From positions 8,782-72,781 of the forward strand of contig QHTD01000155.1 of assembly GCA_003220675.1 (NCBI GenBank): a stretch of 64,000 nt of DNA, read 5' to 3'. Source of the DNA: Candidatus Rokuibacteriota bacterium. Its GTDB lineage: Bacteria > Methylomirabilota > Methylomirabilia > Rokubacteriales > CSP1-6. Below the pieces are notes generated by a model that saw only the letters and a list, made by a program, of their open reading frames with translations, was not told the DNA's origin and ran no database searches. A program made the translations under genes and the position numbers. This document shows, piece after piece, positions 1 through 64,000 of this stretch (positions are counted from its first letter, which is position 1; each line of letters starts with the position of its first letter).

Positions 1-1
1 C

Positions 2-172
2 GGCGGCTGCCGGTGCCAGGCCTTTCACTTGACGCGAAACGCCGCGGCCACCGACCCGGCGTGCTCGTTGTCGCCCGACCACGGGCTCATCGAGGCCGCG
101 CGCGAGCAGGCGCTCCGGGCGCCATCCGACGGCTTCGAGTACCGGGCGCCGCGGTCGGCCGTACGGACGTGA
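2..172 (+). CDS. C-terminal end of an unidentified upstream protein (partial at window edge)
   Basis: Frame 2 is open from the window edge to TGA 170-172, which lies 8 nt before the GTG of the next gene. The tail reads ...ACSLSPDHGLIEAAREQALRAPSDGFEYRAP. No family recognised, and there is no in-window start codon. Confidence 0.25.
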   Translation, partial: GGCRCQAFHLTRNAAATDPACSLSPDHGLIEAAREQALRAPSDGFEYRAPRSAVRT

Positions 173-180
173 CACGACGC

Positions 181-684
181 GTGGACGTCAGCGCCTGGAT
201 TCTCACCGGGCTTCTCTTCGTCGCTCTGCTCGCCGCCTTCGCCAAGGACCCGGCGCTGCCAGTGCGCGGCCTGCTCGCAAGCAGCAAGCTCGCGAGGAGC
301 GTGTGGCTCGAGCTGCTCCTCGGCTTCCTGCTCGCCGGCCTCCTTGAGGTTCTGATCCCCCAACCCGTGCTCTCTCGCTGGCTCGGGGCGGACCGCATGG
401 GGCAAGGCATCCTGGTCGGTTGGGTGGCAGGTCTGGCAATTCCAGGCGGGCCGTACCTGCTCTTTCCCGTCGTGGCGAATCTCTTTCGGAATGGTGCCGC
501 GCCGGGACCGCTTATCACGCTGCTCACGGCCAAGACGCTGGTGAGCCCGATCCGGATGCTCACCTACGAGGCGCCACTGCTGGGCTGGCCTCTGACCCTG
601 GCGCGCTTCCTTCCCGGCGTTCTCCTGCCTCCCGTGATGGGCCTGATCGGCCAGTGGCTGTTCGGGCTCTTCAGCAAGAGGTAA
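181..684 (+). CDS. small polytopic membrane protein (half-size predicted-permease type)
   Basis: ORF track 13..684. The first ~56 codons are Arg/Pro-rich and unprotein-like. Hydrophobic sequence begins at in-frame GTG 181 (VDVSAWILTGLLFVALL...), followed by several hydrophobic helices. Start uncertain. Confidence 0.5.
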   Translation: MDVSAWILTGLLFVALLAAFAKDPALPVRGLLASSKLARSVWLELLLGFLLAGLLEVLIPQPVLSRWLGADRMGQGILVGWVAGLAIPGGPYLLFPVVANLFRNGAAPGPLITLLTAKTLVSPIRMLTYEAPLLGWPLTLARFLPGVLLPPVMGLIGQWLFGLFSKR

Positions 685-713
685 GCGCAGACGACGCGAC
701 CCTGGTGAGGGAG

Positions 714-719
714 TAGAAT
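714..719 (+). promoter_or_regulatory. -10-like hexamer TAGAAT 9 nt upstream of the DAHP synthase ATG
   Basis: AT-rich TAGAAT in GC-rich context. There is no Shine-Dalgarno between it and ATG 729, and the -35 is weak (ACGACG). Confidence 0.35.
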
Positions 720-728
720 GAGTCGCCG

Positions 729-1787
729 ATGAAGACACGCGACCTGCACGTCGAGAGCATCCGCCCCCTCCTCCCGCCGGCGATCCTGCTCGAGGAGCTG
801 CCGCTCAGCGAAAAGGGCTCGCTGGTGGTCGGCCGCACCCGCAAGGAGGTCACCCGCGTCCTGCGCGGCGAGGACGACCGCCTGCTCGTCATCGTCGGTC
901 CCTGCTCCATCCACGACCCGGTGGCCGGGCTCGACTACGCGCGCCGGCTGAAGAAGCTGGCCGACGAGCTCGGCCACGACCTCCGGATCGTGATGCGCGT
1001 CTACTTCGAGAAGCCGCGCACCACGGTGGGCTGGAAGGGGCTCATCAACGACCCGCACCTCGACGGCTCCTTCGCCATCAACGAAGGCCTCCGTCTCGCG
1101 CGCCGACTCCTGCTCGACCTGGTCGAGCTCGGCCTCCCCTCGGGCTGCGAATTCCTCGATCCGATCACCCCGCAGTTCATCTCGGACCTCGTCATCTGGG
1201 GCGCGATCGGCGCGCGCACGACGGAGAGCCAGGTCCATCGCGAGCTCGCCTCCGGCCTGTCGATGCCCGTGGGCTTCAAGAACGGCACGGACGGTGGTGT
1301 CCAGATCGCAATCGACGCCGTACGCGCGGCGGTCCATCCGCACCGCTTCCTGGGCGTCACGGAGCAGGGTCTGGCGGGCATCGTGTCGACCCGCGGCAAC
1401 CCTGACTGCCACGTCATCCTGCGCGGCGGCGTCAACGGGCCGAACTACGACGCGATCAGCGTGCAGAAGACGCTCGCCGCGCTCCGCGACGCCGGGCTTC
1501 CCCCACGGCTCATGATCGACACGAGCCACGGCAACAGCGACAAGGACTACCGGCGTCAGCCCCTGGTCGCGCACGACATCGGGGCCCAGGTCGCTCAGGG
1601 CGAGGGCGGGATCGTCGGCGTGATGATGGAGTCCTTCATCAGCGACGGGCGCCAGGACCTCGAGGACTCGAGGCGACTCGCGTACGGTCAGTCCATCACC
1701 GACGCCTGCATGGGATGGGAGATGACGGTGCCGGTGCTCCGCGAGCTCGCCGCGGCCGTGCGGGCGCGGCGCTCCGCGGCCGCGTAA
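729..1787 (+). CDS. aroG: 3-deoxy-7-phosphoheptulonate (DAHP) synthase, class I
   Basis: Near-collinear with E. coli AroG/F/H: LLVIVGPCSIHDP, IVMRVYFEKPRTTVGWKGLINDP, WGAIGARTTESQVHRELASGLSMPVGFKNGTDG, AYGQSITDACMGWE. Which paralogue (F/G/H) it matches is not resolved. Confidence 0.9.
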   Translation: MKTRDLHVESIRPLLPPAILLEELPLSEKGSLVVGRTRKEVTRVLRGEDDRLLVIVGPCSIHDPVAGLDYARRLKKLADELGHDLRIVMRVYFEKPRTTVGWKGLINDPHLDGSFAINEGLRLARRLLLDLVELGLPSGCEFLDPITPQFISDLVIWGAIGARTTESQVHRELASGLSMPVGFKNGTDGGVQIAIDAVRAAVHPHRFLGVTEQGLAGIVSTRGNPDCHVILRGGVNGPNYDAISVQKTLAALRDAGLPPRLMIDTSHGNSDKDYRRQPLVAHDIGAQVAQGEGGIVGVMMESFISDGRQDLEDSRRLAYGQSITDACMGWEMTVPVLRELAAAVRARRSAAA

Positions 1788-1846
1788 CGGACCCACCCGC
1801 TGGACTACGACAGGACGCGCCTTCCCGAGGTCTACGCCCGTGCGCG

Positions 1847-1985
1847 CGAGCCTCCAGGCGATCTCGGACGTGGCGTTCGCGCAAGGACTCGCCAAGTTCA
1901 AGACGCGCTGCCACGCGGCCGGCGGCGGGCCGATCTACGAGCCGGTGGAGCTCTTCGTCTTCAGCCGGACGTGATGTTAGCGCGG
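1847..1985. repeat. 139-bp direct repeat, copy A (duplicate of the 3' end of the methyltransferase fragment plus 11 nt past its stop)
   Basis: 137/139 identical to 2295-2433, offset 448 bp. Differences are A1883 vs G2331 and A1979 vs G2427. Confidence 0.9.
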
Positions 1986-2422
1986 TGTTCCTCTCGCTGG
2001 TCTATCACCACTTCGGCGCGCCATCCACGGCACTCGCCGAGCTCGGGCGTGTCGCGAGACCGAGGGGCCACGTGATGGTGAGACAGGTAATGCGCGAGTC
2101 GGTCGACGAATACGAGCACGCTCGATTCTTCCCCGAAGCGCGCGCCCTCGATCTCGAGCGTATGCCCTCGCGCGACGGGCTGGTCCAGTCGTTCCAGGCG
2201 CACGGATTCTCCCGCCGTGGGCACCGGATCGTCCGCCACCTCTTCGCGGCGAGCTACGACGACTACTACCGGAAGATCAGTCTTCGCGGGCTCTCGAGCC
2301 TCCAGGCGATCTCGGACGTGGCGTTCGCGCGAGGACTCGCCAAGTTCAAGACGCGCTGCCACGCGGCCGGCGGCGGGCCGATCTACGAGCCGGTGGAGCT
2401 CTTCGTCTTCAGCCGGACGTGA
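1986..2422 (+). pseudogene. 5'-truncated class I SAM-dependent methyltransferase (C-terminal half only)
   Basis: Only the part VFLSLVYHHFGAPSTALAELGRVARPRGHVMV... to the stop looks like a methyltransferase (post-motif II onward). The SAM-binding GxGxG half is absent. The upstream part of ORF 1715..2422 reads repeat copy A out of frame. Confidence 0.6.
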
Positions 2423-2433
2423 TGTTGGCGCGG
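2295..2433. repeat. 139-bp direct repeat, copy B (native 3' end of the methyltransferase fragment)
   Basis: See copy A. This copy is read in frame as ...SLQAISDVAFARGLAKFKTRCHAAGGGPIYEPVELFVFSRT*. Confidence 0.9.
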
Positions 2434-2475
2434 CCGTGCGGGCGCGACGCGTGCCGTGAGGCGCGCGACGACCGT

Positions 2476-2506
2476 CGGAGTGGGGGGCGAAGCCCTTCTC
2501 CGAGTC
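2476..2506 (-). terminator. GC-rich hairpin element (core ggggggcgaagccc) 3 nt past the GAF gene stop
   Basis: cggagtggggggcgaagcccttctccgagtc. It is a near copy of the element at 57395-57425, which also sits directly 3' of a minus-strand stop. The stem is imperfect and there is no U tract. Confidence 0.4.
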
Positions 2507-2508
2507 AA

Positions 2509-4947
2509 CTAGGCGGACGTGACGTTCGCGGCGGCCTGGAGGTCGCCCGGCACGGTCCGCCGCTCGATCCCCGGGTTGCGGAGGTCGACCGTGACTCGGA
2601 GCGCGTGGAGGCCATGAACGCCCTGGAGCTCGTCCAGCTCGACGTCCTCGACCGCGCCGGTGAGGTAGCCGAGGTTCTGGAGGTACTCGATGTAGCCGCG
2701 GTACTCAGTCGCCTCAGCGCGCTGCGCGTAGACGATCGCGATCTTCCCCGGCTGGGTGAGGCGTTCGCTCGTGCCTTTGATGACCGCCTTGTCGATCCGC
2801 TTCTTGACGATCTCGTAGCGAATGTCGTAGGCGCCGTCCACGTCGAACCGCTTCTCGTCGAATCGGAACCTGATCGAGAGCGGCGCGTGCTGGACGAGGA
2901 CGAGGTGCGTGGTCTCGAGCGGCACGGGAAGCTGGTCCCGGAGCTGGTGGGCGCGGAGCGCGATGCCGCAGATGACCATGAGCTGCCAGAGCCGGAGACT
3001 CCGGAGGTAGAGGGAATCGAAGCGGCCGTCCTCGAGGAGCGAGGCGCCGACGTAGATCTGGTGGTCCACGCCGTCCGTCTTCTGCTTCTCGAAGTAGTGC
3101 GGGAACATCCCCTGCGCCGTCTGGTCCTCGAGGTCGAGGTACGACGAGATCGTGTCTGCGATCCGCGTCACGCTCTCCTCGAACAGCTTCCGCCGCGCGT
3201 AGACCGTGCCGAAGCGCGGGTCGAGCGTGGTGCGATAGGCTTCGATCCGCTCCCGGACCGCCGGGCCAAATCCCTGGAGATGATCGAAGAGACGCTCGAC
3301 ATCCCCGCGGAGGAAGGTGATCACCGAGACCTCGTCGCCCGAATTCAGGTTCTTCTCGATCTTCGCGATGTGCTTGTTCACCCGGTAGAGCAGCTCGTCG
3401 AGCGCGGGCAGTCGCGTCGCCGCGTGGGCGGCGTGGACCACGTCCTTCGCGAGCCGGAGCTGCGTCAGCACGTCGGCCTGGATCGCGAGGCTGCGCTCGA
3501 TCGAGGAGCCGCGGATGTCCGAGAGCGCGTAGAGCGGGTGGACGTGCTCGAAGACGATCGGCTCGAGCTCGGCGCCGGCGTCCGGCGCGTTCCCGGCGCG
3601 CCGCTCGAAGTGGTTGAGCACCGCCCTGCGGAAGCGCCACTCCACGACGGGGTGGATGGCCGTGCACTTCTCCTTGATGAGCGCCTGGATCCGGGTGTTC
3701 AGCTCCTCCATGGTCCGCTGCACGGCCATGGAGAAGAGCGGCAAGACCTCGTGGAGCTTCGGAAGGTGTGTCGCGTCCAGATCGCCAGGATGGGGCGATT
3801 CGAGCTCGAAGGTGCCGATCACCCTGTCCTGGTAGAGGAGCGGCGCGACGACGAGGTTGCGGGCCCCGCTCTGGACGATCTCGTCGTCGACGGCGGTCTT
3901 GTCCGGCATCGCGGTGAGGTCGTCGATGACGAGCGGGCTCCCCTGGTGCACCGCGCGCGCATAGACGGACCCCTTGAACTCCTCCTTCGTGTGGTGCCGG
4001 GAGTCGGCGAAGATGCAGGCGTGCTCGCTCTTCGCGCCGTAGTTCAGGATCAGCACCTGGTCACCGTTCAGCGCGGCGAGGCCAAAGCGCAGCTCCGGAC
4101 GGCGGAAGAGCGTCCGGAGCTTCTGCTGGAGCGCGAGGAAGCGCACGTTCGAGACGATCGACTCCTTGTCGATCAGGTCCCGCTTGAGTGACGAGAGCAC
4201 CTCCTGATCGGTCACCTCGACCGCCTTCAGGATCGCGAAGCCGCGGAAAACGAAGTTCTCTGGCGGCAGGATCTGGCGCAGGAAGTCGGGGTCCAGCAGG
4301 TTTTCGTGGAGGCGCCGCCTGACCTCCTCGGTGAGCGGCGGGGTCGGGCGGACGGGCACGACCTCGACGAATCGCAGGTCGAACTGCCCTTTGAAATGGC
4401 GATCGAGCCCGGTCGCGGGATCGGCCACGGTGAAGATGAAGGAATAGTCGAGGTCCAGCTCGATGGAGTAGACGCGCGCCAGCACGAGCGCGTAGGCGCG
4501 GAGGAGCCTCTTCGCGTTTAGCTTCGACGCCTCGATGCCCATGCGGCCGCGGAAGCCGCCGTCCTCGGCGAGGAGCAGCTGCTCGAACGGCGGCGTGGCA
4601 TAGAAGCCCGTGACCTCGAACGGTGCCATTGCTGCGCCGTACTCCCGGTCGAGGACCGCCGCCGGGAAGACGGCGGCCATGAGCACATCCACGAGCTTCC
4701 GGTGGCGAGCGATGACCGCGAGGTCGGTGATCGGAGACAAGAGTTCCGGCGCCTTTTCGGTCTCCTCGCGGATCGTCCGGGCGAACGTGCCCTCGAGCGA
4801 CGTGTCGTCGCCGAAGGCCCGTGCCCAAAAGGCGAGCAGCGGCGCCAGGCTCAGCTCGGTCCGGAACGGAATTGGCTTAACCTGGGCGCTGATCGTCGGT
4901 TCGAGGCCCGCCGGCCCCGAGGAGAGGTTCTTCGTCGCGCTCGCCAT
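2509..4947 (-). CDS. large GAF-domain protein of unknown function (812 aa)
   Basis: Central GAF-like segment (GSPLVIDDLTAMPDK...NLVVAPLLYQDRVIGTFELESPHPGDL). I do not recognise the flanking N- and C-terminal regions. The long opposite-strand ORF 2419..4191 is a shadow ORF. Confidence 0.7.
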   Translation of the reverse strand: MASATKNLSSGPAGLEPTISAQVKPIPFRTELSLAPLLAFWARAFGDDTSLEGTFARTIREETEKAPELLSPITDLAVIARHRKLVDVLMAAVFPAAVLDREYGAAMAPFEVTGFYATPPFEQLLLAEDGGFRGRMGIEASKLNAKRLLRAYALVLARVYSIELDLDYSFIFTVADPATGLDRHFKGQFDLRFVEVVPVRPTPPLTEEVRRRLHENLLDPDFLRQILPPENFVFRGFAILKAVEVTDQEVLSSLKRDLIDKESIVSNVRFLALQQKLRTLFRRPELRFGLAALNGDQVLILNYGAKSEHACIFADSRHHTKEEFKGSVYARAVHQGSPLVIDDLTAMPDKTAVDDEIVQSGARNLVVAPLLYQDRVIGTFELESPHPGDLDATHLPKLHEVLPLFSMAVQRTMEELNTRIQALIKEKCTAIHPVVEWRFRRAVLNHFERRAGNAPDAGAELEPIVFEHVHPLYALSDIRGSSIERSLAIQADVLTQLRLAKDVVHAAHAATRLPALDELLYRVNKHIAKIEKNLNSGDEVSVITFLRGDVERLFDHLQGFGPAVRERIEAYRTTLDPRFGTVYARRKLFEESVTRIADTISSYLDLEDQTAQGMFPHYFEKQKTDGVDHQIYVGASLLEDGRFDSLYLRSLRLWQLMVICGIALRAHQLRDQLPVPLETTHLVLVQHAPLSIRFRFDEKRFDVDGAYDIRYEIVKKRIDKAVIKGTSERLTQPGKIAIVYAQRAEATEYRGYIEYLQNLGYLTGAVEDVELDELQGVHGLHALRVTVDLRNPGIERRTVPGDLQAAANVTSA

Positions 4948-4974
4948 GGCCGCTATTGTAGCAGGCGCCGCAAG

Positions 4975-5604
4975 TCAGTCGATCAGCTCGAACCCGAGGA
5001 GCGCCGAGAGCTCGCGCAGCGCCTGGTCGGGATCCTCCACCTTGATCGTCGTCATCCCCAGCTCGCGCGCCGGCTTGAGGTTGCGGCCGATGTCGTCGAG
5101 GAACGCGACGCGCGACGGCGCCACGCCGAGCTCGCGGCAGACGAGCTCGTAGATCCGCGGGTCGGGCTTTCGCAGGCCCACCACCGCCGACTCGACGAAG
5201 ACGTCGAAGTGGGCGCGAAGCCCGTCCGCGGGACGCCGCCCTTCCGCAACCCAGTTGTTCGTGAGGGCCGCCACGCGGAGCCCGCGCTCGCGGATCCTCC
5301 GGATTGCCGCGAGCATCCGCGGCCGGGAGCGACCCGCGTCGGCGATAGCGGCCATGAGGCGCGCGCCGTTCACCTCGACGCCGTGGACGCGGCAGTCGGC
5401 CTCGAAAGGCGCAAGGAACGACTCGACCGTCAGCTCGCCGCGTTCGAGTCGCGCCCACGCGCTCGCCTCACCCGCGGCGACGACGGCGCGGTTGATGGTG
5501 TTGGGCGGGAGCCCGTGGTCGCGCTCGTAGCGGGCGATCGCGTCGAGCGGCGACTCCTGCACGACGCCGCCGATGTCGAACACCACCGCCTCGATCGCCC
5601 GCAC
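4975..5604 (-). CDS. HAD-IA family hydrolase (phosphatase-like)
   Basis: Motif I VVFDIGGVV, motif II ALTNN, and C-terminal LRKPDPRIYE...VAFLDDIGRNLKPA. Confidence 0.8.
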   Translation of the reverse strand: MRAIEAVVFDIGGVVQESPLDAIARYERDHGLPPNTINRAVVAAGEASAWARLERGELTVESFLAPFEADCRVHGVEVNGARLMAAIADAGRSRPRMLAAIRRIRERGLRVAALTNNWVAEGRRPADGLRAHFDVFVESAVVGLRKPDPRIYELVCRELGVAPSRVAFLDDIGRNLKPARELGMTTIKVEDPDQALRELSALLGFELID

Positions 5605-5670
5605 GGCGGAATTGTAGCGCGCCCTTGCGTCGTGACCCTATAGTAGAATCCGCCGCCAAAGGGAGGAGCC

Positions 5671-6654
5671 ATGCACTACCGCACGCTGGGGAGCAGCACG
5701 CTGGCCGTCTCCGCGACCGGTCTCGGCTGCATGTCCATGTCGGGCGTCTACGGCAAGGGCGACGACGTCGAGTCGATCGCTGTCATCCACCACGCCCTCG
5801 ACCTCGGTGTGAACTTCCTCGACACCTCCGACATGTACGGCTGGGGCCACAACGAGGAGCTCGTGGGCCGGGCGATCCTGGGCCGGCGACACCAGGTGGT
5901 GCTCGCCACCAAGTTCGGCAACGTGCGGAACCCCGACGGCAGCATGGGCGTGAACGGCCGCCCCGAGCACGTGCCACAGGCGTGCGACGCGAGCTTGAGG
6001 CGCCTCGGCGTGGACACGATCGACCTCTACTACCAGCACCGCGTGGACCCGAAGGTGCCCATCGAGGAGACCGCCGGCGCGATGTCGAGGCTCGTGGACC
6101 GTGGCAAGGTGCGCTTCCTCGGGCTCTCCGAGGCTGCGCCGGCGACGATCCGCCGCGCGCACAAGGTCCATCCGATCACGGCGGTGCAGACCGAGTATTC
6201 CCTGCTCTACCGCTCCGAGGCGGAGGAGACCCTGCCCACGCTGCGCGAGCTCGGCGCTTCGTTCGTGGCCTACGCGCCGCTCGGGCGGAGCCTCCTCACG
6301 GGACGCGTCACGCGTGTCGCCGACATCCCGCAAGACGACCGGCGCCGCGACCACCCGCGCTTCAAAGACGAGAACCTCGCTCGCAACGTCGAGCTCGTGC
6401 GGCGCATCGAGCGGATCGCGCAGGAGAAGAGATGCACCCCCGCCCAGCTCGCGCTCGCGTGGCTCCTCGCGCAGGGCCCGGACGTCGTGCCGATCCCGGG
6501 CACCAAGCGCAAGGAACGGCTCGAGGAAAACCTGGGCGCGCTGAAGGTCGAGCTGAGCGCCGAGGACGTGAAGCGCATCTCCGAGGCCGTGCCCGCCGGC
6601 GTCGCGGCCGGCGCGCGTTATCCCGAAGCCGCGCTGAAGGCGGTGTACCTGTAA
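5671..6654 (+). CDS. aldo/keto reductase
   Basis: [71 protein letters not shown] lies 3 nt upstream. Confidence 0.9.
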
Positions 6655-6702
6655 TAGCGCCGCGGCTCAGCGCAGCATGAGCGTCATCGATCCCACCGCG
6701 CG

Positions 6703-7560
6703 TCATCGCTTGGCCTGGTCCCGGAGCCAGTGATCGGCCACCTCACTCGCGCTCGCCCACCAGACCCCGCGGTGGCGTTTCATCAAGCGGATCAGCCGAC
6801 GCAGCATGAGGAGCCTCGACGGGTGGCCGATCACCTGAGGATGGCACGCGAGGTTGAAGAGCCCGCCCCACTCGTAGAAGCCGCGGAACTCGTCGCGCCA
6901 GATCCCGAAGATCACCTCCGGGCTCTGCATGGGCCGGGGCGCCAGCCGCGGGTGCATCAGGAAGTAGGGCGCGTCGTCGAGGACCCACTGCACGGGCAGC
7001 TCCACGACCGGCGGCTCGCCGGGGTGGAGGTACGGGAAGACGTCATCCATGAGGTTCGAGGAGTGGACCATGCCGTGCTTCCGGACGAGGTCGAGCGTGA
7101 TGGGCGTCAGCTCCCAGGCGGGAGCGCGGTACCCCCGCGGCTTCACGCCGAGCACGCTTTCGAGCGCTTTCATCCCTTGGTCGAAGGCGGCGCGCTCCTC
7201 GTCGGGCTTGGACGGATGCGGCCAGTCGTGCCGGTAGCCGTGGTGACCGATCTCGTGCCCGGCGTCGCGGATGGCGCGCGCCTCGTCTGTGTGGTGCTCG
7301 ACCACCCAGCCGGGGATATAAAAGGTCGCCCGAACGCCTTCGGCACGGAGGAGGCTGAGCAGGCGCGGGACGCCGACCTTCGCGCCGTAGCGGCCCTGCG
7401 ACATGACTCCGGGCGAGTCGGCGGTCTTCGGGTCGCGCGAGAGCCACAGCGTCTCGGCGTCGAAATCGAAGGTGAGCATGACGGCGCAGCGCGCCCCCTT
7501 CGGCCACGGCGACGACGGCATACGCTTCGTCAAGGTCCCCTCCCTACGCCTTGCCCGCAC
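6703..7560 (-). CDS. polysaccharide deacetylase family protein
   Basis: LTFDFDAETLW, ATFYIPGWVVEHH, GHEIGHHGYRHDWP (NodB-type His motifs). The alternative start ATG at 7521 (MPSSPW...) is equally plausible. Confidence 0.8.
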   Translation of the reverse strand: MRARRREGTLTKRMPSSPWPKGARCAVMLTFDFDAETLWLSRDPKTADSPGVMSQGRYGAKVGVPRLLSLLRAEGVRATFYIPGWVVEHHTDEARAIRDAGHEIGHHGYRHDWPHPSKPDEERAAFDQGMKALESVLGVKPRGYRAPAWELTPITLDLVRKHGMVHSSNLMDDVFPYLHPGEPPVVELPVQWVLDDAPYFLMHPRLAPRPMQSPEVIFGIWRDEFRGFYEWGGLFNLACHPQVIGHPSRLLMLRRLIRLMKRHRGVWWASASEVADHWLRDQAKR

Positions 7561-7735
7561 GCCCGAGAGGCAGGTTGCCCCGGATGATACTCCCGGGACT
7601 TATTGGACGCCCGTGTCAGGTCATCGACACTGTCTGGGGTGCGCCCGATCCAGAAAGACGTGTCGGCATTGGAATTTCATGTCGGTACATGGCTTGCTTG
7701 ACTCCCCAGCGAGGGCGCGCGAAGGAGGGAACGTG

Positions 7736-8287
7736 ATGACGAAGCTTGGCACCTTTCGGCCGGCCCTGCCGCTGACCCCCCTGATCTTGATGGCCCTCTT
7801 GACTGTTGGCCAAGCGGCGGACCGGGAGGTGGACGCGCAGGGCGACAAGGAACTGGCCAGACTCACTCAGAAGATCGACAAGACCGCGGCGGACGGGGAT
7901 GCCGACCGCGTGACCGCCCGGATCGTGGGCGAGTGGAAAGGCACCAGGTTCAAGGTCGACGCCGCGAGTGCTCCCGGTGCGCTGACGCTGCAGGACGTGC
8001 AGAACCTCCGCGCCAAGGGGGTCGGCTTCGGGGACATCTCCATTCTGCTCGCGCTCACCGCGAAGCAGCCGAACCCCGCCTCCGCGAAGTCGCTGAGGTA
8101 TGTCTTCGCCGTGCGCCAGGCCGGGGAAGGATGGAGCAAGATCGCGCGGGACCTTGGCTACAAGACCCTGGGCTCCGTCATCAGGAGCGTGAAGGCGACG
8201 GAGAGAGACGTAACACGGTTGGCAGCGGAGCGAGGTCAGAAACCGGAGAGGATGGGTGAGATGGAGAAGCCCGGCAAGCGGAGGTAG
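7736..8287 (+). CDS. secreted hypothetical protein
   Basis: In-frame ATG 7736 preceded by RBS GAAGGAGGG. Signal-peptide-like N-terminus MTKLGTFRPALPLTPLILMALLTVGQA. The upstream part of ORF 7403..8287 overlaps the deacetylase gene and looks non-coding. Confidence 0.55.
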   Translation: MTKLGTFRPALPLTPLILMALLTVGQAADREVDAQGDKELARLTQKIDKTAADGDADRVTARIVGEWKGTRFKVDAASAPGALTLQDVQNLRAKGVGFGDISILLALTAKQPNPASAKSLRYVFAVRQAGEGWSKIARDLGYKTLGSVIRSVKATERDVTRLAAERGQKPERMGEMEKPGKRR

Positions 8288-8289
8288 TC

Positions 8290-8634
8290 ATGCAGGCAAT
8301 CCGGCGCGTCAGCGAGCCCATGATTGAGCGCCGAGGGGCGCTCGACAATCGGGTCTGCGTCCGCTTCGGGCTGAACCGCCAGCCTGAGGAGGCCTGGGTC
8401 CGCGTTTTCAGGGCCCATGCAGCGTCCAGCGTTCTCAGCGCGACCAACGCACTTTTCGGCGCAAGCGAGGCCTCTATCGAAGTTGCCAAGCCGAGCGGCG
8501 TCGCGGAGCTCGCGACGGCCCTGGACTGCTTCATCGAATGTGCGAACCTCGGGCTGAGGTCCTTCCCGGGGCCGGCCCCTGAACGACAGCCGACAGTGTT
8601 TCGGGAACAATCCAGAAGACTCGACCGCGCATAG
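8290..8634 (+). CDS. hypothetical protein
   Basis: The ATG is 2 nt after the preceding stop, on the same strand. No motif recognised. Competes with antisense ORF 8181..8648. Confidence 0.4.
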   Translation: MQAIRRVSEPMIERRGALDNRVCVRFGLNRQPEEAWVRVFRAHAASSVLSATNALFGASEASIEVAKPSGVAELATALDCFIECANLGLRSFPGPAPERQPTVFREQSRRLDRA

Positions 8635-8669
8635 CCGCTCCCATTCATTTGCCGTTGCCATGGATCGCC

Positions 8670-8712
8670 TTGACACCGGCAGCGCGAGCCGACTAGTCTC
8701 GGCTCGCGCTCG
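8670..8712 (+). promoter_or_regulatory. candidate promoter (TTGACA-N18-TAGTCT) overlapped by a 12-bp perfect inverted repeat (operator or 5' hairpin)
   Basis: TTGACA 8670-8675 and TAGTCT 8694-8699. Inverted repeat agcgcgagccga (8681-8692) / tcggctcgcgct (8699-8710) with 6-nt centre ctagtc. ATG at 8713, with no SD. Confidence 0.5.
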
Positions 8713-9903
8713 ATGGACTTCGAGTACTCCCCCGTCCAGCACGCTTTCTACAGGGAGTTTCGCGACTGGCTCACGGCGAACCTCCCTGCCGACCTCTGTC
8801 TCGACGATCCAGCCGACGACCGGGTGGCGTCCGATCGGGAGACGTTCGAGCGCCGCCGCGCGTGGCAGAAGACGATGCACGCCGCCGGTTGGGTCGGCAT
8901 CACGTGGCCGAAGGAGTACGGGGGCCGCGGCGCCGGGCTGATCGAGCGGGTCATCTGGGAGGAGGAGTACGCCGCGGCGCGGGCGCCCGTCCTGCCCGGG
9001 AGCATGGGCCTCAACCTCGTGGGGCCCACGATCATCCACTGGGGCACCGACGAGCAGAAGCGCCGCCATCTTCCCGCGATCCTCAATGCCGACGAGGTCT
9101 GGTGCCAGGGCTTTTCCGAGCCCAACGCCGGCTCGGACCTCGCGAGCCTCCGGACGCGCGCGGTGGATCAGGGCGATCATTACGTCGTCAACGGCCAGAA
9201 GGTGTGGACGTCCGGCGCGCACTTCGCCCACTGGATCATCCTGCTCGCCCGCACCAACCCCGACGCGCCCAGGCATCAGGGGATCAGCTGCCTTCTCGTC
9301 CCCATGACGACGCCGGGGATCGCCGTGCGGCCGCTCGTGCTCATGACCGGCCACCACCACTTCAACGAGGTCTTCTTCACCGACGTCGTCGTGCCGAAGA
9401 CGAACCTGCTCGGCCCGGTGAACCAAGGCTGGCGGGTCGCGACGACCACGCTCATGTACGAGCGTCACGCCGCCGGCGGCCGGAGCCATACGGCGCAGAT
9501 CGCCCGGCTCATGGCGCTGGCGAGGCGAGTGCCCGTCGACGGGCGGCCGGCGTGGGAGCACCCGTGGGCCCGCCAGCGGCTCGTCCAGCTCGCGATCGAC
9601 TGCGAGGCGCTCAAGTACACGCGGCTCCGGAGCCTGACGCGCCAGCTCCGCGGAGAGCCGCCCGGCCCCGAGGGCTCCATCCTGAAGCTCACCGGCTCGG
9701 AGCTCGGAGTGCGGATCGCCGACGTGGCCGGTGAGCTGCTCGGCATGCACGTGCTGGTGAACCAGCCCTCCGACGTCGTGCCGGACGCGCCGCGGTGGTT
9801 CAACCGCGTGCTCGCCGCGCGGCAGTACACGATCTCCGCGGGGACGAGCGAGATCCAGCGCAACATCATCGGCGAGCGCGTGCTCGGCCTCCCCAAAGGA
9901 TGA
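8713..9903 (+). CDS. acyl-CoA dehydrogenase family protein
   Basis: GWVGITWPKEYGGRG, WCQGFSEPNAGSDLASLRT, GQKVWTSGAHFA, and C-terminal ISAGTSEIQRNIIGERVLGLP. Confidence 0.9.
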   Translation: MDFEYSPVQHAFYREFRDWLTANLPADLCLDDPADDRVASDRETFERRRAWQKTMHAAGWVGITWPKEYGGRGAGLIERVIWEEEYAAARAPVLPGSMGLNLVGPTIIHWGTDEQKRRHLPAILNADEVWCQGFSEPNAGSDLASLRTRAVDQGDHYVVNGQKVWTSGAHFAHWIILLARTNPDAPRHQGISCLLVPMTTPGIAVRPLVLMTGHHHFNEVFFTDVVVPKTNLLGPVNQGWRVATTTLMYERHAAGGRSHTAQIARLMALARRVPVDGRPAWEHPWARQRLVQLAIDCEALKYTRLRSLTRQLRGEPPGPEGSILKLTGSELGVRIADVAGELLGMHVLVNQPSDVVPDAPRWFNRVLAARQYTISAGTSEIQRNIIGERVLGLPKG

Positions 9904-10322
9904 CCATGGAACTCGACCGCCCGCTACCCAACCCGATCACGCCAGAGGCCAGGCCCTTCTGGGACGGCCTCCGGGAGGGAAAGCTCCTCCTGCCCCGTTG
10001 CCAGTCGTGCGGCCACGTCTTCTTCTACCCGCGCGTCCTCTGCCCGCGCTGCCACGCACGCGATATCACCTGGACCCAGGCGAGCGGCACGGGCACGCTC
10101 CACGCCTTCGAGATCGCCTACCAGGTCTTCAACAAGGCATGGAGGGTCAAGCCGCCCTACGTGCTCGCCATGGTCGAGCTCGCAGAAGGGCCACGGTTGA
10201 TGTCGAACCTCGTCAACGTGGAGCCGGATCCCAGGATCATCAAATGCGAGATGCCCGTGCGAGTCGTCTTCTGCAAGCTGACCGACGAGATCACGCTGCC
10301 GCTGTTCGAGCCGGCCCGGTGA
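9900..10322 (+). CDS. Zn-ribbon/OB-fold protein (DUF35 family)
   Basis: The ATG overlaps the ACAD stop (ATGA). PFWDGLREGKLLLPRCQSCGHVFFYPRVLCPRCHA is followed by an OB-fold-like tail. This family is a typical partner of SCP-x-type thiolases. Confidence 0.85.
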   Translation: MTMELDRPLPNPITPEARPFWDGLREGKLLLPRCQSCGHVFFYPRVLCPRCHARDITWTQASGTGTLHAFEIAYQVFNKAWRVKPPYVLAMVELAEGPRLMSNLVNVEPDPRIIKCEMPVRVVFCKLTDEITLPLFEPAR

Positions 10323-11482
10323 GCCCCGTGGCGGACCCGCGCGCGCTCCGGAACTCCGTGTGCATCGTGGGAGTGGACGAGAGCGACGAGATCGGGAGCC
10401 TGCCCGGGAAGAGCCAGCTCACGCTGCACCTCGAGGCGATCACCAACGCCGTCCGCGACGCCGGGCTCACGATCACTGACGTGGACGGCATCTTCACAGC
10501 AGGCCAGCACTCACCCGCGCTGCTCGGCGAGGCGCTCGGCATCACGCCGCGCTACGTGGACGGCACCACGGTGGGCGGTTGCTCCTTCATCATCGAGGTC
10601 GGCCACGCGGTGGCCGCCCTGCACCACGGGCTCTGCGACGTCGCGGTCATCTCGCACGGCGAGTCCGGCCGCTCCGGCGTGGGCGTGAGCCCGCGGCGCG
10701 ACACGAGCCTCAGCGGCCAGTTCGAGGCGCCCTTCGGCTTCGGGGGCGCGCCCACGCTCTTCGGCATGGTCACCACGCGCCACATGCATGTGTACGGCAC
10801 CACTCTCGAGCAGTGGGCGCAGGTCGCCGTGTCGACGCGCAAATGGGCCATGCTCAACCCGAAGGCGCTCCGTCGCGAGCCGATCACTGTGGCCGACGTG
10901 CTGAACTCGCGGCCGGTGGTCTACCCGTTCAACGTCCTGAACATCTGCCTCGTCACCGACGCCGGCGGCGCCGTCGTGCTGACGCGCGCCGATCGCGCGA
11001 AGGACTGCGCCAAGAAGCCCGTGTACGTCCGAGGCATGGGCGAGTCCACCGAGCACGTGATGCTGACCCAGATGAAGGACCTCACCTTCAGCGAGGCGAC
11101 GCGGATCGCGGGCGAGAAGGCGTTCCGCATGGCGGGCGTCGCCCCAACGGACTTCGACCACATCATGCTCTACGACGCGTTCACCTCGGGGCCGCCCATC
11201 ATGCTGGAGTCGCTCGGCATCGCCAAGCGCGGTGACGGCGTGCACTTCTTCGCGGACGGCCGCTCGACGCCGGGTGGCACGCAGCCGATCAACACCAACG
11301 GGGGCGGCCTCTCCTACACGCACTCCGGGATGTACGGCATCTTCCCGATCATCGAAGCGACGCGGCAGCTCCGTGGCGAGTGTGACCAGCGCCAGGTGCC
11401 GAACGTGAAGCTCTCGCTGGTCAACGGCATGGGCGGCATGCTCTCCGCCGCCGGCACGCTCGTCCTGTCGAACGAGCGCTAG
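10319..11482 (+). CDS. thiolase-like protein (SCP-x / nonspecific lipid-transfer type)
   Basis: GTG 10319 overlaps the DUF35 stop (GTGA). VCIVGVDESDEIG, GGCSFIIEVGHAVAAL, NTNGGGLSYTHSGMYG, LVNGMGGMLSAAGTLVL. Confidence 0.85.
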   Translation: MSPVADPRALRNSVCIVGVDESDEIGSLPGKSQLTLHLEAITNAVRDAGLTITDVDGIFTAGQHSPALLGEALGITPRYVDGTTVGGCSFIIEVGHAVAALHHGLCDVAVISHGESGRSGVGVSPRRDTSLSGQFEAPFGFGGAPTLFGMVTTRHMHVYGTTLEQWAQVAVSTRKWAMLNPKALRREPITVADVLNSRPVVYPFNVLNICLVTDAGGAVVLTRADRAKDCAKKPVYVRGMGESTEHVMLTQMKDLTFSEATRIAGEKAFRMAGVAPTDFDHIMLYDAFTSGPPIMLESLGIAKRGDGVHFFADGRSTPGGTQPINTNGGGLSYTHSGMYGIFPIIEATRQLRGECDQRQVPNVKLSLVNGMGGMLSAAGTLVLSNER

Positions 11483-12534
11483 ATCAGCGCCGCGATCGTC
11501 TGACCGACCTCGGTCGTCGTCGCCCGGCCGCCGAGGTCGCGCGTCAGCGTCTTGCCTTCCTCCACCACCCGCTCGATCGCCGCGACGACGGCGCGCGCCG
11601 CCGCGGCGTGGCCGAGGTGCTCGAGCATCATCGCGCCCGTCCAGATCTGCGCGATGGGATTGGCGATCCCCTTGCCGGCGATGTCCGGGGCGGAGCCGTG
11701 CACGGGCTCGAACATCGACGGGCACTCCTTTTCGGGGTTGATGTTGCCACCCGGCGCCAGCCCAATGGAGCCAGCGAGGGCGGGGCCGAGGTCGGAGAGG
11801 ATGTCGCCGAAGAGATTCGAGGCGACGACGACGTCGAACCAGTCGGGATGCTGCACGAAGTGGGCGGCGAGGATGTCGATGTGGTACCGGGCGGTGTTGA
11901 CGCCCGGATACTCCTTCGCGATGGCGGCGAAACGCTCGTCCCAGTACGGCATGCTGTGGATGATCCCGTTCGACTTGGTCGCCGAGGTCACGTGACGGCG
12001 GGGCCGCCCGATGGCCAGCTCGAAGGCGTAGCGCATGACGCGGTCACAGCCCTTGCGCGTGAAGATCGCCTGCTGGACGGCCAGCTCCTCCGGCGTTCCC
12101 CGGTAGAGCCGCCCGCCGATCTCGGAGTACTCGCCCTCGTTGTTCTCGCGCACGATCAGCATGTCGATGTCGGCAGGTCCTCTTCCGGCGAGCGGCGACG
12201 TGACCCCCTTGAGCAGGCGCACCGGACGCAGATTGATGTACTGGCGGAAGCCGCGGCGGATCGGGATCAGGAGCCCCCAGAGCGAGACGTGGTCGGGCAC
12301 GCCCGGGAAGCCAACGGCGCCCAGGAAAATCGACTCGAACTGCCGGAGCTGGTCGAGACCGTCCTCGGGCATCATTCGGCCGGTCTTCGTGTAGCGCTCG
12401 CAGCTCCAGTCGAACGTCGTCCACTCGAAATCGAAGCCGAACCGGCGGCCGGCGGCGTCCAGCACGCGCTTGCCTTCGGGCACGACCTCCTTACCGATCC
12501 CGTCGCCGGGAATCACGGCGATCCGGTGTCTCAT
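11479..12534 (-). CDS. dmlA: tartrate dehydrogenase / D-malate dehydrogenase (decarboxylating), isopropylmalate dehydrogenase family
   Basis: Start at ATG 12534 (MRHRIAVIPGDGIGKEV). Collinear with E. coli DmlA/YeaU: YINLRPVRL, VRENNEGEYS, SATKSNG, VVASNLFGDILSDLGPA, FEPVHGSAPDIAGKGIANP. The upstream 78 codons of ORF 11479..12768 overlap the next gene. Confidence 0.85.
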   Translation of the reverse strand: MRHRIAVIPGDGIGKEVVPEGKRVLDAAGRRFGFDFEWTTFDWSCERYTKTGRMMPEDGLDQLRQFESIFLGAVGFPGVPDHVSLWGLLIPIRRGFRQYINLRPVRLLKGVTSPLAGRGPADIDMLIVRENNEGEYSEIGGRLYRGTPEELAVQQAIFTRKGCDRVMRYAFELAIGRPRRHVTSATKSNGIIHSMPYWDERFAAIAKEYPGVNTARYHIDILAAHFVQHPDWFDVVVASNLFGDILSDLGPALAGSIGLAPGGNINPEKECPSMFEPVHGSAPDIAGKGIANPIAQIWTGAMMLEHLGHAAAARAVVAAIERVVEEGKTLTRDLGGRATTTEVGQTIAALI

Positions 12535-12920
12535 GGCGTCTTCATCTCCGCGAAGACCTTCTTCGCCGTCAGCATCGCCTCCCGGATGATCGGCGCCCCC
12601 ACGTAGCCCGTCAGGTGGAGCAACACCTCGGTCAGCTCGTCCGCGGTCCAGCCCTGGCGCAACGCCATTCTCAAATGAATGGCCAGCTCGGGCTCGCGCC
12701 CCGTGGCCGCGTCCGACACGACGCAGACGAGCGTCCGTGTCTTGAGGTCGAGCCCCGGGCGCGCCCACAGACTGCTGAAGACGGTCTCGGTGGCGAGGTC
12801 GATGAACTTGCGCATCCTGGGATCGTCGTACGTTGTGCGCTCCGCCTGCTGCACGTACTCGTCGCCCAGCAGCTGGCGGCGGATTTCACGGCCCCGTCGG
12901 TAGGTCTCGCTCTCGGCCAT
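12531..12920 (-). CDS. carboxymuconolactone decarboxylase family protein
   Basis: WARPGLDLKTRTLVCVVSDAATG, ELTEVLLHLTGYVGAP. The stop overlaps the dmlA-like ATG (ATGA). Confidence 0.8.
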   Translation of the reverse strand: MAESETYRRGREIRRQLLGDEYVQQAERTTYDDPRMRKFIDLATETVFSSLWARPGLDLKTRTLVCVVSDAATGREPELAIHLRMALRQGWTADELTEVLLHLTGYVGAPIIREAMLTAKKVFAEMKTP

Positions 12921-13056
12921 ACAGTCCTCCTTGCGCGCTGGAAGAACGGCGAGGCCCTTAGCCTACGCGAAGCCATCGGCAAGTCAAACTGACCCACGAC
13001 CCGCCGCGGCGGTTGCATGCCCGGCCGCGGGCGGCCTACCATGCGCTCGTGCTCAG

Positions 13057-13670
13057 ATGATGGAGCTCTACGACGAGATCGGCGTCGGCTACAGGAACTC
13101 CCGCCGTCCCGACCCTCGAATCGCCACGGCGATCTTCCACGCCCTGGGTGAGGCGGACACGGTCGTGAATGTCGGAGCCGGCGCAGGCTCCTACGAACCC
13201 TCGGATCGATCCGTGATCGCGGTGGAGCCCTCGATGACGATGATTCGTCAACGTCCGGTCGGGAGCGCTCCGGCAGTTCAAGCGTCCGCGACCCATCTCC
13301 CTTTCCGGAGCGCCACGTTCGAGGCGGCTCCGAGATCGTGGAGATCGATCGCCCGATCTTCCCGTCCATCGAGGAGTTCAGCCGCGCGTTGGGTCGCGTC
13401 GATGTCCACACCCTCCCGATTCCCCACGATTGCGTGGACGGCTTCCTCGGGGCTTACTGGCGGCGGCCGCATGCCTATCTGGACGCGAGCGTCCGCAGCG
13501 CAATTTCGACGTTCTCCAAGATCCACGCCCTCGAAGCCGGGCTGACCCGGCTCCGTCGCGATTTGCAGGACGGAACTTGGGAGCGTCGATACGGGGATCT
13601 CCTCGGGCGGCGGGAGATTGATCTCGGTTACCGTCTTCTCGTTTCCGGCGGTGGGCGCCCACAGGGCTGA
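13057..13670 (+). pseudogene. class I SAM-dependent methyltransferase with internal deletion and frameshift
   Basis: The N-terminal part (MMELYDEIGVGYRNS...VVNVGAGAGSYEP...LPFRSATFEAA) is in frame 1. The C-terminal part (EIDRPIFPSIEEF...PHDCVDGFLGAYWRRPHAYLD) is in frame 0 (ORF 13338..13670). The junction is near 13325. The segment expected between them (about 50-60 aa by my recollection of the family) is missing. Confidence 0.6.
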
Positions 13671-13817
13671 CCGGATGGCACCAGTGTGTCTGATCGTTGA
13701 CGCCTTGCCCCTCGAAACCGGTTCAGCGACCATAGGCTAACTGACCGAAAACGCGTATCTCCGCCCCTGCGGGCGTGGTCTGGCACCCTGGTTGCGTCTT
13801 CTCGTCGTGGCACACCC

Positions 13818-14675
13818 ATGCCGACGACTGTCCACCAGCGCCAGAACGGCGAAGACGTCTTGGGCGAGACGGAACCGGCGACCCGAAGCGGTGTAGAGCG
13901 AGGCGCGACATCCTTGCTCACGCGGCATGCGGTCGGGCTCGCTGCCCTGGTCCTCACGATGGCTTCTGCGTACATGGCATCCCGACCGAACACTCCACAG
14001 AACGCTCAAGAGGTCGCGCGCCTGACGGACGATTCAGCCGAGGAAGCGACGGACGAAACTACCGTCGTGGAGATCGAGGCCCACATCAGGGAGATCGCCG
14101 TCCGCTACCGCATCTCCCCACGCCTGGTGGCCGCGATCGTCGAGGTCGAGTCCGAGTTCAACCCGCGGGCGGTGTCGCGCAGGGGCGCCCGCGGCCTGAT
14201 GCAGCTGATGCCGGGAATGGCCTCGAGCCTCCAGATCGAGGACATGTTCGACCCTTACGAGAATATCGAGGGCGGCGTTCGCCTCCTCCGCCGCCTGATG
14301 GACCGGTTCCAAGGCAACGTGCCGCTCGTGCTCGCCGCCTACAACGCTGGCGAGCCGGCGGTCCTGATGCACGGCGGAATCCCGCCCTACCGCGAAACTC
14401 GCCGCTACGTGGCCCGGATTCTGCGGCGCATCGGCCACGGGGGCCCAAGCCGAATGGAGACGAAGCTCGCGGGACGACTCCCCGAGGTCAGCGCGTTGAC
14501 CGTGGCGAACCCTGCCCGTATCGACGGGCCGGTGCGCCAAGCGCTCGAGCAACGCGCATTGGAAGAGATCGACCGGAACCCCGCAGCTTCGTCAGGTGAG
14601 GAGCCACCGAGCGCCGATGCGTGGCCCAACGCGGCGGAGCCCATCACGGATCTCTCTCGGTCTCAAGACCCATAA
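13818..14675 (+). CDS. membrane-anchored lytic transglycosylase (SLT domain)
   Basis: Hydrophobic anchor AVGLAALVLTMASAYMA, then AAIVEVESEFNPRAVSRRGARGLMQLMP and LAAYNAGEPAV. Confidence 0.8.
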   Translation: MPTTVHQRQNGEDVLGETEPATRSGVERGATSLLTRHAVGLAALVLTMASAYMASRPNTPQNAQEVARLTDDSAEEATDETTVVEIEAHIREIAVRYRISPRLVAAIVEVESEFNPRAVSRRGARGLMQLMPGMASSLQIEDMFDPYENIEGGVRLLRRLMDRFQGNVPLVLAAYNAGEPAVLMHGGIPPYRETRRYVARILRRIGHGGPSRMETKLAGRLPEVSALTVANPARIDGPVRQALEQRALEEIDRNPAASSGEEPPSADAWPNAAEPITDLSRSQDP

Positions 14676-14693
14676 TCGAAGGAGGAGGTTCAG

Positions 14694-15929
14694 ATGATTG
14701 AGCGGATCATGGGTAGATTCCCGGAGGCGTGGCGCGAGCTGATCGAGTTGGCCGCCGCGCCGATCGCCTGGCTTCCAGGGCTCCAGCACATGGCGATCAG
14801 GTTCTTTTTCGACTCTCCGTCCGGCTGGGCGGCGACCGCCAAATTTGTCTTCCTCCTGTTGCCCATACTCCTCAGCTTCGCCGCCATCTGGTGCACAGGG
14901 TTCTCCCTCTACACGCTGCCGTTCCGATCGCGGCGAATCGACTTCGTCTCGACGCTCCTGATGACGTGGTGGGACGCCGCCCGCGCGGTCTGGATGTACT
15001 GGATCGGCATTCTGCGGATGGGCGCCGTCGTGATCGGCTGGCTGGTCACCCTCGTCGGCCTCGCCCTGAAACTCGGCTTCGAGGCGCTTCGCCAACTCGT
15101 CCTCCTGCCGTGGTCGGTGTCGGGCCGGATGACGGACCGGTACTTCCGGGGCGGCGTGCCATGGCTCGCCTTCGGGATGCTGCTCGGCTGGTCGGCGCTG
15201 GAGGCGACGATCTTCAGTTTCACGCTGATGCCGACCCTGTCGCAGGTGCTGGCCGACCTCGCGGGCACCGACGGGGTGCCGCGGGCGACCACGATGGTCC
15301 TCTGGTGCTTCCTGCTCCTGTTGATCATGGGCAGCTTCGCCTGCGTCCAGGCGCTGGTCGAGGCGGTCGAGAAGAGGGAGGTCAAGTTCATCGTCCAGAT
15401 CGCCCTGGTCGAAATGTTCGTCATGTTCTTCGAGGTGATGTTCCTCTACCGGGAGCTGGTTGACGCCGTCACGCCCTGGATCGTCCAGCAGACGGGGGAC
15501 AGCTTCCATCCCGGGCTCTTTTTCACGCTGGGCGTGGCGGCGTTCGGCTGGGTCGGCATTCGCGGCATGACGTGGTTCCTGTTCGGCCAGTACGGGACGC
15601 CGCCGCTGCTCGCCTTCATCTCACGGGAGCCCATGGCCCCCATCGAAGGTCGACCGGTGGTGAAGGAGGCCAACGAGCCCTCCTGGTGGAAGGAGCCGCT
15701 CGCAGACTTCAAGAAGGAGATCGGTTGGCTCCACGACAAGAGCGACCAGCTCCTCGAGTACCTCGCCCTGCCCGCCCTGCACCTCCTCGCCGCCGCGATG
15801 AACTTCGCCATGGTGCTGATAACGGCGCGGCCCGTGTTCGCCCTGCCGTTCAAGAGCCTGAAGGAGGTGACGGAGACGCGGGAGATGCTCGGAGTGCACC
15901 TTCAGCCGAAGAGGCAGGCCAGCGCATGA
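14694..15929 (+). CDS. polytopic membrane protein of unknown function (411 aa)
   Basis: Strong RBS GGAGGAGG 14681-14688. About 8 hydrophobic segments. No motif recognised. Confidence 0.7.
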   Translation: MIERIMGRFPEAWRELIELAAAPIAWLPGLQHMAIRFFFDSPSGWAATAKFVFLLLPILLSFAAIWCTGFSLYTLPFRSRRIDFVSTLLMTWWDAARAVWMYWIGILRMGAVVIGWLVTLVGLALKLGFEALRQLVLLPWSVSGRMTDRYFRGGVPWLAFGMLLGWSALEATIFSFTLMPTLSQVLADLAGTDGVPRATTMVLWCFLLLLIMGSFACVQALVEAVEKREVKFIVQIALVEMFVMFFEVMFLYRELVDAVTPWIVQQTGDSFHPGLFFTLGVAAFGWVGIRGMTWFLFGQYGTPPLLAFISREPMAPIEGRPVVKEANEPSWWKEPLADFKKEIGWLHDKSDQLLEYLALPALHLLAAAMNFAMVLITARPVFALPFKSLKEVTETREMLGVHLQPKRQASA

Positions 15930-16696
15930 GCCGCCGCGGCAGCTCGCTCACCCTCGCGCTGCTCTCGACCACCCTGCTCGCGACGACGGCGATGGCGCAG
16001 CGGGCGACCGACCGCACGGGGCGGGACACGATGTTCGTCGGCGTGGACACGAGCGGGTCCTTCGTCCAGGCGGGTGATTACGCCAACGCCATGGGCTTCC
16101 TCGCCTACTACATCTATGGCCACCTCCACGGCCTCGGCGGGCTCACCCAGGTGAAGGAGCTGTTCGTCGCCGCCATCGGGGGCAAGGAGGCGGGCGAGCC
16201 CAAGGCTTTTCACCCGACCCTCGAGTTCGCGGACAAGGACATCGCGGGGATCGAGGCGAACCTGAGGCGCTGGTACCCGCCCACCGACACGCTCACCGAC
16301 TTCAACGTCTTCTTCGAGCAGGTGGCCCGGGTCACCAAAGAGCGCAACCTCGTCCTCAGCCCGATCACGGTGCTGCTGGTGACCGACGGCGTTCCCGACA
16401 TACCGCACCCGACCTTCAAGCCTGGCTCGAAGGGCATGTACCGAACGATCAACCTCGCTCCGCTCGAATACCTGTCGAGAAACCTCACGCTGCGAGTAGC
16501 GTATACGAGCCCCAAGGTGGCAGAGTTTTGGCGGACGGAAGTCCCTCGGCAGCGGGTCAGGCTCTGGACGGCCGAGGCCGAGATCATGAGAACCTGGCGC
16601 AGTCAGGTCATAGACGCCGCGCCGCCCGACCAGGCCCGCCTGTGGAAGTGGGTGCGGCAGACGCTCGACTTTCGCGTCCGTGTGCGCCCGCTCTGA
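15926..16696 (+). CDS. secreted vWA-like protein
   Basis: The ATG overlaps the preceding stop (ATGA). Signal peptide MSRRGSSLTLALLSTTLLATTAMA. MIDAS-like VGVDTSGSF and LLVTDGVPD. The upstream part of ORF 15572..16696 is out-of-gene read-through. Confidence 0.6.
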   Translation: MSRRGSSLTLALLSTTLLATTAMAQRATDRTGRDTMFVGVDTSGSFVQAGDYANAMGFLAYYIYGHLHGLGGLTQVKELFVAAIGGKEAGEPKAFHPTLEFADKDIAGIEANLRRWYPPTDTLTDFNVFFEQVARVTKERNLVLSPITVLLVTDGVPDIPHPTFKPGSKGMYRTINLAPLEYLSRNLTLRVAYTSPKVAEFWRTEVPRQRVRLWTAEAEIMRTWRSQVIDAAPPDQARLWKWVRQTLDFRVRVRPL

Positions 16697-16737
16697 GGAG
16701 TGTCTGAGCCCGTGAGGCCGGTGATAGGCTGATCGCG

Positions 16738-18141
16738 ATGCGCTATCACTTCTCCGGCGTCGCCGGCGCCGGCATGAACCCCCTCGCGTGTCTGATGCGG
16801 GCGCGCGGCCACGAGGTCCAGGGCTCCGATCGCTCGTTCGACCAGGGGAAGAACCGGGAGATCGCCGCGCATCTCCGGCGGTTGGCAATCCAGCTTGCGG
16901 CGCACGACGGGACGGCCGTGACGCCAGCGATCGATCGCTTCGTCTACTCGACGGCGGTCGAGGCCGACACGCCCGAGATGCGCGCCGCGCGTGCACTCGG
17001 CCTCGACTGCGTGTCCCGGCCACAGCTCCTCGCCGAGGTGGTCAACGCTGGTGGGCCGGGCGTTGCCGTCGCGGGCACGAGCGGTAAGAGCACGATCATC
17101 GGCATGGTGGCCTGGCTCCTGCGCGAGACGGGCGTGCCTGCCACGGTGCTCGGCGGTGCCGCACTCGTAGGCGAAGGCACGGGCGGCTGCTTCGTCGCCG
17201 GCCCCGCCGAGGGCCCCGTCGTCGCGGAGGCCTGTGAGTCCGACGGCACGCTCGTCGGCTACCGGCCCGCGATCGGTCTCGTGCACAATGTGAGCCGCGA
17301 CCACGCCGAGCTGGATGCGCTGCGCCCTCAGTTCTCGGCCTTCGCCGAGAGCTGCGGCCGGCTCCTCGTCAACGCGGCCTGCCCGGAGGCGGCTGCGCTC
17401 GGGCGCCGGTTCAAGGCATCCACGTACGGCGTCTCGCCCGGCGCCGACACGCGTCTTCGAGTCACGAGCGCGGGCCCCCGCCGCGCGACGGGCTCGCTTC
17501 GGCTCGAGGGCCGCGTCGTGGTGCTCGACGTCCCGCAGCCCGGGCTCCACAACCTCGAGAACGCCGCCGCCGCCGCGCTGTTGGCGCTCGAGCTTGGGGT
17601 TGACGCTTCCGCCCTGGAGGCCCCGCTCGCCCGCTTCCCCGGCGTGGCGCGCCGGTTCGAGGTGGTCGGCACGACGACGAGCGGCATCCGCGTCGTGGAC
17701 GACTACGCCCACAACGGCGAGAAGATTCGCGCGGCTGTCACCACGGCGCAGGCCGGCGCGCCGCGCGTGGTCGCTGTCTTCCAGCCCCACGGGTTCGGCC
17801 CGGCTCGCTTCCTGCGCCAGGAGTTGAAGGAGCTGCTACCGAGGCTGCTCCGGCCTCAGGACCGCTTCTGCTACGCCGAGATCTTCTACACCGGCGGCAC
17901 GGTCGCGAAGGACGTCTCGAGCCGAGCCCTGGCGGCCGACCTCCCTGCCGAGATGCGCTGCGGCTACGCCCGCGACCACGACGCCGTTCGTCAGTGGGCG
18001 CTGAGCGAGGCGCAGGCCGGCGACACCGTGCTCATCATGGGCGCGCGCGATCCCGACCTTCCTCGCCTCGCGCGCAAGGTGTTCGAGTCGCTGTCGGTAT
18101 GGGCTTCCTCGACAAGTAGCAACCTGCTGGGCTGGCGCTAA
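16738..18141 (+). CDS. Mur ligase family protein (MurC/Mpl-like)
   Basis: MurC-type N-terminus HFSGVAGAGMNPLACLMRARGHEVQGSD, P-loop AGTSGKSTIIGM, EACESDGT, NVSRDHAE, RRFEVVG, VVDDYAHNGEKI, VFQPHGF. It is not in a dcw/mur cluster. Confidence 0.8.
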   Translation: MRYHFSGVAGAGMNPLACLMRARGHEVQGSDRSFDQGKNREIAAHLRRLAIQLAAHDGTAVTPAIDRFVYSTAVEADTPEMRAARALGLDCVSRPQLLAEVVNAGGPGVAVAGTSGKSTIIGMVAWLLRETGVPATVLGGAALVGEGTGGCFVAGPAEGPVVAEACESDGTLVGYRPAIGLVHNVSRDHAELDALRPQFSAFAESCGRLLVNAACPEAAALGRRFKASTYGVSPGADTRLRVTSAGPRRATGSLRLEGRVVVLDVPQPGLHNLENAAAAALLALELGVDASALEAPLARFPGVARRFEVVGTTTSGIRVVDDYAHNGEKIRAAVTTAQAGAPRVVAVFQPHGFGPARFLRQELKELLPRLLRPQDRFCYAEIFYTGGTVAKDVSSRALAADLPAEMRCGYARDHDAVRQWALSEAQAGDTVLIMGARDPDLPRLARKVFESLSVWASSTSSNLLGWR

Positions 18142-18164
18142 CCGCGCTGCGACGGTCGCGCCGC

Positions 18165-19268
18165 TCAGGCGATCACCGCTCCCGCGCGGCGCCGTCCGCG
18201 TCCACCCCGCCGCCCGCGCCGCCGACGCGGTAGAGTCGCTGGCTCAGGCTCGCGCGCCTCGCCGGCCGCCGCCGCGATGGGCTCCGCATGCGCCGCCTCG
18301 CCCACCAGCGTGATCATGCCCGTTGGGCTCACCATCAGTTCCTTGATCCGGCGGAGCCGCGTGACGAGTCGCGGCGAGCCGGGTGGTCGGCTGAAGCCCC
18401 GGGCCTTGAGCGTCCGGGCCAGCGTGTCGAGCAGGACAGCGCCGTTCGGCGACTGCTGGGCCAGCTCGCCGACGACACCGACGAGCTCGTCGTGGGGCGC
18501 GGTGTGCGCCTCGCTCGCGTGGGCTGCGGATGCTGGCTCGTGACGCCGCGGCTCGGCCCGTCTCGGCTCGGCGAGAGACGCAGGCGCGCGCCCGCCGCGA
18601 CGACCCCGCCGTCCCCGGCGCCGCCCCGACCCACCTGCCGCCTGAACCTCACGCGGCTCCACCGACGGCGCGCCGGCGAGCGCGCGATAGGAGAGCCGGC
18701 GGAACGCGATGCCGAGGGCAGCCGCCACATCGCCCACGGCGTCGAAGGCGCGGTCATCCGACACGATCTCCAGAACGTCGCCCGGGCGCGCGGCGGCCAA
18801 CCACACACCCGCGCTCACCGCGATACGGAGGTCGCTCCAGTCTTTCACCCCGGAGGAGGGCGCACTGTGGACGAGCTGGGCGCCCTGGCGCGCGAGCAGG
18901 CGCGCCGTGTCTGGGCCGATCACGCGCCAGTTCCCGACCGCCACGAACTCGGTACGCCCGCCCAGGGGGTCGATCGCGAGGTGCTCGATCACCCGTGCAA
19001 TGTGCGCGGGGTGGCTCGCGTTCTCGACGTCGTAGAAGATCGCCCGCCGGCTCGTCGGCAGCGGCGGCCCCGGGGCCGGTGGCCGCACGCGCGCGGCGAA
19101 GACGGGCTCGGGTGTGGCGAGCGGCACGACGGGCTCGTGCTCGAGGGTAGGCTCCTGCTCGGCGGCGGGCTCTTCGATCAACGGCTCGGGAGCAGGCGCG
19201 ATCTCCGGGGCGGGGCTCGCCTTCGCAGCACCCTGGCGGCGGGGCCGCCCGGCGCTTATACGTTCCAT
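18165..19268 (-). CDS. NYN-domain protein with OST-HTH/LOTUS-like C-terminal domain and Arg-Gly-rich tracts
   Basis: NYN-like core IFYDVENASHP...FVAVGNW...DWSDLRIAVSAGVW...LEIVSDDRAFDAV. C-terminal HDELVGVVGELAQQSPNGAVLLDTLARTLKARGF. Two RRRGRRGRRGGR-type tracts. Confidence 0.7.
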   Translation of the reverse strand: MERISAGRPRRQGAAKASPAPEIAPAPEPLIEEPAAEQEPTLEHEPVVPLATPEPVFAARVRPPAPGPPLPTSRRAIFYDVENASHPAHIARVIEHLAIDPLGGRTEFVAVGNWRVIGPDTARLLARQGAQLVHSAPSSGVKDWSDLRIAVSAGVWLAAARPGDVLEIVSDDRAFDAVGDVAAALGIAFRRLSYRALAGAPSVEPREVQAAGGSGRRRGRRGRRGGRAPASLAEPRRAEPRRHEPASAAHASEAHTAPHDELVGVVGELAQQSPNGAVLLDTLARTLKARGFSRPPGSPRLVTRLRRIKELMVSPTGMITLVGEAAHAEPIAAAAGEAREPEPATLPRRRRGRRGGRGRRRAGAVIA

Positions 19269-19361
19269 GCCAGCATCATACCTTGCCGACCCGCGCGAGC
19301 GCGCACGACGCGTGTACCGGACCTGGCACGTCGATCCGCGCGCACGAGGTCCTCCGCATGC

Positions 19362-20090
19362 CTAGTCCTCCAGGACCATCCGCCGGAACGCCTCCGCGGC
19401 GCGAAGCCGGCGCCGGGCGCCCTGCTGTCGGGCCCAGCCGCGGATCATCGGCGACGGGTCCCAGTCGCCCATCTGGCTCCGGTGCTCGCGCAGCGCGCTG
19501 ATCTTGAGATCGAGCACGCCGGCGATGTCCACGAAAGCGTCGGCCCGCTCCGAGCCGTGCACCCACACCTCCCGCACGTGGTGCGGCTCGAGCCCCTCGT
19601 CGAGCAGCTCGGGGAAGATGAAGCGCGTCCCGGCCGAGGGAAAGACCGCGTCGAGGACCACGTCGGCCGCCACGCGGTGGTCGGGATGGTTGAGGTAGCG
19701 CGTACCGTAGAAGCGCATCGTCGGGTCACCGCACACGACCGCGTCCGGACGATAGCGGCGGATCACGCGGGTAAGCTCGCGCCGGAGCGCGAGCGTGGGC
19801 TGGAGCATCCCGTCCTCCCCGCCGAGGAAGACGACCTCGGCGATGCCCAGCACGCGGCAGGCCGCGCGCTGCTCCTCTTCGCGGATCTTCACCAGGCGCT
19901 CACGCGTCATGTCGGCGGGCGTGTGCTGGTTCGAGCCGGCCTCGCCGCTCGTGAGGCAGACCGTCACGATGTGGCTGCCCGCCCGCGCCCACTTTGCCAG
20001 CGTTCCCGCGACGGTGAACTCCTGATCGTCGGGGTGCGCGTGGATCGACAGCACGCGCGCGGGCGCGGGTGGCTCCTTGCTTCGCTTCAC
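19362..20090 (-). CDS. PIG-L (LmbE-like) family deacetylase
   Basis: VLSIHAHPDDQEF, VCLTSGEAG, NHPDHRVAA. Confidence 0.85.
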   Translation of the reverse strand: MKRSKEPPAPARVLSIHAHPDDQEFTVAGTLAKWARAGSHIVTVCLTSGEAGSNQHTPADMTRERLVKIREEEQRAACRVLGIAEVVFLGGEDGMLQPTLALRRELTRVIRRYRPDAVVCGDPTMRFYGTRYLNHPDHRVAADVVLDAVFPSAGTRFIFPELLDEGLEPHHVREVWVHGSERADAFVDIAGVLDLKISALREHRSQMGDWDPSPMIRGWARQQGARRRLRAAEAFRRMVLED

Positions 20091-20128
20091 GTGTCGAGTC
20101 GTTCCTGGCAGGGGAGCGCCGATTTGAT

Positions 20129-20308
20129 CTAGCGCCCCGGCGACGCGAGCCAGGCGCGCGTCTCGTTCATCCCCATCGCGCGCGTCCGCGGCCGGCCGAT
20201 CGCCTTGAAGAAGTCTTCGAGCCCGGGCGGCGAGACCAGCCAGAGCATCACCAGCTCGTCCGGGCCCTCGTTGAGGATCTCGTGCTTGACCGCCTCGGGT
20301 GTGCTCAT
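20129..20308 (-). pseudogene. possible cupin-domain remnant (C-terminal part only)
   Basis: ...PEAVKHEILNEGPDELVMLWLVSPPGLEDFFKAIGRP resembles cupin motif 2 plus tail. The upstream in-frame sequence lacks the HxH...E motif and runs into the kinase gene 3' end. Confidence 0.3.
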
Positions 20309-20331
20309 GACGCTCTCGATGCTACCATCCC

Positions 20332-21345
20332 TCACCCGAGCGCCTCCCAGATCCCGATCAGCGCCTCGTACTCCTGCATCCAGTAGCGGTGGTCGCGGAA
20401 GTGCGGGAAGGCCTGCGGGAACGAGGGGTCGTCCCACCGCTGCGCGATCCAGCCCGACATTTCGACGATGCGCAGGGCTCGCAGCGGCTCGCAGAGCGCG
20501 AGCGTCGAGCGGTCGAACTCGCGAAACAACTCGTAGCCCTCGAGGAGGTCCTCACGCGCCCGGCGCGCTTCCTCGGAGTCGCCGCGCGCGAGGAGCCAGA
20601 GGTCCTGGACGGGCGGGCCGACGAGGCAGTCGTCGAAGTCGATAAGGATCGGACCGTCGGTCGCCCAGAGGATGTTGCCCCAGTGGAGGTCGCCGTGAAT
20701 GCGCTGTACCCGGGCGGCGGCGAGCGGCGCCGCGACGGCGTCGGCGGTGCGCAGCGCGACGTCGCGGTAGCGTGACGCCAGGCCGTCGGGGATGAAGCCG
20801 CCCTTCGCGAGGACCTCCAGGGGCTCGCGGATGTAGCGCGTCACGTCGAGGCGCGGCCGGTGCGGGGCGTCGCGGGCGGCGCCCACCGCGTGCATACGGC
20901 CGATGGTCCGGCCGATGCGGCGGCGGTTCTCGGCGTCCAGCTCGTCGAGCGTACGGCCGCGCACCTTCGGGAACGCCGCGTAGAGGATGCCCTCGATCTC
21001 GCCGAGCGTGCCGCCGATGCCGAGGTCGAGCGGCGCCACGGCCGGCACCTCGGCGGCTGCCAGGTCCGAGAGGAACGCGTGCTCGTCCAGGATCGTCTCG
21101 CGCGACCAGCGGCCGGGCCGGTAGAACTTCATGACGAGCCGCCGCTCGTCCTCCAGCTCGACCTCGTAGACGCGGTTTTCGAACGCGCGCAGCGGCAGGC
21201 AGCGCCCGGTGCAGCGGAGGCCGCCCACCTCGACCGCGGCGAGCACGCGGTCGGGAGTGAGGGAGAAGAACGAGGCGGCGGCTTCGCCGGTCAACGGTAC
21301 GTTACGTTTTGGCTTCGATCTTCGCCCACGTATCGCGTAGTCCAA
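20332..21345 (-). CDS. srkA: serine/threonine protein kinase, SrkA/YihE (RdoA) type
   Basis: [57 protein letters not shown]. The ORF-track start (TTG 21345) overlaps glnS by 44 nt; the in-frame TTG at 21294 is an alternative. Confidence 0.8.
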
Positions 21346-22978
21346 CGGCGCGGTTGAAGACCAGGCGCCCGGGCGCGGAGTCGCGGGAGTCCACGGAGAA
21401 GTAGCCCTGGCGCTCGAACTGGAAGCGGTCGCCCGCCTTCGCCCCCGCCAACGACGGCTCGAGCTTGGCGCCGCGGAGCACCTCGAGGGAGCGCGGGTTG
21501 ACGAGCGTCTTCCAGTCCTCGGTCTCGTCGGGCTTGGGCGCGGTGAAGAGATGGTCGTAGAGGCGCACCTCGGCGTCTACCGCGTCGGCGGCCGAAACCC
21601 AGTGAATGGTCCCCTTGACCTTACGCCCGCGCGCATCGCCGCCGCGGCTCGCCGGATCATACTCACAGCGCACGGTCGTCACCTGCCCCGCGGCGTCGCG
21701 CTCGACGCCGGTGCACTTGACGATGTAGGCGTAGCGCAGCCGTACCTCGACGCCGGGCGATAACCGGAAATACTTGGGCGGCGGCGGGTCGCGGAAGTCG
21801 TCCTGCTCTATATAAAGGATGCGCGCGAAAGGGACCTTGCGGGTACCCGCTCCCGGGTCCTCGGGGTTGTTGACCGCGTCCAGCTCCTCCGCGTGCCCTT
21901 CGGGATAGTTCTCGATGATCAGCCGCAAAGGCCGGAGCACGGCCATGCGTCGCTCGGCGCGGAGGTTCAGGTCCTCGCGCAGGCAGTGCTCGAGGAGCGC
22001 GATGTCCACGAGGTTGTCGGCCTTGGCGATGCCGATGCGCTCGCAGAAGTCGCGGATGGCCCCGGGCGTGTAGCCGCGGCGGCGCAGCCCCGCGAGCGTA
22101 GGCATGCGCGGATCGTCCCAGCCCGAGACCAGGCCCTCCTCGACGAGCTGGAGGAGCTTGCGCTTGGACATGACGGTGTGGGAGAGGTTCAGGCGCGCGA
22201 ACTCGATCTGGCGCGGGGCGTAGATGCCGAGCGCCTGGATGTACCAGTCGTAGAGCGGGCGGTGGTCCTCGTACTCGAGCGTGCAGAGGGAGTGCGTCAC
22301 GCCCTCGATCGAGTCGGACTGGCCGTGGGCCCAGTCGTACATGGGATAGATGCACCACGTGTCGCCCGTCCGGTGGTGCGCCGTCTTCCTGATCCGGTAC
22401 ATGACCGGGTCGCGCAGGTTCAGGTTGCCCGCGGCCATGTCGATCTTGGCGCGCAGGGTCTTCGAGCCGTCGGGGAACTCGCCGGCCCGCATCCGGCGGA
22501 AGAGGTCGAGGTTCTCCCCGACTGCGCGGTTGCGGTACGGGCTCTCCCGGCCAGGCACGGTCAGCGTGCCGCGGTACTCGGCGACCTGGTCGGGCGTGAG
22601 GTCGTCCACGTAAGCGAGGCCCTTCTTGATCAGCGCCTCGGCCCACTCGTAGAGCCGGTCGAAGTAGTCGCTCGCGTGGTAGAGGTGCGGGCCCCAGTCG
22701 AAGCCGAGCCAGCGCACGTCCGCCTTGATCGCCTCGACGTACTCGGTGGTTTCCTTGGCGGGGTTCGTGTCGTCGAAGCGGAGGTGGCAGCGCCCGCCGA
22801 ACTCCAGCGCGAGGCCGAAATCGAGGCAGATCGCCTTCGCATGACCGATGTGCAGATAGCCATTCGGCTCGGGCGGAAAGCGTGTGACGATGCCCTTGTA
22901 CCGCCCGGACTTCAGGTCTTCGAGCGCCGCGTCGCGGATGAAGTTCGAGGGTTTGTCCTTGGCCTCCAGCTCGCTCAT
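21302..22978 (-). CDS. glnS: glutamine--tRNA ligase
   Basis: [19 protein letters not shown] (HIGH), RFDDTNP, VMSKRKL (KMSKS-type). Full-length collinearity with GlnRS. Confidence 0.95.
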
Positions 22979-22991
22979 CCGTTAGATGGTA

Positions 22992-23260
22992 TCACCACAC
23001 TGTCTCGACCAGCCGGCTCCGCCGAAGCCGAGCGTCGCGTGTAACCAGCGGCAGCCCCTCGGCGCGCGCGGTGGCGGCAATGAGACGGTCGGCGGGGTCT
23101 CTCGGGAACTCTTCAGCCAAGCGATCTCGACGAGGCTTACCGAGGCAACCGCGATTCCTCCAGATTGAACAGCCCGTGAGATCGCAGCCGCGGCCGTCCG
23201 TGACAGCCGCGCAGGCTTCGACCCGAGCCACAGCCAGGCGTGCGTATCGAGGAGGATCAC
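22992..23260 (-). pseudogene. PIN-domain (VapC-type) toxin with internal deletion and frameshift
   Basis: The N-terminus VILLDTHAWLWLGSKPARLS...VSLVEIAWL starts at GTG 23260, overlapping the antitoxin stop (GTGA). The C-terminus EFPRDPADRLIAATARAEGLPLVTRD is in another frame and ends at TGA 22992-22994. The total is about 88 codons, against my expectation of 125-135 for intact PIN toxins. Confidence 0.6.
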
Positions 23261-23565
23261 CGCGACTGCTTCCGCCGCGTGGTTTTCGTTCGCCGGGGAG
23301 TGGGCTCCGGGCGCGCGGCCCAGTCGATGCCCCCGGCAATATCCCACTCGTCGATCGGTGGCAGGACGGGCGCCTCCACATCGCCGAGGATCTTTATCGT
23401 CCCCGCCATGCAGCCGAACACGTCCTTCCTGGGCTCGTCGGGCGGCACCAGCTTGGCGACAGGCTTTCCCTTCTTGGTAATGACCACCGGCGTCCGGTAC
23501 TTCTTGACCTCCTCCATCACCCGGAGACACCGGGCCTTGAATTCGCCCGCCGGCATCGTCTTCAT
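23257..23565 (-). CDS. Phd/YefM-type antitoxin
   Basis: MKTMPAGEFKARCLRVMEEVKKYRTPVVITKKGKPVAKLVP, with start at ATG 23565. Confidence 0.7.
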   Translation of the reverse strand: MKTMPAGEFKARCLRVMEEVKKYRTPVVITKKGKPVAKLVPPDEPRKDVFGCMAGTIKILGDVEAPVLPPIDEWDIAGGIDWAARPEPTPRRTKTTRRKQSR

Positions 23566-23690
23566 GGTCTCCTCCACGGGCTCATGGTCACGACGTCGTG
23601 ACCATGTTAGCATGCGGGCGTGTGCCGCGAGATTCGGCTCCGTCCGGACGCGACGGTTGACCCGGCCTCAGTCCATCCTCCGCCCCCAGG

Positions 23691-23719
23691 CAAAATGGTT
23701 CCATAACGGAACCATTTTG
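23691..23719. promoter_or_regulatory. 12-bp perfect inverted repeat (candidate antitoxin operator) in the divergent TA intergenic region
   Basis: caaaatggttcc-ataac-ggaaccattttg. It is conspicuously AT-rich for this window and lies 25 nt upstream of vapB ATG 23744. Confidence 0.5.
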
Positions 23720-23743
23720 GATACACTGACCGCGGAGGCTCGA

Positions 23744-23986
23744 ATGGCCAATCTGACCATCAAGAACGCCCCCGCCACTCTGGTCCGCCGGCTGAAGCGG
23801 CAGGCGGCCGTGCACCGGCGCAGCCTCAACCTGGAGGTCATCGCCTGCCTCGAGACGGCGACGCACGCGGCGCCGGTTGACCCCGAGGCCCTGCTGGCCC
23901 GGGCGCGGAGCGTCCGCCGCACGCCGGCCGGTCCTCGGCTGACCGATGCAAGGCTGGCCCGGCTGAAGGCGGCCGGAAGGCCGTGA
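23744..23986 (+). CDS. vapB: ribbon-helix-helix antitoxin (VapB/FitA-like)
   Basis: MANLTIKNAPATLVRRLKRQAAVHRRSLNLEVIACLE, with RBS GGAGG upstream. The upstream part of ORF 23240..23986 is read-through. Confidence 0.75.
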   Translation: MANLTIKNAPATLVRRLKRQAAVHRRSLNLEVIACLETATHAAPVDPEALLARARSVRRTPAGPRLTDARLARLKAAGRP

Positions 23987-24393
23987 TCGTCGTCGATACC
24001 AATCTGCTCGTCTATCTCCACGTCGAGGGGGAGCACACCGCCCAGGCCGAGAGAATACTTCGCAAGGATGCCGCCTGGGCGGCGCCGCTGCTCTGGCGCT
24101 CGGAGTTCCGCAATGTGCTCGCCGGGCTCGTCAGGGGACGCGCGCTCCGCATCGAGGAGGCCGTCGTGATCGTCCGGCAGGCGGAGCAAGCCATGGCCGG
24201 GCGCGAGTACAGTGTCGTCTCGCACGAGGTACTCCAGCTCGCAGCCCGCTCGGGGTGCTCGGCGTACGACTGCGAGTTCGTCGCCCTGGCTGAGGACCTT
24301 AGAGCCTCGCTGGTCACGAGCGACCGGCGGATCCTGAAGGCGTTCCCATCGGTCGCCGTGGCTCCGGCGAGGTTCATCGCGGCCAGTACATGA
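23983..24393 (+). CDS. vapC: PIN-domain toxin
   Basis: The GTG overlaps the vapB stop (GTGA). [38 protein letters not shown]. Confidence 0.85.
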
Positions 24394-24703
24394 TCACGGC
24401 CACGCCCCCCAGGCAGAGCGCGCCGCCCAGGACGTCCCAGCGGTCGGGCGCGATCCGGTCCACGCCCCAGCCCCAGAGGATCGCGAGCAGGACGAAGACG
24501 CCGCCGTACGCCGCGTAGGCGCGGCCGAAGTGCGCCGGCTGGTACGTCGGGACGATCCCGTAGAGGAACAGGATCGCGGCCCCGAGAAGGCCAACCAGCC
24601 AAGAAGCGCCGGTCCGCCACCACTGCCAGACGAGGTAGCCGCCGCCGATCTCGCAGAGTCCGGCGAGGACGAAGAGCGCGAGGGACCGGGCAATCGCCGT
24701 CAA
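24374..24703 (-). CDS. ynfA: YnfA family (UPF0060) small membrane protein
   Basis: Collinear with E. coli YnfA: [30 protein letters not shown] start at 24703 with AAGGAG 7 nt upstream. 109 codons. Confidence 0.8.
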
Positions 24704-24722
24704 GGGTCGCTCCTTCCGTCTG

Positions 24723-25100
24723 TCAGCAGCGCGCGGGATCGCTGACGGCGAGGCGGAGGCTGCCGCTCGCCGGGTCGTACTCGAAATCGTTCTCCGGGCA
24801 CTGGAACCGCGGCGGACTCGGGAGGAGCGCCAACAGGGCGGCCTTGTCGATGGGCCATCGGCCGTGCTCGGCGTAATACGCGCGCAGCACGCCCTGGACC
24901 GAGTCGAGAGTGGCCTGGTCGGCAGCGAGCTTGGAGGTCGCGAGCGGACGCTGCTCCTGGATCGTCTCGACCGTTCGGGCGGTGGCGGCAAAGTAGCGGT
25001 AGAGCAGCGCGCCGGCGATCGCCACAACCACCAGGACGAGCAGGATCTCGACGAGACCGAAGCCGCGCTGATCGCTACGGCTTGACGACATCCACTCCAA
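24723..25100 (-). CDS. prepilin-type N-terminal cleavage/methylation domain protein (pilin/pseudopilin-like)
   Basis: Leader plus [23 protein letters not shown]. No other pilus or T2SS genes are nearby. The start may be the second Met (25091). Confidence 0.6.
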
Positions 25101-25180
25101 CGATCATCACCGGCTCCTTTCGTAGGACGGTGGCCGACCGACTTTGCACGCCGACCCAAAAATTGTCAAGCACGGAGAAG

Positions 25181-25209
25181 TTGACGGACGGACGCCGCGC
25201 GCCTAGAGT
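25181..25209 (+). promoter_or_regulatory. candidate promoter TTGACG-N17-TAGAGT, 9 nt upstream of the MFS GTG
   Basis: TTGACG 25181-25186 and TAGAGT 25204-25209. The -10 is flanked by gcgcgcc/ggcgcgc. No SD, implying a leaderless or near-leaderless mRNA. Confidence 0.5.
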
Positions 25210-25218
25210 GGCGCGCCT

Positions 25219-26442
25219 GTGACCGATTCCCCGCGTCTCGACTACGGCTGGGTGGTCGTCGCCGCCCTCTGCGTCACCGAGGTGGTGTCGTGGGGCATCC
25301 TCTACTACGGCTTCCCGGTCCTGCTCCGCCCGATGGAGGCCGATCTCGGCTGGTCGCGCGTCGAGATCACTGGCGCGTTCTCGGTGGGGATGGGCGTGGC
25401 GGCGCTCGCCGCGCTGCCCGTCGGGCGCTGGATCGACCGGCACGGCGCCCGTGCCCTCATGACGGCGGGCTCGTGCCTGGGGACTGCGCTCCTGCTCGTC
25501 TGGTCGCGGGTCGAGAGTCTCCCCGCCCTCTACGCAGTCTGGTGCCTGATGGGTCTGGCCCTCGCGGCCACGCTCTACGAACCTGCGTTCGCGGCGGTCG
25601 TCGGCTGGTTCGCGACGCGCGGGCGGGACAAGGCGCTCCTGACCGTGACGCTCGCCGGAGCGCTCGCCAGCACGATCTTCATGCCGCTCGAGGCGTGGCT
25701 GGTCGGCCGGCTCGGCTGGCGCGGCGCCCTCGTCGCCCTCGCGGTCACTCTGGCCGTGATCACCATCCCGCTCCACGCGCTCCTGCTCCGGCCGGCCCCT
25801 CGGAGAGCGCCGCCCACGCCGGGCGACGAGCGGCGGGAGGCTCGCGTGCCGGGTCTGACGCTCGGCGCTTCGGCGCGGATGGCGGTGTTCTGGGTGCTGG
25901 CTGCGGCCTTCTTCGTCGGCGGCTTCACGACGAACACGGTCACCGTGCATCTGATCCCGTACCTCTCGGATCGCGGCTACTCCCCGACCGTGGCCGCGGT
26001 GATGATCGGCTGGATGGGCGCCATGCAGCTCCCCGCGCGGCTCCTCTTCGCGCCGATCGCCGCGCGCTTCGGCCACCGCGCGGTCACCGGGGTGATCTTC
26101 TTCGCGCAGGCGGCCTCGCTCGCCCAGCTGGCGCTGGCGAAAGAGCTTCCGACGCTGGTGCCGATGGTGGTGATGCTCGGCGCCGCCAACGGCATGGCGA
26201 CGCTCGCGCGCGCGACGACGATCGCCGAGATCTTCGGGCCGCGCCACTACGGCTCCATCAGCGGGGCGATCGCGCTCGGGGCCAACGGCGCGCGCGCCCT
26301 CGCGCCCGTCGGTGCCGCGCTCCTGATGGTGGCGCTGGGCGGCTACGAGCGCGTGTTCTGGCTCCTGGCCACGTCGCTCGTGGTGGCGGGGCTCGGCGTC
26401 ATCGTGACGCGGCCAGGTGGCGACGGCTCCGAAATGAGGTAG
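25219..26442 (+). CDS. MFS transporter
   Basis: 12-TM-like profile. GRWIDRHGAR loop motif between the TM2/TM3-like segments. Confidence 0.85.
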   Translation: MTDSPRLDYGWVVVAALCVTEVVSWGILYYGFPVLLRPMEADLGWSRVEITGAFSVGMGVAALAALPVGRWIDRHGARALMTAGSCLGTALLLVWSRVESLPALYAVWCLMGLALAATLYEPAFAAVVGWFATRGRDKALLTVTLAGALASTIFMPLEAWLVGRLGWRGALVALAVTLAVITIPLHALLLRPAPRRAPPTPGDERREARVPGLTLGASARMAVFWVLAAAFFVGGFTTNTVTVHLIPYLSDRGYSPTVAAVMIGWMGAMQLPARLLFAPIAARFGHRAVTGVIFFAQAASLAQLALAKELPTLVPMVVMLGAANGMATLARATTIAEIFGPRHYGSISGAIALGANGARALAPVGAALLMVALGGYERVFWLLATSLVVAGLGVIVTRPGGDGSEMR

Positions 26443-26451
26443 GTTACGCGC

Positions 26452-26775
26452 ATGAGCCCCGGGTTCACCCGCGCGAACGGCTGTGATCTCTGCCGCGCGG
26501 CGCGGATCACTCCGTGGTACTACGAGGATGAGATCTGCTGGATCGCCGAGTGCGAGATCTGCGAGGTGCCCATGGTCGTCTGGCGCTTCCACGGTACGAC
26601 GCCGCCCGACGAGCACGTGGTCCACATGCGCGAGCGCCTGAGGGAGGTCGCCACCGCGCAGTTCGGGGAGTTCTGGGTGGACGATCACATGCGCAACATC
26701 CCCGACCACTACCACGCCCACGGGCGGCCGTGGGGCGGCTTCTTCGGCCACGGCCTTCGGCGGAGGACGGTGTGA
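26452..26775 (+). CDS. small Cys-rich hypothetical protein (CxxC ... CxxC)
   Basis: CDLC...WIAECEICEVPMVVW, with a His-rich tail DHYHAHG. The stop overlaps the next gene start. Confidence 0.5.
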   Translation: MSPGFTRANGCDLCRAARITPWYYEDEICWIAECEICEVPMVVWRFHGTTPPDEHVVHMRERLREVATAQFGEFWVDDHMRNIPDHYHAHGRPWGGFFGHGLRRRTV

Positions 26776-28706
26776 GAGGGCTCGTCACCGTGCTGTCCGC
26801 CGTTCTCGCGACGGGCTGCGCCGTGACACCGCCGGGCCCGCTGCCGGCGCCAGGCGCCACGACTCCCGAGCCGATCGAGCTGCGCCACTTCTTCGCCAGC
26901 CGCGAGGCCAACTGGGGCTACCGGATATCGCCGGACGGAACGCGTCTCGGTTGGATCGCGTCCCACGGGGGTCGCAGCACCGTTCACTTTCGCACGCTGG
27001 GGCTGGATGACACCCGCCCCATCGACACGCACTCGCGGCGCACGATCGATTCGTTCACGTGGGCGCGCGACAGCCGCCGGATCCTGTACCTCCAGGACCA
27101 GGACGGCGACGAGCAGTATCACGTCTACCTGGCGTCGATCGATCGTCCGGACGATCCTCCCGCCGACCTCACCCCGTCGCCCGGCAGCCTCGCCTGGATC
27201 GCCCGTGTCATCCGCTCCGATCCGGACCACATCATCGTCGTCTGGAACAAGCGGGATCGGGCCGTGTTCGACCTGTACGAGGTGAACCTCAACACGCGCG
27301 AGCACACACTGATCGCCGAGAACCCCGGCGACGTCACGGACTGGCTGACGGACCAGAAGGGTCATCCACGCGCGCGGATTCGCCACGTCGGTCCCAGCGA
27401 GCGCCGCCTGGAGGTTCTCCGTGACGGTCGCTGGGTCGAGCTGCAGCGCTTCGACCTCGAAGAGTTCAACGTCCGGATGCTCGGCATCACCCCAGACGAT
27501 CGTGCGCTCTTGCTCCTCTCGAGCCGAGGGCGCGACCGGCTCTCGCTCGTGCGTGTCGACATCGCGACGCGAGCCGAATCGTCCGTATATGAGGACCCGG
27601 AGCTCGATCTCGATCAGGCGATCGTGAGCGAGCGGACGCAGGAGCCACTCGCCGCGATCACCTACCCCGGCCGGCAGGTGATTCACTTCCTCGACCGGAC
27701 ACTCGAAGCGGACCTCGGGCTCCTTCGGCAGGAGACGCCGACCGGTCTTCGCATCCTGAGCTTCGACGACGGCGAGCGCCTCGTGACCGTCGAGGTGTTC
27801 ACGGAGAAGGGCCGCGAGAGCTACCTCGTCGATCGGCGCACGAAGGAGAAACGCCTCCTCGGTCGTTCGCAGATGGTGCAGTTCGCCGACTCGCTGGCAC
27901 CCACGGAGCCGATCGCCCTCAGCGTCCGGGACGGCCTCCGCCTCCACGGCTACCTCACACGTCCTCCAGGCTTCGGCGCTCCAGGACCGGTGGTGCTCCT
28001 CGTTCACGGCGGGCACTGGTTCCGCGACTACTGGGGCTACAGTTCTGTCGTCCAATTCCTCGCCAACCGAGGCTACGCGGTGCTCCAGGTGAACTACCGC
28101 GGCTCGACCGGCTACGGGCGCGCCTTCCGTGAGCTGGCCGTCGGCGAGTACGCCGGCAAGATGCACGATGACCTGATCGACGCCGTGCGGTGGGCGGTCG
28201 CGAGCGGCATCGCCGATCCGGCGCGCGTGGCGATCTACGGCGGCAGCTACGGCGGCTACGCCGCGCTCGTGGGCATGACCTTTACGCCCGACGTCTTCGC
28301 GTGCGCCGTCGACATCGTCGGGATCTCGAACCTCGTCTCCTTCTACGAAACGGTTCCACCCTACTGGAAGGTGGGAGTGATGCCGCTCTTTCACAAGTAC
28401 GTCGGTGACCCGAGCCGTCCGGAGGATCGCCGGCGCATGGAGGCGAAGTCTCCGCTCTTCAGGGTCGATCAGGTCAAGCGCCCCCTGCTCATCATCCACG
28501 GCGCGAAGGACACCCGCGTCAACGTCCGCGAGTCCGAGCAGATGGTCGCCGCGCTCCGGGAGGCCGGGAAGGACGTGCGCTACGTCGTCTTCCCCGACGA
28601 AGGGCACCGACGCGATTACGGCAACTGGCGGAACGCGCTCCGGCATTACTCGGAAGTGGAGAACTTCCTCGCAGGTTGCCTCGGTGGGCGCAAGTCGGGG
28701 TCATGA
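26772..28706 (+). CDS. S9 family (prolyl oligopeptidase-type) serine peptidase, probable lipoprotein
   Basis: GTG 26772 overlaps the preceding stop. Lipobox LATGC. Beta-propeller region, then GGSYGGYAAL (nucleophile elbow), HGAKDTRV, PDEGH. Confidence 0.85.
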   Translation: MRGLVTVLSAVLATGCAVTPPGPLPAPGATTPEPIELRHFFASREANWGYRISPDGTRLGWIASHGGRSTVHFRTLGLDDTRPIDTHSRRTIDSFTWARDSRRILYLQDQDGDEQYHVYLASIDRPDDPPADLTPSPGSLAWIARVIRSDPDHIIVVWNKRDRAVFDLYEVNLNTREHTLIAENPGDVTDWLTDQKGHPRARIRHVGPSERRLEVLRDGRWVELQRFDLEEFNVRMLGITPDDRALLLLSSRGRDRLSLVRVDIATRAESSVYEDPELDLDQAIVSERTQEPLAAITYPGRQVIHFLDRTLEADLGLLRQETPTGLRILSFDDGERLVTVEVFTEKGRESYLVDRRTKEKRLLGRSQMVQFADSLAPTEPIALSVRDGLRLHGYLTRPPGFGAPGPVVLLVHGGHWFRDYWGYSSVVQFLANRGYAVLQVNYRGSTGYGRAFRELAVGEYAGKMHDDLIDAVRWAVASGIADPARVAIYGGSYGGYAALVGMTFTPDVFACAVDIVGISNLVSFYETVPPYWKVGVMPLFHKYVGDPSRPEDRRRMEAKSPLFRVDQVKRPLLIIHGAKDTRVNVRESEQMVAALREAGKDVRYVVFPDEGHRRDYGNWRNALRHYSEVENFLAGCLGGRKSGS

Positions 28707-29704
28707 AGACAGTCGCGATCGCGCCGACGTTCGAAGGCTGGCAGTCGGCGGCACGCGCCCTTCTACGCGAGGGCGTCGCTCCGGCGGAGGTGCGCTGGCG
28801 CGAGATCGCAGGCGGCGAAGCACCAACGCCCGCGGCTCTCGGTGCGGCCACGCCTGGCGCGGCGCGCGTACCGCGCGCGTTCCTGGACCTGGCGCGCCAG
28901 GTCGCCGGCGCCCACGACCCCGCGCGCTGGCCGGTGCTGTACGAAGTGCTCTGGCGGCTCGTCCACGACGACCGCGATCTCCTGAAGGCGACGCGCGATC
29001 CAACGGTGCGACGGCTGACCGCGCTCGCAGCCCAGGCGCGGCGCGAGGCCGAGCGCGCGCAGCAGGTGGAAGCGCTGCAGCTCGAGCAACAGGGCGCGGG
29101 CGCCGCGTCGTTCGTTCCCATTGGCGCCGGGCTCGCCGAGCTGCGCGCGGCGGCGGCCCGCTGCACGGGCTGCGACCTCTATCGTCACGCGACCCAGACG
29201 GTCTTCGGGCGCGGCCCCGCCGATGCCCGCATCGTCCTCGTCGGCGAGCAACCCGGCGATCAGGAGGATCTGAAGGGCGCGCCGTTCGTTGGCCCGGCGG
29301 GCGAGGTGCTCGACCGCGCGCTGGTCGAGGTGGGCCTGGACCGGGAGCGGCTCTACGTCACGAACGCGGTCAAGCACTTCAAGTTCATCGAGCGCGGCAA
29401 GCGCCGCATCCACCAGACGCCGCGCCTGAGCGAGCTGGCGGCCTGCCGCCCCTGGATGGAGGCCGAGATCGCGGCGATCAAGCCCGAGGTGCTCGTCTGC
29501 CTCGGCGCGACGGCGGCGCGCGCGATCGTCGCCGCCGATTTCCGCCTGCTCAGGGACCGCGGCCGGTTCTTTCCCACGCGCTGGACGGAGAAGACGATCG
29601 CCACGCTCCATCCCTCCGCCGTGCTGCGCGGCGAGGACGAGACGCAGCAGACGCGCCTCTACCGGATGCTGGTCGAGGACCTCCGGCTCGTCGCGGGGGC
29701 CTAG
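28703..29704 (+). CDS. udgX: UdgX family uracil-DNA binding protein (family-4-like UDG) with short N-terminal DUF4130-like region
   Basis: The ATG overlaps the peptidase stop (ATGA). VGEQPGDQEDLKGAPFVGPAG, NAVKHFKFIERGKRRIHQTP (KRRIH loop), LHPSAVLR. Cys ligands CTGC, ACRPW, VCLG. Confidence 0.8.
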   Translation: MKTVAIAPTFEGWQSAARALLREGVAPAEVRWREIAGGEAPTPAALGAATPGAARVPRAFLDLARQVAGAHDPARWPVLYEVLWRLVHDDRDLLKATRDPTVRRLTALAAQARREAERAQQVEALQLEQQGAGAASFVPIGAGLAELRAAAARCTGCDLYRHATQTVFGRGPADARIVLVGEQPGDQEDLKGAPFVGPAGEVLDRALVEVGLDRERLYVTNAVKHFKFIERGKRRIHQTPRLSELAACRPWMEAEIAAIKPEVLVCLGATAARAIVAADFRLLRDRGRFFPTRWTEKTIATLHPSAVLRGEDETQQTRLYRMLVEDLRLVAGA

Positions 29705-29713
29705 CCGAGATTT

Positions 29714-29901
29714 TTCATGAGCGACCAGCGCGCGACGGCGGGTCCTGTCATCGGGGGCGCCCCCGGCCAGCCAGGCTCCGTCACCCGCTCGCCCGAACGC
29801 AGTTCTTCGAACTGCAGACGGGACGAGGGGGTCCCACTCCGCCTGATCGGCCGGAGGCGACCCCGACGCCACCCGCCGATCTCGCGCTCGTCGCTCATGA
29901 A
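29714..29901. repeat. 188-bp imperfect palindrome (terminal 19-bp arms 18/19, exactly centred 7-bp hairpin)
   Basis: ttcatgagcgaccagcgcg (29714-29732) pairs with the reverse complement of 29883-29901. The central gcagttc-ttc-gaactgc is at 29799-29815. The interior halves show patchy complementarity. Confidence 0.6.
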
Positions 29902-29948
29902 TAGTCCCGACTAGCGTCCCGGCGGATGCGCCACGAGAGGAGAGACCG

Positions 29949-30404
29949 ATGATTGTCGACCGTTCGTATGTCGCCGAGAACGATGGTCAGCGCGAGCGGC
30001 TGCGCGCTCTTGTCGCCCGGCTGAGCGACGGGGAGCTTGGCCGCCTACTCGGCGCTGGCTGGACGATCGCCTCCGTCCTGGGCCACCTGGCGTTCTGGGA
30101 CCAGCGCATCCTGGTTCTGCTCGAGCGCTGGCAGCGCGAGGGGCCGGCGGCCGTGCCGCCCGCGCTCGATCACGCGGCCGTCGATTGGATCAACGACGCC
30201 GCCAAACCGCTGCTCCTCGCGTTGCCCGCGCGGCGAGCGGCCGACGCGGCGGTGGCCATTGCCGAGGCGGTCGATCGCAAGGTCAGGACGCTGCCGGATG
30301 AGTTCGTCACTCGAAACGCTGCGGCCGGCAACCCGGTCAACCTGCTGCGTGCCCAGCATCGCCGAGAGCACCTCGACGAGATCGAGCGAGCGCTCCGGGG
30401 CTGA
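29949..30404 (+). CDS. DinB-family (four-helix-bundle, YfiT-like) protein
   Basis: WTIASVLGHLAFWD, AQHRREHLDEIE. RBS GAGAGGAGAG upstream. Confidence 0.7.
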   Translation: MIVDRSYVAENDGQRERLRALVARLSDGELGRLLGAGWTIASVLGHLAFWDQRILVLLERWQREGPAAVPPALDHAAVDWINDAAKPLLLALPARRAADAAVAIAEAVDRKVRTLPDEFVTRNAAAGNPVNLLRAQHRREHLDEIERALRG

Positions 30405-30457
30405 CGCCGCCGACGACGCCTGAGGCTGTCTCGCGGAAGGCTCCGAAGCTCGCGGCG

Positions 30458-31207
30458 CTACGGAGACGGCTGCGCGACGCAGATCGCGGTCACAACCACG
30501 TCATTCGGGCTTGCCTGCGGGTTGAAGACACCGCCGCGCCACCCGGCCCGCGCCCCCACCGTCTCGGGACCGTTATCGGTGACGTTCATCCCACCCTCGG
30601 TAAAGACGCCGCCGCTCATGGGAAATTTCCCCGCCGGGCACGGAGCGAAGACGCTCTTGCGGGAGAACGGAAGCACGGAGTCCCTCACGGACTCAACCGT
30701 CAGCCCCGACAGGCCGCTCGGCCCTTGTGGACCGGGCGGCCCCTGCGGGCCGGCAAGACCCGCTGGCCCCGGCTGTCCTGCGCCCTCTATGCCTTGGGGA
30801 CCCTGTGGGCCTGGGGGGCCAGGTGGCCCCGGAAACCCCGGGAGCCCTGGAGCCCCGACGGCGCCGAGCGTCACCTGGAAGGGCAGCGAATAGACCTGCA
30901 CCGGGACCGGCACCGGCTCGGAACGAATCACGAGCAGCCAGTACGAGCCGCGAGCGATCCCCGGCGGCAGCATCGCCACGATGGCGGTGTCGCTGAACGT
31001 CGTGACGACCAGCGAGACATCCGCCAGCTTGACGGTGGGCGTTGTGGTGCCGAAGCTCGTGCCGGTGATGTGAAGGGATTGCAGCGCATCGTCCGCCGCC
31101 GCTTGCGTGATGACAGGCGGCACCAGGACGAGCTGAGCTGACACGCGAGCGGGTGCCGCAACCAGCGCGAGTAGTGCGAGCACGACGACGAGCGCAGGGC
31201 ATGTCAT
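30458..31207 (-). CDS. secreted collagen-like (Gly-X-Y repeat) protein with IPT/TIG-like N-domain
   Basis: ATG 31207 with RBS GAAGGAGGG. Signal peptide [75 protein letters not shown] (about 17 triplets), followed by a globular C-terminal domain. Confidence 0.8.
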
Positions 31208-31390
31208 GCGACGCCCTCCTTCCCCAACGAACGGTGTGCGCGTCGACGCCAAACGCTGCCACGTCGGCACGTCGAGGGGGAGCGCACGGCGCGATGACGG
31301 GACGCGGCGACAGCGTCGTGTCCCACGGTGTGCTCCGACTCGCCGCCCCGGTGGGGATGGTCGGTCCGCACCCGAGGCGTTCGTCTCACC

Positions 31391-32812
31391 CTAACCGCCA
31401 AGCGCCCGCGCCGTTTCCTGGATCTTCGTCCACGCCGCCTCGACGTGGCGGTGCCCGGTCGTGGTTTGACCGATCGCGAGGCGGATCGCGTAGGCGCCGT
31501 GCACGCGGTTCTGCGTCAGATAGAGCTCACCGCTGTCGTTCAGCGCCTCGAGCAACCGCTCGTTCAGCCGGTCGAGCTGGCTCGGATCCTCCACGCCGCG
31601 CGGGTGGTAGCGAAAGTTCACGAGCGCGAGGCTCCGCGGCGCCATCAGCTCGAAGTCGGGCGCCGCCTGGATCCACTCGGCGGCCTCGCGCGCGAGCGCG
31701 ATGTGCGCGGCGACCATCCGCTGGAGCTCGGCCACCCCGTAGGCGCGGATCACGAACCAGAGCTTCAGCGCGCGGAAGCGGCGCCCGAGCTGGACACTCC
31801 AGTCGCGGTAGTCGATGACGTGGCCGCGCTCGCGCGTCTTGAGGAAGGCGGGCAGGATCTCGAGTGTCCGCACGAGAGCGTCCGGGTCGCGCACGTAGTG
31901 CGCGGAGCAGTCGAAGTTGGTGAAGAGCCACTTGTGAGGGTTGAACACGAAGCTGTCCACGTGCTCGATGCCGTCGAGCATCCCGCGGTGCTCGGGGAGG
32001 ATCAGCGCGCTCCCCGCCCACGCCGCGTCCACGTGGAGCCAGACGTTGTGGCGCCGGCACACCTCGCCGATCGGGCGCAGCGGATCCAGCGCGCCGACGC
32101 CCGTCGTCCCGAGGGAGGCCACGACACAGACCGGGGTGGCACCGGCCGCCAGGTCCTCGCGGATCGCGGCCTCGAGCGCGTCCGGTCGCATCGCGAACCG
32201 GGCGTCCACCGGGATCTTGCGGACGTTGGCGCGGCCGAGCCCCGCGATCTTGGCGCCCTTCTCCGTCGCCGAGTGGGTCTCCGTCGAGCAGTAGACGCGG
32301 AGTGGCCCGACGGCGCCGACGCCCTCCTCGTTCGCGCGCCAGCCGGTCGCGCGCTCGCGCGCGGTGAGGAGCGCGCAGAGGATCGCGCTCGAGGCGGAGT
32401 CCTGGATGACGCCCGTGAAGCCCTCGGGCAGGCCGGTCATCTGGCGAAGCCAGTCGAGGACGCGCGTCTCCAGCTCGGTCGCGGCGGGCGAGGTCTGCCA
32501 GAGCATGCACTGGGCGCCGAGCGTCGCGGTGAGCATCTCGGCGAGGACCGACGGCGGGCTCGAGTTCGCCGGGAAGTAGGCGAAGAAGCTCGGGTGCTGC
32601 CAGTGCGTGATCCCCGGCAGCACGACCGAGGTGAAGTCGGCGAAGATCGTCTCCATCGGCTCGCCGCGCTCGGGCGGCGTGAGCGGGAGCTTCGCGGCGA
32701 CCTCTCCGGGCTTGACCTGGGCGCGCACGGGATAGCGCTCGACCTCGGCCAGGTAGTCGGCCATCCAGTCGACGAACGCGTGGGCGTGGCGGCGGAAGTC
32801 CTTGGTGTCCAT
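31391..32812 (-). CDS. pyridoxal-dependent aromatic-L-amino-acid/tyrosine decarboxylase (group II)
   Basis: HWQHPSFFAYFPANSS, LHVDAAWAGSALILPE, SFVFNPHKWLFTNFDCS (PLP-Lys). Confidence 0.9.
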   Translation of the reverse strand: MDTKDFRRHAHAFVDWMADYLAEVERYPVRAQVKPGEVAAKLPLTPPERGEPMETIFADFTSVVLPGITHWQHPSFFAYFPANSSPPSVLAEMLTATLGAQCMLWQTSPAATELETRVLDWLRQMTGLPEGFTGVIQDSASSAILCALLTARERATGWRANEEGVGAVGPLRVYCSTETHSATEKGAKIAGLGRANVRKIPVDARFAMRPDALEAAIREDLAAGATPVCVVASLGTTGVGALDPLRPIGEVCRRHNVWLHVDAAWAGSALILPEHRGMLDGIEHVDSFVFNPHKWLFTNFDCSAHYVRDPDALVRTLEILPAFLKTRERGHVIDYRDWSVQLGRRFRALKLWFVIRAYGVAELQRMVAAHIALAREAAEWIQAAPDFELMAPRSLALVNFRYHPRGVEDPSQLDRLNERLLEALNDSGELYLTQNRVHGAYAIRLAIGQTTTGHRHVEAAWTKIQETARALGG

Positions 32813-32915
32813 GACGGACAGCTTACCAGGCCCGTCGGGGCTCTCGAGTCACTGGCGCTCGGATGCGGCATCAGAACGGTGAGCAACGTGCGCGGCAAAC
32901 ACGCGGCACGATTGC

Positions 32916-32945
32916 TTGACAAGCGGAGCAGCGCAGTGCTATCTC
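32916..32945 (+). promoter_or_regulatory. candidate promoter TTGACA-N18-TATCTC, 7 nt upstream of GTG 32953
   Basis: TTGACA 32916-32921 and TATCTC 32940-32945, with no SD. Confidence 0.45.
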
Positions 32946-32952
32946 GTCGCCA

Positions 32953-33252
32953 GTGACGCTCCAGCGTTCGCTCGTTCTCCTACTCATGGGCGCGATGGTG
33001 CTGCTCGCGCCCCTCGCCTATGCCAGTCCGCCCGATCCCGGCTGGATCGCCGGCTTCTGGGACAACGGCGACTACGACGACGTCGTTCTGCTGGCGACGT
33101 CCAGCGTCGGCACCACGGACGCTCACCTGCCTTGGCACACGATGTCCGCCGCAGTCGTCATCGCTTCCGTGTCCGCGCCAGACGAGAGCCTGCTGTCCGC
33201 TTGCCCGCTCTCGTCGTGGCACACGCGCGCCCCTCCCGCCGCCTCCGCCTGA
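32953..33252 (+). CDS. small secreted hypothetical protein (PDPGW...DYDDVV motif)
   Basis: Signal peptide MTLQRSLVLLLMGAMVLLAPLAYA, then SPPDPGWIAGFWDNGDYDDVVLL. Confidence 0.5.
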   Translation: MTLQRSLVLLLMGAMVLLAPLAYASPPDPGWIAGFWDNGDYDDVVLLATSSVGTTDAHLPWHTMSAAVVIASVSAPDESLLSACPLSSWHTRAPPAASA

Positions 33253-33397
33253 CGTACCCGCTCCGCGTGCCTCGCGCCCGCTGCGTCTGCGCGTAGCGGA
33301 GCCGCGGGATCCATCGACTCGTCTTTGCTCGGGCAAGAGAATGCCGCGTGAAGACTCGTGGCTTCTCAGGTGGCGGTTCACGACAAGGAGGTTCTCC

Positions 33398-34723
33398 ATG
33401 CCGCGGAAGAACGCGCTCACGCTCTCTCTACTTCTCATCGTTGCTGTTCCCATCCTCCTGCTTCCCGCCGGATCGGTCAGCGCCGATGAGGACCAAAGAG
33501 GGGCGGTCAAGCTTCTTACAACCGTCCCCATCCCGACGTCACTGGTCCCCCTCCGAGCCTTTGATATCAGCTGGCTCGACCCGGACAGCCAGCTCTACTA
33601 TCTCGGCGATCGTTCCAATAAGAGCGTCGACGTCGTCGACGCTAGGACGAATATATTCTTGAGACACATCACTGGGGGGTTCAAGGGGGTCGTCTTTAAG
33701 GCTGGTCCCGGTGGAGTAGGTCAGGTGGCGGACAACGACAAATCCGGGCCCAATGGCGTCGTAGTGTCCGGACACTTCCTCTTCGTGACCGACGCCCCCA
33801 GCAGGGTGGTAACCATCGACCTCAGGACAGATCAAATTGTCCTCGGCGGCGACGTGTCCACAGGCGGAACGGATGGCAACCGTGCCGATGAACTCGCCTT
33901 CGACCCGCAGGATCGGCTCCTCCTTGTCGTGAATAACGCCGACGACCCGCCGTTTGCCAGCCTGATCAAGGTCAATGCGGACGGAGCTTTGACAGTAAAC
34001 CAAAACGAATGCAGTACATCGGTTCACCCGCCTTGCAGAATCACGTTCAAGAATTTTGGTCCTAACAAGGACAAAACTGCAACCAATGGCGCAGAACAAC
34101 CGGTGTGGGAGCCCAAGACCCGCAGGTTTTATATCTCGATACCGGAAGTGAACGGCGTGACCTCCGACGGAGCGGTCGCGAAAATCAATCCGCATACTGG
34201 CGCCGTAGAGGCGACGTTTCCTGTGGAGCTCTGCCAACCTGCGGGGCTCACCGTCGGTCCAAACCAGGATCTGCTCCTCGGATGCAGCGTAGTCTTCGAT
34301 ACTGCGGGGAATGCGTGGGATTCGAAGAATCCGAATTCCATCGCGGCGCCCACGCAAATAATCATGGACGCGAACACGGGCACAATCGATGCGAGCGTTG
34401 CCGGCGTTGGGGGATCCGACGAAGTCTGGTTCAACCCCGGCGACCGACGCTACTACACCGCCTCCCGAAACAACCCGACAGGCCCGGTGCTGGGCGTAAT
34501 CGACGCCGAAAGCCAAACCCTGATCCAGATTGTTCCGACGGTTAACACCGCGGGCAAGACAACTGACCCGCCGTTCCCCGCGGGGACCTCGCACTCGGTG
34601 GCTGTGGACCCGCGTAATAACCACGCATTGGTGCCCTTGCCGGCCAACAACGTCTTCCCCAACTGCTCAAACGGCTGCATCGCGGTGTTCGGGACGCCGA
34701 GGGGAGACCACGACGAGGATTGA
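33398..34723 (+). CDS. secreted beta-propeller repeat protein (YVTN/YncE-like)
   Basis: RBS AAGGAGG and a signal peptide. Repeated strand motifs (LYYLGDRSNKSVDVVD, LFVTDAPSRVVTIDL, LLLVVNNADD). Markedly lower GC than the flanks. Confidence 0.7.
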   Translation: MPRKNALTLSLLLIVAVPILLLPAGSVSADEDQRGAVKLLTTVPIPTSLVPLRAFDISWLDPDSQLYYLGDRSNKSVDVVDARTNIFLRHITGGFKGVVFKAGPGGVGQVADNDKSGPNGVVVSGHFLFVTDAPSRVVTIDLRTDQIVLGGDVSTGGTDGNRADELAFDPQDRLLLVVNNADDPPFASLIKVNADGALTVNQNECSTSVHPPCRITFKNFGPNKDKTATNGAEQPVWEPKTRRFYISIPEVNGVTSDGAVAKINPHTGAVEATFPVELCQPAGLTVGPNQDLLLGCSVVFDTAGNAWDSKNPNSIAAPTQIIMDANTGTIDASVAGVGGSDEVWFNPGDRRYYTASRNNPTGPVLGVIDAESQTLIQIVPTVNTAGKTTDPPFPAGTSHSVAVDPRNNHALVPLPANNVFPNCSNGCIAVFGTPRGDHDED

Positions 34724-34774
34724 GATCGTCGTCGGGCCTGCCACCTCGTCACAGCGAGGCGCGATTGACATCCG

Positions 34775-35491
34775 TCATGGAACCGCTACGCGAGCCTCCC
34801 GATGGGCGGTGGCGGCGGCCGCGTAGCCCACGAGGAGCGGGTGGGGCCTGGATGCCGTCGAGCGGGACTGCGGCAGGAACAGGGTGGCGAGGAAGAACGG
34901 ATGATCGGGAATCTCGACGATCCTGACCTCGCCCGCGCCGCCCAGCCCGCTTACCCGGAGTCCGCCGGCCTCGAGCAGTCGGTGGTAGTCCGGGTTGACA
35001 CCGTAGTTGCAGTAATAGTCCTCGGTCGCCTCGGTAACGCCGTAGAGCGCCGAGGCGCGGCTATCGGGGAGCACGAAGACCGTCTGCGGCTGCCCGACGA
35101 GCGAGCACGCGAGCGGCGTGATGACGAGCCGCCGGGCACTGGGCGCCGTCTCGGCGTGGTCGGCGTCTCGGAACCCGAGAACGTTGCGCGCGAACTCGAC
35201 GATCGCGTGCTGGAAGCCGCCTCAGGTACCGACGAGGGGAACTCCCCGTTCCCGCGCGTAGCGGATCGCCGAGAGCGCGCCGTCCATGCTGCGGTACGGA
35301 CTCGCCGGTGCGATCCAGATTCCGTGGTACGCAGCGAGTCGCTTCTCGGGCTCGTCCTCGATCGCGTCCGTCGGCACCCACTCGAAGGGGAGCCGAACAT
35401 GGTCGAGCGCCTCGTTCGTCAAGCGATGGGTAGGGTTCTTCGGATTGAAGTCGCCCACGACTCCGATTAAAGCGCTCATGTCCCGCGACAT
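34775..35491 (-). CDS. CTP-synthase-C-terminal-type class I glutamine amidotransferase with in-frame TGA (candidate selenocysteine) at the nucleophile position
   Basis: ORFs 35222..35491 and 34775..35074 share one frame, and read-through of TGA 35224-35222 gives 238 uninterrupted codons. The TGA sits in RERGVPLVGT-U-GGFQHAIVEFARNVLG (compare PyrG GICLGMQ..IEFARNV). The ATG is 1 nt after the livM stop. Confidence 0.75.
35186..35210 (-). promoter_or_regulatory. candidate SECIS-like stem-loop 11 nt downstream of the in-frame UGA
   Basis: GCACGCGA-UCGUCGAGU-UCGCGCGC gives 7 pairs plus one A/C mismatch and a 9-nt loop containing GU. The spacing resembles that of the E. coli fdhF SECIS. Confidence 0.4.
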
Positions 35492-35492
35492 C

Positions 35493-36416
35493 CTAGCACG
35501 CGCGCCTGGCGAGCGTGCGCAGGCGCGCCGCCGCCTCCACGAGCCCGCCCGGCAGGAGCAGAACGATCGTGATGAACAGCGCGCCGAAGATCAACAGGTG
35601 GAAGTCCACCCAGCGGATCGCCAGGTACTCCTTGAGGAAGACGTAGAAGATCGCGCCCAGCACCGGGCCGTGGACCGTGCCGACGCCGCCGATGAACGTG
35701 ATGAGGAGGGCGTCGAAGGTCCAGTGCGGCCCGAAGGGGTGCGCAGGGTAGTAGCTGATGTGGTAATAGGCGAAGAGCCCGCCCGCGAGCCCGGCGAGCG
35801 CCGTCGAGAGCACCAGGGCCAGGAGCTTGAGCCTGAGCGTGCCGACGCCGCTGGCCTCGGCCGCCTCTTCGTCCTCGCGGACCGCCTGCATGCCGAGGCC
35901 GGCCCGCGAGCGCTCGAGGGCCGCCACGACGCCGACGGCCACCGCCGCCAGCGCGAGCGCGAAATAGTAGCGGTCGGCGAGGCGGTAGGCGCCGATCGTC
36001 GCCGTCGGCAGCGTCGAGACCTCGGGCAGCACGTTGCCGACGGTGATGCGCAAGATTTCGCCGAGCGCGAGCGTGCCGATGGCGAAGTAGGCGCCTCGGA
36101 GACGGAAGGCGACGGCGCCGACGAGCAGCGCGAACGCGGTCGCGGCCAGCGCGCCCAGCGCCGCCCCCGCGAGCACCGGCCACTCGGCGATCCAGAGCGT
36201 GCGCGTGACGAGGGCGCCGAGGCCGAAGAACGCCGCGTGGCCGAGGTTGATCTGGCCGGCGTAGCCGGCGACGACGTTCCACGACTGGGCGAGCGCCACC
36301 GAGAGGAGCACGAGGAAGAGGAAGTTCAGCACGTCGTCGCGCCGGACGACGAGCGGCACCGCCGCCAGGGCGGCCAGCGCCGTCACGCCGAGCGCGAGCC
36401 ACCCGCGACGGCTCAT
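35493..36416 (-). CDS. livM: branched-chain amino acid ABC transporter permease
   Basis: The ATG overlaps the livH stop (ATGA). AGYAGQINLGHAAFFGLGA, REDEEAAEASGV. Confidence 0.9.
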   Translation of the reverse strand: MSRRGWLALGVTALAALAAVPLVVRRDDVLNFLFLVLLSVALAQSWNVVAGYAGQINLGHAAFFGLGALVTRTLWIAEWPVLAGAALGALAATAFALLVGAVAFRLRGAYFAIGTLALGEILRITVGNVLPEVSTLPTATIGAYRLADRYYFALALAAVAVGVVAALERSRAGLGMQAVREDEEAAEASGVGTLRLKLLALVLSTALAGLAGGLFAYYHISYYPAHPFGPHWTFDALLITFIGGVGTVHGPVLGAIFYVFLKEYLAIRWVDFHLLIFGALFITIVLLLPGGLVEAAARLRTLARRAC

Positions 36417-37279
36417 CGCGCGAAGAGCCCCCGGGGCCGTGCGACGAGCACGGCCAGGAAGATGACGAGGCCGACGACCTCGCGGTACGGCCCGCCGAAC
36501 GCGAACGCGCTCGCCGCCTCCGCGAGGCCGAGGACGAGACCACCGACGAAGGTGCCGAGCATCGAGCCGAGCCCGGCGAGGACGACTACGATGAGCGCCT
36601 TCAGCGTCCACTCGAGCCCGATGGACGGGCTGATCGAGTAGCCGACGCTCACGAGCGTCCCCGCGGCGCCGGCGAGACCGGTGCCGATTGCGAAGGCAAG
36701 GAGGTAAGCGCGCCGGACGTCGATGCCGGTGAGCGCCGCGGCCTCCCAGTCCTCCGCGGTCGCGCGGATCGCCCGCCCCCAGCGCCAGCGCTGGAGCAGG
36801 AGGTGGAGCGCGCCGATCAGCGCGAAGGCGAGGACGAGGCTCGCCAGGCGGACGAGGGGAATCGCGATGGGGCCGAGGGAGAGGACGGCGCCGGCGTAGG
36901 TGGTCGTGATCGAGCGCTCGTCCGCCGTCCACAGGCGCACGGCCAGAGCGTGCGTCGCGAGCGCCAGTCCGAAACCGATCAGCAGCGAGTTCTTGATACG
37001 CGTCTCCTCGTGCGCCCGCACGACGAAGGCGAAGAGGCCCCAGTAGAGCAGCACGCCGAACGCGAGCGCGCCGGCGACGACGAGCGGAAGCGCGAGCAGC
37101 GGATCGAAACCCAGGAGTACCCAGAGCCAGAAGGCGCCGTAGCCGCCCAGCATGATCAGCTCGCCGTGGGCGACGTTGAGGACCTTCAAGACGCCGAAGA
37201 CGAGCGAGAGGCCGGCCGCGGCGAGGCCGTAGAGGCCGCCGACGAGGAGCCCGAGCACCAGCTGCTGGACGAGGATCAT
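36413..37279 (-). CDS. livH: branched-chain amino acid ABC transporter permease
   Basis: MILVQQLVLGLLVGGLYGLAAAGLSLVFGVLKVLNVAHGE, a typical LivH N-terminus. Confidence 0.9.
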   Translation of the reverse strand: MILVQQLVLGLLVGGLYGLAAAGLSLVFGVLKVLNVAHGELIMLGGYGAFWLWVLLGFDPLLALPLVVAGALAFGVLLYWGLFAFVVRAHEETRIKNSLLIGFGLALATHALAVRLWTADERSITTTYAGAVLSLGPIAIPLVRLASLVLAFALIGALHLLLQRWRWGRAIRATAEDWEAAALTGIDVRRAYLLAFAIGTGLAGAAGTLVSVGYSISPSIGLEWTLKALIVVVLAGLGSMLGTFVGGLVLGLAEAASAFAFGGPYREVVGLVIFLAVLVARPRGLFAR

Positions 37280-38016
37280 GGTAGCGGGGGCCGCGAGCCC
37301 GGCAAACTCGCGAGCGGGCCGAGATAGGCGCGGCGCACGTGCGGATCCTGGAGCAGCGCGGGGCCGCTGCCCTCGCCCGCGACGCGCCCGGCCTCGAGGA
37401 TATAGGCGCGGTGGGCGAGACCGAGGGCGGCCTGGACATTCTGCTCGACGAGGAGGATGGACACGCCGCCCCGGTTGATTTCGCCGATGACGCCGAGGAT
37501 CGTCTCGACGATACGCGGCGCGAGACCGAGGGAGGGCTCGTCGAGGATCAGCAGGCGCGGCGCGGCCATCAGCGCGCGTCCGATCGCCACCATCTGCTGC
37601 TGGCCGCCCGAGAGCGTGCCGGCGAGCTGGCGCCGCCGCTCGCGCAGGATCGGGAAGATCTCGTAAATCCGCTCGCGGCCTCGGCCGAGCCCCGCACGCG
37701 CGTGGGGCGTGAAGGCGCCCAGGTCCAGATTCTCCTCGACGGTCATCCCGCCGAAGAGCCGCCGTCCCTCGGGCACGACCGCGAGGCCGCGCTCGACGAT
37801 CGCGTGCGGCAGGAGGCCCACGATCTCCGCACCGCCGAAACGGATGCGCCCGGCGCGCGGCACCAGGAGCCCCGTGACGCAGCGGATGAGGGTCGTCTTC
37901 CCTGCCCCGTTCGGGCCCAGGAGCGCAACGATCTCGCCGGGGCCGACCCGCAGGGTGACGCCCGAGAGGGCAAGGAACGGCCCGTAGGCGGCCTCGACCG
38001 CCTCGACCTCAAGCAC
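37276..38016 (-). CDS. livF: ABC transporter ATP-binding protein (LivF type)
   Basis: Walker A GPNGAGKTT, signature LSGGQQQM, Walker B LLILDEPS. Confidence 0.9.
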   Translation of the reverse strand: MLEVEAVEAAYGPFLALSGVTLRVGPGEIVALLGPNGAGKTTLIRCVTGLLVPRAGRIRFGGAEIVGLLPHAIVERGLAVVPEGRRLFGGMTVEENLDLGAFTPHARAGLGRGRERIYEIFPILRERRRQLAGTLSGGQQQMVAIGRALMAAPRLLILDEPSLGLAPRIVETILGVIGEINRGGVSILLVEQNVQAALGLAHRAYILEAGRVAGEGSGPALLQDPHVRRAYLGPLASLPGSRPPLP

Positions 38017-38749
38017 GCCGCGCGCCCCCGGCTCCCGTGCCGAGATAGACGTCCACGACGGTCGGGTCGGCGGCGACGGCGTCCGGCGGTCCTTCGGCGA
38101 TCTTCTCGCCCGCGCTCAGCACGATCACCCGGCGCGAGAGGTCGAGAAGCGCCCAGACGATATGCTCGACCATGAGGATCGTCACGCCTTCCCGCTGGAG
38201 CCGCCGCAACAGCACCATCACGCCCTCCGTCTCGACGGGGCTGAGGCCGGCCATCAGCTCGTCGAGCAGCAGGAGGTGCGGCGCGGTCGCGAGCGCGCGC
38301 GCCAGCTCCAGGCGCTTGCGATCCATCAGCGTGAGCGACGCGGCTGGCACGTGCCCGCGGCCACCGAGGCCGACGAGCGCGAGCAACCGTTCGGCCTCGG
38401 CGGCGGCCGTCGCGCGGCGCTCGCGCGCGCGGCCGTAGAGGCGACCGACCAGCACGTTCTCGAGCGCGGAGAGCCCGGCGAACGGCCGGACGTGCTGAAA
38501 CGTGCGCGTGATGCCCTCGGCGCAGACGCGGTGGGGCGACCAGCCCGTGATGTCGCGGCCGGCCAGGCGGATGCGCCCGGCGTCCGGACGGAGCGCGCCG
38601 GTGATCAGGTTGAAGAGAGTGGTCTTCCCCGATCCGTTGGGGCCCATGACCCCGACGAGCTCGCCCTCGTCGACGGTGAAGCTGACTCCGCTGACCGCGC
38701 GGACGCCGCCGAAGGCCTTGGAGACACCCTCCAGTTCGAGGAGCGCCAA
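38009..38749 (-). CDS. livG: ABC transporter ATP-binding protein (LivG type)
   Basis: GPNGSGKTTLFNLITG, GITRTFQ, LLLLDELMAGL. Confidence 0.9.
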   Translation of the reverse strand: MALLELEGVSKAFGGVRAVSGVSFTVDEGELVGVMGPNGSGKTTLFNLITGALRPDAGRIRLAGRDITGWSPHRVCAEGITRTFQHVRPFAGLSALENVLVGRLYGRARERRATAAAEAERLLALVGLGGRGHVPAASLTLMDRKRLELARALATAPHLLLLDELMAGLSPVETEGVMVLLRRLQREGVTILMVEHIVWALLDLSRRVIVLSAGEKIAEGPPDAVAADPTVVDVYLGTGAGGARRA

Positions 38750-38764
38750 CGCTCCGCTAGGCCC

Positions 38765-39946
38765 TCACCGGCTCGCGAAGGGCGGCGCCGGGTAGGCGAG
38801 CTTCGCCGTTGCGGAGTCCCTCGGCCACACCAGCTCCTGCTTGCCGTTGAGCCACTGGACGAACACGGCGTTGACGATCCCCGTGCCGTCAGCGCGGAAC
38901 TTGACGGGGCCGATGACCGTCGTCATGTCGGTCGCCGCGATCGCGTCACGGATCCGGTCGCGGTCGAGCGAGCCTGCTCGGCCGATCGCGTTGGCGAGGA
39001 TCTGCACGCACGCGTAGGCGGGGCCGGCGATCGGATCGGCGGGGCGGCCGACCTTCTTCTCGTGCGCCTCGTTCAGCTCTTTCACTCCCGACGCTCTGAT
39101 CGCGTGGTGCCAGCCCGGCCCGAGCACGACATAGTCGCCGTCCTTGCCGAGGTTCTTCGCCCACACCGGTGGATCGGGCGCGCGGATCAGCATCGTCAGC
39201 TTCGGGTTGTAGCCGAGCTCCTTCATCTGCTTGACGATCGTCATGCCATCGGGCGGAGTCGGCAGTCCGAACACGACGTCGGCGTTGGCGCTCTTGGCCT
39301 TCAGAATGAGGTCGGAGAAGTCCTTGGCGCCGGGCGCGTACTCGGCGTTGACGACCACCTGGTAGCCGGCACCCTTGCCGGCCTCGGTCCACGCCGTCGC
39401 CATCTCGCGCCCCCAGTCGGTCTTCTCCTGGAAGATCGCCGCGGTCTTCGGACGCTCGCCGGCGGGAATGGAGGCGAGGAGATCCGCGGTGCCCTGGCGA
39501 ATATCGGGCGACTTCCAGAAGGGCGAGAAGAGATAGCGGAAGCCCTGCTGGTGGATCTTGTGGAGCGCGAAGGCGACGCCGAGGTAGGGCGTCTTGTTCT
39601 TCTCGGCGACCGACGCGGCGGCCGCGTGCAGGTCGGAGCCGAACCCGCCGAGATAGGCGACGACGCCCTGTGCGGCCAGCGTCTCGAGGCGGCTCACGGT
39701 CTTGGTGGCGTCCGACTCGTCGTCCAGCAGCGCGAGCTCGAGGGCCATCTTCTTGCCGCCGACGGCGACGCCGCCGGCGGCGTTCACGTGTTCGACGGCG
39801 ATCTCGTAGCCGGCCCGGACCTGCGCGCCGCCGCCGCCGTAGCGTCCGGTGAGAGGCACAACGGCGCCGACCTTGATAGTCTGGGCGGCCGCGAGCGCCG
39901 GCCAGGCGACGAGCAATGCGAGCAGCGCGACTCGGAGAGCTTTCAT
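38765..39946 (-). CDS. livK: ABC transporter periplasmic amino-acid-binding protein (LivK/LivJ family)
   Basis: ATG 39946 with RBS AAGGAGG. Signal peptide MKALRVALLALLVAWPALAAA, then IKVGAVVPLTG. Confidence 0.85.
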   Translation of the reverse strand: MKALRVALLALLVAWPALAAAQTIKVGAVVPLTGRYGGGGAQVRAGYEIAVEHVNAAGGVAVGGKKMALELALLDDESDATKTVSRLETLAAQGVVAYLGGFGSDLHAAAASVAEKNKTPYLGVAFALHKIHQQGFRYLFSPFWKSPDIRQGTADLLASIPAGERPKTAAIFQEKTDWGREMATAWTEAGKGAGYQVVVNAEYAPGAKDFSDLILKAKSANADVVFGLPTPPDGMTIVKQMKELGYNPKLTMLIRAPDPPVWAKNLGKDGDYVVLGPGWHHAIRASGVKELNEAHEKKVGRPADPIAGPAYACVQILANAIGRAGSLDRDRIRDAIAATDMTTVIGPVKFRADGTGIVNAVFVQWLNGKQELVWPRDSATAKLAYPAPPFASR

Positions 39947-40140
39947 TGACGCCTCCTTGAGCGTGTCAACGCCTCTTCGGCGGGTGGGCGCGCACGGCCT
40001 CTTCATTGACCGCGGTGCCGCAGCTCGGACCCGTCGGCAGGAGGAGATGTGATCTTGAGGAAGTCGGGCGATTTTTCATGGCGGCCAATATAGCAGCACA
40101 GGCCTCGCCACGAACAGGGACCTCGAGAGGCGCACGCGAA

Positions 40141-40225
40141 AGCTCGGGGGCGGGACCGGTACGCCGCCCCCGAGCTCGCTGTGTAGTGCGCAGCGTCACG
40201 CTGCGCGTCCCGGCATACGCCGGGA
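40141..40225. other. three consecutive GC-rich hairpins in a 521-bp divergent intergenic region
   Basis: Three perfect stems:
- 13 bp: agctcgggggcgg/ccgcccccgagct, 40141-40176
- 8 bp: gcgcagcg-tca-cgctgcgc, 40188-40206
- 7 bp: tcccggc-atac-gccggga, 40208-40225. Confidence 0.6.
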
Positions 40226-40467
40226 CTTCAGTACGGCCAAGCGATTGCTAGGCGCGCCGCCGGCGCCAGAGCACCCGCGGCGCGCCAGACGAGCCGGGTG
40301 GAGTTTCCATGATCAACCTCCACATCGGTTGGCGCCACGACCAGGAGGAGGCGCCTTCCCCTCCCGTCACATCTCACTTAACTCCCGGCAGGCTCGGAGT
40401 CAAGCGGCCAGGGGTGGCCGGATTGGAGGTATGATTGCGCCGCGAATCGTCCCGAAAGGGGAGCGAC

Positions 40468-42555
40468 ATGACAGCCATCACCCCGTCCGTCGATCTCGAT
40501 CGCCGCGGCCGCATCGCCGTGCTCACCATCAACAACCCGCCCGTCAACGCGCTGAGCCAGCACGTGCGCCAGGGGCTGCGTGACGGCGTCACCCAGGCGA
40601 TCGCCGACGCGGCGGTCGGCGCCATCGTCATCACCTGCGCCGGGCGCACCTTCATCGCCGGCGCCGACATCACCGAGTTCGGCAAGCCGCCGAGGGAGCC
40701 CGGCCTCCACGAGGTGCTCGACCTGATCGAGAGCTCCCCGAAACCCGTGGTCGCCGCCGTGCACGGCACCGCGCTCGGCGGCGGGCTCGAGGTCACGCTC
40801 GCGTGCCACTACCGGGTCGGCGTCAGGACGGCGCGCTTCGGCCTGCCCGAAGTCAAGCTCGGCCTCCTGCCCGGCGCCGGGGGCACGCAACGGCTGCCGC
40901 GGGTGGTCGGCGTCGAGAAAGCGCTCCAGATGATCGTGAGCGGTGAGCCGATCGGCGCTGACGCGGCCCTCAACCACGGCCTGATCGACGCGATCGTGGA
41001 CGGTGACCTCACGGCGGCGGGCGTGGCCTTCGCCGAGAAGATCCTCAGCGAGAGGCGGCCCCTCAAGAAGATCCGCGACCTCGAGGACGCGCTCGCGGCG
41101 GCGCGCGGCAAGCCCGAGGTCTTCGCGGACTTTCGTAAATCCGTCGCACGGCAGACGCGCGGGTTCCGCGCGCCGGAGAGCTGCATCAAAGCCGTCGAGG
41201 CGGCGGTGAACCTGCCGTTCGACGCGGGGCTCAGGCGCGAGCGCGAGCTCTTTCTCGAGCTGATGGCCTCGCCCGAGTCGAAGGCGCAGCGCTACTTCTT
41301 CTTCGCCGAGCGGGAGGCGGCGAAGATCCCGGACGTCCCGCCCGACACGCCGGCGAAGGAGATCAAGACCGCGGCGGTGGTGGGCGCCGGCACGATGGGC
41401 GGCGGGATCGCGATGACCTTCGCCAACGTCGGCATCCCCGTCAGCGTGGTCGAGATCTCCCGCGAACCGCTGGAGCGCGGCCTCGCCGTCGTACGAAAGA
41501 ACTACGAGGCGACGGCGAGCAAGGGGCGGCTCACGGCGGCCGACGTGGACAAGCGCATGGGGCTCATCCGGGGAACCACCGACTTCGGCGCGATCGCCGA
41601 CGCCGACATCGTGATCGAGGCGGTCTTCGAGGAGATGGCGGTCAAGAAAGACGTCTTCGCGAAGCTCGACAAGATCTGCAAGGCCGACGCGGTGCTCGCC
41701 ACCAACACCTCGACGCTCGACGTCAACGAGATCGCGGGGGCGACCGCGCGGCCGGAGAGCGTCATCGGCATGCACTTCTTCTCCCCCGCCAACGTCATGA
41801 AGCTCCTCGAGGTCGTGCGCGGCGCCAAGACGTCGAAGCCCGTGATCGCGACGGCGATGAGCGTCGGCCGGCGCATCGGCAAGGTCCCGGTGCTGGTCGG
41901 CGTCTGCTATGGCTTCGTCGGTAACCGCATGCTCCACCAGCGCGGCAAGCAGGCGGAGCGGCTCATTCTCGAGGGCGCGCTCCCGCAGCAGGTGGACAAG
42001 GTGCTCTACGATTTCGGATTCCCCATGGGGCCGTTCGCGATGGGCGACCTCGCCGGCCTCGACGTGGGCTGGCGGATCCGCAAGGGGCGGGGCGAGCGCG
42101 CCCTGATCGCCGACCGCCTCTGCGAGCTCGGGCGCTTCGGCCAGAAGACCGGCGCCGGCTATTACCGCTACGAGGGCGGCGACCGCACGCCGATCCCCGA
42201 TCCCGACGTCGAGAAGATCATCCTCGAGGTCTCCAGGGAGCAGTCGGTCCAGCGCCGCCCGATCTCGGACCAGGAGATCCTCGAGCGCCTGCTCTACCCG
42301 ATGGTGAACGAGGGAGCGAAGATCCTCGAGGAGAAGCTCGCGATCCGCGCGAGCGACATCGACGTGATCTGGGTCTACGGCTACGGCTGGCCGGTCTACC
42401 GGGGCGGCCCGATGTTCTGGGCGGACCAGGTGGGGCTCAAGGCGATCAAGACCCGCATGCTGGAGACCCAGCGCCGGCACGGGGACGTCTGGCAACCGGC
42501 CGCGCTCCTGAGCCGGCTGGCGGACGCGGGCAAGGCGTTCCTGGACGCCTCATGA
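40468..42555 (+). CDS. bifunctional enoyl-CoA hydratase / 3-hydroxyacyl-CoA dehydrogenase (FadB/FadJ-like)
   Basis: The start at ATG 40468 follows AAAGGGGAG. Crotonase part IAVLTINNPPVNAL, FIAGADI, GTALGGGLEV. Dehydrogenase part VVGAGTMGGGIA, and a HACD C-terminal domain. Confidence 0.9.
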   Translation: MTAITPSVDLDRRGRIAVLTINNPPVNALSQHVRQGLRDGVTQAIADAAVGAIVITCAGRTFIAGADITEFGKPPREPGLHEVLDLIESSPKPVVAAVHGTALGGGLEVTLACHYRVGVRTARFGLPEVKLGLLPGAGGTQRLPRVVGVEKALQMIVSGEPIGADAALNHGLIDAIVDGDLTAAGVAFAEKILSERRPLKKIRDLEDALAAARGKPEVFADFRKSVARQTRGFRAPESCIKAVEAAVNLPFDAGLRRERELFLELMASPESKAQRYFFFAEREAAKIPDVPPDTPAKEIKTAAVVGAGTMGGGIAMTFANVGIPVSVVEISREPLERGLAVVRKNYEATASKGRLTAADVDKRMGLIRGTTDFGAIADADIVIEAVFEEMAVKKDVFAKLDKICKADAVLATNTSTLDVNEIAGATARPESVIGMHFFSPANVMKLLEVVRGAKTSKPVIATAMSVGRRIGKVPVLVGVCYGFVGNRMLHQRGKQAERLILEGALPQQVDKVLYDFGFPMGPFAMGDLAGLDVGWRIRKGRGERALIADRLCELGRFGQKTGAGYYRYEGGDRTPIPDPDVEKIILEVSREQSVQRRPISDQEILERLLYPMVNEGAKILEEKLAIRASDIDVIWVYGYGWPVYRGGPMFWADQVGLKAIKTRMLETQRRHGDVWQPAALLSRLADAGKAFLDAS

Positions 42556-42728
42556 CAGAGCCATCGGGGCCCGATCCCGTCGTCGAGGCCTACAAGAAGC
42601 ACCTCGACCGCTCGCTCATCCGGCAGAACCTCCAGCGTTCCATCCAGGAGCGGCTCGAGGCGCTGATGGAGCTCCAGCGCCTCGCGGAAGAGCTGCAGCG
42701 CTCGGGTCGCCGCATCGGGACGCGATGA
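42552..42728 (+). CDS. small (58 aa) coiled-coil-like hypothetical protein, translationally coupled
   Basis: The ATG overlaps the fadB-like stop (ATGA). It reads MTEPSGPDPVVEAYKKHLDRSLIRQNLQRSIQERLEALMELQRLAEELQRSGRRIGTR. Not listed in the ORF track. Confidence 0.35.
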   Translation: MTEPSGPDPVVEAYKKHLDRSLIRQNLQRSIQERLEALMELQRLAEELQRSGRRIGTR

Positions 42729-42793
42729 CCGATTTCGAAGGCCGGCTGGAGCAGCGCTAGCAGCCGTTCCCGGTGTACAATAGCGCCCTGCCC

Positions 42794-43021
42794 ATGAATC
42801 GGGTGATCCGGCTGACTCCCGAGCACACCCTCCGCCGGGCCGCGAAGCGGTTCCTGGAGGCGCCGGGGGACAACTGCCCGAAGTGCGAGAGCACGTACGT
42901 GCGCCGCGAGCCCGCGTTCATCCACTGCCGCTGCTGTGGCAACCTCGCGCGGATCGCGAACGCGTCGCTCGCGGACCAGGCGTTGTACGAGCTCCGTGCC
43001 GGCCTGCGTCTGGCGTCCTGA
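42794..43021 (+). CDS. small zinc-ribbon protein
   Basis: CPKC...CRCC. The ORF-track start GTG 42773 lies within or next to a TACAAT hexamer (42776-42781), so ATG 42794 (MNRVIRL...) is preferred. Confidence 0.45.
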   Translation: MNRVIRLTPEHTLRRAAKRFLEAPGDNCPKCESTYVRREPAFIHCRCCGNLARIANASLADQALYELRAGLRLAS

Positions 43022-43063
43022 CAAGGCCGTCAAGGCCCTTCGATGATCTAGCAGCGTGTCGGG

Positions 43064-45019
43064 TTAGTTGCCGTTCGAGCGCCGCCGCTTGTTGCGCACG
43101 TAGTCGACCAGCACGTACTCGCCGAGGCGCTCGGGCGCGGCGAAGAATGCGCGCCCACGGTTGATGCGCGCCATCTCCTGGACGAAGGCGGTGAGCGACG
43201 GGCTCCGGGCGAGCATGAAGGTGTTGATCGTGATCCCCTCGCGAGTGCAGCGCTGGACCTCCTTGAGGGTCTCCTGGAGCGTCCGGCGCGTGGGCGGATA
43301 GGAGAACTCGGCCTCGGTCCCTTCCAGGTGCGCCGTCGGCTCGCCGTCGGTGATCATGATGATCTGCCGGTTGGACACCTTCTGGGACCCGAGGAGCTGG
43401 CGCGAGAGCGCGAACCCCGCGTGCATGTTGGTCCCGACGTTCCAGTCGGTCCACGTGAGGCTCGGCAGCTGTTCGGCCGTGAACTCGCGCGCGTAGAGCG
43501 AGAAGCCCACGACGTGGAGGCTGTCGCGCGGGAACTGGCCGCGGATGAGCGCGTGGAGCGCGAGCGCGACCTTCTTGGCCGGCCCGAACAGGCCGTTGTT
43601 GATCATCGAGCGGCTCATGTCGAGCATCACGACCGTGGCGGCCCGCGTCGAGAGCTCCGTGCGAAACACCTCGAAGTCGTCGGGTACCAGGCGCACCGGC
43701 GTCCCGGGCCCGCCGCGCTCGACCGCGTTCATCAGCGTCTGCTTGAGGTCGAGCAGGAACGGGTCGCCGAACTCGTAGTGCTTGGTATCGTCCGCGCGAT
43801 CGCCGCCCGCGCCGCGGTGGCTCACGACGTGGCGGCCGAAGCGGTCGCGCTTCAAGTGGGCGAAGATGTCGCGGAGCGCCTTGTCGGCGATCCGGCGGAC
43901 CGCGCGCGCGGTCAGCTCGAGCCGGTCGCCCTTGCGCTCGAGATAGCCCGCCTCCTCGAGCTTCTTCGCGATCTCGCGGAGCTTCTCGAGGTCCCGCGCG
44001 GCCTCCTCGCCCAGGAGCTTCTCGACCTGGGCACGGTCGATCGTGTCGAGGTCCTCGGGACTCTGCGCGTGGCGCATCTGGCGCTCGAGCTCGTCCATCT
44101 GCTGGAGCTCCTCCATGAGTCGCATCGCCTCACGGAGCGTCAGCTCCTCGTCGCCGCCGAACTCGTAGCGGCGGCGCAGCTCGTCGAGCGGCAGGAGGTC
44201 CTCGAGGTGCCCGGCGAGCTGGGCCAGCGCGGCTTCGAGGCGCTCGTCTTGCATGAAGAGCGTGCTCATCAGCTCCTGAAGCTCTCGTCGCTGGCCGGGC
44301 GACATGCTCTCGAGGAGCGACTGCATCTGCGCCATCTGCCGGCCGAGCTGCGCGAGCAGATCGTCGAGGCTCTCGGCGCCGGGGAAGAACTGACCCCACT
44401 TGTCTTTGAAAGCCTGGAAGTCGGGCTCCTCGCCCTCCGCCCGCTGGCGGAGCATCCGGTTCAGGTCCTGGAGCATCTCGCGCAGGCGCCGGAGATCCTC
44501 GGGCGTCATCCCCTGGAGCGCCTGCTGCATGCCCTTGAGGAAGGGCTGGAGCATCTGCGCGCGGAGCGCCTGCATGAGCTCGTCGAACAAGCGCTTCGCC
44601 TCAGGATCCACGAAGTCGTAGCTCTGCAGCTCGTGGATCTGGCCGGCCGGGTCCGGCGGAAGCGCGTCGAGCTCGGCGAGCTTCTGCTCGGCCGACTTGC
44701 CGGCGAGACGGTCCTTGACCCCCTCTCGCTCCTTCTGGATGATGTCGGCGAGCTTCTTCTTGATGTCCTCCAGTGCGGAGCCGAGATCGTAGCGGTCGAG
44801 CTGCTGCTGCCGCCGCTGCCGGAGCTGCTTCAAGAGATCTTGGAGCCCCGGCGTCCGCTGACCCTCCGGATGCTGGAGGCCCTGCTGGAACAGGCGCCGG
44901 AGCGCGCGCCAGGGATCGCCGTCGAGCATGAGGTCGTCGGCCATCGCGGACAGGAGATCGTCGGCGTCGAGGTCCGGGACCGCCTGCGAGCCGTCCCAGC
45001 GCGAGTAGCGGATCAACAT
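43064..45019 (-). CDS. vWA-domain protein with long helical N-terminal region (partner type of ChlI/MoxR-like ATPases)
   Basis: C-terminal vWA: VVMLDMSRSM (MIDAS DxSxS), GTNMHAGF, IIMITDGEPTA. The N-terminal ~400 aa is Glu/Leu/Gln/Arg-rich and helical. Confidence 0.8.
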   Translation of the reverse strand: MLIRYSRWDGSQAVPDLDADDLLSAMADDLMLDGDPWRALRRLFQQGLQHPEGQRTPGLQDLLKQLRQRRQQQLDRYDLGSALEDIKKKLADIIQKEREGVKDRLAGKSAEQKLAELDALPPDPAGQIHELQSYDFVDPEAKRLFDELMQALRAQMLQPFLKGMQQALQGMTPEDLRRLREMLQDLNRMLRQRAEGEEPDFQAFKDKWGQFFPGAESLDDLLAQLGRQMAQMQSLLESMSPGQRRELQELMSTLFMQDERLEAALAQLAGHLEDLLPLDELRRRYEFGGDEELTLREAMRLMEELQQMDELERQMRHAQSPEDLDTIDRAQVEKLLGEEAARDLEKLREIAKKLEEAGYLERKGDRLELTARAVRRIADKALRDIFAHLKRDRFGRHVVSHRGAGGDRADDTKHYEFGDPFLLDLKQTLMNAVERGGPGTPVRLVPDDFEVFRTELSTRAATVVMLDMSRSMINNGLFGPAKKVALALHALIRGQFPRDSLHVVGFSLYAREFTAEQLPSLTWTDWNVGTNMHAGFALSRQLLGSQKVSNRQIIMITDGEPTAHLEGTEAEFSYPPTRRTLQETLKEVQRCTREGITINTFMLARSPSLTAFVQEMARINRGRAFFAAPERLGEYVLVDYVRNKRRRSNGN

Positions 45020-45029
45020 GGCTGTGTCG

Positions 45030-45051
45030 ATTATAGAGCCTGTCGTATTCT
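45030..45051. promoter_or_regulatory. back-to-back -10 hexamers in a 38-bp divergent intergenic region
   Basis: The minus strand has TATAAT (reverse complement of 45030-45035) 10 nt from ATG 45019. The plus strand has TATTCT (45046-45051) 6 nt from ATG 45058. There is no SD on either side. Confidence 0.45.
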
Positions 45052-45057
45052 ACGTTC

Positions 45058-46269
45058 ATGACAACTACCCCGACCGCCCGCTTCGAGCACCTCCTGTCGA
45101 GCCGTGCCCTGATCGGATGGGGCGCCCCGGTCGCGACCGCCCGTCCCGTCGCCAGTCCGCTCTACGAGTTCGGCGGCGGCTATCCGGACCCGGCCTCGTT
45201 CCCCTACGACGACATGGTCGAGGCCACGGCACGGATGATGAAGGCCGAGGGGGCGCAGGCCCTCACGTACGGCGACCCCCAGGGTTATCGCGGGCTCCGC
45301 GAGCTCGTCTGCCACAAGTACCGGGTGTTCGAGGGCCTCGAGGTGACGCCGGAGAACATCTTCGTCGCGAACGGCTCGGGCCACGCCCTCTCGCTCGCGT
45401 TCAGCGCGTTCGTGGACCCGGGCGACCCGATCATCTGCGAGGCGCCCACGTTCTCCGGGTCGCTCAACAACATCCGGCGGCATGGCCCGGAGATCCTGGA
45501 CGCGCCTGTGGACGCCGACGGCATGGTCACGCGCGTGGTGCGCGAGCGGCTCGAAGGGCTCAAGCGGCAGGGCCGTCGGTGCAAGCTGATTTACACGATC
45601 GTGAACTTTCAGAACCCGGCGGGCCCCGATCTGTCCCTCCGCCGCCGCCAGGAGCTGGTCCAGCTGGCCGAGGAACACGACACCTTCATCCTCGAAGACG
45701 ACGCGTACGGCGAGCTCAGGTTCGAAGGCGAGCCGAAGCCGCCGGTCTACGCGCTGGACCGCGGCGGGCGCGTGATCCGGGCCGGCACGCTCTCGAAGAT
45801 CCTCGGCGCGGGCGTGCGGCTCGGCTGGCTCTGCGCGCCGCGCGCGATGCTCCCGGCCTTCCAGGGCTTCAACTTCGGCGGCGGCGTGAACCCCTTCATG
45901 TCGCGCGTGGCGACCTGGTATCTGCGCGACCACATGGAAGAGCACGTGAAGCTCTTGATCGACGTCTATCGCGCCAAGCGCGACGCCATGCTCCGGGGGC
46001 TCTGGGAGGTGCTCGAGTCCACCGACGTCGAGATCAGCCGCCCCGCGGGCGGGTTCTTCATCTGGATCAGGCTCCCGGCCGGGACCGACTCTGCGCGGCT
46101 CGAGGAGTTGGCGGTGGCGGCGCGGGCTCAGTACACGCCGGGGCCCGCGTTCTTCCCCAACGGCGGCGGCGAGCGCTTCATCCGCCTGGCCTTCAGCTAC
46201 GAGCCACCGGAGAAGTGCTACGAGGGCGCTCGGCTCATCGCGCGCGCGATCCTCGACGCGCGGCGGTAA
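45058..46269 (+). CDS. PLP-dependent aminotransferase, class I/II fold (2-aminoadipate/aromatic aminotransferase-like)
   Basis: YGDPQGYRGLRE, NFQNPAG, ILEDDAYGELRF, GTLSKILGAGVRLGW (PLP-Lys). Confidence 0.85.
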   Translation: MTTTPTARFEHLLSSRALIGWGAPVATARPVASPLYEFGGGYPDPASFPYDDMVEATARMMKAEGAQALTYGDPQGYRGLRELVCHKYRVFEGLEVTPENIFVANGSGHALSLAFSAFVDPGDPIICEAPTFSGSLNNIRRHGPEILDAPVDADGMVTRVVRERLEGLKRQGRRCKLIYTIVNFQNPAGPDLSLRRRQELVQLAEEHDTFILEDDAYGELRFEGEPKPPVYALDRGGRVIRAGTLSKILGAGVRLGWLCAPRAMLPAFQGFNFGGGVNPFMSRVATWYLRDHMEEHVKLLIDVYRAKRDAMLRGLWEVLESTDVEISRPAGGFFIWIRLPAGTDSARLEELAVAARAQYTPGPAFFPNGGGERFIRLAFSYEPPEKCYEGARLIARAILDARR

Positions 46270-46466
46270 CGCGCGCTCCGCGCCGCGCTCTTCAAACAGA
46301 ACGACTTCGCTGCCCTTCAGTCGGAAGCCGATCCGCATCTTGTTGCGGACCGCGGCCGGTACACGCGACTCGTCCCTATGACTGCAGCCTGTCCAACTCT
46401 GGCAACAGCCGACGGCCTTCGGCCGCGGCTGCTATCAGGGTTATGCGGTGCAGCCAGCGATAGGGT

Positions 46467-46495
46467 TTGACGACATGTCGGATCTGACATAGAGT
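46467..46495 (+). promoter_or_regulatory. candidate promoter TTGACG-N17-TAGAGT at the higB start, with ATGTC/GACAT inverted repeat in the spacer
   Basis: TTGACG 46467-46472 and TAGAGT 46490-46495, the same hexamers as the MFS promoter. The ORF-track GTG 46497 is only 1 nt past the -10, so GTG 46503 may be the leaderless start. Confidence 0.5.
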
Positions 46496-46496
46496 A

Positions 46497-46835
46497 GTGC
46501 CAGTGAGCCCGAGCGACAAGCCGCTCGTCTGGCTTCACGGAGAGATCAAGACGCCGCCCTTCTCCAAGGCGGCCAGGATCGAGGCCGGTTATCTGCTCCG
46601 TCTGTTACAGAAGCGGCAGGCGGTTGGCATGCCTCAGTCGAGACCAATGCCCGTGGTAGGGCCGCGCTGTCACGAGCTGCGAGTCCGTGACGCAGCCGTT
46701 GACTGGAGGATCGTGTACAGGCTCGACGCCGACGCCGTGGTTATCTTGGAAGTCTTCAGCAAGAAGACCCGGGCGACGCCGAAGGCCGTCATTGCTGCGT
46801 GCACCCGCAGGCTGAGGGAGTACGACCGTGCGTGA
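46497..46835 (+). CDS. higB: HigB-like (RelE/ParE superfamily, Gp49-type) toxin
   Basis: KPLVWLHGEIKTPPFS, HELRVRD, WRIVYRLDADAVVILEVFSKKT. Toxin-first order with a downstream HTH antitoxin. Confidence 0.75.
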   Translation: MPVSPSDKPLVWLHGEIKTPPFSKAARIEAGYLLRLLQKRQAVGMPQSRPMPVVGPRCHELRVRDAAVDWRIVYRLDADAVVILEVFSKKTRATPKAVIAACTRRLREYDRA

Positions 46836-47160
46836 AGAAAAGCGACGACGGCTAGAGGCAAGGGGCTGGAGGATCGGAACCACCCAGGAGTTTCTGCGCC
46901 TGAGCGAAGGGGAGGCCGCGTACATAGACCTCAAGGTGCGACTGGCCACCGGCCTGCGTGAACGGCGGCGGCGGCGGAGCCTCACGCAGGCGGACCTCGC
47001 TAAACGTCTCCAATCGAGCCAATCGCGAATCGCTAAGATGGAGGCCGGCGATCCCTCGGTGTCGTTGGACCTCCTGATCAGGTCGCTGCTGATCCTTGGC
47101 ACCTCGCGCCGGGAATTGTCACGGATCATTTCGGCTCGCTCGCCCGTCCCTGCCGCATAA
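46828..47160 (+). CDS. higA: HigA-like XRE-family HTH antitoxin
   Basis: Overlaps the higB 3' end by 8 nt. SLTQADLAKRLQSSQSRIAKMEAGDPSVSLDLLIRSL. Confidence 0.8.
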   Translation: MREEKRRRLEARGWRIGTTQEFLRLSEGEAAYIDLKVRLATGLRERRRRRSLTQADLAKRLQSSQSRIAKMEAGDPSVSLDLLIRSLLILGTSRRELSRIISARSPVPAA

Positions 47161-47224
47161 CGCACCGCCGAAGCGCGAAGTTGGGCAGCGTGCTTGCACC
47201 CCCTCCCAGCCACCGCGTGCCGTG

Positions 47225-48652
47225 TTACGCAGACCGGTCATATCCGATATCCGCGACGTCGCTTTGGCCGTCTCGACAGAAGCGGCCGGCCTGGACGTCC
47301 TTGTTGAGCTTGCGTGAGAGGTGGAGGCCTTCGAGGATGAACTCGAGCGCCGAGGCCGTGCTCGCGGGCCCCCCCGCGCCGAGCTTCTTCACCGCGGCCT
47401 GGAGCGGGCTCACCCGGCCGATCTGGTTCACGTACTCGGCGGACGCCATGGTGTCGGACACTGTGATCGCGAGCCCGCCATGAAAGGCGGCCACCACCTC
47501 GTCGAGCTCACTCGCGCGGAAGCACCGGCCGAACACGTTGAGCACGGCGCGCTGGACGAGCTTGCCGAGCACCTTGTCCTCGCCGCCGTCGCCGAGCGTC
47601 TCGAGCTCGATCTTGCCGCTCGTCGAGGCGACGACGGCCCCGAGGTCGCTCACGCGGGGCGCCGCCTCGTGCTCGCCAAGACGGATCGCGCGCTTGAGCG
47701 CGCTCGACACGAGGTTCTCGTAGTTGCAGATGGTGACGCGCACCGACACGCCCGAGCGCTGGCTGATCTCCGGCGTCTTCCGGGCCAGGTGGGTCAGCTC
47801 GGCGACGATCTCCTTCATGTAGCTCGGCGTGACAGTCTGAAAGCCGTCGGCCGAAAAGCTCGTCCGCTCCGCCTCCATGATCGCGATCTCGTCCTCGAGC
47901 CGCTTCGGGTAGTGCGTGCGGATCTGTGAGCCGAACCGGTCCTTGAGCGGGGTGATGATCCGCCCGCGGTTGGTGTAGTCCTCGGGGTTCGCGCTCGCGA
48001 CCACGTAGAGGTCCAGCGGCAGGCGCACCTTGTAGCCGCGGATCTGGACGTCGCGCTCCTCCATGATGTTGAGGAGCCCCACCTGGATCCGCTCGGCGAG
48101 GTCGGGCAACTCGTTGAGCGCGAAGATGCCGCGATTGGTCCGCGGCAGGAGCCCGTAGTGGATCGTCAGCTCGTCGGCGAGATACCGGCCCTCGGCGACC
48201 TTGATCGGGTCCACTTCGCCGATGAGGTCGGCGATCGTGATGTCGGGCGTGGCGAGCTTCTCGCCGTAGCGGCGGTCGCGCGGGATCCAGACGGTCTCGG
48301 CCGCGTCGCCCCGCTCGGTGATCCGCGCGCGGCAGGCGCCGCAGATCGGCGCGAACGGGTCGTCGTTGATCTCGCAGCCGGCGAGCGCCGGCACCGCCTC
48401 GTCGAGCAGATTCACCAGGAGGCGCGCCATGCGCGTCTTGGCCTGGCCGCGCTCGCCGAGGAAGACGATGTCCTGGCCGGAGAGGATCGCGTTCTCGATC
48501 TGGGGCACGACGCTCTCGTCGTAGCCCACGATCCCGGGAAAGAGCGGCTCCCCGCGCTGCAGGCGCGCGATCAGGTTGTCGCGCAGCTCCTGCTTGACCG
48601 ACTTCACCTGCCAGCCGCTGGCCCGGAGCTCGCCGACCGTGCGCGCCCTCAT
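47225..48652 (-). CDS. AAA+ ATPase of the Mg-chelatase (ChlI)/MoxR-like group
   Basis: ATG 48652 overlaps the esterase stop (ATGA). IVFLGERGQAKT (Walker A-like), GIFALNELPDL (Walker B-like), NIMEERDVQIRGY, VVASANPEDY. Confidence 0.8.
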   Translation of the reverse strand: MRARTVGELRASGWQVKSVKQELRDNLIARLQRGEPLFPGIVGYDESVVPQIENAILSGQDIVFLGERGQAKTRMARLLVNLLDEAVPALAGCEINDDPFAPICGACRARITERGDAAETVWIPRDRRYGEKLATPDITIADLIGEVDPIKVAEGRYLADELTIHYGLLPRTNRGIFALNELPDLAERIQVGLLNIMEERDVQIRGYKVRLPLDLYVVASANPEDYTNRGRIITPLKDRFGSQIRTHYPKRLEDEIAIMEAERTSFSADGFQTVTPSYMKEIVAELTHLARKTPEISQRSGVSVRVTICNYENLVSSALKRAIRLGEHEAAPRVSDLGAVVASTSGKIELETLGDGGEDKVLGKLVQRAVLNVFGRCFRASELDEVVAAFHGGLAITVSDTMASAEYVNQIGRVSPLQAAVKKLGAGGPASTASALEFILEGLHLSRKLNKDVQAGRFCRDGQSDVADIGYDRSA

Positions 48653-49365
48653 CTCGTCTCGCCTTTCTCGCCCAGGACCCCGCGCAGCCACGCGGAGAGG
48701 TCGCGGATCTCGTCGCCGCACACCGAGTGCCCCATCGGGTACTCGTGCCACGTCACACGATAGCCTAGCTCGGTGAGCTTGTCGCGGGATCGTCGCGCGC
48801 GGGCCAGCGGGATCAGCGGGTCGTGGGTCCCGTGGGCCATGAAGACGGGCGCGTCACGGTTGGCCGGGCTCGCCTCGGCCGCGAGCGTGTCGGCGAGCGG
48901 CAGATAGCCCGACAGCGCCACGATCCCGGCGAGCCGCTCGGCGTGGCGGAGCCCTGTGTGGAGCGCCATCGCGCCCCCCTGGGAGAACCCGGCCAGCACG
49001 ATCCGGGCCGCGGGGAACCCGCGCGCCGTCTCGCGCGCGATCAGCGCCTCGACCCGCGCCTGCGACGCCCGGATCCCGGCGGCGTCCTCGCGGCCGTCGC
49101 CGACGACGTCGTACCAGGCGCGCATCACGGACCCCCGGTTGATCGTCACGGGCCGCATCGGCGCGTGGGGGAACACGAACCGGAGCGCGAGCGTGGGCGG
49201 CAGATCGAGCTCGGAGACGATCGGCTCGAAGTCGTGGCCGTCGGCACCGAGCCCGTGCATCCAGATCACCGACGCGGCCGGGCGCGGGCCGGTCTCGATC
49301 TCGACCCCGTCGAGCAGGTCAGGCGTGCTCAGCTCGGCCCGCCCTCCCGCTGGACGAGGGGACAT
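48649..49365 (-). CDS. phospholipase/carboxylesterase family alpha/beta hydrolase
   Basis: VIWMHGLGADGHDF, LAGFSQGGAMAL (GxSxG), MAHGTHDPLIP, PMGHSV. Confidence 0.8.
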   Translation of the reverse strand: MSPRPAGGRAELSTPDLLDGVEIETGPRPAASVIWMHGLGADGHDFEPIVSELDLPPTLALRFVFPHAPMRPVTINRGSVMRAWYDVVGDGREDAAGIRASQARVEALIARETARGFPAARIVLAGFSQGGAMALHTGLRHAERLAGIVALSGYLPLADTLAAEASPANRDAPVFMAHGTHDPLIPLARARRSRDKLTELGYRVTWHEYPMGHSVCGDEIRDLSAWLRGVLGEKGETR

Positions 49366-50821
49366 GGACGTAGAGCTGCGCAGGCCGCGGCCGCGCGCTC
49401 CCCGGCGCCTGCGGCGGGCGCATCGCGTAGGTCACGGGCCGCTGGTGGTCGCCGTACTGGCGCTCGGCGTTGTAGACGCGACTGAACTTCCAGATGGACC
49501 GGACGAAGTTCGTCTGGCCCCGGAGGAGCAGGCCGAGCGCGAGCGACGCGGTCTGCCGGATCGCGGCCACGCCGAGGTGCTTCCGGCTCAGGATCGCCTG
49601 CGTCTTCACGAGCTCCTCGTAGAAGCGGCGGAGGGGCAGGCGCGTCGGCAGCACCGCGTGCTGGACGTCGAAGAGCCGGTAGTCGAGCGTCGTCAGCCGG
49701 CGCGACTCCGTCATCCAGGTCTCGGTCCCCGGGTACGGCGTGCCCACCGTGAGGTGGACGATCTCGGGGACGCTCATGGCCCACTCGCGCACGATCGCGA
49801 ATCGGCGCTCGTCCCAGTCGGGGTCGGCGATGATGTTGATCGCCACCGTGAGGCCGAGCTCGCGCGCGACCTCGAGGGCGCGGAGGTTCTCGTTGGGCGT
49901 GACCCGCTTCCGGTGGAGTCGGAGCCCCTCCGCGTCGAGCGCTTCCACGCCGAGGAACATGTAGTGGAGGCCGAGCCGCCTCCAGTACGCGAACACCTCG
50001 CGGTTTTTCAGGAGCACGTCGCACCGCGTCTCCAGGTAGTACGCTTTGCGGATCCCGCGGCGCTCGATCTCGCGGCCGATCGCGTAGCCGTGCTCGGCCT
50101 GGACGAAGGCCACGTCGTCCACGAGGAACACGTTGGGCTCCGTGATGCGCGCGATGTCCTCGGCCGCGGCCTCGGGCGACGCCTTGCGGTAGCTCCGGCC
50201 GTAGAAGGTCCACGCGCTGCAGAACGAGCAGTCCCACGGGCAGCCGCGCGTGAACTCGGCCGACGCGCACGGGTCGAGCACCCCGATGAAGTACTTCCGC
50301 CGGCGCCGCGTCAGCTCGCGCGCGGGCGGGAACCGGTCGAGGTCGTCGAGCAGCGGCGGCGCCGGGCCCAGGCCGTGCCGGGTCACGACGCCGGGCAACG
50401 TCTCGAGCTTCGGGTCGCCGATCGCCTCCAGGAGACGGGGCGCGCTCGCCTCGCCTTCGCCACGGACGGCGCAGTCGAGCGCGCCGCGCGCGTGGTCGAG
50501 GAGCTCGGGTCCGATGAACGAGCCGGAGTGCCCGCCCGTGAAGACGAAGCAGCGCGGGCGGCGCCGCTTGGTCTCGATCGCCAGGTCGACCACCTCGGGC
50601 ACGTTCGCCAGGTAGTTCAGCGAGAAGCCCACGGCGTCGGGCCGGAACGTCTCGAGCTCACGGAAGTACTCGCGGTGGCCGAAGATCTGCAGATCGAGCA
50701 CGCGGACGTCGTGCCGGGCGGCGCGGAGCGCCGCGGCCACGCGCTCGAGCCCGAGCGGCTCGAGGCGCAGGTAGATCTCCGAGTACAGGAGCGGGCTCGG
50801 ATGGACGAGCAGGACGCGCAT
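49319..50821 (-). CDS. B12-binding-domain (class B) radical SAM protein, possibly HpnR-like methylase
   Basis: ATG 50821 (MRVLLVHPSPLLYSEIYLRLEPLGLE...), a B12-binding N-domain. Radical SAM CPWDCSFC (CX3CX2C). The HpnR resemblance is from memory only. Confidence 0.8.
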   Translation of the reverse strand: MRVLLVHPSPLLYSEIYLRLEPLGLERVAAALRAARHDVRVLDLQIFGHREYFRELETFRPDAVGFSLNYLANVPEVVDLAIETKRRRPRCFVFTGGHSGSFIGPELLDHARGALDCAVRGEGEASAPRLLEAIGDPKLETLPGVVTRHGLGPAPPLLDDLDRFPPARELTRRRRKYFIGVLDPCASAEFTRGCPWDCSFCSAWTFYGRSYRKASPEAAAEDIARITEPNVFLVDDVAFVQAEHGYAIGREIERRGIRKAYYLETRCDVLLKNREVFAYWRRLGLHYMFLGVEALDAEGLRLHRKRVTPNENLRALEVARELGLTVAINIIADPDWDERRFAIVREWAMSVPEIVHLTVGTPYPGTETWMTESRRLTTLDYRLFDVQHAVLPTRLPLRRFYEELVKTQAILSRKHLGVAAIRQTASLALGLLLRGQTNFVRSIWKFSRVYNAERQYGDHQRPVTYAMRPPQAPGSARPRPAQLYVHVPSSSGRAGRAEHA

Positions 50822-50859
50822 CGACGTCTCCCCCGGTAGCGCCATTGTACCGCCGGGCG

Positions 50860-52896
50860 TCAGACCGCTCGACCGAGCTGTCCTAGGACGAACGCGTGGT
50901 CGAACGCGAGCTCGCGGAGCGCGTCGTAGCGGCCCGAGGCGCCGCTGTGACCGGCGTCGAGATTGACCTTGAGGAGCAGCGGGCGGTCGTCGGTCTTGAG
51001 CGTCCGGAGCCTCGCGACCCCCTTTGCGGCCTCCCAGTACATCACCTGACTGTCGTTGAGCGCGGTGCGCACGAGGATCGCCGGGTAGCGCTGTGGAGCC
51101 AGGTTCGTGTACGGGCAGTAGGTCTTCATGTACTCGTAGTGCTCGCGGAGCTTCGGGTTGCCCCACTCCTCGAACTCGCCGACCGTCAGCGGGAGCGACG
51201 GGTCGAGCATCGTGTTGATCACGTCCAGGAACGGTACGCGCAGGACCGCCGCCGTGCAGAGGTCGGGCCGCATGTTCAGCACCGCGCCGACCAGGAGGCC
51301 GCCCGCGCTCCCGCCCTCGACCACGAGCCGGTCGTGCGCGGTGTAGCCCTCCCGCACGAGGAGCTCGGCGCAGGCGATGAAGTCGGTGAACGTGTTGCGC
51401 TTCTTGAGCATCCGCCCGTCGTCGTGCCAGCGCTTGCCGAGCTCGCCGCCGCCGCGCACGTGGGCGACGGCGACGGCCACGCCGCGCTCGAGGAGGCTGA
51501 GGCGGTTCGACGAGAAGGTCACGGGATACGGCATCCCATACGCGCCGTAGCCCGTGAGCACCGTCGCGCTCGTGCCGTCGCGCGGCGCGTCCTTCGGACA
51601 GACGAGCGAGATCGGGATGCGCGTGCCGTCGGCGGCCGTCGCGTGGACGCGCTCGGTGCGATAGCGCGCGGGATCATAGCCGCCGAGCACCTCGGTCCGC
51701 TTCAGGAGCCGGAGCTCGCGCGTCACGGTGTCGTAGTCGAAGACCGAGGTCGGGGTGATGAACGACTCGTAGCGGAACCGGTACCGCGGCGTCACGAACT
51801 CGGCGTTCGCCTCCGGCCCGACGTCGTACGCCGGCTCCGGGAACTCGATGTGGTGGGAGGCGCGCGAGTCGAGATCGGTGACGCGCAGGCGCACGAGCCC
51901 GTCCGCGCGCTCTTGCAGGACGTAGTGGTCCGCGAAGACGTCCACGCTCTCGAGCATGACGTCCTCGCGGTGCGGGACCAGCTCGGTCCAGCGCTCGGGC
52001 CGCGGATCGGCCACGGGCGCCGCGACGAGCCGGAAGTTGCGCCGCCCGCCACCGTTCGTGCGGATGTAGAACAGGTCGCGGCCGTGCTCCACGTCGTACT
52101 CGTGCTCGTGCTCCCGCGGCGCCAGCACGGTCCACACGCCGCCGGGGCTCTCGGCGCCGAGGTAGCGAACCTCGGTGGTCGTGTGGCTCGCCGAATAGAG
52201 GAAGACGTACGCGAGGCTCCGCGACCGCGTCACGCCGAACCGGAACAGCTCGTCGGTCTCCTCGAGGAGGAGATCGCCCGCGGCGACGCCCAGGCGGTGG
52301 CGCCAGAGCCGGTGGGGGCGCTTGGCGCGGTCTTCGGTGACGTAGAAGAAGGTCGCGGGAGCCGCCGACCACGCGACGGAGGCGACGCGCTCCACGCGAT
52401 CGGGCTCGAGCGCGCCCGTACGGAGATCTTTCACGTACAGCGTGTACTCGCGGGCTCCGGTGAAGTCCACGGTGTACACGAGGCGCTGGCCGTCGTCGCT
52501 CACGGCGTAGGCGCCGAGCGAAAGGAACGCGTGGCCCTCGGCGAGGCGGTTGAGGTCGAGCGTGATCTCCTCGGGCGCGTCGAGGCTCCCGTGCCGGCGG
52601 CAGAGGATCGGGTACTGCTTGCCCTTCTCCGTGCGCGAGTAGTAGTAGTAGTCCCCCCGCCGGTACGGGACGGTCGCGTCGTCCTCTTTGATCCGGCCGA
52701 GCATCTCCGCGTAGAGCGCCTTCTGGAATGGTTCGGTCGGCTTCATCACCTCGTCGGCGTAGGCGTTCTCGGCCCTGAGGTACGCGAGGACCTCAGGATC
52801 GTCCTTCTGCCGGAGCCAGGCGTAGTCGTCCTGACGACGGTCGCCGTGGACGACGTCCACCTTCGGGATCCTCTTCGCGACGGGAGGTGTCGGCAC
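50860..52896 (-). CDS. ptrB: oligopeptidase B (protease II), S9A family
   Basis: The N-terminus is collinear with E. coli PtrB (HGDRRQDDYAWLRQKDDPEVLAYLRAENAY). GGSAGGLLVG (nucleophile), DSQVMYWEAAK, GHSGASG. Confidence 0.9.
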   Translation of the reverse strand: MPTPPVAKRIPKVDVVHGDRRQDDYAWLRQKDDPEVLAYLRAENAYADEVMKPTEPFQKALYAEMLGRIKEDDATVPYRRGDYYYYSRTEKGKQYPILCRRHGSLDAPEEITLDLNRLAEGHAFLSLGAYAVSDDGQRLVYTVDFTGAREYTLYVKDLRTGALEPDRVERVASVAWSAAPATFFYVTEDRAKRPHRLWRHRLGVAAGDLLLEETDELFRFGVTRSRSLAYVFLYSASHTTTEVRYLGAESPGGVWTVLAPREHEHEYDVEHGRDLFYIRTNGGGRRNFRLVAAPVADPRPERWTELVPHREDVMLESVDVFADHYVLQERADGLVRLRVTDLDSRASHHIEFPEPAYDVGPEANAEFVTPRYRFRYESFITPTSVFDYDTVTRELRLLKRTEVLGGYDPARYRTERVHATAADGTRIPISLVCPKDAPRDGTSATVLTGYGAYGMPYPVTFSSNRLSLLERGVAVAVAHVRGGGELGKRWHDDGRMLKKRNTFTDFIACAELLVREGYTAHDRLVVEGGSAGGLLVGAVLNMRPDLCTAAVLRVPFLDVINTMLDPSLPLTVGEFEEWGNPKLREHYEYMKTYCPYTNLAPQRYPAILVRTALNDSQVMYWEAAKGVARLRTLKTDDRPLLLKVNLDAGHSGASGRYDALRELAFDHAFVLGQLGRAV

Positions 52897-52945
52897 GGGT
52901 AGTGAACAGAGTCTACAGCCTCGGTCCAGCCTTGAAGCCGATCGC

Positions 52946-52979
52946 TATGGCTCGGTATGGTAGTATGGCATTGGTATGG
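52946..52979 (+). promoter_or_regulatory. four direct TATGG repeats (candidate RHH-antitoxin operator) with TTGAAG-N18-TATGGT promoter
   Basis: TATGG at 52946, 52956, 52964 and 52975 (spacing 10, 8, 11), the last including ATG 52976. TTGAAG is at 52932-52937. Confidence 0.4.
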
Positions 52980-53263
52980 TAAAAGTGACGTTCACGCTCG
53001 ACGAGGCCACCGTCGAACGGCTGCGGCAGGCGGCTGCGCGCGCCCGAAAACCGCAGAGCCAGGTCGTTCGCGAGGCCGTCAAGGACTACGCCGACCGCGT
53101 CGGCAGGCTCAGCGAGGAGGAGCGGATGCGCCTCCTCAAGGTCTTCGACACGGTCGTCCCGGCGATCCCGCTTCGACCCGCAGCCCGCGTGGACGCTGAG
53201 CTGCAGGCGATCCGAAGCGCGCGGCGGAAGGGCGGACGACGGCACGCACGTCGAGCTCGGTGA
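52976..53263 (+). CDS. vapB: CopG/RHH-type antitoxin
   Basis: MVKVTFTLDEATVERLRQAAARARKPQSQVVREAVKDY. Confidence 0.75.
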   Translation: MVKVTFTLDEATVERLRQAAARARKPQSQVVREAVKDYADRVGRLSEEERMRLLKVFDTVVPAIPLRPAARVDAELQAIRSARRKGGRRHARRAR

Positions 53264-53637
53264 TCCATCTCGACACCTCGCTGTTGGTCGACGCCCTCAC
53301 GGGACCTCGACGCTCGGCCGGCGCGCTCAGAAAGACGATCGAGCGCGGAGAACGCGTCGCCCTGAGCACCCTCGTCCTCTACGAATGGCGCCGCGGGCCT
53401 CGACTGCCCGAGGAACTGGCGGCGCAGGAGGCGTTGTTCCCGAACGAGTCTGTCGTTCCGTTTGGGCGGCAGGAGGCCGCACTCGCGGCCGAACTCTATC
53501 GAGCGATCAGACGGCCCCGCGGGCGCGAGATCGACCTCGCGATCGCCGCGTGCGCGCTCGCCAACGGGGCGGAGTTCTGGGCGCTCAACCCACAGGACTT
53601 CCGCGACATCCCGAGTCTGACGATTTTCACCGGCTGA
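53260..53637 (+). CDS. vapC: PIN-domain toxin
   Basis: The GTG overlaps the antitoxin stop. MIHLDTSLLVDAL, REIDLAIAACALANGAEFWALNPQDF. Confidence 0.8.
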   Translation: MIHLDTSLLVDALTGPRRSAGALRKTIERGERVALSTLVLYEWRRGPRLPEELAAQEALFPNESVVPFGRQEAALAAELYRAIRRPRGREIDLAIAACALANGAEFWALNPQDFRDIPSLTIFTG

Positions 53638-53655
53638 GCCCCGCTCGACCGGACG

Positions 53656-54375
53656 TCAACAGCCGAGCTTCTCGGCGAGGTCGATGAAGTCCTCGGCGAC
53701 GAAGTCCCAGTCGCGCGTCGGCCGGAGGTCGGTCGTCTGCGTCGGACCGTGCTCGGTCCGGCGGTGCACGAAGGCGGTGCGGAAGCCGAGGGCGGCGGCC
53801 GCGGCGAGGTCGCCGTTGTGCGCGGCCACCAGCACGCACTGGGCGGGTACCAGCCCGAGCAGCTCCGCTGTCGTCAGATACGCTGCGGGCTGCGGCTTGT
53901 AGTGGCGCGCGACCTCGGCGCCGAGGATCGCGTCCCACGGGAGCCCGGCACGCTTGGCCATGTCCACCAGGAGCGCGACGTTGCCGTTCGAGAGCGTCGT
54001 GAGAATGAACTTCCGCTTGAGGCGCACGAGCCCCGGTACGGCATCGGGCCACGGGTCGAGGCGGTGCCAGGCGCGGTTCAGGTGGTCGATCTCCGCCTCG
54101 GTGAGTCCGGTGACGCCGAACCGGACGAGGAGCTGATCGAGCGCCATCCGGTGAAGATCGTCGAGCTTGGTCCACGGCATCGCGCCGCTCCGCACCTGCT
54201 CCAGCATGGGCTGGTAGAGGCCGCGCCACGCGTCAGCGAACGCGGTCCAGCTGACCTTCAGGCCCTTGGCGCGCCCGAGCGCCTCACCCTCGCGGATCAG
54301 GCTCGACCGCCAGTCAACGACGGTGCCGAAGACGTCGAAGGTCAGCGCCTTGATCGACGCGACGTCGATACTCAT
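53656..54375 (-). CDS. haloacid dehalogenase type II (HAD superfamily)
   Basis: LTFDVFGTVVDW, LSNGN, HYKPQPAAY, AAHNGDLAAAAALGFRTAFV. The ATG overlaps the upstream vapC stop (ATGA). Confidence 0.85.
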   Translation of the reverse strand: MSIDVASIKALTFDVFGTVVDWRSSLIREGEALGRAKGLKVSWTAFADAWRGLYQPMLEQVRSGAMPWTKLDDLHRMALDQLLVRFGVTGLTEAEIDHLNRAWHRLDPWPDAVPGLVRLKRKFILTTLSNGNVALLVDMAKRAGLPWDAILGAEVARHYKPQPAAYLTTAELLGLVPAQCVLVAAHNGDLAAAAALGFRTAFVHRRTEHGPTQTTDLRPTRDWDFVAEDFIDLAEKLGC

Positions 54376-54770
54376 GCCGGCGCGAGGCGCAGGCCGAGCC
54401 CGGCCGCAGAGGCCCGAATTCGCTCGTCGAGACTGAGCAGGACGAGATCCTCGACCGCCGCGCTCGCGACGAGCGCGCTCGCCAGGTGAAGCGCGTCGAG
54501 CGTTCGCACGGGCTCCCCTGGGAACGGCCGCCGGGCACGCTCGATCACCTCACCGTTGAGCCTCAAGAGGCTCCAGTGCGTCGCCGTCCTGTTCAGCAAG
54601 GCGCGCAGCCTCTCAGCCTCAGATTCGGCGAGATCGTCGCCAATCGCCGCCCTGATCAAGACCCGGTCGCACTCGACCAGCGTAAGGTCGGACGCGACGA
54701 CTACGTCGGCCCCTGCGAGCGCCCGACGCACGTCCGACGCACGGCGCTCGCCGAGGAGCCACGCGAGCAC
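54372..54770 (-). CDS. vapC: PIN-domain toxin (start uncertain)
   Basis: DALHLASAL, LLSLDERIRASA. Homology-like sequence continues upstream (LNLYAESSAVLAWLL) to a CTG at 54797 that overlaps the antitoxin stop (CTGA). GTG 54770 would drop the first acidic PIN motif. Confidence 0.7.
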   Translation of the reverse strand: MLAWLLGERRASDVRRALAGADVVVASDLTLVECDRVLIRAAIGDDLAESEAERLRALLNRTATHWSLLRLNGEVIERARRPFPGEPVRTLDALHLASALVASAAVEDLVLLSLDERIRASAAGLGLRLAPA

Positions 54771-54793
54771 TGCGCTCGACTCGGCGTAGAGGT

Positions 54794-55087
54794 TCAGCGC
54801 GGTCCCCGCGCCTCGTCGAGCAGGCGGCGCAGTCGGCCTCGAGGCAGGCGTCGCGGCAGCGCGCGATAGAGTCCGGGCCCGTTGCGGGCGCCGACAGAGA
54901 GCGAGCCCCGTTGTACCAGCATCGCGAGCGTCCGGCGCCGCCGCGGGTCGGCGACGGCGGCGCGCGGAGGCAACAGCTCGGCGACGACCTGGCCCCGATC
55001 GGTGACAGCGAACCCGTGACCCGCGCGCACCCGTCGCACGTACTCGCTGAGACCGTTTTTCAGCTCCCGAATTCCAACCGTTCGCAC
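54794..55087 (-). CDS. Phd/YefM-type antitoxin
   Basis: GTG 55087. MRTVGIRELKNGLSEYVRRVRAGHGFAVTDRGQVVAELLPP. Confidence 0.7.
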   Translation of the reverse strand: MRTVGIRELKNGLSEYVRRVRAGHGFAVTDRGQVVAELLPPRAAVADPRRRRTLAMLVQRGSLSVGARNGPGLYRALPRRLPRGRLRRLLDEARGPR

Positions 55088-55093
55088 GACCTC

Positions 55094-55123
55094 AATGTAG
55101 CCTCACGGGGCTACATTCGTCAA
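55094..55123 (-). promoter_or_regulatory. candidate promoter TTGACG-N18-TACATT (6 nt from GTG 55087) overlapped by a 9-bp perfect inverted repeat
   Basis: On the minus strand, TTGACG is the reverse complement of 55118-55123 and TACATT is the reverse complement of 55094-55099. Inverted repeat aatgtagcc (55094-55102) / ggctacatt (55109-55117). Confidence 0.5.
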
Positions 55124-55191
55124 TGTCCAATCTTGTAGACGGTCACTGCCTCGCCCAGTGAACGAGCTCGGTACAGGGAGGCGTCCACGCC

Positions 55192-55197
55192 TATAAT
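55192..55197 (+). promoter_or_regulatory. perfect TATAAT hexamer 7 nt upstream of ATG 55205
   Basis: The ORF-track ATG 55196 lies inside this hexamer. The next in-frame ATG 55205 (MPHLVRTMCPMNC) fits a leaderless start. The -35 is weak. Confidence 0.5.
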
Positions 55198-55204
55198 GTC
55201 CCAC

Positions 55205-57229
55205 ATGCCGCACCTGGTGCGAACCATGTGCCCGATGAACTGCCACCCCACCCTGTGCGGCATGCTCGTCGAGATCGAGGACGGGCAGCTCCTCGGCGTC
55301 CGGGGCGATCCCGACAATCCCGACAGCCGGGGCTTTCTGTGCATCCGCGGCCAGGCCTCGCGCGAGATCATCGGCAACCCGCGTCGCCTCCTCCACCCGC
55401 TCGTCCGCGCACGCCGGGGCGAGGACGCATGGCGGCGCGCCGAGTGGTCGGAGGTCCTGGACCGGATCGTGGAGGGGATGCGCGCCGTCGGGCGCGAGGC
55501 CGTCGGCACGTGGTCGGGCCACGGGCTCTTCGCCAACAATTACGGCACGCGGATCGCGTCGCACCTCCTGCGCCGCTTCTCGAACCTCTACGGCTGTCAG
55601 TGGTGGAACCCGACGATGATCTGCTGGGGCCTCGGCGCCTGGGGCCTCGGCCTCACGGGCGCGCTCGAGACCAACACCAAGGAGGACATGGGGGCGCACG
55701 CGAACCTGATCCTCCTCTGGGGAGCGAACCTCGCCTCACAGCCGAACACGGCGCGCTACGTCGCGGCGGCGAAGCGCCGCGGCGCCTACGTCGTCACGCT
55801 CGACGTGCGCGAGACCGAGGCCGCCGCGCAGTCGGACGAGACGCTCCTGATCCGCCCCGGCACGGACGCGGCCCTCGCCCTTGCGCTGATGCACGTCATC
55901 GTCGGCGAAGGGCTGTACGACCGTGAGTTCGTCGCCCGCCACACGCTCGGCTTCGACGAGCTGCGGGGCCTTGTCGCGAACTACCCGCCCGCCTGGGCCG
56001 CGCGCGTCACGGGGATCGCCGCGGAGCGCATCGCCACGCTCGCGCGCCGCTACGCGACGACGCGACCGGCGATGATCGTGCTCGGCGGCAGCTCCATGCA
56101 CAAGGGCGCCAACGGCTGGACGGGCGGGCGGGCGATCGGGTGCCTGCCGGCGCTCACGGGCAACCTCGGCATACCCGGCGGCGGCTTCGGCCCGCGTCAC
56201 GGCAGCGCCGTCCACGGCCAAGGGCTCGCCAGCATCGTCGCCGAGGACCGACGCCCGCCGGGACGCTACGTCCCCAACCAGATGGTGCGCATCACCGAGG
56301 CGCTCCTCGACGGCAGGGTCCGCGCGATGTTGCTCTTCGGCACCGACATGCTCTCCTCATACGCCGACGCCGGCCGCGTGGCCGAGGGACTCGCGCGGGC
56401 CGATCTCGTCGTGAGCTACGACCTGTTCATGAACGACACCGCGCGGCGCGTTGCCGACGTCGTGCTCCCGGCGACGGCGTGGCTCGAGGAGCTCGGCTGC
56501 AAGTCGACGAACACGCACCTCTACCTGATGCCCAAGGTCCTCGAGCCGCCGGGCGAGACGCGCCCCGTCGCGTGGGTGCTGAAGGAGCTGGCGAGCCGCC
56601 TCGGCGTGGACGACTTCTACCCGTGGGAGAGCGACGAGGGGCCGATCGACGCGATCCTCGACCATCCGGCGACGGGCCACGCGACCGTCGCGGCGCTCCG
56701 CGCAGAGGACGGGATTCGCGCGCTCAGGATCTCCCACGTCGCCTATTCCGACCGCAAGTTCCATACTCCGTCGGGCAAGGTGGAGTTCTCTTCCGACCGC
56801 GCGCGGTCCTTCGGGCTCCCCGCGCTCCCGGTCTACGTCGAGCCGCCCGCGTCCCCCTACCCGCTCGCCTTCCGCCAGGGCCGGACGCTCACCCAATTCC
56901 ACGGCTTCTACGACCACGGCCGCGCACTGCCGACGCTCGCCAACGCGGACCCTGAGCCCTATCTCTGGATCGCTCCCGCCGATGCCGCGGCGCGCGCGAT
57001 CGCCGACGGCGCAGCGATCAAGATCCACAACGAGCGCGGCGAGTTCCACGCCCGCGCGCGCGTGACCGAGAAGATCCCGGCGGGCACGGTGTGGATGCGC
57101 GACGGCTGGGAGGGCCTGAACCGGCTCACGTCCGGGGACGCCGCGATCCCTGACGAGGCCGTCGATCTCTTCGGGTTCTCGGGAGGCCAGGCCGCGTTCG
57201 ACGCGATGGTGGACGTGGCCCCGGCGTGA
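55205..57229 (+). CDS. molybdopterin-dependent oxidoreductase (DMSO reductase family), cytoplasmic, substrate unknown
   Basis: N-terminal 4Fe-4S motif CPMNCHPTLC...FLCIRG. GANLASQPN, LIRPGTDAALALA. C-terminal barrel domain (WIAPADAAARAI...IKIHNERGEF). No Tat signal and no partner subunits. Confidence 0.85.
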   Translation: MPHLVRTMCPMNCHPTLCGMLVEIEDGQLLGVRGDPDNPDSRGFLCIRGQASREIIGNPRRLLHPLVRARRGEDAWRRAEWSEVLDRIVEGMRAVGREAVGTWSGHGLFANNYGTRIASHLLRRFSNLYGCQWWNPTMICWGLGAWGLGLTGALETNTKEDMGAHANLILLWGANLASQPNTARYVAAAKRRGAYVVTLDVRETEAAAQSDETLLIRPGTDAALALALMHVIVGEGLYDREFVARHTLGFDELRGLVANYPPAWAARVTGIAAERIATLARRYATTRPAMIVLGGSSMHKGANGWTGGRAIGCLPALTGNLGIPGGGFGPRHGSAVHGQGLASIVAEDRRPPGRYVPNQMVRITEALLDGRVRAMLLFGTDMLSSYADAGRVAEGLARADLVVSYDLFMNDTARRVADVVLPATAWLEELGCKSTNTHLYLMPKVLEPPGETRPVAWVLKELASRLGVDDFYPWESDEGPIDAILDHPATGHATVAALRAEDGIRALRISHVAYSDRKFHTPSGKVEFSSDRARSFGLPALPVYVEPPASPYPLAFRQGRTLTQFHGFYDHGRALPTLANADPEPYLWIAPADAAARAIADGAAIKIHNERGEFHARARVTEKIPAGTVWMRDGWEGLNRLTSGDAAIPDEAVDLFGFSGGQAAFDAMVDVAPA

Positions 57230-57239
57230 GCTTATCGGC

Positions 57240-57258
57240 GGGGGCCTCGACGGCCCCC
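57240..57258 (+). terminator. GC hairpin 10 nt after the oxidoreductase stop
   Basis: gggggcc-tcgac-ggccccc, with no U tract. Confidence 0.4.
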
Positions 57259-57394
57259 TCCGACCCACCCACAGAATCCGATTGCGCCGGCGGAGCCTCG
57301 CTCGAACCCAGTTCTCCAAGTGTCTAGCGGCCTGTCGGTGTAAGCGACTTCGAGCGCCGGCTTTGCCGGCGCAACCGATCCTGGGGGGAGGTTT

Positions 57395-57425
57395 CGGAAG
57401 GGGGGCGAAGCCCCCCTCCGAGGTC
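57395..57425 (-). terminator. GC-rich hairpin element (ggggggc-gaa-gcccccc), its minus-strand 5' end abutting the thioesterase stop codon
   Basis: cggaaggggggcgaagcccccctccgaggtc. Second copy of the element at 2476-2506. Confidence 0.45.
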
Positions 57426-57923
57426 CTAGCGCGTCGTCGGGGGCGACGCGAGGCCGATCGTCCGCCCGACCTGCGGCGGCCGCGGCAGCGCGTCGTGCGC
57501 CTTCTGGATGCGCGCGAGGCGCTCGAGGACCTCCGGGGCCATCGAGGTACTCCGCCGCGTCGCCTCGCTCACGTGGATCGACATCAGCTCGTTCGTCGCC
57601 GCCAGATAGCCTTCCGTGGCGTGGAACATCGCGTGGAAATAATGGATGCGCTTGGCGTCATGCTCGAGGAGCAGCGTGGTGAAGCGGAGCGGGTCGCCCG
57701 ATCGCACCTCGCGGTGGTAGGTGACGTGCGCCTCCAGACAGAAGGTCGTCACGCGATGCTGGCGCCGGTGACCCTCGTCCAGCCCCACCCAGTCCAGGAA
57801 CTCGTCGGTCGCGAAGTCGAAGACGACGAGGTAGTAGCCCATGTTCATGTGGCCGTTGTAGTCGATCCACTCGGGCCGGACGCGGTCGCGGTAGCGATCG
57901 AGCGGTGCGCTGAGGTCGGTCAT
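57426..57923 (-). CDS. hotdog-fold acyl-CoA thioesterase (4HBT/YbgC-like)
   Basis: VRPEWIDYNGHMNMGYYLVVFD, FCLEAHVTYHREV. Confidence 0.8.
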   Translation of the reverse strand: MTDLSAPLDRYRDRVRPEWIDYNGHMNMGYYLVVFDFATDEFLDWVGLDEGHRRQHRVTTFCLEAHVTYHREVRSGDPLRFTTLLLEHDAKRIHYFHAMFHATEGYLAATNELMSIHVSEATRRSTSMAPEVLERLARIQKAHDALPRPPQVGRTIGLASPPTTR

Positions 57924-57942
57924 GAGGCACAGTATACGCAGA

Positions 57943-58887
57943 ATGCCGGAGCTGCCCGACGTCGTGGTCTACATCGAGGCGCTCGAGCGGCGCATCCGCG
58001 GCGCCCGGCTCGAGCGGGTGAGGGTCCTGAGCCCGTTCGTGCTCCGCTCCGTGGATCCGCCGCTCGCGGCGGCGGCCGGGCGGACGGTGAGCGGGCTCCG
58101 CCGTCTCGGCAAGCGCATCGTCGTCGGGCTGGAGAGCGACCTTTTCCTCGTCCTCCATCTGATGATCGCGGGACGGCTCCACTGGCGGCCGGCTGGCGCC
58201 CGGCCGCCGGGGAAGATCGGCCTCGCCGCGTTCGACTTCGCCACGGGTACCCTCGTGATGACCGAGGCGGGAACGAAGAAGCGCGCGGCGATCCACCTCG
58301 TGCGCGGCGAGGAGGCGCTCCGCGAGCACGATCCGGGCGGTCTGGAGGTGCTGGAGGCTGACCTGACCGCGTTTCGTGCGGCGCTGCTCGCCGAGAAGCA
58401 CACGCTCAAGCGGGCGCTCACCGACGCGCGGCTCTTCAGCGGCATCGGCAACGCCTACTCCGACGAGATCCTCCACCGCGCGTGCCTCTCGCCCGTGAAG
58501 CTCTCGCAGCAGCTCGCGGACGAGGAGATCCGGCGCCTCTTCGAGGCGACGCGCGCGACGCTGCTGGACTGGTGCGAACGGTTGAGGCGTGAGGCGGGCG
58601 ACGGCTTTCCCGAGGGCGTCACGGCGTTTCGCGAGGGGATGGCAGTCCACGGGCGCTACGGCAAGCCGTGCCCGGCGTGCGGCGCGCCCGTTCAGCGGAT
58701 CGTCCACGCCGAGAACGCGACGAACTACTGCGCGCGCTGCCAGACGGGCGGCCGGCTCCTCGCCGACCGCGCGCTCTCACGGCTGCTCAAGGAGGATTGG
58801 CCGCGGACGCTCGAGCAGCTCGAAGAACGATCGGCTGGCCGTGGGGCGTGGCGCGCGCGGCGTGATCCCACTCGTCCTTCCGTGTGA
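57943..58887 (+). CDS. Fpg/Nei family DNA glycosylase-like protein
   Basis: MPELPDVVVY (catalytic Pro2/Glu3), H2TH region SGIGNAYSDEILH, zinc finger CPACGAPVQRIVHAENATNYCARC. The 3' 101 nt overlap the convergent nitrile hydratase accessory gene. Confidence 0.8.
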   Translation: MPELPDVVVYIEALERRIRGARLERVRVLSPFVLRSVDPPLAAAAGRTVSGLRRLGKRIVVGLESDLFLVLHLMIAGRLHWRPAGARPPGKIGLAAFDFATGTLVMTEAGTKKRAAIHLVRGEEALREHDPGGLEVLEADLTAFRAALLAEKHTLKRALTDARLFSGIGNAYSDEILHRACLSPVKLSQQLADEEIRRLFEATRATLLDWCERLRREAGDGFPEGVTAFREGMAVHGRYGKPCPACGAPVQRIVHAENATNYCARCQTGGRLLADRALSRLLKEDWPRTLEQLEERSAGRGAWRARRDPTRPSV

Positions 58888-59167
58888 CGAGCTCGTCCGC
58901 CCCGACGAGCCCTTTGGCGGCGACGATCTTCTCCAGGGCGGCGAGCCAGTAATGGTAGTAGCGGCTCCCGTCGTCCACTTCGCCGCGCGCGCGGGCCGCC
59001 GCGATCTCGTCGGCCAGGTACGTCGCCCACTCCTTCCACGTGAAGAGGCCGCGCGCGTGGAGCGCCACGGCCATGCCGAAGGCCTGCGCCTCCCACGGCT
59101 CCCTGAAGACGGGTCCTTCCTCATCCCGTGGGACCTGCGGCAGGGCAGAAAGATCAGGCGTCGTCAT
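58787..59167 (-). CDS. nitrile hydratase accessory (activator) protein
   Basis: ATG 59167. PVFREPWEAQAFGMAVALHARGLFTWKEWA, YYHYWLAALEKIV, TPHGQPIVL. Confidence 0.75.
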   Translation of the reverse strand: MTTPDLSALPQVPRDEEGPVFREPWEAQAFGMAVALHARGLFTWKEWATYLADEIAAARARGEVDDGSRYYHYWLAALEKIVAAKGLVGADELVTRKDEWDHAARATPHGQPIVLRAARASAANPP

Positions 59168-59180
59168 GCGCCAACCGATT

Positions 59181-59837
59181 TCACGCGGGATCGAGGTGAT
59201 CGTCCCAGAGGTCCACGTAGACGGCGTCACGCGGCGAGGCCTCGGGCCCCCACAGCTCCCGCGCGGCGAAGCGGACGCTGTAGAGGTGCTGCGGCTTCTT
59301 GCCCTGCCCCATCGCGTGCGTATCGGGGAAGATGAAGACGCCGTAGTCGCGGTCGATGGCGCCCCGCTTACCGCGCACGTAGCGCGGCAGTCGCGTGTGG
59401 CCGACGGGATTGAGGTTGCGCGCGACGACGCGGTCGCCGGGCTTGAACCGGGGCGGGACGCTGTCCGGAAGTCGCGCCGGGCCGCCCTTGAGGAGCACCT
59501 TGCCGACGTCGGCAGCCTTGAGCACTCGCTTTGGCGACGCCATGCCGTGCCGCCGACCCGTCTCGATCTCGTCGCGTGTGACCAGGCCCGTTTCGAGCAG
59601 GAGCAGCTCGAGGCCCAGGAGCCACTTCTCGTAGTAGCTCGACGCGAGGTACCGGGCGGGCGGGATCCGCTCGCGCGCGTGGCGCGCCATGTCGATGTTC
59701 CACTCACCGCTGAAGCCCGCGGCGACTGTCAGCGCGAAGGCACGCCGCTCCCACTCGTGGTGGAAGACGGGCTCGCGCGCTTCGCGCGCGATCGGCCCCA
59801 TCCCGTGCATGCCGCCCATGTCGTGGACGCCGTTCAT
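59181..59837 (-). CDS. nthB: nitrile hydratase beta subunit
   Basis: The ATG overlaps the alpha stop (ATGA). [42 protein letters not shown]. Confidence 0.9.
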
Positions 59838-60472
59838 CGCCGCGATCCCCTCGTCGGCGGCGTGACCGTGGCGACACCGATCATCGAGTCGCGCGTGACG
59901 AGCTGGGCCAGCGCCTCCTCGCTCAGACCCTCGGTCTCCTCGGGGCGCTCCGGCAGCACGAGGTAGCGCACCTCGGAGGTCGAGTCCCAGACGCGCACCT
60001 CGACGTCCTGGGGCAGCTCGAGGCCGCATTCGCGCAGGACGCCTCGCGGGTCGAGGACCGCGCGCGACCGGTACGGCGCCGATTTGTACCAGACGGGAGG
60101 TAGCCCCAGGACCGGCCACGGGTAGCAGGAGCAAAGCGTGCAGACGACGAGGTTGTGGACCTTGGGCGTGTTCTCGAGGACCACCATGTCCTCGCCCTGG
60201 CGGCCCATGTAGCCGAGCTCTGCGATCGCGGAGCTCGCGTCCTCGAGGAGCCGCGCTTTGTACGCGGGATCGACCCACGCGCGAGCCACGACCCGGGCGC
60301 CGTTGCGCGGTCCCACTTTAGTCTCGTACGTGTCGATCAGCGCGTCGAGGGCCGCCGGATCCACGAGCCCCTTCTCGACGAGGAGGGACTCGAGCGCCCG
60401 CACTCTGAGGTCGGTCTCCGGGAGCGGCGAGCCTGGCGCGCCCGCGTGGTCGTGATCGTGGTGGTCACTCAT
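59834..60472 (-). CDS. nthA: nitrile hydratase alpha subunit, cobalt type
   Basis: Metal site [10 protein letters not shown] (the Thr indicates Co type). His-rich N-terminus MSDHHDHDH. The upstream part of ORF 59834..61318 is shadow sequence opposite the EamA gene. Confidence 0.9.
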
Positions 60473-60532
60473 CGCGTGGATCCTCGCCCCTCGAAGATGG
60501 ACATCCGCCGGTAAGCATAGCAGACTCGTGGA

Positions 60533-61387
60533 ATGCCGCTCGCCGCGTTGCTGCTCGTGCTCGGCGCGGCCCTCTGCCACAGCGCCTGGAACCTGCTCGT
60601 GAAGACCGATGCCCGTCGGCTCGAGATCCAGTCGGGCGCGCTGATCGTCGGCGTCCTCCTCTGCTCCCCCGTCCTCTTGATCTACTCGCTCACCGACGTG
60701 AGTCGCCTCGCGTGGGGAGTGATCTTCGTGTCCGGGCTTTTCGAGACGGCCTATGTCTTCGCGCTGACCGCGGCGTACGGGGCCGGCGACCTCTCGCTCG
60801 TCTATCCCGTCGCGCGCGGAACGCCGCCGATCTTCGTCGTCCCGCTCGCGATCATGCTCCTCGGTGAGCGCCCGCCATGGCAGGGCCTCGCCGGGATCGG
60901 CCTCATCGTCCTCGGCATCTACGCGAGCCACGCCGGGCTCGCGGGCAGCCGGGTCGGACGGGTGAACCGCCGCGCGCTGGCACTGGCGCTCCTCACGGGA
61001 GTCTTCACGGCTTGTTACTCGCTCGTAAACAAGCTCGGCGTCAGCCTGGTGCCGGTGCCACTCTACGCCTTCCTCGTCTTCGGGGTGGACGCAGCGCTGA
61101 TCCACCTCGTGCGATGGGTGCGCGGGGGGCTCACGCTTCCGCTCGGGCGCGACGCGCCGTGGGGACGGACCGTCGCCGTGGGCGTGTTGATGATGGCCGC
61201 GTACCTCGCCGTTCTCGCGGCGATGGCGATGGCGCCCGTTAGCTACGTGGTCGCCGCGCGGGAGGTCAGCATCGTCGTCACGGCCGTCCTCGGCGTGCTG
61301 GTCCTGCGCGAGCGCCATTCGGCGACGCGGATCGCGGGCGCGGCGGTCATCTTCGCAGGCCTCGTCGTCATCGCGCTCGCCCGCTGA
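60533..61387 (+). CDS. EamA/DMT superfamily transporter
   Basis: Ten hydrophobic segments in two EamA-like halves. Confidence 0.8.
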
Positions 61388-61436
61388 CCGCGCCTCCGGC
61401 TAAACGCGGGCGCGACCGGTCGGCTCGCGCTATGTC

Positions 61437-61465
61437 TTGCCGGCCCAGCGCGCGAGGGCTATATT
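61437..61465 (+). promoter_or_regulatory. candidate promoter TTGCCG-N17-TATATT, 9 nt upstream of ATG 61475
   Basis: TTGCCG 61437-61442 and TATATT 61460-61465, with no SD. Confidence 0.45.
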
Positions 61466-61474
61466 CGGCTGCGA

Positions 61475-61951
61475 ATGACGCCCGCGCATCGCACGATCCT
61501 CGATCGGATGCGGTCGTCGGCCGACGTCGTGCGGCGCACCGTGAAGGCCGCGCCGCCAGGCCGGTTCACCCGGCCGCCTCGGGAAGGCGAGTGGTCGGCG
61601 CTGGAGACGCTGACCCACTTACGCGACGTCGTCGTCCACGTCTACGGGCTTCGGATCCGGCGGCTCCTCTACGAGGAGGCTCCCCTCCTTGCCGACTTCG
61701 ACGAGGAGGGCTATCGCCGCGCCAGCCTCGCTCGCGGCGAGACGACCGGAGACCTCCTGGACACGATCGTCGCCGAGCACGAGCAGCTCGTGCGGCTGCT
61801 CCAGACCCTGCCCGACGCCGAGTGGTCGCGCCAAGGTCGCCATCCCTCGCTCGGCGTCATGTCCATCGAGTTCCTCGCCCGGCGCGTCGGCGAGCACGCC
61901 GAGGAACACGCGGCGCAGATCGCAGCGGCGGTGCACGCCTCGCCCGTGTGA
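61475..61951 (+). CDS. DinB-family (four-helix-bundle) protein
   Basis: EWSALETLTHLRDV, EHAEEHAAQI. Confidence 0.7.
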   Translation: MTPAHRTILDRMRSSADVVRRTVKAAPPGRFTRPPREGEWSALETLTHLRDVVVHVYGLRIRRLLYEEAPLLADFDEEGYRRASLARGETTGDLLDTIVAEHEQLVRLLQTLPDAEWSRQGRHPSLGVMSIEFLARRVGEHAEEHAAQIAAAVHASPV

Positions 61952-61976
61952 GGCGATGAGCGGGAGGAGCCGAGCG

Positions 61977-63329
61977 ATGCCGACGATCGAGCAGGAATAC
62001 ATCGAGACCCGCCCGAAGTCGCGCGCCCTCTACGAGCGCGCAGTCCGAAACATGCCGAGCGGCGTCGCCCACGACGGCCGCGTCTTCAGCCCCTTCCCCT
62101 TCTACGTCGAGCGGGCGGACAGCGCGCGCAAGTGGGACGTGGACGGTCACATCTACCTCGACTGCTGGAGCGGCCACGGCGCCTTGATCCTCGGCCACAA
62201 CCACCCCGCGATCGTGGCGGCGATCACCGAGCAAGCGAAGCGCGGCCTCCACTACAGCGCCTGCCACGAGCTGGAGGTGCGCTGGGCGGAGCTGATCCGC
62301 TCCTGCGTACCCGGGGCGGAGAAGGTCCGATTCACGATGACGGGCACCGAGACCACGGCGCTCGCCGTGCGCGTCGCCCGCGTGGCGACAGGGCGGTCGA
62401 AGGTCGTGAAGTTCGAGGGTCACTTCCACGGCGTCCACGACGGGCTCGTGGCCGCGGTGAAAGACCCGTTCGAGATTCCGATGTCGGCGGGCGTCCCCAA
62501 GGCGACCCTCGCCTCCACGCTGGTCGCGCGCCACAACGACCTCGCCCTCGTGACGGAGCTCCTCAGCGATCCCGAGGTCGCGGCCGTCATCCTCGAGCCG
62601 GCGGGCGGTCGCTCGATGACCGTGCCCACGAACCCCGCTTTCCTTCGCGCGCTCCGCGAGCTCACGCGGGAGCGCGGCGTCGTCCTCATCTTCGACGAGG
62701 TCGTCACGGGCCTCCGCATGGCGCCGGGCGGCGCGCAGGAGTACTTCGGCGTGACCGCCGATCTCACCTGCCTCGCGAAGGCGGTCGCCGGGGGGCTGCC
62801 GGGAGCGGCGCTCGTCGGCCGCACTGACCTGATGGATACGATCGCCTTCGCCGGCGACCCGAAGCGCGACCGCACGCATCGCGTCGCCGACCAGGGCACC
62901 TACAGCGCGGCGCCGATCGTCGCCGCCGCGGGCGTGGCCGCGCTCGAGATCCTCAAGACCGGCGAGGTTCAGCGCGAGCTGAACAGGAAGGGCGACCGGC
63001 TGCGCGCGGGAATGAACCAGGTCCTCAAGACGCGTGGCATCCTGGGCGTCGTCTACGGCGCGTCCTCGATCTTCCGTATCCACCTGGGCGCCGACGCTCA
63101 CGCCCTCGGGCTCGAGGACTGGACCTTTGATGCCGCGCGCCTGGATCGCGGCATGGGCCCGCTCGGCGCGAAGCTCCATCTCGCGATGCTGCTGAACGGC
63201 GTGGATTACAACCGCGGCTCGGCCAACGGCTGGCTTAACGCCGCGATGACCGACGCCGACATCGACCAGATGGTCGACGCATTCGACCGCTCGCTCGACC
63301 GCCTCCGCCGCGAAAACACCCTGCCCTAG
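61977..63329 (+). CDS. class III aminotransferase (glutamate-1-semialdehyde aminomutase-like)
   Basis: ATG 61977 after GGGAGGAG. DVDGHIYLDCWSGHGALILGHNHP, IFDEVVTGLRMAPGGAQ, LTCLAKAVAGGLP (PLP-Lys). Confidence 0.85.
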   Translation: MPTIEQEYIETRPKSRALYERAVRNMPSGVAHDGRVFSPFPFYVERADSARKWDVDGHIYLDCWSGHGALILGHNHPAIVAAITEQAKRGLHYSACHELEVRWAELIRSCVPGAEKVRFTMTGTETTALAVRVARVATGRSKVVKFEGHFHGVHDGLVAAVKDPFEIPMSAGVPKATLASTLVARHNDLALVTELLSDPEVAAVILEPAGGRSMTVPTNPAFLRALRELTRERGVVLIFDEVVTGLRMAPGGAQEYFGVTADLTCLAKAVAGGLPGAALVGRTDLMDTIAFAGDPKRDRTHRVADQGTYSAAPIVAAAGVAALEILKTGEVQRELNRKGDRLRAGMNQVLKTRGILGVVYGASSIFRIHLGADAHALGLEDWTFDAARLDRGMGPLGAKLHLAMLLNGVDYNRGSANGWLNAAMTDADIDQMVDAFDRSLDRLRRENTLP

Positions 63330-63344
63330 CCTCGGCGCCGCCAG

Positions 63345-63478
63345 CATCCGAGCGGGAGCCGGGCACCCCTCGGAGACCCGTAGCTTCTGGGCGTCGTCTC
63401 GTAGCCGACCGCCTGAAGGGAACTCACGCTCAGAGTGCTAGCGTGGTCGACGAGGGGCGCCCGGCTCCCGCTCGGATG
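63345..63478. repeat. 28-bp inverted repeat (27/28) with 78-nt partly self-complementary spacer
   Basis: catccgagcgggagccgggcacccctcg (63345-63372) pairs with the reverse complement of 63451-63478. It fills the convergent intergenic region, and its right arm abuts the MaoC-like stop. Confidence 0.6.
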
Positions 63479-64000
63479 TTACGCGGACCGGCGCGGCAGG
63501 AGGACGACGGCCTGGCCCTGCGCGATCGTCTCGTCGCGCTGGTTCACGGCGACGAGATCGAGCGTGACCTCCCCTCGCTCGTCGACGACCGCCTTCGCGG
63601 CGACGCGACCGCGACACCACGTAGTATCGCCGATCAGGTTGTGGCGCCGGACCTGGACGTTGAGCCGCGCGAGAAAGCCGTCGTCGCCCATCCAGTTGGT
63701 GACGAGGTGGCCGAGCCACGCCACGCGCTCGGGGCCGTAGTCATACGGCGCCGGCACACCGACCGCGCCGGCGAGCGCGGGATCCCAGTGGACGCGCTCG
63801 GGCGGCTCGGGCACGCCGAACTCGTTGGGGATCCCGAGGGCGGGGTGGCGCTCGAAGAGGTCGAAGGCGAGGCCGTGGGCGCGCACGTAGAGGCTCCCCC
63901 AGCCCTGGATGAAGGCGATGAGGGACGTCACCGTGAGCGGCCCCTTGACCACCGCCGGGAGCGGCTCGCCGACCTTCACGTCCTCCCAGTACCGCGGCGT
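63479..64000 (-). CDS. MaoC-like (hotdog fold) dehydratase, 5' end beyond the window
   Basis: FERHPALGIPNEFGVPEPPERVHWDP...GDTTWCRGRV. The frame is still open at position 64000, so the listed GTG 63979 may not be the true start. Confidence 0.7.
   Translation of the reverse strand, partial: TPRYWEDVKVGEPLPAVVKGPLTVTSLIAFIQGWGSLYVRAHGLAFDLFERHPALGIPNEFGVPEPPERVHWDPALAGAVGVPAPYDYGPERVAWLGHLVTNWMGDDGFLARLNVQVRRHNLIGDTTWCRGRVAAKAVVDERGEVTLDLVAVNQRDETIAQGQAVVLLPRRSA

Follow-up and report, generated by a model that had tools for sequence, protein, structure and literature searches.

Envelope-associated bacterial vWA proteins such as BatA/BatB and the vWA-MoxR proteins possess a recognizable Pfam VWA domain and their own transmembrane (TM) anchors, and are encoded in operons with MoxR, DUF58 and TPR genes. 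In voltage-gated Ca2+ channels, the alpha2-delta subunit contributes an extracellular vWA domain, whose MIDAS makes contact with an acidic residue in an extracellular loop. On the side of the cell wall, specialized enzymes of the SLT type accompany many trans-envelope machines. Among the Mur ligases, L-Ala is contacted in HiMurC by Tyr346, His348, His376, Arg377 and Arg380, and Mpl is marked by the specific residues F-A-H-H and E-P-R-S-N-T (PMC3060825).

In a 64-kb stretch of a Rokubacteria/Methylomirabilota genome (hereinafter, the window, that is, the whole stretch of DNA analysed), four same-strand genes, denoted here SLT, MEM, PERI and MUR (Table 1), had been interpreted as one dedicated cell-wall module or an envelope-spanning apparatus that matched no described system. 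The latter statement stands; the speculative four-gene 'system' itself is replaced here by a defined two-gene module that consists of MEM, by sequence comparison a new 8-TM family, and PERI, a predicted cryptic exported MIDAS-vWA protein. Neither protein has a match in the copies of Pfam, NCBIfam and PADLOC that were searched.

Table 1. Features of the four-gene block (positions are those of the window)
Feature	Position	Strand	Length and start	Description
SLT	13818..14675	+	285 aa	lytic transglycosylase
SLT-MEM spacer	14676..14693	+	18 nt, Shine-Dalgarno AAGGAGGAGG	read from sequence
MEM	14694..15929	+	411 aa	~8 predicted TM helices
PERI	15926..16696	+	256 aa, ATG within ATGA	predicted exported cryptic vWA/MIDAS protein
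MUR	16738..18141	+	467 aa	putative non-canonical MurC-type ATP-dependent ligase

Gene layout and predicted products

The four open reading frames lie exactly where the original prediction had placed them, and the junctions that it described were all read back from the sequence: the stop codon of SLT (TAA) is followed by the spacer TCGAAGGAGGAGGTTCAG, which contains the strong ribosome-binding site given in Table 1, and then by the ATG of MEM; the start codon of PERI is superimposed on the stop codon of MEM in a 4-nt overlap, GCATGAGC; and PERI is separated from MUR by 41 nt. The sequence motifs quoted previously were likewise all recovered in the translations. A longer, GTG-started reading frame for PERI gained no support from the homologues. 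No terminator- or promoter-like sites above the shuffled expectation were detected inside the block, and a minus-strand gene is convergent with MUR at a distance of 23 nt. The four genes probably form a co-directional, co-transcribed operon.

The assignment of SLT as a lytic transglycosylase is borne out by a clear match to PF01464 (residues 90-183, E=5.7e-29) and by the EVESEF (Glu-Ser motif), GLMQLMP and AYNAG motifs. The strong domain match and the ES...GLMQ...AYNAG signature are shared with the family-1 SLT-domain lytic transglycosylases (Slt70 and the catalytic domains of MltC/E/F), from which SLT differs in having an N-terminal hydrophobic anchor or signal (approximately residues 37-55) instead of a lipobox, a Pro/Ala-rich C-terminal tail, and scores below all the curated equivalogs. 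Indeed, none of the named Mlt/Slt equivalogs (MltC/D/E/F, Slt70) was reached, the NCBIfam matches being domain-level and far below the cutoffs (for example, 57.5 bits against the cutoff of 354 for MltF); the best partial match, also at the domain level only, is to a flagellar-assembly lytic transglycosylase.

MEM is predicted to contain approximately 8 hydrophobic helices, with the topology estimated from hydropathy and the positive-inside rule, under which positive and negative loops alternate consistently. Across 163 sequences, the invariant residues are R78, R81, W92-W93-D94, E170, S214, E240, E247, Y252-R253-E254, P261-W262, R290 and N370; the charged residues D94, E170, E240, E247 and R290 are located in or beside predicted TM helices. 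The family comprises 401 clusters at 50% identity. When MEM of the window and 19 of its divergent relatives were searched against Pfam and NCBIfam, only sub-threshold noise emerged, and there was no likeness to AmpG/MFS or any known permease; a PDB profile search produced no match even from family members at 23-35% identity; and PADLOC gave none either. The AF2 model is all-helical and poor (pLDDT 58.6), and Foldseek detected no fold match with this poor model; a search for an internal repeat of the kind that many transporters possess was negative. By these comparisons, MEM is a self-contained new family, in line with its original description as a polytopic protein without a recognizable motif.

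The N-terminal signal peptide of PERI ends at AMA/Q, and the homologues begin with either a signal peptide or a lipobox; the protein is a predicted lipoprotein in many lineages. The two segments that had suggested a secreted MIDAS-like protein, VGVDTSGSF and LLVTDGVPD, turn out to be the invariant MIDAS elements: the residues D41-x-S43-G-S45, T124(-D125) and D154(-G-x-P-D158) make up the predicted site, and each of D41, S43, S45, T124 and D154 is conserved without change in 134-135 of the 135 homologues, including those of a distant subgroup (see below). A Trp/Arg-rich extension is present at the C-terminus. The Pfam vWA models (VWA, VWA_2 and related) and NCBIfam gave no match at E<=1 for the window protein and eight homologues, and the PDB none by sequence; comparison of the AF2 model (medium confidence; pLDDT 74.7, pTM 0.72) with the PDB using Foldseek yielded 47 matches at E<=1e-3, nearly all of them to vWA/MIDAS domains, with TM-scores of 0.4-0.5. 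In the model, DxSxS follows beta1, T precedes a helix and D follows a strand, which is the vWA order. Judging from this medium-confidence model and the motifs, PERI is a cryptic vWA domain with a predicted MIDAS metal site.

MUR contains all three Mur-ligase domains (PF01225, PF08245 and PF02875 in Pfam), and its nearest model is murC (TIGR01082; 245.1 bits, cutoff 335.1). Its full-length alignments to MurCs of solved structure show 29% identity and score 133-158 bits, half the similarity between two canonical MurCs (36% identity, 299 bits). Like MurC, MUR has an intact UDP-MurNAc-type N-domain (HFSGVAGAGM...GSD), the P-loop (GTSGKST), and the HNxxNAxAA and RRF motifs (HNLENAAAA and RRFE); unlike MurC, it falls below the equivalog cutoff, lies outside dcw in the sampled contexts, and carries substitutions in the amino-acid pocket, where HHP is replaced by HNG (in DDYAHNG), YAAGE by YTGGT, and FQPHR(Y/F)TRTR by FQPHGFGPAR. 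Of the five L-Ala-contacting positions, the Y and both H are kept, whereas R377 is replaced by G and R380 by P; the deviant motifs are fixed in 119 of 120 orthologues. Mpl is likewise a MurC-like ligase outside dcw and would suit recycling beside a lytic transglycosylase, but this identity was rejected given the score of 94.5 bits against the mpl model (TIGR01081, cutoff 388.7) and the absence of the Mpl-specific residues, the corresponding positions reading Y-A-H-N and Q-P-H-G-F-G. Of the original assignment as a MurC/Mpl-like ligase away from any dcw/mur cluster, the MurC-like part and the location are retained: the 64-kb window contains no dcw or Mur-ligase signatures besides MUR, and in the window and nine other loci the gene is never found in a dcw cluster, with no dcw genes in the 1.9 Mb examined. 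These sequence features characterize MUR as a non-canonical protein of MurC architecture, a distinct MurC-derived subfamily fixed across Rokubacteria.

MEM and PERI constitute the conserved unit

The neighbourhood was surveyed at 160 loci, namely 80 loci from GTDB species and 80 from metagenomes, the latter representing a distant subgroup whose MEM is ~30% identical to the window protein, covering Methylomirabilota, Nitrospirota (Nitrospira and Manganitrophaceae), Acidobacteriota and unassigned metagenome lineages. PERI is located directly 3' of MEM in 144 of the 160 loci, the exceptions being 12 truncated contigs and 4 loci with a PERI-less paralogue of MEM (MEM-B). Among the loci from GTDB species, the count is 74 of 80 (two contig ends and the four MEM-B loci account for the rest); among the distant metagenome loci, it is 70 of 80, and in the ten others, the contig extends for at most 256 nt downstream. 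A 4-nt overlap of the two genes is frequent. The pair is found at greater than 50% identity across Nitrospirota (nitrite oxidizers and Mn oxidizers), Methylomirabilota/Rokubacteria and some Acidobacteriota, as well as in many unassigned lineages from sediment and soil. No other recurrent neighbour was detected across lineages within 7-10 kb at the 160 loci; therefore, the conserved unit across several bacterial phyla is the MEM-PERI pair only, and the linkage within it is obligate.

SLT and MUR behave differently. SLT adjoins MEM, on its upstream side, in 10 of the 80 loci from GTDB species, and MUR in 5, all of these in Rokubacteria; none of the 80 loci of the distant subgroup has either gene, and overall approximately 145 of the 160 loci lack them. 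The proposal of a single dedicated module thus does not survive the test of co-conservation over most of the MEM family, even though one part of the predicted neighbourhood, the adjacency of MEM and PERI, is nearly always preserved. The order SLT-MEM-PERI-MUR occurs in the window and in five other members of its clade (L005, L006, L007, L009 and L010), in two of which (L007 and L010) the block is intact with changed flanks. Other Rokubacteria have SLT-MEM-B-MUR, with a 4-nt overlap of MEM-B and MUR (L085-L088), or SLT-MEM-B (L073 and L082-L084), and MUR is found alone at some loci. The linkage of SLT and MUR is accordingly restricted to some Rokubacteria, and the four-gene arrangement is lineage-specific. 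The synteny block in Rokubacteria also takes in DUF35, thiolase, IsoDH and APH genes, which are unrelated; because such genes are syntenic too, the adjacency partly reflects general collinearity. In some members of the clade, a gene for a tandem-BON envelope protein is inserted into the block.

Possible roles of the Rokubacteria arrangement

This collinearity is compatible with a juxtaposition devoid of function, in which MUR would be the divergent housekeeping MurC of the phylum and SLT a housekeeping enzyme, both inherited in this order beside an unrelated MEM-PERI pair. MUR is present in every Rokubacteria context sampled, sometimes as a monocistronic gene, is as conserved (77-88% identity) as the housekeeping neighbours thiolase (81-93%) and APH (79-87%), and is named UDP-N-acetylmuramate--alanine ligase by several sources. 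We nevertheless regard this possibility as doubtful: the newer PGAP annotation is 'Mur ligase domain-containing protein' only, MUR remains below the murC cutoff and at half the similarity seen among canonical MurCs, R377 and R380 are missing, the block outlasts changes of its flanks, and the 4-nt overlaps (MEM/PERI and MEM-B/MUR) and tight spacers, as read from the sequence, imply co-expression. The same persistence of the block, along with adjacency in two paralogous forms and the translational coupling of MEM-B and MUR, would also fit a peptidoglycan module confined to Rokubacteria, whereby SLT would free anhydromuropeptides, MEM (with PERI) would import these or their peptides, and MUR, acting as Mpl does, would join the peptide or an unusual amino acid back onto UDP-MurNAc. 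The combination of UDP-MurNAc and ATP motifs with the loss of the two L-Ala-holding Arg could reflect a substrate that is different or larger, and the inserted envelope gene can be counted in favor of such a module as well. Even so, we consider it unlikely, given that neither SLT nor MUR accompanies MEM-PERI in Nitrospirota, in Acidobacteriota, at the majority of Rokubacteria loci or at any of the 80 distant ones, that MUR also stands alone and is not Mpl-like (94.5 vs 389 bits; FQPHGFGP in place of E-P-R-S-N-T), and that MEM does not resemble AmpG/MFS or a known permease; furthermore, to our knowledge, the vWA domain is not a muropeptide-binding fold.

For an envelope-spanning apparatus of the secretion, pilus or motility type that requires a dedicated lytic transglycosylase, the common association of specialized SLT enzymes with such machines and the domain-level match of SLT to the flagellar-assembly enzyme speak in favor, but genes for an ATPase, a secretin, a pilin, an outer-membrane component or any other recurrent part are absent within 7-10 kb at all 160 loci, SLT is missing at most of these, and PADLOC gave no matches, which makes this part of the original prediction highly implausible. 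A more ambitious scenario views MEM-PERI as an inner-membrane machine of a previously unrecognized type, in which an 8-TM translocator or enzyme of new fold would be governed from the periplasm by a MIDAS-vWA subunit. In Rokubacteria, it would act together with a dedicated SLT and with a MurC-derived ligase that has acquired a new specificity, either to make or recycle a muropeptide of non-canonical kind or to place an unusual residue first in the stem peptide; we view this scenario as a long shot.

The explanation that we favor, and consider reasonably probable, is a lineage-specific juxtaposition, probably co-transcribed, around a MEM-PERI inner-membrane complex, and not one conserved machine. 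MEM and PERI, the products of translationally coupled genes, would form a stoichiometric complex in which MEM, with its ~8 TM helices and network of invariant charged residues, may be the translocating or processing unit, and PERI the exported vWA subunit at the periplasmic face. Through its predicted MIDAS metal site, PERI would hold an acidic group, which may belong to a periplasmic loop of MEM (the invariant E254 after TM6 is a candidate residue) or to the substrate. What we infer for the pair is the formation of a complex, docking mediated by the MIDAS, a role resembling transport and any connection to the cell wall. In Rokubacteria, the genes for MEM-PERI, or for MEM-B, lie between those for a membrane-anchored SLT and a MurC-type ligase with a differing amino-acid pocket; these neighbours hint that the substrate in this lineage is related to the envelope or to peptidoglycan, and the cell-wall link of MEM-PERI is suggestive at best. 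Should MUR be the only MurC of the phylum, the prediction is that the stem peptide begins with an unusual residue or that its first residue is bound in an unusual way; should it be a paralogue, it would be a new peptidoglycan-related ligase. The hosts of MEM-PERI are environmentally dominant and hard to culture, and this conserved envelope component is a reasonable target for structural genomics.

Comparison with known vWA systems

With integrin I-domains, MDN1 MIDAS, RGLG VWA, complement factor B, Rpn10 and NorD, PERI shares, in the predicted structure, the alternating beta/alpha fold and the complete invariant DxSxS...T...D signature. It differs from all these domains in that it stands alone as an exported or lipoprotein subunit, has a Trp/Arg-rich C-terminal extension, matches no Pfam vWA model and is encoded after an 8-TM protein. 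The vWA proteins of the NorD/NorQ, CoxE/CoxD and ViaA/RavA pairs have a MoxR-type AAA+ partner, and none is encoded near PERI. BatA/BatB and the vWA-MoxR systems resemble PERI as envelope-associated bacterial vWA proteins of poorly defined function, whereas the Pfam VWA match, the TM anchors of their own and the MoxR, DUF58 and TPR neighbours that characterize them are absent at the PERI loci. A further parallel is architectural: alpha2-delta and the Ca2+ channel, like MEM-PERI, combine an extracytoplasmic MIDAS vWA subunit with a multi-helix membrane protein, an analogy only, in which the complex and the docking mode proposed for MEM-PERI would correspond to those of the channel.

Linkage of MEM and PERI across lineages

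All four ORFs of the block, which encode a lytic transglycosylase (SLT), a polytopic membrane protein (MEM), an exported protein with a MIDAS-like motif (PERI) and a MurC-like ligase (MUR), were confirmed in the window, whose nearest relatives are Candidatus Rokubacteria/Methylomirabilota MAGs. The SLT stop codon (TAA, 14673-14675) is separated from the MEM start (ATG, 14694) by TCGAAGGAGGAGGTTCAG, MEM and PERI share an ATGA overlap (15926-15929), and the spacer between PERI and MUR is 41 nt long. The window has a G+C content of ~69%, and in this genome the promoter and terminator scan was uninformative; it found no terminator-like sites above the shuffled expectation inside the block, so that a single transcript is plausible judging from the sequence.

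We analyzed the best 80 loci from a GTDB scan that yielded 252 species with MEM relatives. Among these loci, drawn from Methylomirabilota, Nitrospirota (Nitrospira, Manganitrophaceae) and Acidobacteriota, PERI is located directly 3' of MEM in 74 cases; the six exceptions are contig ends (2) and loci of MEM-B, a diverged MEM paralogue, here with 51-53% identity (4). An SLT gene precedes MEM in 10 of the 80 loci and a MUR gene follows in 5, all of them in Rokubacteria. A metagenome scan seeded with a 4-sequence alignment of a distant MEM subgroup (~30% identical to the window MEM), for which a cluster look-up names only NC10/Methylomirabilales members, provided 80 more loci. PERI follows MEM in 70 of these, the remaining 10 having no more than 256 nt of contig downstream, and none of the 80 contains an SLT or a Mur ligase within 7 kb. 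The MEM and PERI genes often share a 4-nt overlap. When all neighbouring ORFs in the two sets of ~80 loci were clustered, no other neighbour was found to recur across lineages; beyond PERI, the clusters consisted of Nitrospiraceae-specific synteny and antisense shadows only. Given that PERI follows MEM nearly always and no other neighbour recurs, the conserved unit is the MEM-PERI pair; very probably, the functional unit resides in this pair, and the block of four genes is a lineage-specific arrangement. The four-gene module of the original prediction, which was suggested to serve in cell-wall remodelling or recycling, is for the most part not conserved.

In about 30 Nitrospiraceae loci (within L021-L080), the same-strand gene 5' of MEM-PERI encodes a ~430-aa polytopic membrane protein that contains His-rich motifs, an alpha/beta-hydrolase-like gene lies 3' of the pair, and a ThiD-like ORF is located further upstream; these labels come from translations only, and the synteny is lineage-specific and was not seen in other phyla.

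Coordinates of the genes in the window and at related loci
Feature	Location	Strand	Remarks
DUF35 (zf-ChsH2/OB), thiolase, Iso_dh and CMD-family genes	window 9795-12920; L085:3471-6961	- (Iso_dh)	synteny block common with distant Rokubacteria
SLT	window 13818-14675	+	lytic transglycosylase
MEM	window 14694-15929	+	polytopic membrane protein
PERI	window 15926-16696	+	exported vWA/MIDAS protein
MUR	window 16738-18141	+	MurC-like ligase
NYN-like gene	window 18165-19268	-	367 aa; weak NYN-domain match (E=2.2e-4), under Pfam cutoff; Arg-rich termini
PIG-L/LmbE-type deacetylase	window 19362-20090	-	downstream of block
APH-family kinase	window 20332-21345	-	downstream of block
Glutaminyl-tRNA synthetase-like ORF	window 21302-22978	-	label from translation only
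MEM-B	L085:8796-10004; L086:8799-10004; L087:4796-6004; L083:4573-5778; also L073, L082, L084		MEM paralogue
Tandem-BON (OsmY-like) exported protein	L009:12014-12595; equivalent gaps in L005, L006		193 aa; PF04972, E=3.8e-35
Conserved ORF	L086:11401-11940; L087:7400-7954	same as MurC-like gene	179-184 aa; 3' of MurC-like gene

The NYN-like gene is convergent with MUR and lies 23 nt downstream of it; its synteny is kept in L005, L006 and L009, and in L010 it is found at another place. The listed APH ORF, with its TTG start, overlaps the stop of the synthetase-like ORF by 44 nt, and because of this overlap the true start is probably further in. Elsewhere in the window, no unusual feature is apparent between 35500 and 40000: an AT-skew spike of +0.30 at 36-38 kb (GC 0.73) is at the same place as minus-strand ORFs that, by their translations only, resemble an ABC transporter operon for branched-chain amino acids, with permeases and a binding protein.

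Features of the four proteins

For MEM (411 aa), Pfam, NCBIfam and PADLOC gave no significant match, and neither did the sequences in PDB. When 1.84 billion representative proteins were searched with a profile, a self-contained family emerged that comprises 401 clusters (50% identity), many of which are fragments; Pfam and NCBIfam scans of 20 members, some only 23% identical, recovered no known family, and PDB profile searches with the family were negative as well. A role in a defence system was considered and rejected given the absence of PADLOC matches. Hydropathy over the family indicates ~8 TM helices, and the loop charge alternates consistently along the predicted topology: three positive stretches (residues 73-83, 132-156 and 224-232) are probably cytoplasmic, and three negative ones (residues 1-46, 181-200 and 254-274) probably face the periplasm. 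The residues invariant among 163 sequences include R78, R81, W92-W93-D94, E170, S214, E240, E247, Y252-R253-E254, P261-W262, R290 and N370, among them a set of charged residues within or beside the predicted TM helices. The AF2 model built from a 22-sequence alignment is all-helical and poor (pLDDT 58.6), and a Foldseek search with this model yielded nothing above noise (best E=4.2) and no fold match; an hhalign comparison of the N-terminal and C-terminal halves detected no internal repeat.

PERI (256 aa) carries an N-terminal signal peptide (…TTAMA|Q), in place of which several orthologues have lipoboxes. Sequence-level searches for a vWA domain with close and distant homologues were negative, and no sequence family was matched. 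The AF2 model (pLDDT 74.7, pTM 0.72) gave 47 Foldseek matches in PDB at E<=1e-3, almost exclusively to vWA/MIDAS domains (TM-scores of 0.4-0.5), including MDN1, RGLG, factor B, Rpn10, NorD, integrin I-domains and TRAP. Because of these model-based matches and the invariance of the predicted MIDAS residues D41, S43, S45, T124 and D154 in 134-135 of the 135 homologues, PERI is assigned as a cryptic vWA/MIDAS protein, and the MIDAS-like motif was thus recognized correctly in the original prediction.

MUR (467 aa) contains all three Mur-ligase domains and is nearest to MurC, albeit with 245 bits against the 335-bit cutoff of the murC equivalog (Mpl, 94.5 against 389). It aligns end-to-end with solved MurCs at ~29% identity (133-158 bits), compared with 36% identity and 299 bits for two canonical MurCs of different lineages. 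MUR preserves the N-domain of UDP-MurNAc type, the P-loop and both the HNxxNAxAA and the RRF motif. In HiMurC, the incoming L-Ala is touched by Tyr346, His348, His376, Arg377 and Arg380 (PMC3060825); at these five positions MUR retains Y, H and H, and the two Arg are replaced by Gly and Pro (FQPHGFGPAR). Other departures from MurC are DDYAHNG for DDY[AG]HHP and YTGGT for YAAGE. Since the departures are fixed in 119 of the 120 orthologues, the latter represent a distinct MurC-derived subfamily. SLT (285 aa) is an ordinary protein with an N-terminal hydrophobic segment followed by a PF01464 match (E=5.7e-29) and a Pro/Ala-rich C-terminal tail; none of the named Mlt equivalogs was reached.

Gene arrangements in Rokubacteria and competing readings

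Five arrangements were counted within Rokubacteria: SLT-MEM-PERI-MUR (the window, L005, L006, L007, L009 and L010); SLT-MEM-B-MUR without PERI and with a 4-nt MEM-B/MUR overlap (L085-L088); SLT-MEM-B without MUR (L073, L082-L084); MEM-PERI alone, in the majority of loci; and MUR alone (L089, L090 and the P0403 contig). In the three close relatives L005, L006 and L009, an additional tandem-BON gene, absent from the window, separates PERI from MUR. MEM-B (401-402 aa) is 49-53% identical to the window MEM and always has SLT upstream. The conserved ORF of the SLT-MEM-B-MUR loci has no Pfam match and is absent from the window. In a neighbor-joining tree (no bootstrap, midpoint root), the window MEM falls inside the PERI-linked Rokubacteria sequences, and MEM-B forms a separate Rokubacteria clade that also includes L019, an SLT-MEM-PERI locus. 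Two genomes, VBPC01 (L047 and L073) and DATBJF01 (L081 and L083), contain both MEM-PERI and SLT-MEM-B loci. The simplest reading would be an ancestral SLT-MEM-PERI-MUR array in Rokubacteria; MEM-PERI would then have been duplicated, and some lineages would have lost PERI from the original locus.

A true functional peptidoglycan module in Rokubacteria is compatible with the repeatedly seen SLT linkage, the translational coupling to MUR and the altered amino-acid pocket of the latter, and the four-gene block is retained in L007 and L010 despite different flanks. The SLT-MEM-B-MUR loci, for their part, occupy the same syntenic position as the window block, bordered by DUF35-thiolase-IsoDH and, at the opposite end, by APH, so the adjacency is partly inherited gene order; furthermore, the shared DUF35/thiolase/Iso_dh/CMD block shows that collinearity in this region reaches functionally unrelated genes. 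We view such a module as possible but improbable. Equally possible, and likewise a minority option, is that MUR is the divergent housekeeping MurC of the phylum and its adjacency is historical. Within the 1.9 Mb of DNA examined, a search for dcw, FtsZ, MraY and canonical MurC signatures was negative, and literature searches on MUR as the sole MurC returned nothing relevant. The envelope-spanning apparatus, the other option in the original prediction, is not supported.

For the MEM-PERI pair itself, a mechanism can be proposed tentatively: MEM might act in the membrane as a translocating or processing protein, by way of its invariant acidic and basic residues, and PERI might be its periplasmic MIDAS subunit, which would bind an acidic residue in a MEM loop (with E254 as a candidate) or the substrate. 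The four-gene arrangement matches no described system, and MEM represents a family without any described relative. PERI is a new member of the vWA superfamily, cryptic at the sequence level, and polytopic channels with vWA auxiliary subunits provide an analogy, with no homology claimed, for the MEM-PERI pair.

What the first reader, a model, noticed from the sequence alone, without database searches (positions are those of the whole stretch)
34775..35491. In-frame TGA at the catalytic-cysteine position of a CTP-synthase-type glutamine amidotransferase: candidate selenoprotein appended to the Liv ABC operon
- **One frame.** ORF-track pieces 35222..35491(-) and 34775..35074(-) lie in one frame. 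Translating through the TGA at 35224-35222 gives 238 uninterrupted codons. The stretch the ORF caller skipped reads GGFQHAIVEFARNVLGFRDADHAETAPSARRLVITPLACSLVGQPQTVFVLPDSRA.
- **Position of the TGA.** It falls in RERGVPLVGT-[TGA]-GGFQHAIVEFARNVLG. That is the place of the nucleophile Cys in the GICLGMQ..IEFARNV elbow of the PyrG class I amidotransferase domain.
- **Hairpin.** Eleven nt downstream a stem-loop can form (GCACGCGA-UCGUCGAGU-UCGCGCGC, 35210-35186). This spacing is reminiscent of bacterial SECIS elements.
- **Operon context.** The ATG is 1 nt after the livM stop, so the protein would be the sixth cistron of the amino-acid uptake operon. That hints it processes the imported amide or amino acid.
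- **Prior knowledge.** I recall a Cys/Sec family related to the PyrG C-terminal region from genome annotation names, but I know of no biochemical characterisation.
Basis: partly seen in the sequence, partly recalled or inferred. Interest (0 to 1): 0.85.

Follow-up and report, generated by a model that had tools for sequence, protein, structure and literature searches.

The report
Known selenocysteine amidotransferase-like protein, Rokubacteria copy
The in-frame TGA is real and almost certainly encodes selenocysteine at the nucleophile position of a small CTP-synthase-like amidotransferase-fold protein, but this Cys/Sec family is already catalogued (NCBIfam NF004836), so this is an ordinary, biochemically uncharacterised member.

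Summary
Window 34775..35491(-) is one 238-codon frame with a single in-frame TGA at 35224-35222. That codon aligns with the nucleophile Cys of the PyrG glutaminase domain.

The TGA is neither an error nor a pseudogene lesion.
- 52 species-level genomes, mostly Rokubacteria/Methylomirabilota, carry TGA in the same column; 21 more distant homologues carry TGC/TGT.
- At least 120 metagenome contigs hold the same TGA-plus-hairpin sequence.
- Synonymous-codon entropy falls to 0.13 bits over codons +4..+12 after the TGA, against 1.03 bits elsewhere.
- That stretch forms a hairpin meeting all four published bacterial SECIS constraints.

[quoted passage not shown] The family was reported as a selenoprotein in 2025 and listed in a 2026 review, so it is not new.

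- The whole family, Cys forms included, lacks the PyrG His/Glu of the catalytic triad (here Leu206/Gln208). "Glutamine amidotransferase" is therefore a fold assignment, not a demonstrated activity.
- Liv-type operon adjacency is lineage-specific, not family-wide.

Sec machinery could not be checked because it is not in the window.

The parts
34775..35491 (-). Gene for the 238-residue CTP-synthase-C-terminal-related selenoprotein (Sec at residue 90). An alternative start is the ATG at 35479. The terminal stop is TGA at 34777-34775.
   Evidence: Translation. NF004836: 303 bits against a cut-off of 260, model positions 3-227 of 228. AlphaFold2 pLDDT 95, pTM 0.92. Foldseek TM 0.86-0.90 to CTP synthase glutaminase domains.
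35222..35224 (-). UGA codon read as selenocysteine, in the nucleophile column G-T-U-G-G-F-Q-H.
   Evidence: Aligned to the Cys of GxCxGxQ in 3nva, 1vco and 9kao. TGA in 53 of 53 clade members, TGC/TGT in 21 outgroup homologues.
35176..35224 (-). Full SECIS-like element. The lower stem pairs UGAGG (including the UGA) with CYUCG. An internal loop follows, then the upper hairpin.
   Evidence: 97.6% of cells are paired. Pair 5-45 alternates G-C (20 sequences) and G-U (19). The Val codon at that position uses only GTT/GTC. Codons +15 and +16 also have low entropy.
35186..35210 (-). Upper SECIS hairpin GCACGCGAUC-GUCGA-GUUCGCGCGC. The apical loop GUCGA lies at 35200-35196, 21 nt after the UGA.
   Evidence: -10.2 kcal/mol. 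Meets all four bSECIS constraints quoted in PMC13188914 Fig. 2. Codons +4..+12 are invariant at synonymous sites: 0.13 against 1.03 bits.
35493..36422 (-). LivM/UrtC-like ABC permease gene. Its TAG ends 1 nt before the selenoprotein ATG. The start coordinate is approximate.
   Evidence: NCBIfam LivM 92 bits and UrtC 84 bits, both below the curated cut-offs. GC3 0.97.
36413..37279 (-). LivH/UrtB-like ABC permease gene.
   Evidence: UrtB 159 bits, LivH 101 bits, below cut-offs.
37276..38016 (-). LivF/UrtE-like ABC ATPase gene.
   Evidence: LivF 235 bits, UrtE 213 bits, below cut-offs.
38009..38749 (-). LivG/UrtD-like ABC ATPase gene.
   Evidence: LivG 186 bits, UrtD 169 bits, below cut-offs.
38765..40006 (-). 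Periplasmic substrate-binding protein (Peripla_BP_6), first gene of the operon. Its ligand is unknown.
   Evidence: Pfam PF13458 191 bits. LivJ/K subfamily only 98 bits against a cut-off of 477.

Best explanation
The gene encodes a genuine selenocysteine-containing member of the NF004836 family. This is a free-standing, 238-residue copy of the CTP-synthase glutaminase (class I amidotransferase) fold.

**How the UGA is read (inferred).** The UGA at 35224-35222 is decoded as Sec by SelB and tRNA-Sec, recruited by the SECIS hairpin that starts 11 nt downstream. The apical loop GUCGA begins 21 nt after the UGA. A lower stem pairs the UGA itself.

**Where Sec sits (shown by alignment).** Sec occupies the nucleophile elbow. 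The rest of the canonical Cys-His-Glu triad is absent from the whole family, so the selenol or thiol must work with a rebuilt pocket. By homology to PyrG the pocket is lined by the invariant residues Q94, H95, H112, E114, C129, C161 and H217.

**Most likely chemistry (inferred, about 0.5).** Attack on an amide or gamma-glutamyl carbonyl forms a seleno-ester acyl-enzyme, which is then hydrolysed or transferred. The low pKa of Sec would partly compensate for the missing general base.

**Operon role (weakly inferred).** In this organism the gene is translationally coupled as the sixth and last cistron of a Liv/Urt-type ABC uptake operon. It may therefore act on the imported solute.
For: **Family membership.**
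- NF004836 scores 303 bits against a cut-off of 260.
- NCBI already names Cys-form relatives (P0066, P0115) with the family name.

**Nucleophile column.**

**Fold.** pLDDT 95; TM 0.86-0.90 to CTP synthase glutaminase domains.

**TGA conservation.**
- TGA in 52 species-representative genomes, TGC/TGT in 21 outgroups.
- The Sec forms make one clade.
- At least 120 metagenome contigs carry the exact 39-nt TGA-plus-hairpin pattern.

**Both sides of the TGA are translated.** Columns conserved at the amino-acid level show about 1 bit of synonymous codon variation upstream and from codon +20 onward.

**RNA constraint.**
- Codon entropy is 0.13 bits at +4..+12 against 1.03 bits elsewhere. Only 3% of other columns are as low.
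- Cys forms vary at the same sites.
- The hairpin fits the bSECIS consensus.
- The divergent Sec forms L047, L050 and L052 carry re-registered hairpins with G-U-containing loops.

**TGA is still a stop codon here.** livK and this gene itself end in TGA.

**The phylum uses Sec.** A Methylomirabilota MAG was predicted to have 63 selenoprotein genes (PMC13188914). Sec-containing [NiFeSe] hydrogenases are reported in the phylum (PMC13582414).

**Published status.** Reported as a new selenoprotein family in PMC12013277 and listed as NF004836, motif GxUxG, in PMC13188914.
Against: - No selA, selB, selD or tRNA-Sec in the window or in about 1.8 Mb of related loci. The machinery of this genome is unverified.
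- The hairpin's free energy is not better than shuffled sequence.
- Strict covariation is minimal, because the element is almost invariant.
- The PyrG triad His and Glu are replaced by Leu206 and Gln208. Across 121 family members these positions are V/L and Q. The PyrG Gly-Gly oxyanion motif and the RHRHRYE Arg residues are also replaced. Glutaminase-type chemistry is therefore not demonstrated.
- Most uncharacterised selenoproteins are expected to be redox proteins (PMC13188914).
Confidence: 0.85

Rival explanations
1. The protein is a selenoprotein on an amidotransferase fold but is not an amidohydrolase. Sec90, with the invariant C129/C161 and H22/H95/H112/H217, forms a redox (selenenyl-sulfide) or metal/chalcogen-binding centre. 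The glutaminase scaffold would have been repurposed.
For: - The triad His/Glu, the oxyanion Gly-Gly and the substrate-carboxylate Arg of PyrG are all lost family-wide.
- Three Cys/Sec and four His residues are 98-100% invariant in 121 sequences.
- C161 and H112 align to pocket-lining PyrG segments.
- The review states that most uncharacterised selenoproteins probably serve redox functions.
Against: - Q94 and E114 are retained. Their PyrG counterparts contact glutamine (my own knowledge of class I amidotransferases, not tested here).
- No CxxU/UxxC motif is present.
- No redox partner gene is conserved next to the gene.
Confidence: 0.3
2. The UGA is recoded, but as cysteine rather than selenocysteine. 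Decoding would be SECIS- and SelB-dependent through a tRNA-ReC-type tRNA.
For: tRNA-ReC-like genes occur in about 17% of genomes carrying Sec-type hydrogenases. They decode UGA as Cys when a SECIS is present (PMC13582414). Sequence alone cannot separate the two outcomes.
Against: No such tRNA occurs in the window or the loci scanned. The phylum is reported to be rich in selenoproteins. Keeping TGA and a 27-nt invariant element in more than 50 species merely to insert Cys seems uneconomical.
Confidence: 0.05
3. The TGA is a true stop: a split or decaying pseudogene, or an assembly error.
For: Public gene callers annotate two fragments (85 aa and 99 aa, the latter named "hypothetical protein", for example PYP65722.1). 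Sec machinery could not be shown.
Against: - The same TGA occurs in 52 independent species genomes and at least 120 metagenome contigs.
- The 48 codons between the TGA and the next possible start are among the best conserved in the protein and show synonymous-only variation.
- No in-frame start codon follows the TGA.
Confidence: 0.02

Closest known systems
[quoted passage not shown] This is the "glutamine amidotransferase (COG0504, PyrG)" selenoprotein of Xiao & Zhang 2025 (deep-Sep, PMC12013277), listed in Zhang et al. 2026 (PMC13188914).
   Same: - Full-length match above the curated cut-off.
- The same GT[U/C]GGFQH motif (GxUxG in the review).
- The same Cys/Sec alternation.
- A SECIS immediately downstream of the UGA.
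   Different: - Nothing differs at family level.
- The published Sec example is from Desulfosediminicola (Desulfobacterota). Here the Sec clade is centred on soil Rokubacteria/Methylomirabilota, where deposited MAG annotations split the gene into two hypothetical ORFs.
- The papers read here do not comment on the missing His/Glu or on gene context.
Glutaminase (class I amidotransferase) domain of CTP synthase PyrG, for example PDB 3nva, 1vco, 1s1m.
   Same: - Fold: TM 0.86-0.90, 26-32% identity.
- Nucleophile elbow G-x-C/U-x-G-x-Q.
- A conserved Glu aligned to the PyrG N-S-T-E segment.
- The C-terminal (G)HP(L) motif.
   Different: - No synthetase domain (238 aa, aligned to PyrG residues ~289-542).
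- Triad His becomes Leu/Val and Glu becomes Gln.
- PGGFG becomes P(G/A)SPY.
- RHRHRYE becomes (D)YYCN(Y/F)G.
- GGTMRLG becomes (A)CSL(A/V)G.
- PyrG equivalog models score far below their cut-offs (122 against 308; 117 against 463).
Bacterial SECIS elements: E. coli fdhF/fdnG type and the bSECISearch consensus.
   Same: - Located in the coding sequence directly after the UGA.
- The UGA is paired in a lower stem.
- Apical loop of 5 nt beginning G-U.
- 21-nt spacing.
- MFE -10.2 kcal/mol.
   Different: The sequence is unrelated to the E. coli elements. The upper stem carries two 1x1 mismatches. SelB binding has not been tested.
PuuD gamma-glutamyl-GABA hydrolase and other stand-alone class I amidotransferase-like hydrolases (Pfam PF07722).
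   Same: Stand-alone single-domain proteins with the Cys-nucleophile elbow. Some homologues carry a precomputed PF07722 hit, and one is named this way by NCBI.
   Different: PuuD is a much weaker structural match (E 3e-12, TM 0.67) and keeps the canonical Cys-His-Glu triad (my own knowledge, not tested here).

Membership tests
[quoted passage not shown] | Whole-protein HMM score at or above the curated equivalog cut-off (260 bits), with near full-length coverage. | tested here: met
   303 bits, E 9e-91, residues 9-227 on model positions 3-227 of 228.
[quoted passage not shown] | Cys or Sec in the G-T-[C/U]-G-G-F-Q-H motif (GxUxG). | tested here: met
   TGA at residue 90. The column is C in 120 of 121 homologues and TGA in 53 clade members.
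Bacterial selenoprotein gene (SelB/SECIS-dependent UGA recoding) | In-frame UGA at a position where homologues have Cys, with conserved coding sequence on both sides. | tested here: met
Bacterial selenoprotein gene (SelB/SECIS-dependent UGA recoding) | [quoted passage not shown] | tested here: met
   Loop GUCGA (5 nt), 8-pair stem, 21 nt spacing, -10.2 kcal/mol. Supported by a synonymous-site entropy trough.
Bacterial selenoprotein gene (SelB/SECIS-dependent UGA recoding) | selA, selB, selC (tRNA-Sec) and selD present in the same genome. | not testable with these tools
   None found in the 64-kb window or in about 1.8 Mb of related loci. The rest of the genome is not available. Only phylum-level literature supports Sec use.
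Bacterial selenoprotein gene (SelB/SECIS-dependent UGA recoding) | Selenium demonstrably incorporated at the UGA position. | not testable with these tools
   Needs 75Se labelling or mass spectrometry.
Class I glutamine amidotransferase (PF00117) / PyrG glutaminase domain | Flavodoxin-like amidotransferase fold with the nucleophile at the strand-helix elbow. | tested here: met
   PF00117 32.8 bits against 22.8. Foldseek TM 0.86-0.90 to CTP synthases. In the model, a strand at 86-88 is followed by a helix at 92-103.
Class I glutamine amidotransferase (PF00117) / PyrG glutaminase domain | Catalytic triad His and Glu (the H-P-E motif in PyrG). | tested here: not met
   Aligned residues are L206-P207-Q208. 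In the family they are V/L (118 of 121) and Q (114 of 121).
CTP synthase (PyrG; TIGR00337, NF003792) | N-terminal synthetase (amidoligase) domain and an equivalog score above the cut-off. | tested here: not met
   Only PyrG positions ~293-532 are matched. Scores are 117 against 463 and 122 against 308 bits.
Liv/HAAT-type ABC uptake operon with the selenoprotein as an accessory enzyme | Conserved co-occurrence of the enzyme gene with the transporter genes across the family. | tested here: not met
   - Same-strand operon only in the window, L001 and near-identical metagenome contigs (L086, L131, L145).
- A different Liv-type operon (26-47% identity) lies convergent downstream in one sister subclade.
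- There is no Liv neighbour in the remaining Sec loci or in any of the 21 Cys loci.

The most novel reading that the evidence does not exclude
The NF004836 family is not a glutaminase. The CTP-synthase amidotransferase fold would have lost its His/Glu/oxyanion apparatus and gained an invariant Cys/Sec-Cys-Cys plus four-His constellation. Sec90 would then perform chemistry unknown for this fold: redox cycling through a selenenyl-sulfide, metal or chalcogen handling, or seleno-ester-driven acyl transfer rather than hydrolysis. A soil-abundant Rokubacteria clade would have fixed Sec for that purpose.
Probability: 0.3. Interest if true: 0.7.

Novelty: already known. Interest (0 to 1): 0.35.

Why it matters
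- **Annotation.** The Rokubacteria/Methylomirabilota copies are split into two "hypothetical" ORFs in deposited MAGs. They should be merged and named as selenoproteins.
- **Biology.** The family is a rare case of Sec at what looks like an acyl-enzyme nucleophile rather than a classical redox motif. It also lacks the canonical triad, so its chemistry is open.
- **A practical handle.** The Sec clade is common in soil metagenomes and carries an almost invariant 39-nt TGA-plus-SECIS signature. That signature can be used to find it.
- **Limit.** None of this changes the fact that the family and its selenoprotein status are already in curated databases and in the literature.

Tried and rejected
- **Rfam.** Gathering thresholds on the window and on L001/L036 gave no hits.
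- **ARAGORN.** No tRNA in the window. Two odd calls, in L001 and L036, were not supported by Rfam and are treated as false positives.
- **Sec machinery by tblastn.** E. coli SelA, SelB and SelD against the window, 80 genome loci and 120 metagenome loci gave only weak PurM-superfamily-like SelD hits in L040 and L044 and nothing else.
- **Neighbour clusters sized like SelA/B/D.** They turned out to be acyl-CoA dehydrogenase, a substrate-binding protein, an F420-dependent LLM oxidoreductase and an ABC permease.
- **Free-energy z-scores for the hairpin.** Not significant in this G+C-rich context, so stability alone was dropped as evidence.
- **Strict covariation.** Only one double change was seen, because the element is nearly invariant.
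- **Promoter and terminator scan of the operon.** Uninformative.
- **Exact look-up of the substrate-binding protein** to locate the source contig. Not on record.
- **Gln-to-Glu-to-GABA pathway idea.** The PLP decarboxylase at 31391-32812 is on the same strand, but a convergent gene separates it from the operon, and L001, the only other GTDB genome sharing this operon, has no decarboxylase hit in its ~3.4 kb of downstream flank. It does lie at the same distance in the near-identical contigs L028, L127 and L145.
- **Active-site distances.** Model coordinates are not exposed by the tools, so they could not be measured.
- **Literature search for PyrG triad residue numbers.** No hits.

Full report
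**1. The observation**

Window 34775..35491 on the minus strand reads as one frame of 238 codons plus a terminal TGA. The only internal stop is TGA at 35224-35222, in RERGVPLVGT-[TGA]-GGFQHAIVEFARNVLG. The window is 69% G+C, and real genes there have GC3 of 0.84-0.97. A scan for TGA codons flanked on both sides by coding-like composition found only this site and one ordinary gene boundary. The ATG at 35491 follows the TAG of the upstream permease gene by 1 nt. Public gene callers usually choose the second ATG, at 35479.

**2. Identity of the protein**

[quoted passage not shown] The score is 303 bits against a curated cut-off of 260, over essentially the whole model. The true CTP synthase models score far below their cut-offs. 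Pfam sees only a weak class I amidotransferase match.

An AlphaFold2 model built from 18 sequences has pLDDT 95 and pTM 0.92. Its best structural neighbours are all CTP synthase glutaminase domains, at TM 0.86-0.90. PuuD is far behind. Sequence and profile searches against solved structures align the TGA with the Cys of G-x-C-x-G-x-Q in 3nva, 1vco and 9kao.

**3. Is the TGA real and translated?**

- A scan of one genome per GTDB species returned 80 related loci.
- 52 of them, at 58-85% protein identity, carry TGA in exactly this column. 21 more distant ones carry TGC or TGT.
- Most TGA loci come from Candidatus Rokubacteria/Methylomirabilota MAGs. A few come from bins labelled Anaeromyxobacteraceae, Dormibacterota, Chloroflexi, Gaiellaceae or Bacillota.
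- In a neighbour-joining tree the Sec forms make one clade, with the Cys forms outside.
- In a codon alignment of the 53 Sec genes, amino-acid-conserved columns on both sides of the TGA show about 1 bit of synonymous codon entropy. This is the signature of a translated sequence under purifying selection.
- TGA still terminates genes here, including this one, so a change of genetic code is not the explanation.
- A pseudogene or an assembly error is effectively excluded.

**4. The SECIS element**

Codons +4..+12 after the TGA (CAG CAC GCG ATC GTC GAG TTC GCG CGC) have a mean codon entropy of 0.13 bits, against 1.03 bits elsewhere. Only 3% of other columns are that low. Both four-fold degenerate Ala codons in the stretch are GCG in 98-100% of sequences. 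Cys-form homologues vary freely at the same sites.

It has 8 pairs with two 1x1 mismatches, the apical loop GUCGA, and an energy of -10.2 kcal/mol. A lower stem pairs UGAGG with CYUCG. Its one frequently variable site alternates C and U opposite a G: 20 G-C and 19 G-U pairs.

The element meets all four constraints of the published bacterial SECIS consensus: loop size, a leading G, 21-nt spacing, and MFE (PMC13188914 Fig. 2).

Two caveats apply. The folding energy is not better than that of shuffled G+C-rich sequence. Classical covariation is almost absent, because the element is nearly invariant. The three most divergent Sec forms (L047, L050, L052) have different but equally placed hairpins with GU-containing loops.

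**5. Sec machinery**

No tRNA, no Rfam family and no SelA, SelB or SelD homologue was found in the window, the 80 genome loci or the 120 metagenome loci.

The literature places Sec use in the phylum. A Methylomirabilota MAG was predicted to carry 63 selenoprotein genes. Sec-type group 4 hydrogenases occur in Methylomirabilota. The hydrogenase paper also notes that a UGA with a SECIS can be read as Cys through tRNA-ReC. I keep this as a minor rival.

**6. What is already known**

- Xiao & Zhang 2025 (deep-Sep, PMC12013277) reported a "glutamine amidotransferase (COG0504, PyrG)" selenoprotein in Desulfosediminicola ganghwensis. It had both TGA-containing and Cys-containing homologues elsewhere.
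- Zhang et al. [quoted passage not shown]
- NCBI already applies the name to Cys-form MAG proteins.
- I found no biochemical characterisation.
- The window's gene is an ordinary member of a catalogued family.
- In deposited MAGs the Sec-form gene is split into an 85-aa and a 99-aa "hypothetical protein".

**7. What the protein may do**

The family is not a canonical glutaminase. Where PyrG has the triad H-P-E, this protein has L206-P207-Q208. Across 121 family members the two positions are V/L and Q, in Cys forms as well as Sec forms.

Three other PyrG motifs are also replaced:
- P-G-G-F-G (oxyanion) becomes P-(G/A)-S-P-Y.
- R-H-R-H-R-Y-E becomes (D)-Y-Y-C-N-(Y/F)-G.
- G-G-T-M-R-L-G becomes (A)-C-S-L-(A/V)-G.

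Invariant in the family instead are H22, W38, Y66, R80, C/U90, Q94, H95, E99, R102, H112, E114, C129, S130, E157, C161, R190 and H217. By homology several of these lie on pocket-lining segments. Model coordinates are not exposed by the tools, so this could not be measured.

My preferred reading, at about 0.5, is a selenol or thiol nucleophile forming an acyl-enzyme on an amide or gamma-glutamyl substrate, with a non-canonical base. The main alternative, at about 0.3, is a redox or metal centre built from the Cys/Sec/His set. This fits the general expectation that uncharacterised selenoproteins are redox proteins.

From my own knowledge, not tested here: semisynthetic selenosubtilisin favours aminolysis over hydrolysis. 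That makes acyl transfer rather than hydrolysis a plausible consequence of having Sec at this position.

**8. Gene context**

In the window the gene is the last of six co-directional, tightly packed genes:
- substrate-binding protein, 38765-40006;
- two ATPases, 38009-38749 and 37276-38016;
- two permeases, 36413-37279 and about 35493-36422;
- the selenoprotein gene.

All transporter genes match Liv and Urt models below the equivalog cut-offs, so the ligand is unknown. The next gene downstream is convergent, so the operon ends with the selenoprotein gene.

The same operon is seen only in L001 and in near-identical metagenome contigs (L086, L131, L145). A sister subclade has a different Liv-type operon (26-47% identity) lying tail-to-tail just downstream: 11 genome loci at about +0.5 kb, two more at about +3.3 kb, and 35 metagenome contigs. 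Other Sec loci and all 21 Cys loci have no Liv neighbour. In actinomycetes the conserved neighbour is a divergent LysR-type regulator. The Liv association is therefore recurrent within one Rokubacteria lineage but is not a family property. It supports a functional link only weakly.

**9. Verdict**

- Novelty: already known at family level.
- Interest is modest. The remaining value lies in the uncharacterised chemistry, the missing triad, and correcting MAG annotations.

Noticed in passing
window ~33320-34860 (gene on + strand within ORF 33020..34723): A 1.5-kb stretch immediately downstream of the selenoprotein gene is only about 50-75% identical to contig L028, while both flanks are 97-100% identical. 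G+C drops to 55-64%. The stretch encodes a convergent protein of about 440 aa with a signal-peptide-like N-terminus and repeated beta-propeller-like strands. It has no Pfam or NCBIfam hit. The two alleles are about 60% identical, which looks like a strain-variable allele under replacement or diversifying selection.
   Followed up: partly
whole NF004836 family; window residues 204-208 (about 34868-34882): All 121 family members examined, Cys forms included, lack the PyrG triad His and Glu (V/L-P-Q instead of H-P-E). They share an invariant set of three Cys/Sec and four His residues. The selenoprotein papers read here do not mention this.
   Followed up: partly
P0002 (JGI protein, 65% identical): One public homologue has Trp at the Sec/Cys column (ATWGGFQH). 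It is most likely a TGA-containing gene translated by a pipeline that read TGA as Trp.
   Followed up: no
L041 and L049 (long-read Rokubacteria MAG contigs): Their matches span 682 nt, which is not a multiple of three, and they sit on long branches in the tree. This suggests frameshift errors in these assemblies rather than real divergence.
   Followed up: no
window 30458..31270 (-): ORF with a collagen triple-helix repeat and an IPT/TIG domain.
   Followed up: no
window 31391..32812 (-): Group II PLP-dependent decarboxylase (Pyridoxal_deC, 369 bits). It is on the same strand as the operon but separated from it by the convergent variable gene. It is present in the near-identical contigs L028, L127 and L145; L001 has no hit in the ~3.4 kb downstream of the gene that is held.
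   Followed up: partly
L028 (QHVD01000533.1), labelled Gemmatimonadetes: This 2.6-kb contig is 97-100% identical to the window outside the variable stretch, whereas all other close relatives are Rokubacteria. It is probably a mis-binned contig.
   Followed up: no
L070 and L079 (Streptomyces, Planobispora): ORFs of 555-566 aa extend upstream of the amidotransferase-like domain on the same strand. They may be over-extended ORFs in high-G+C DNA or N-terminally extended forms. This was not examined.
   Followed up: no
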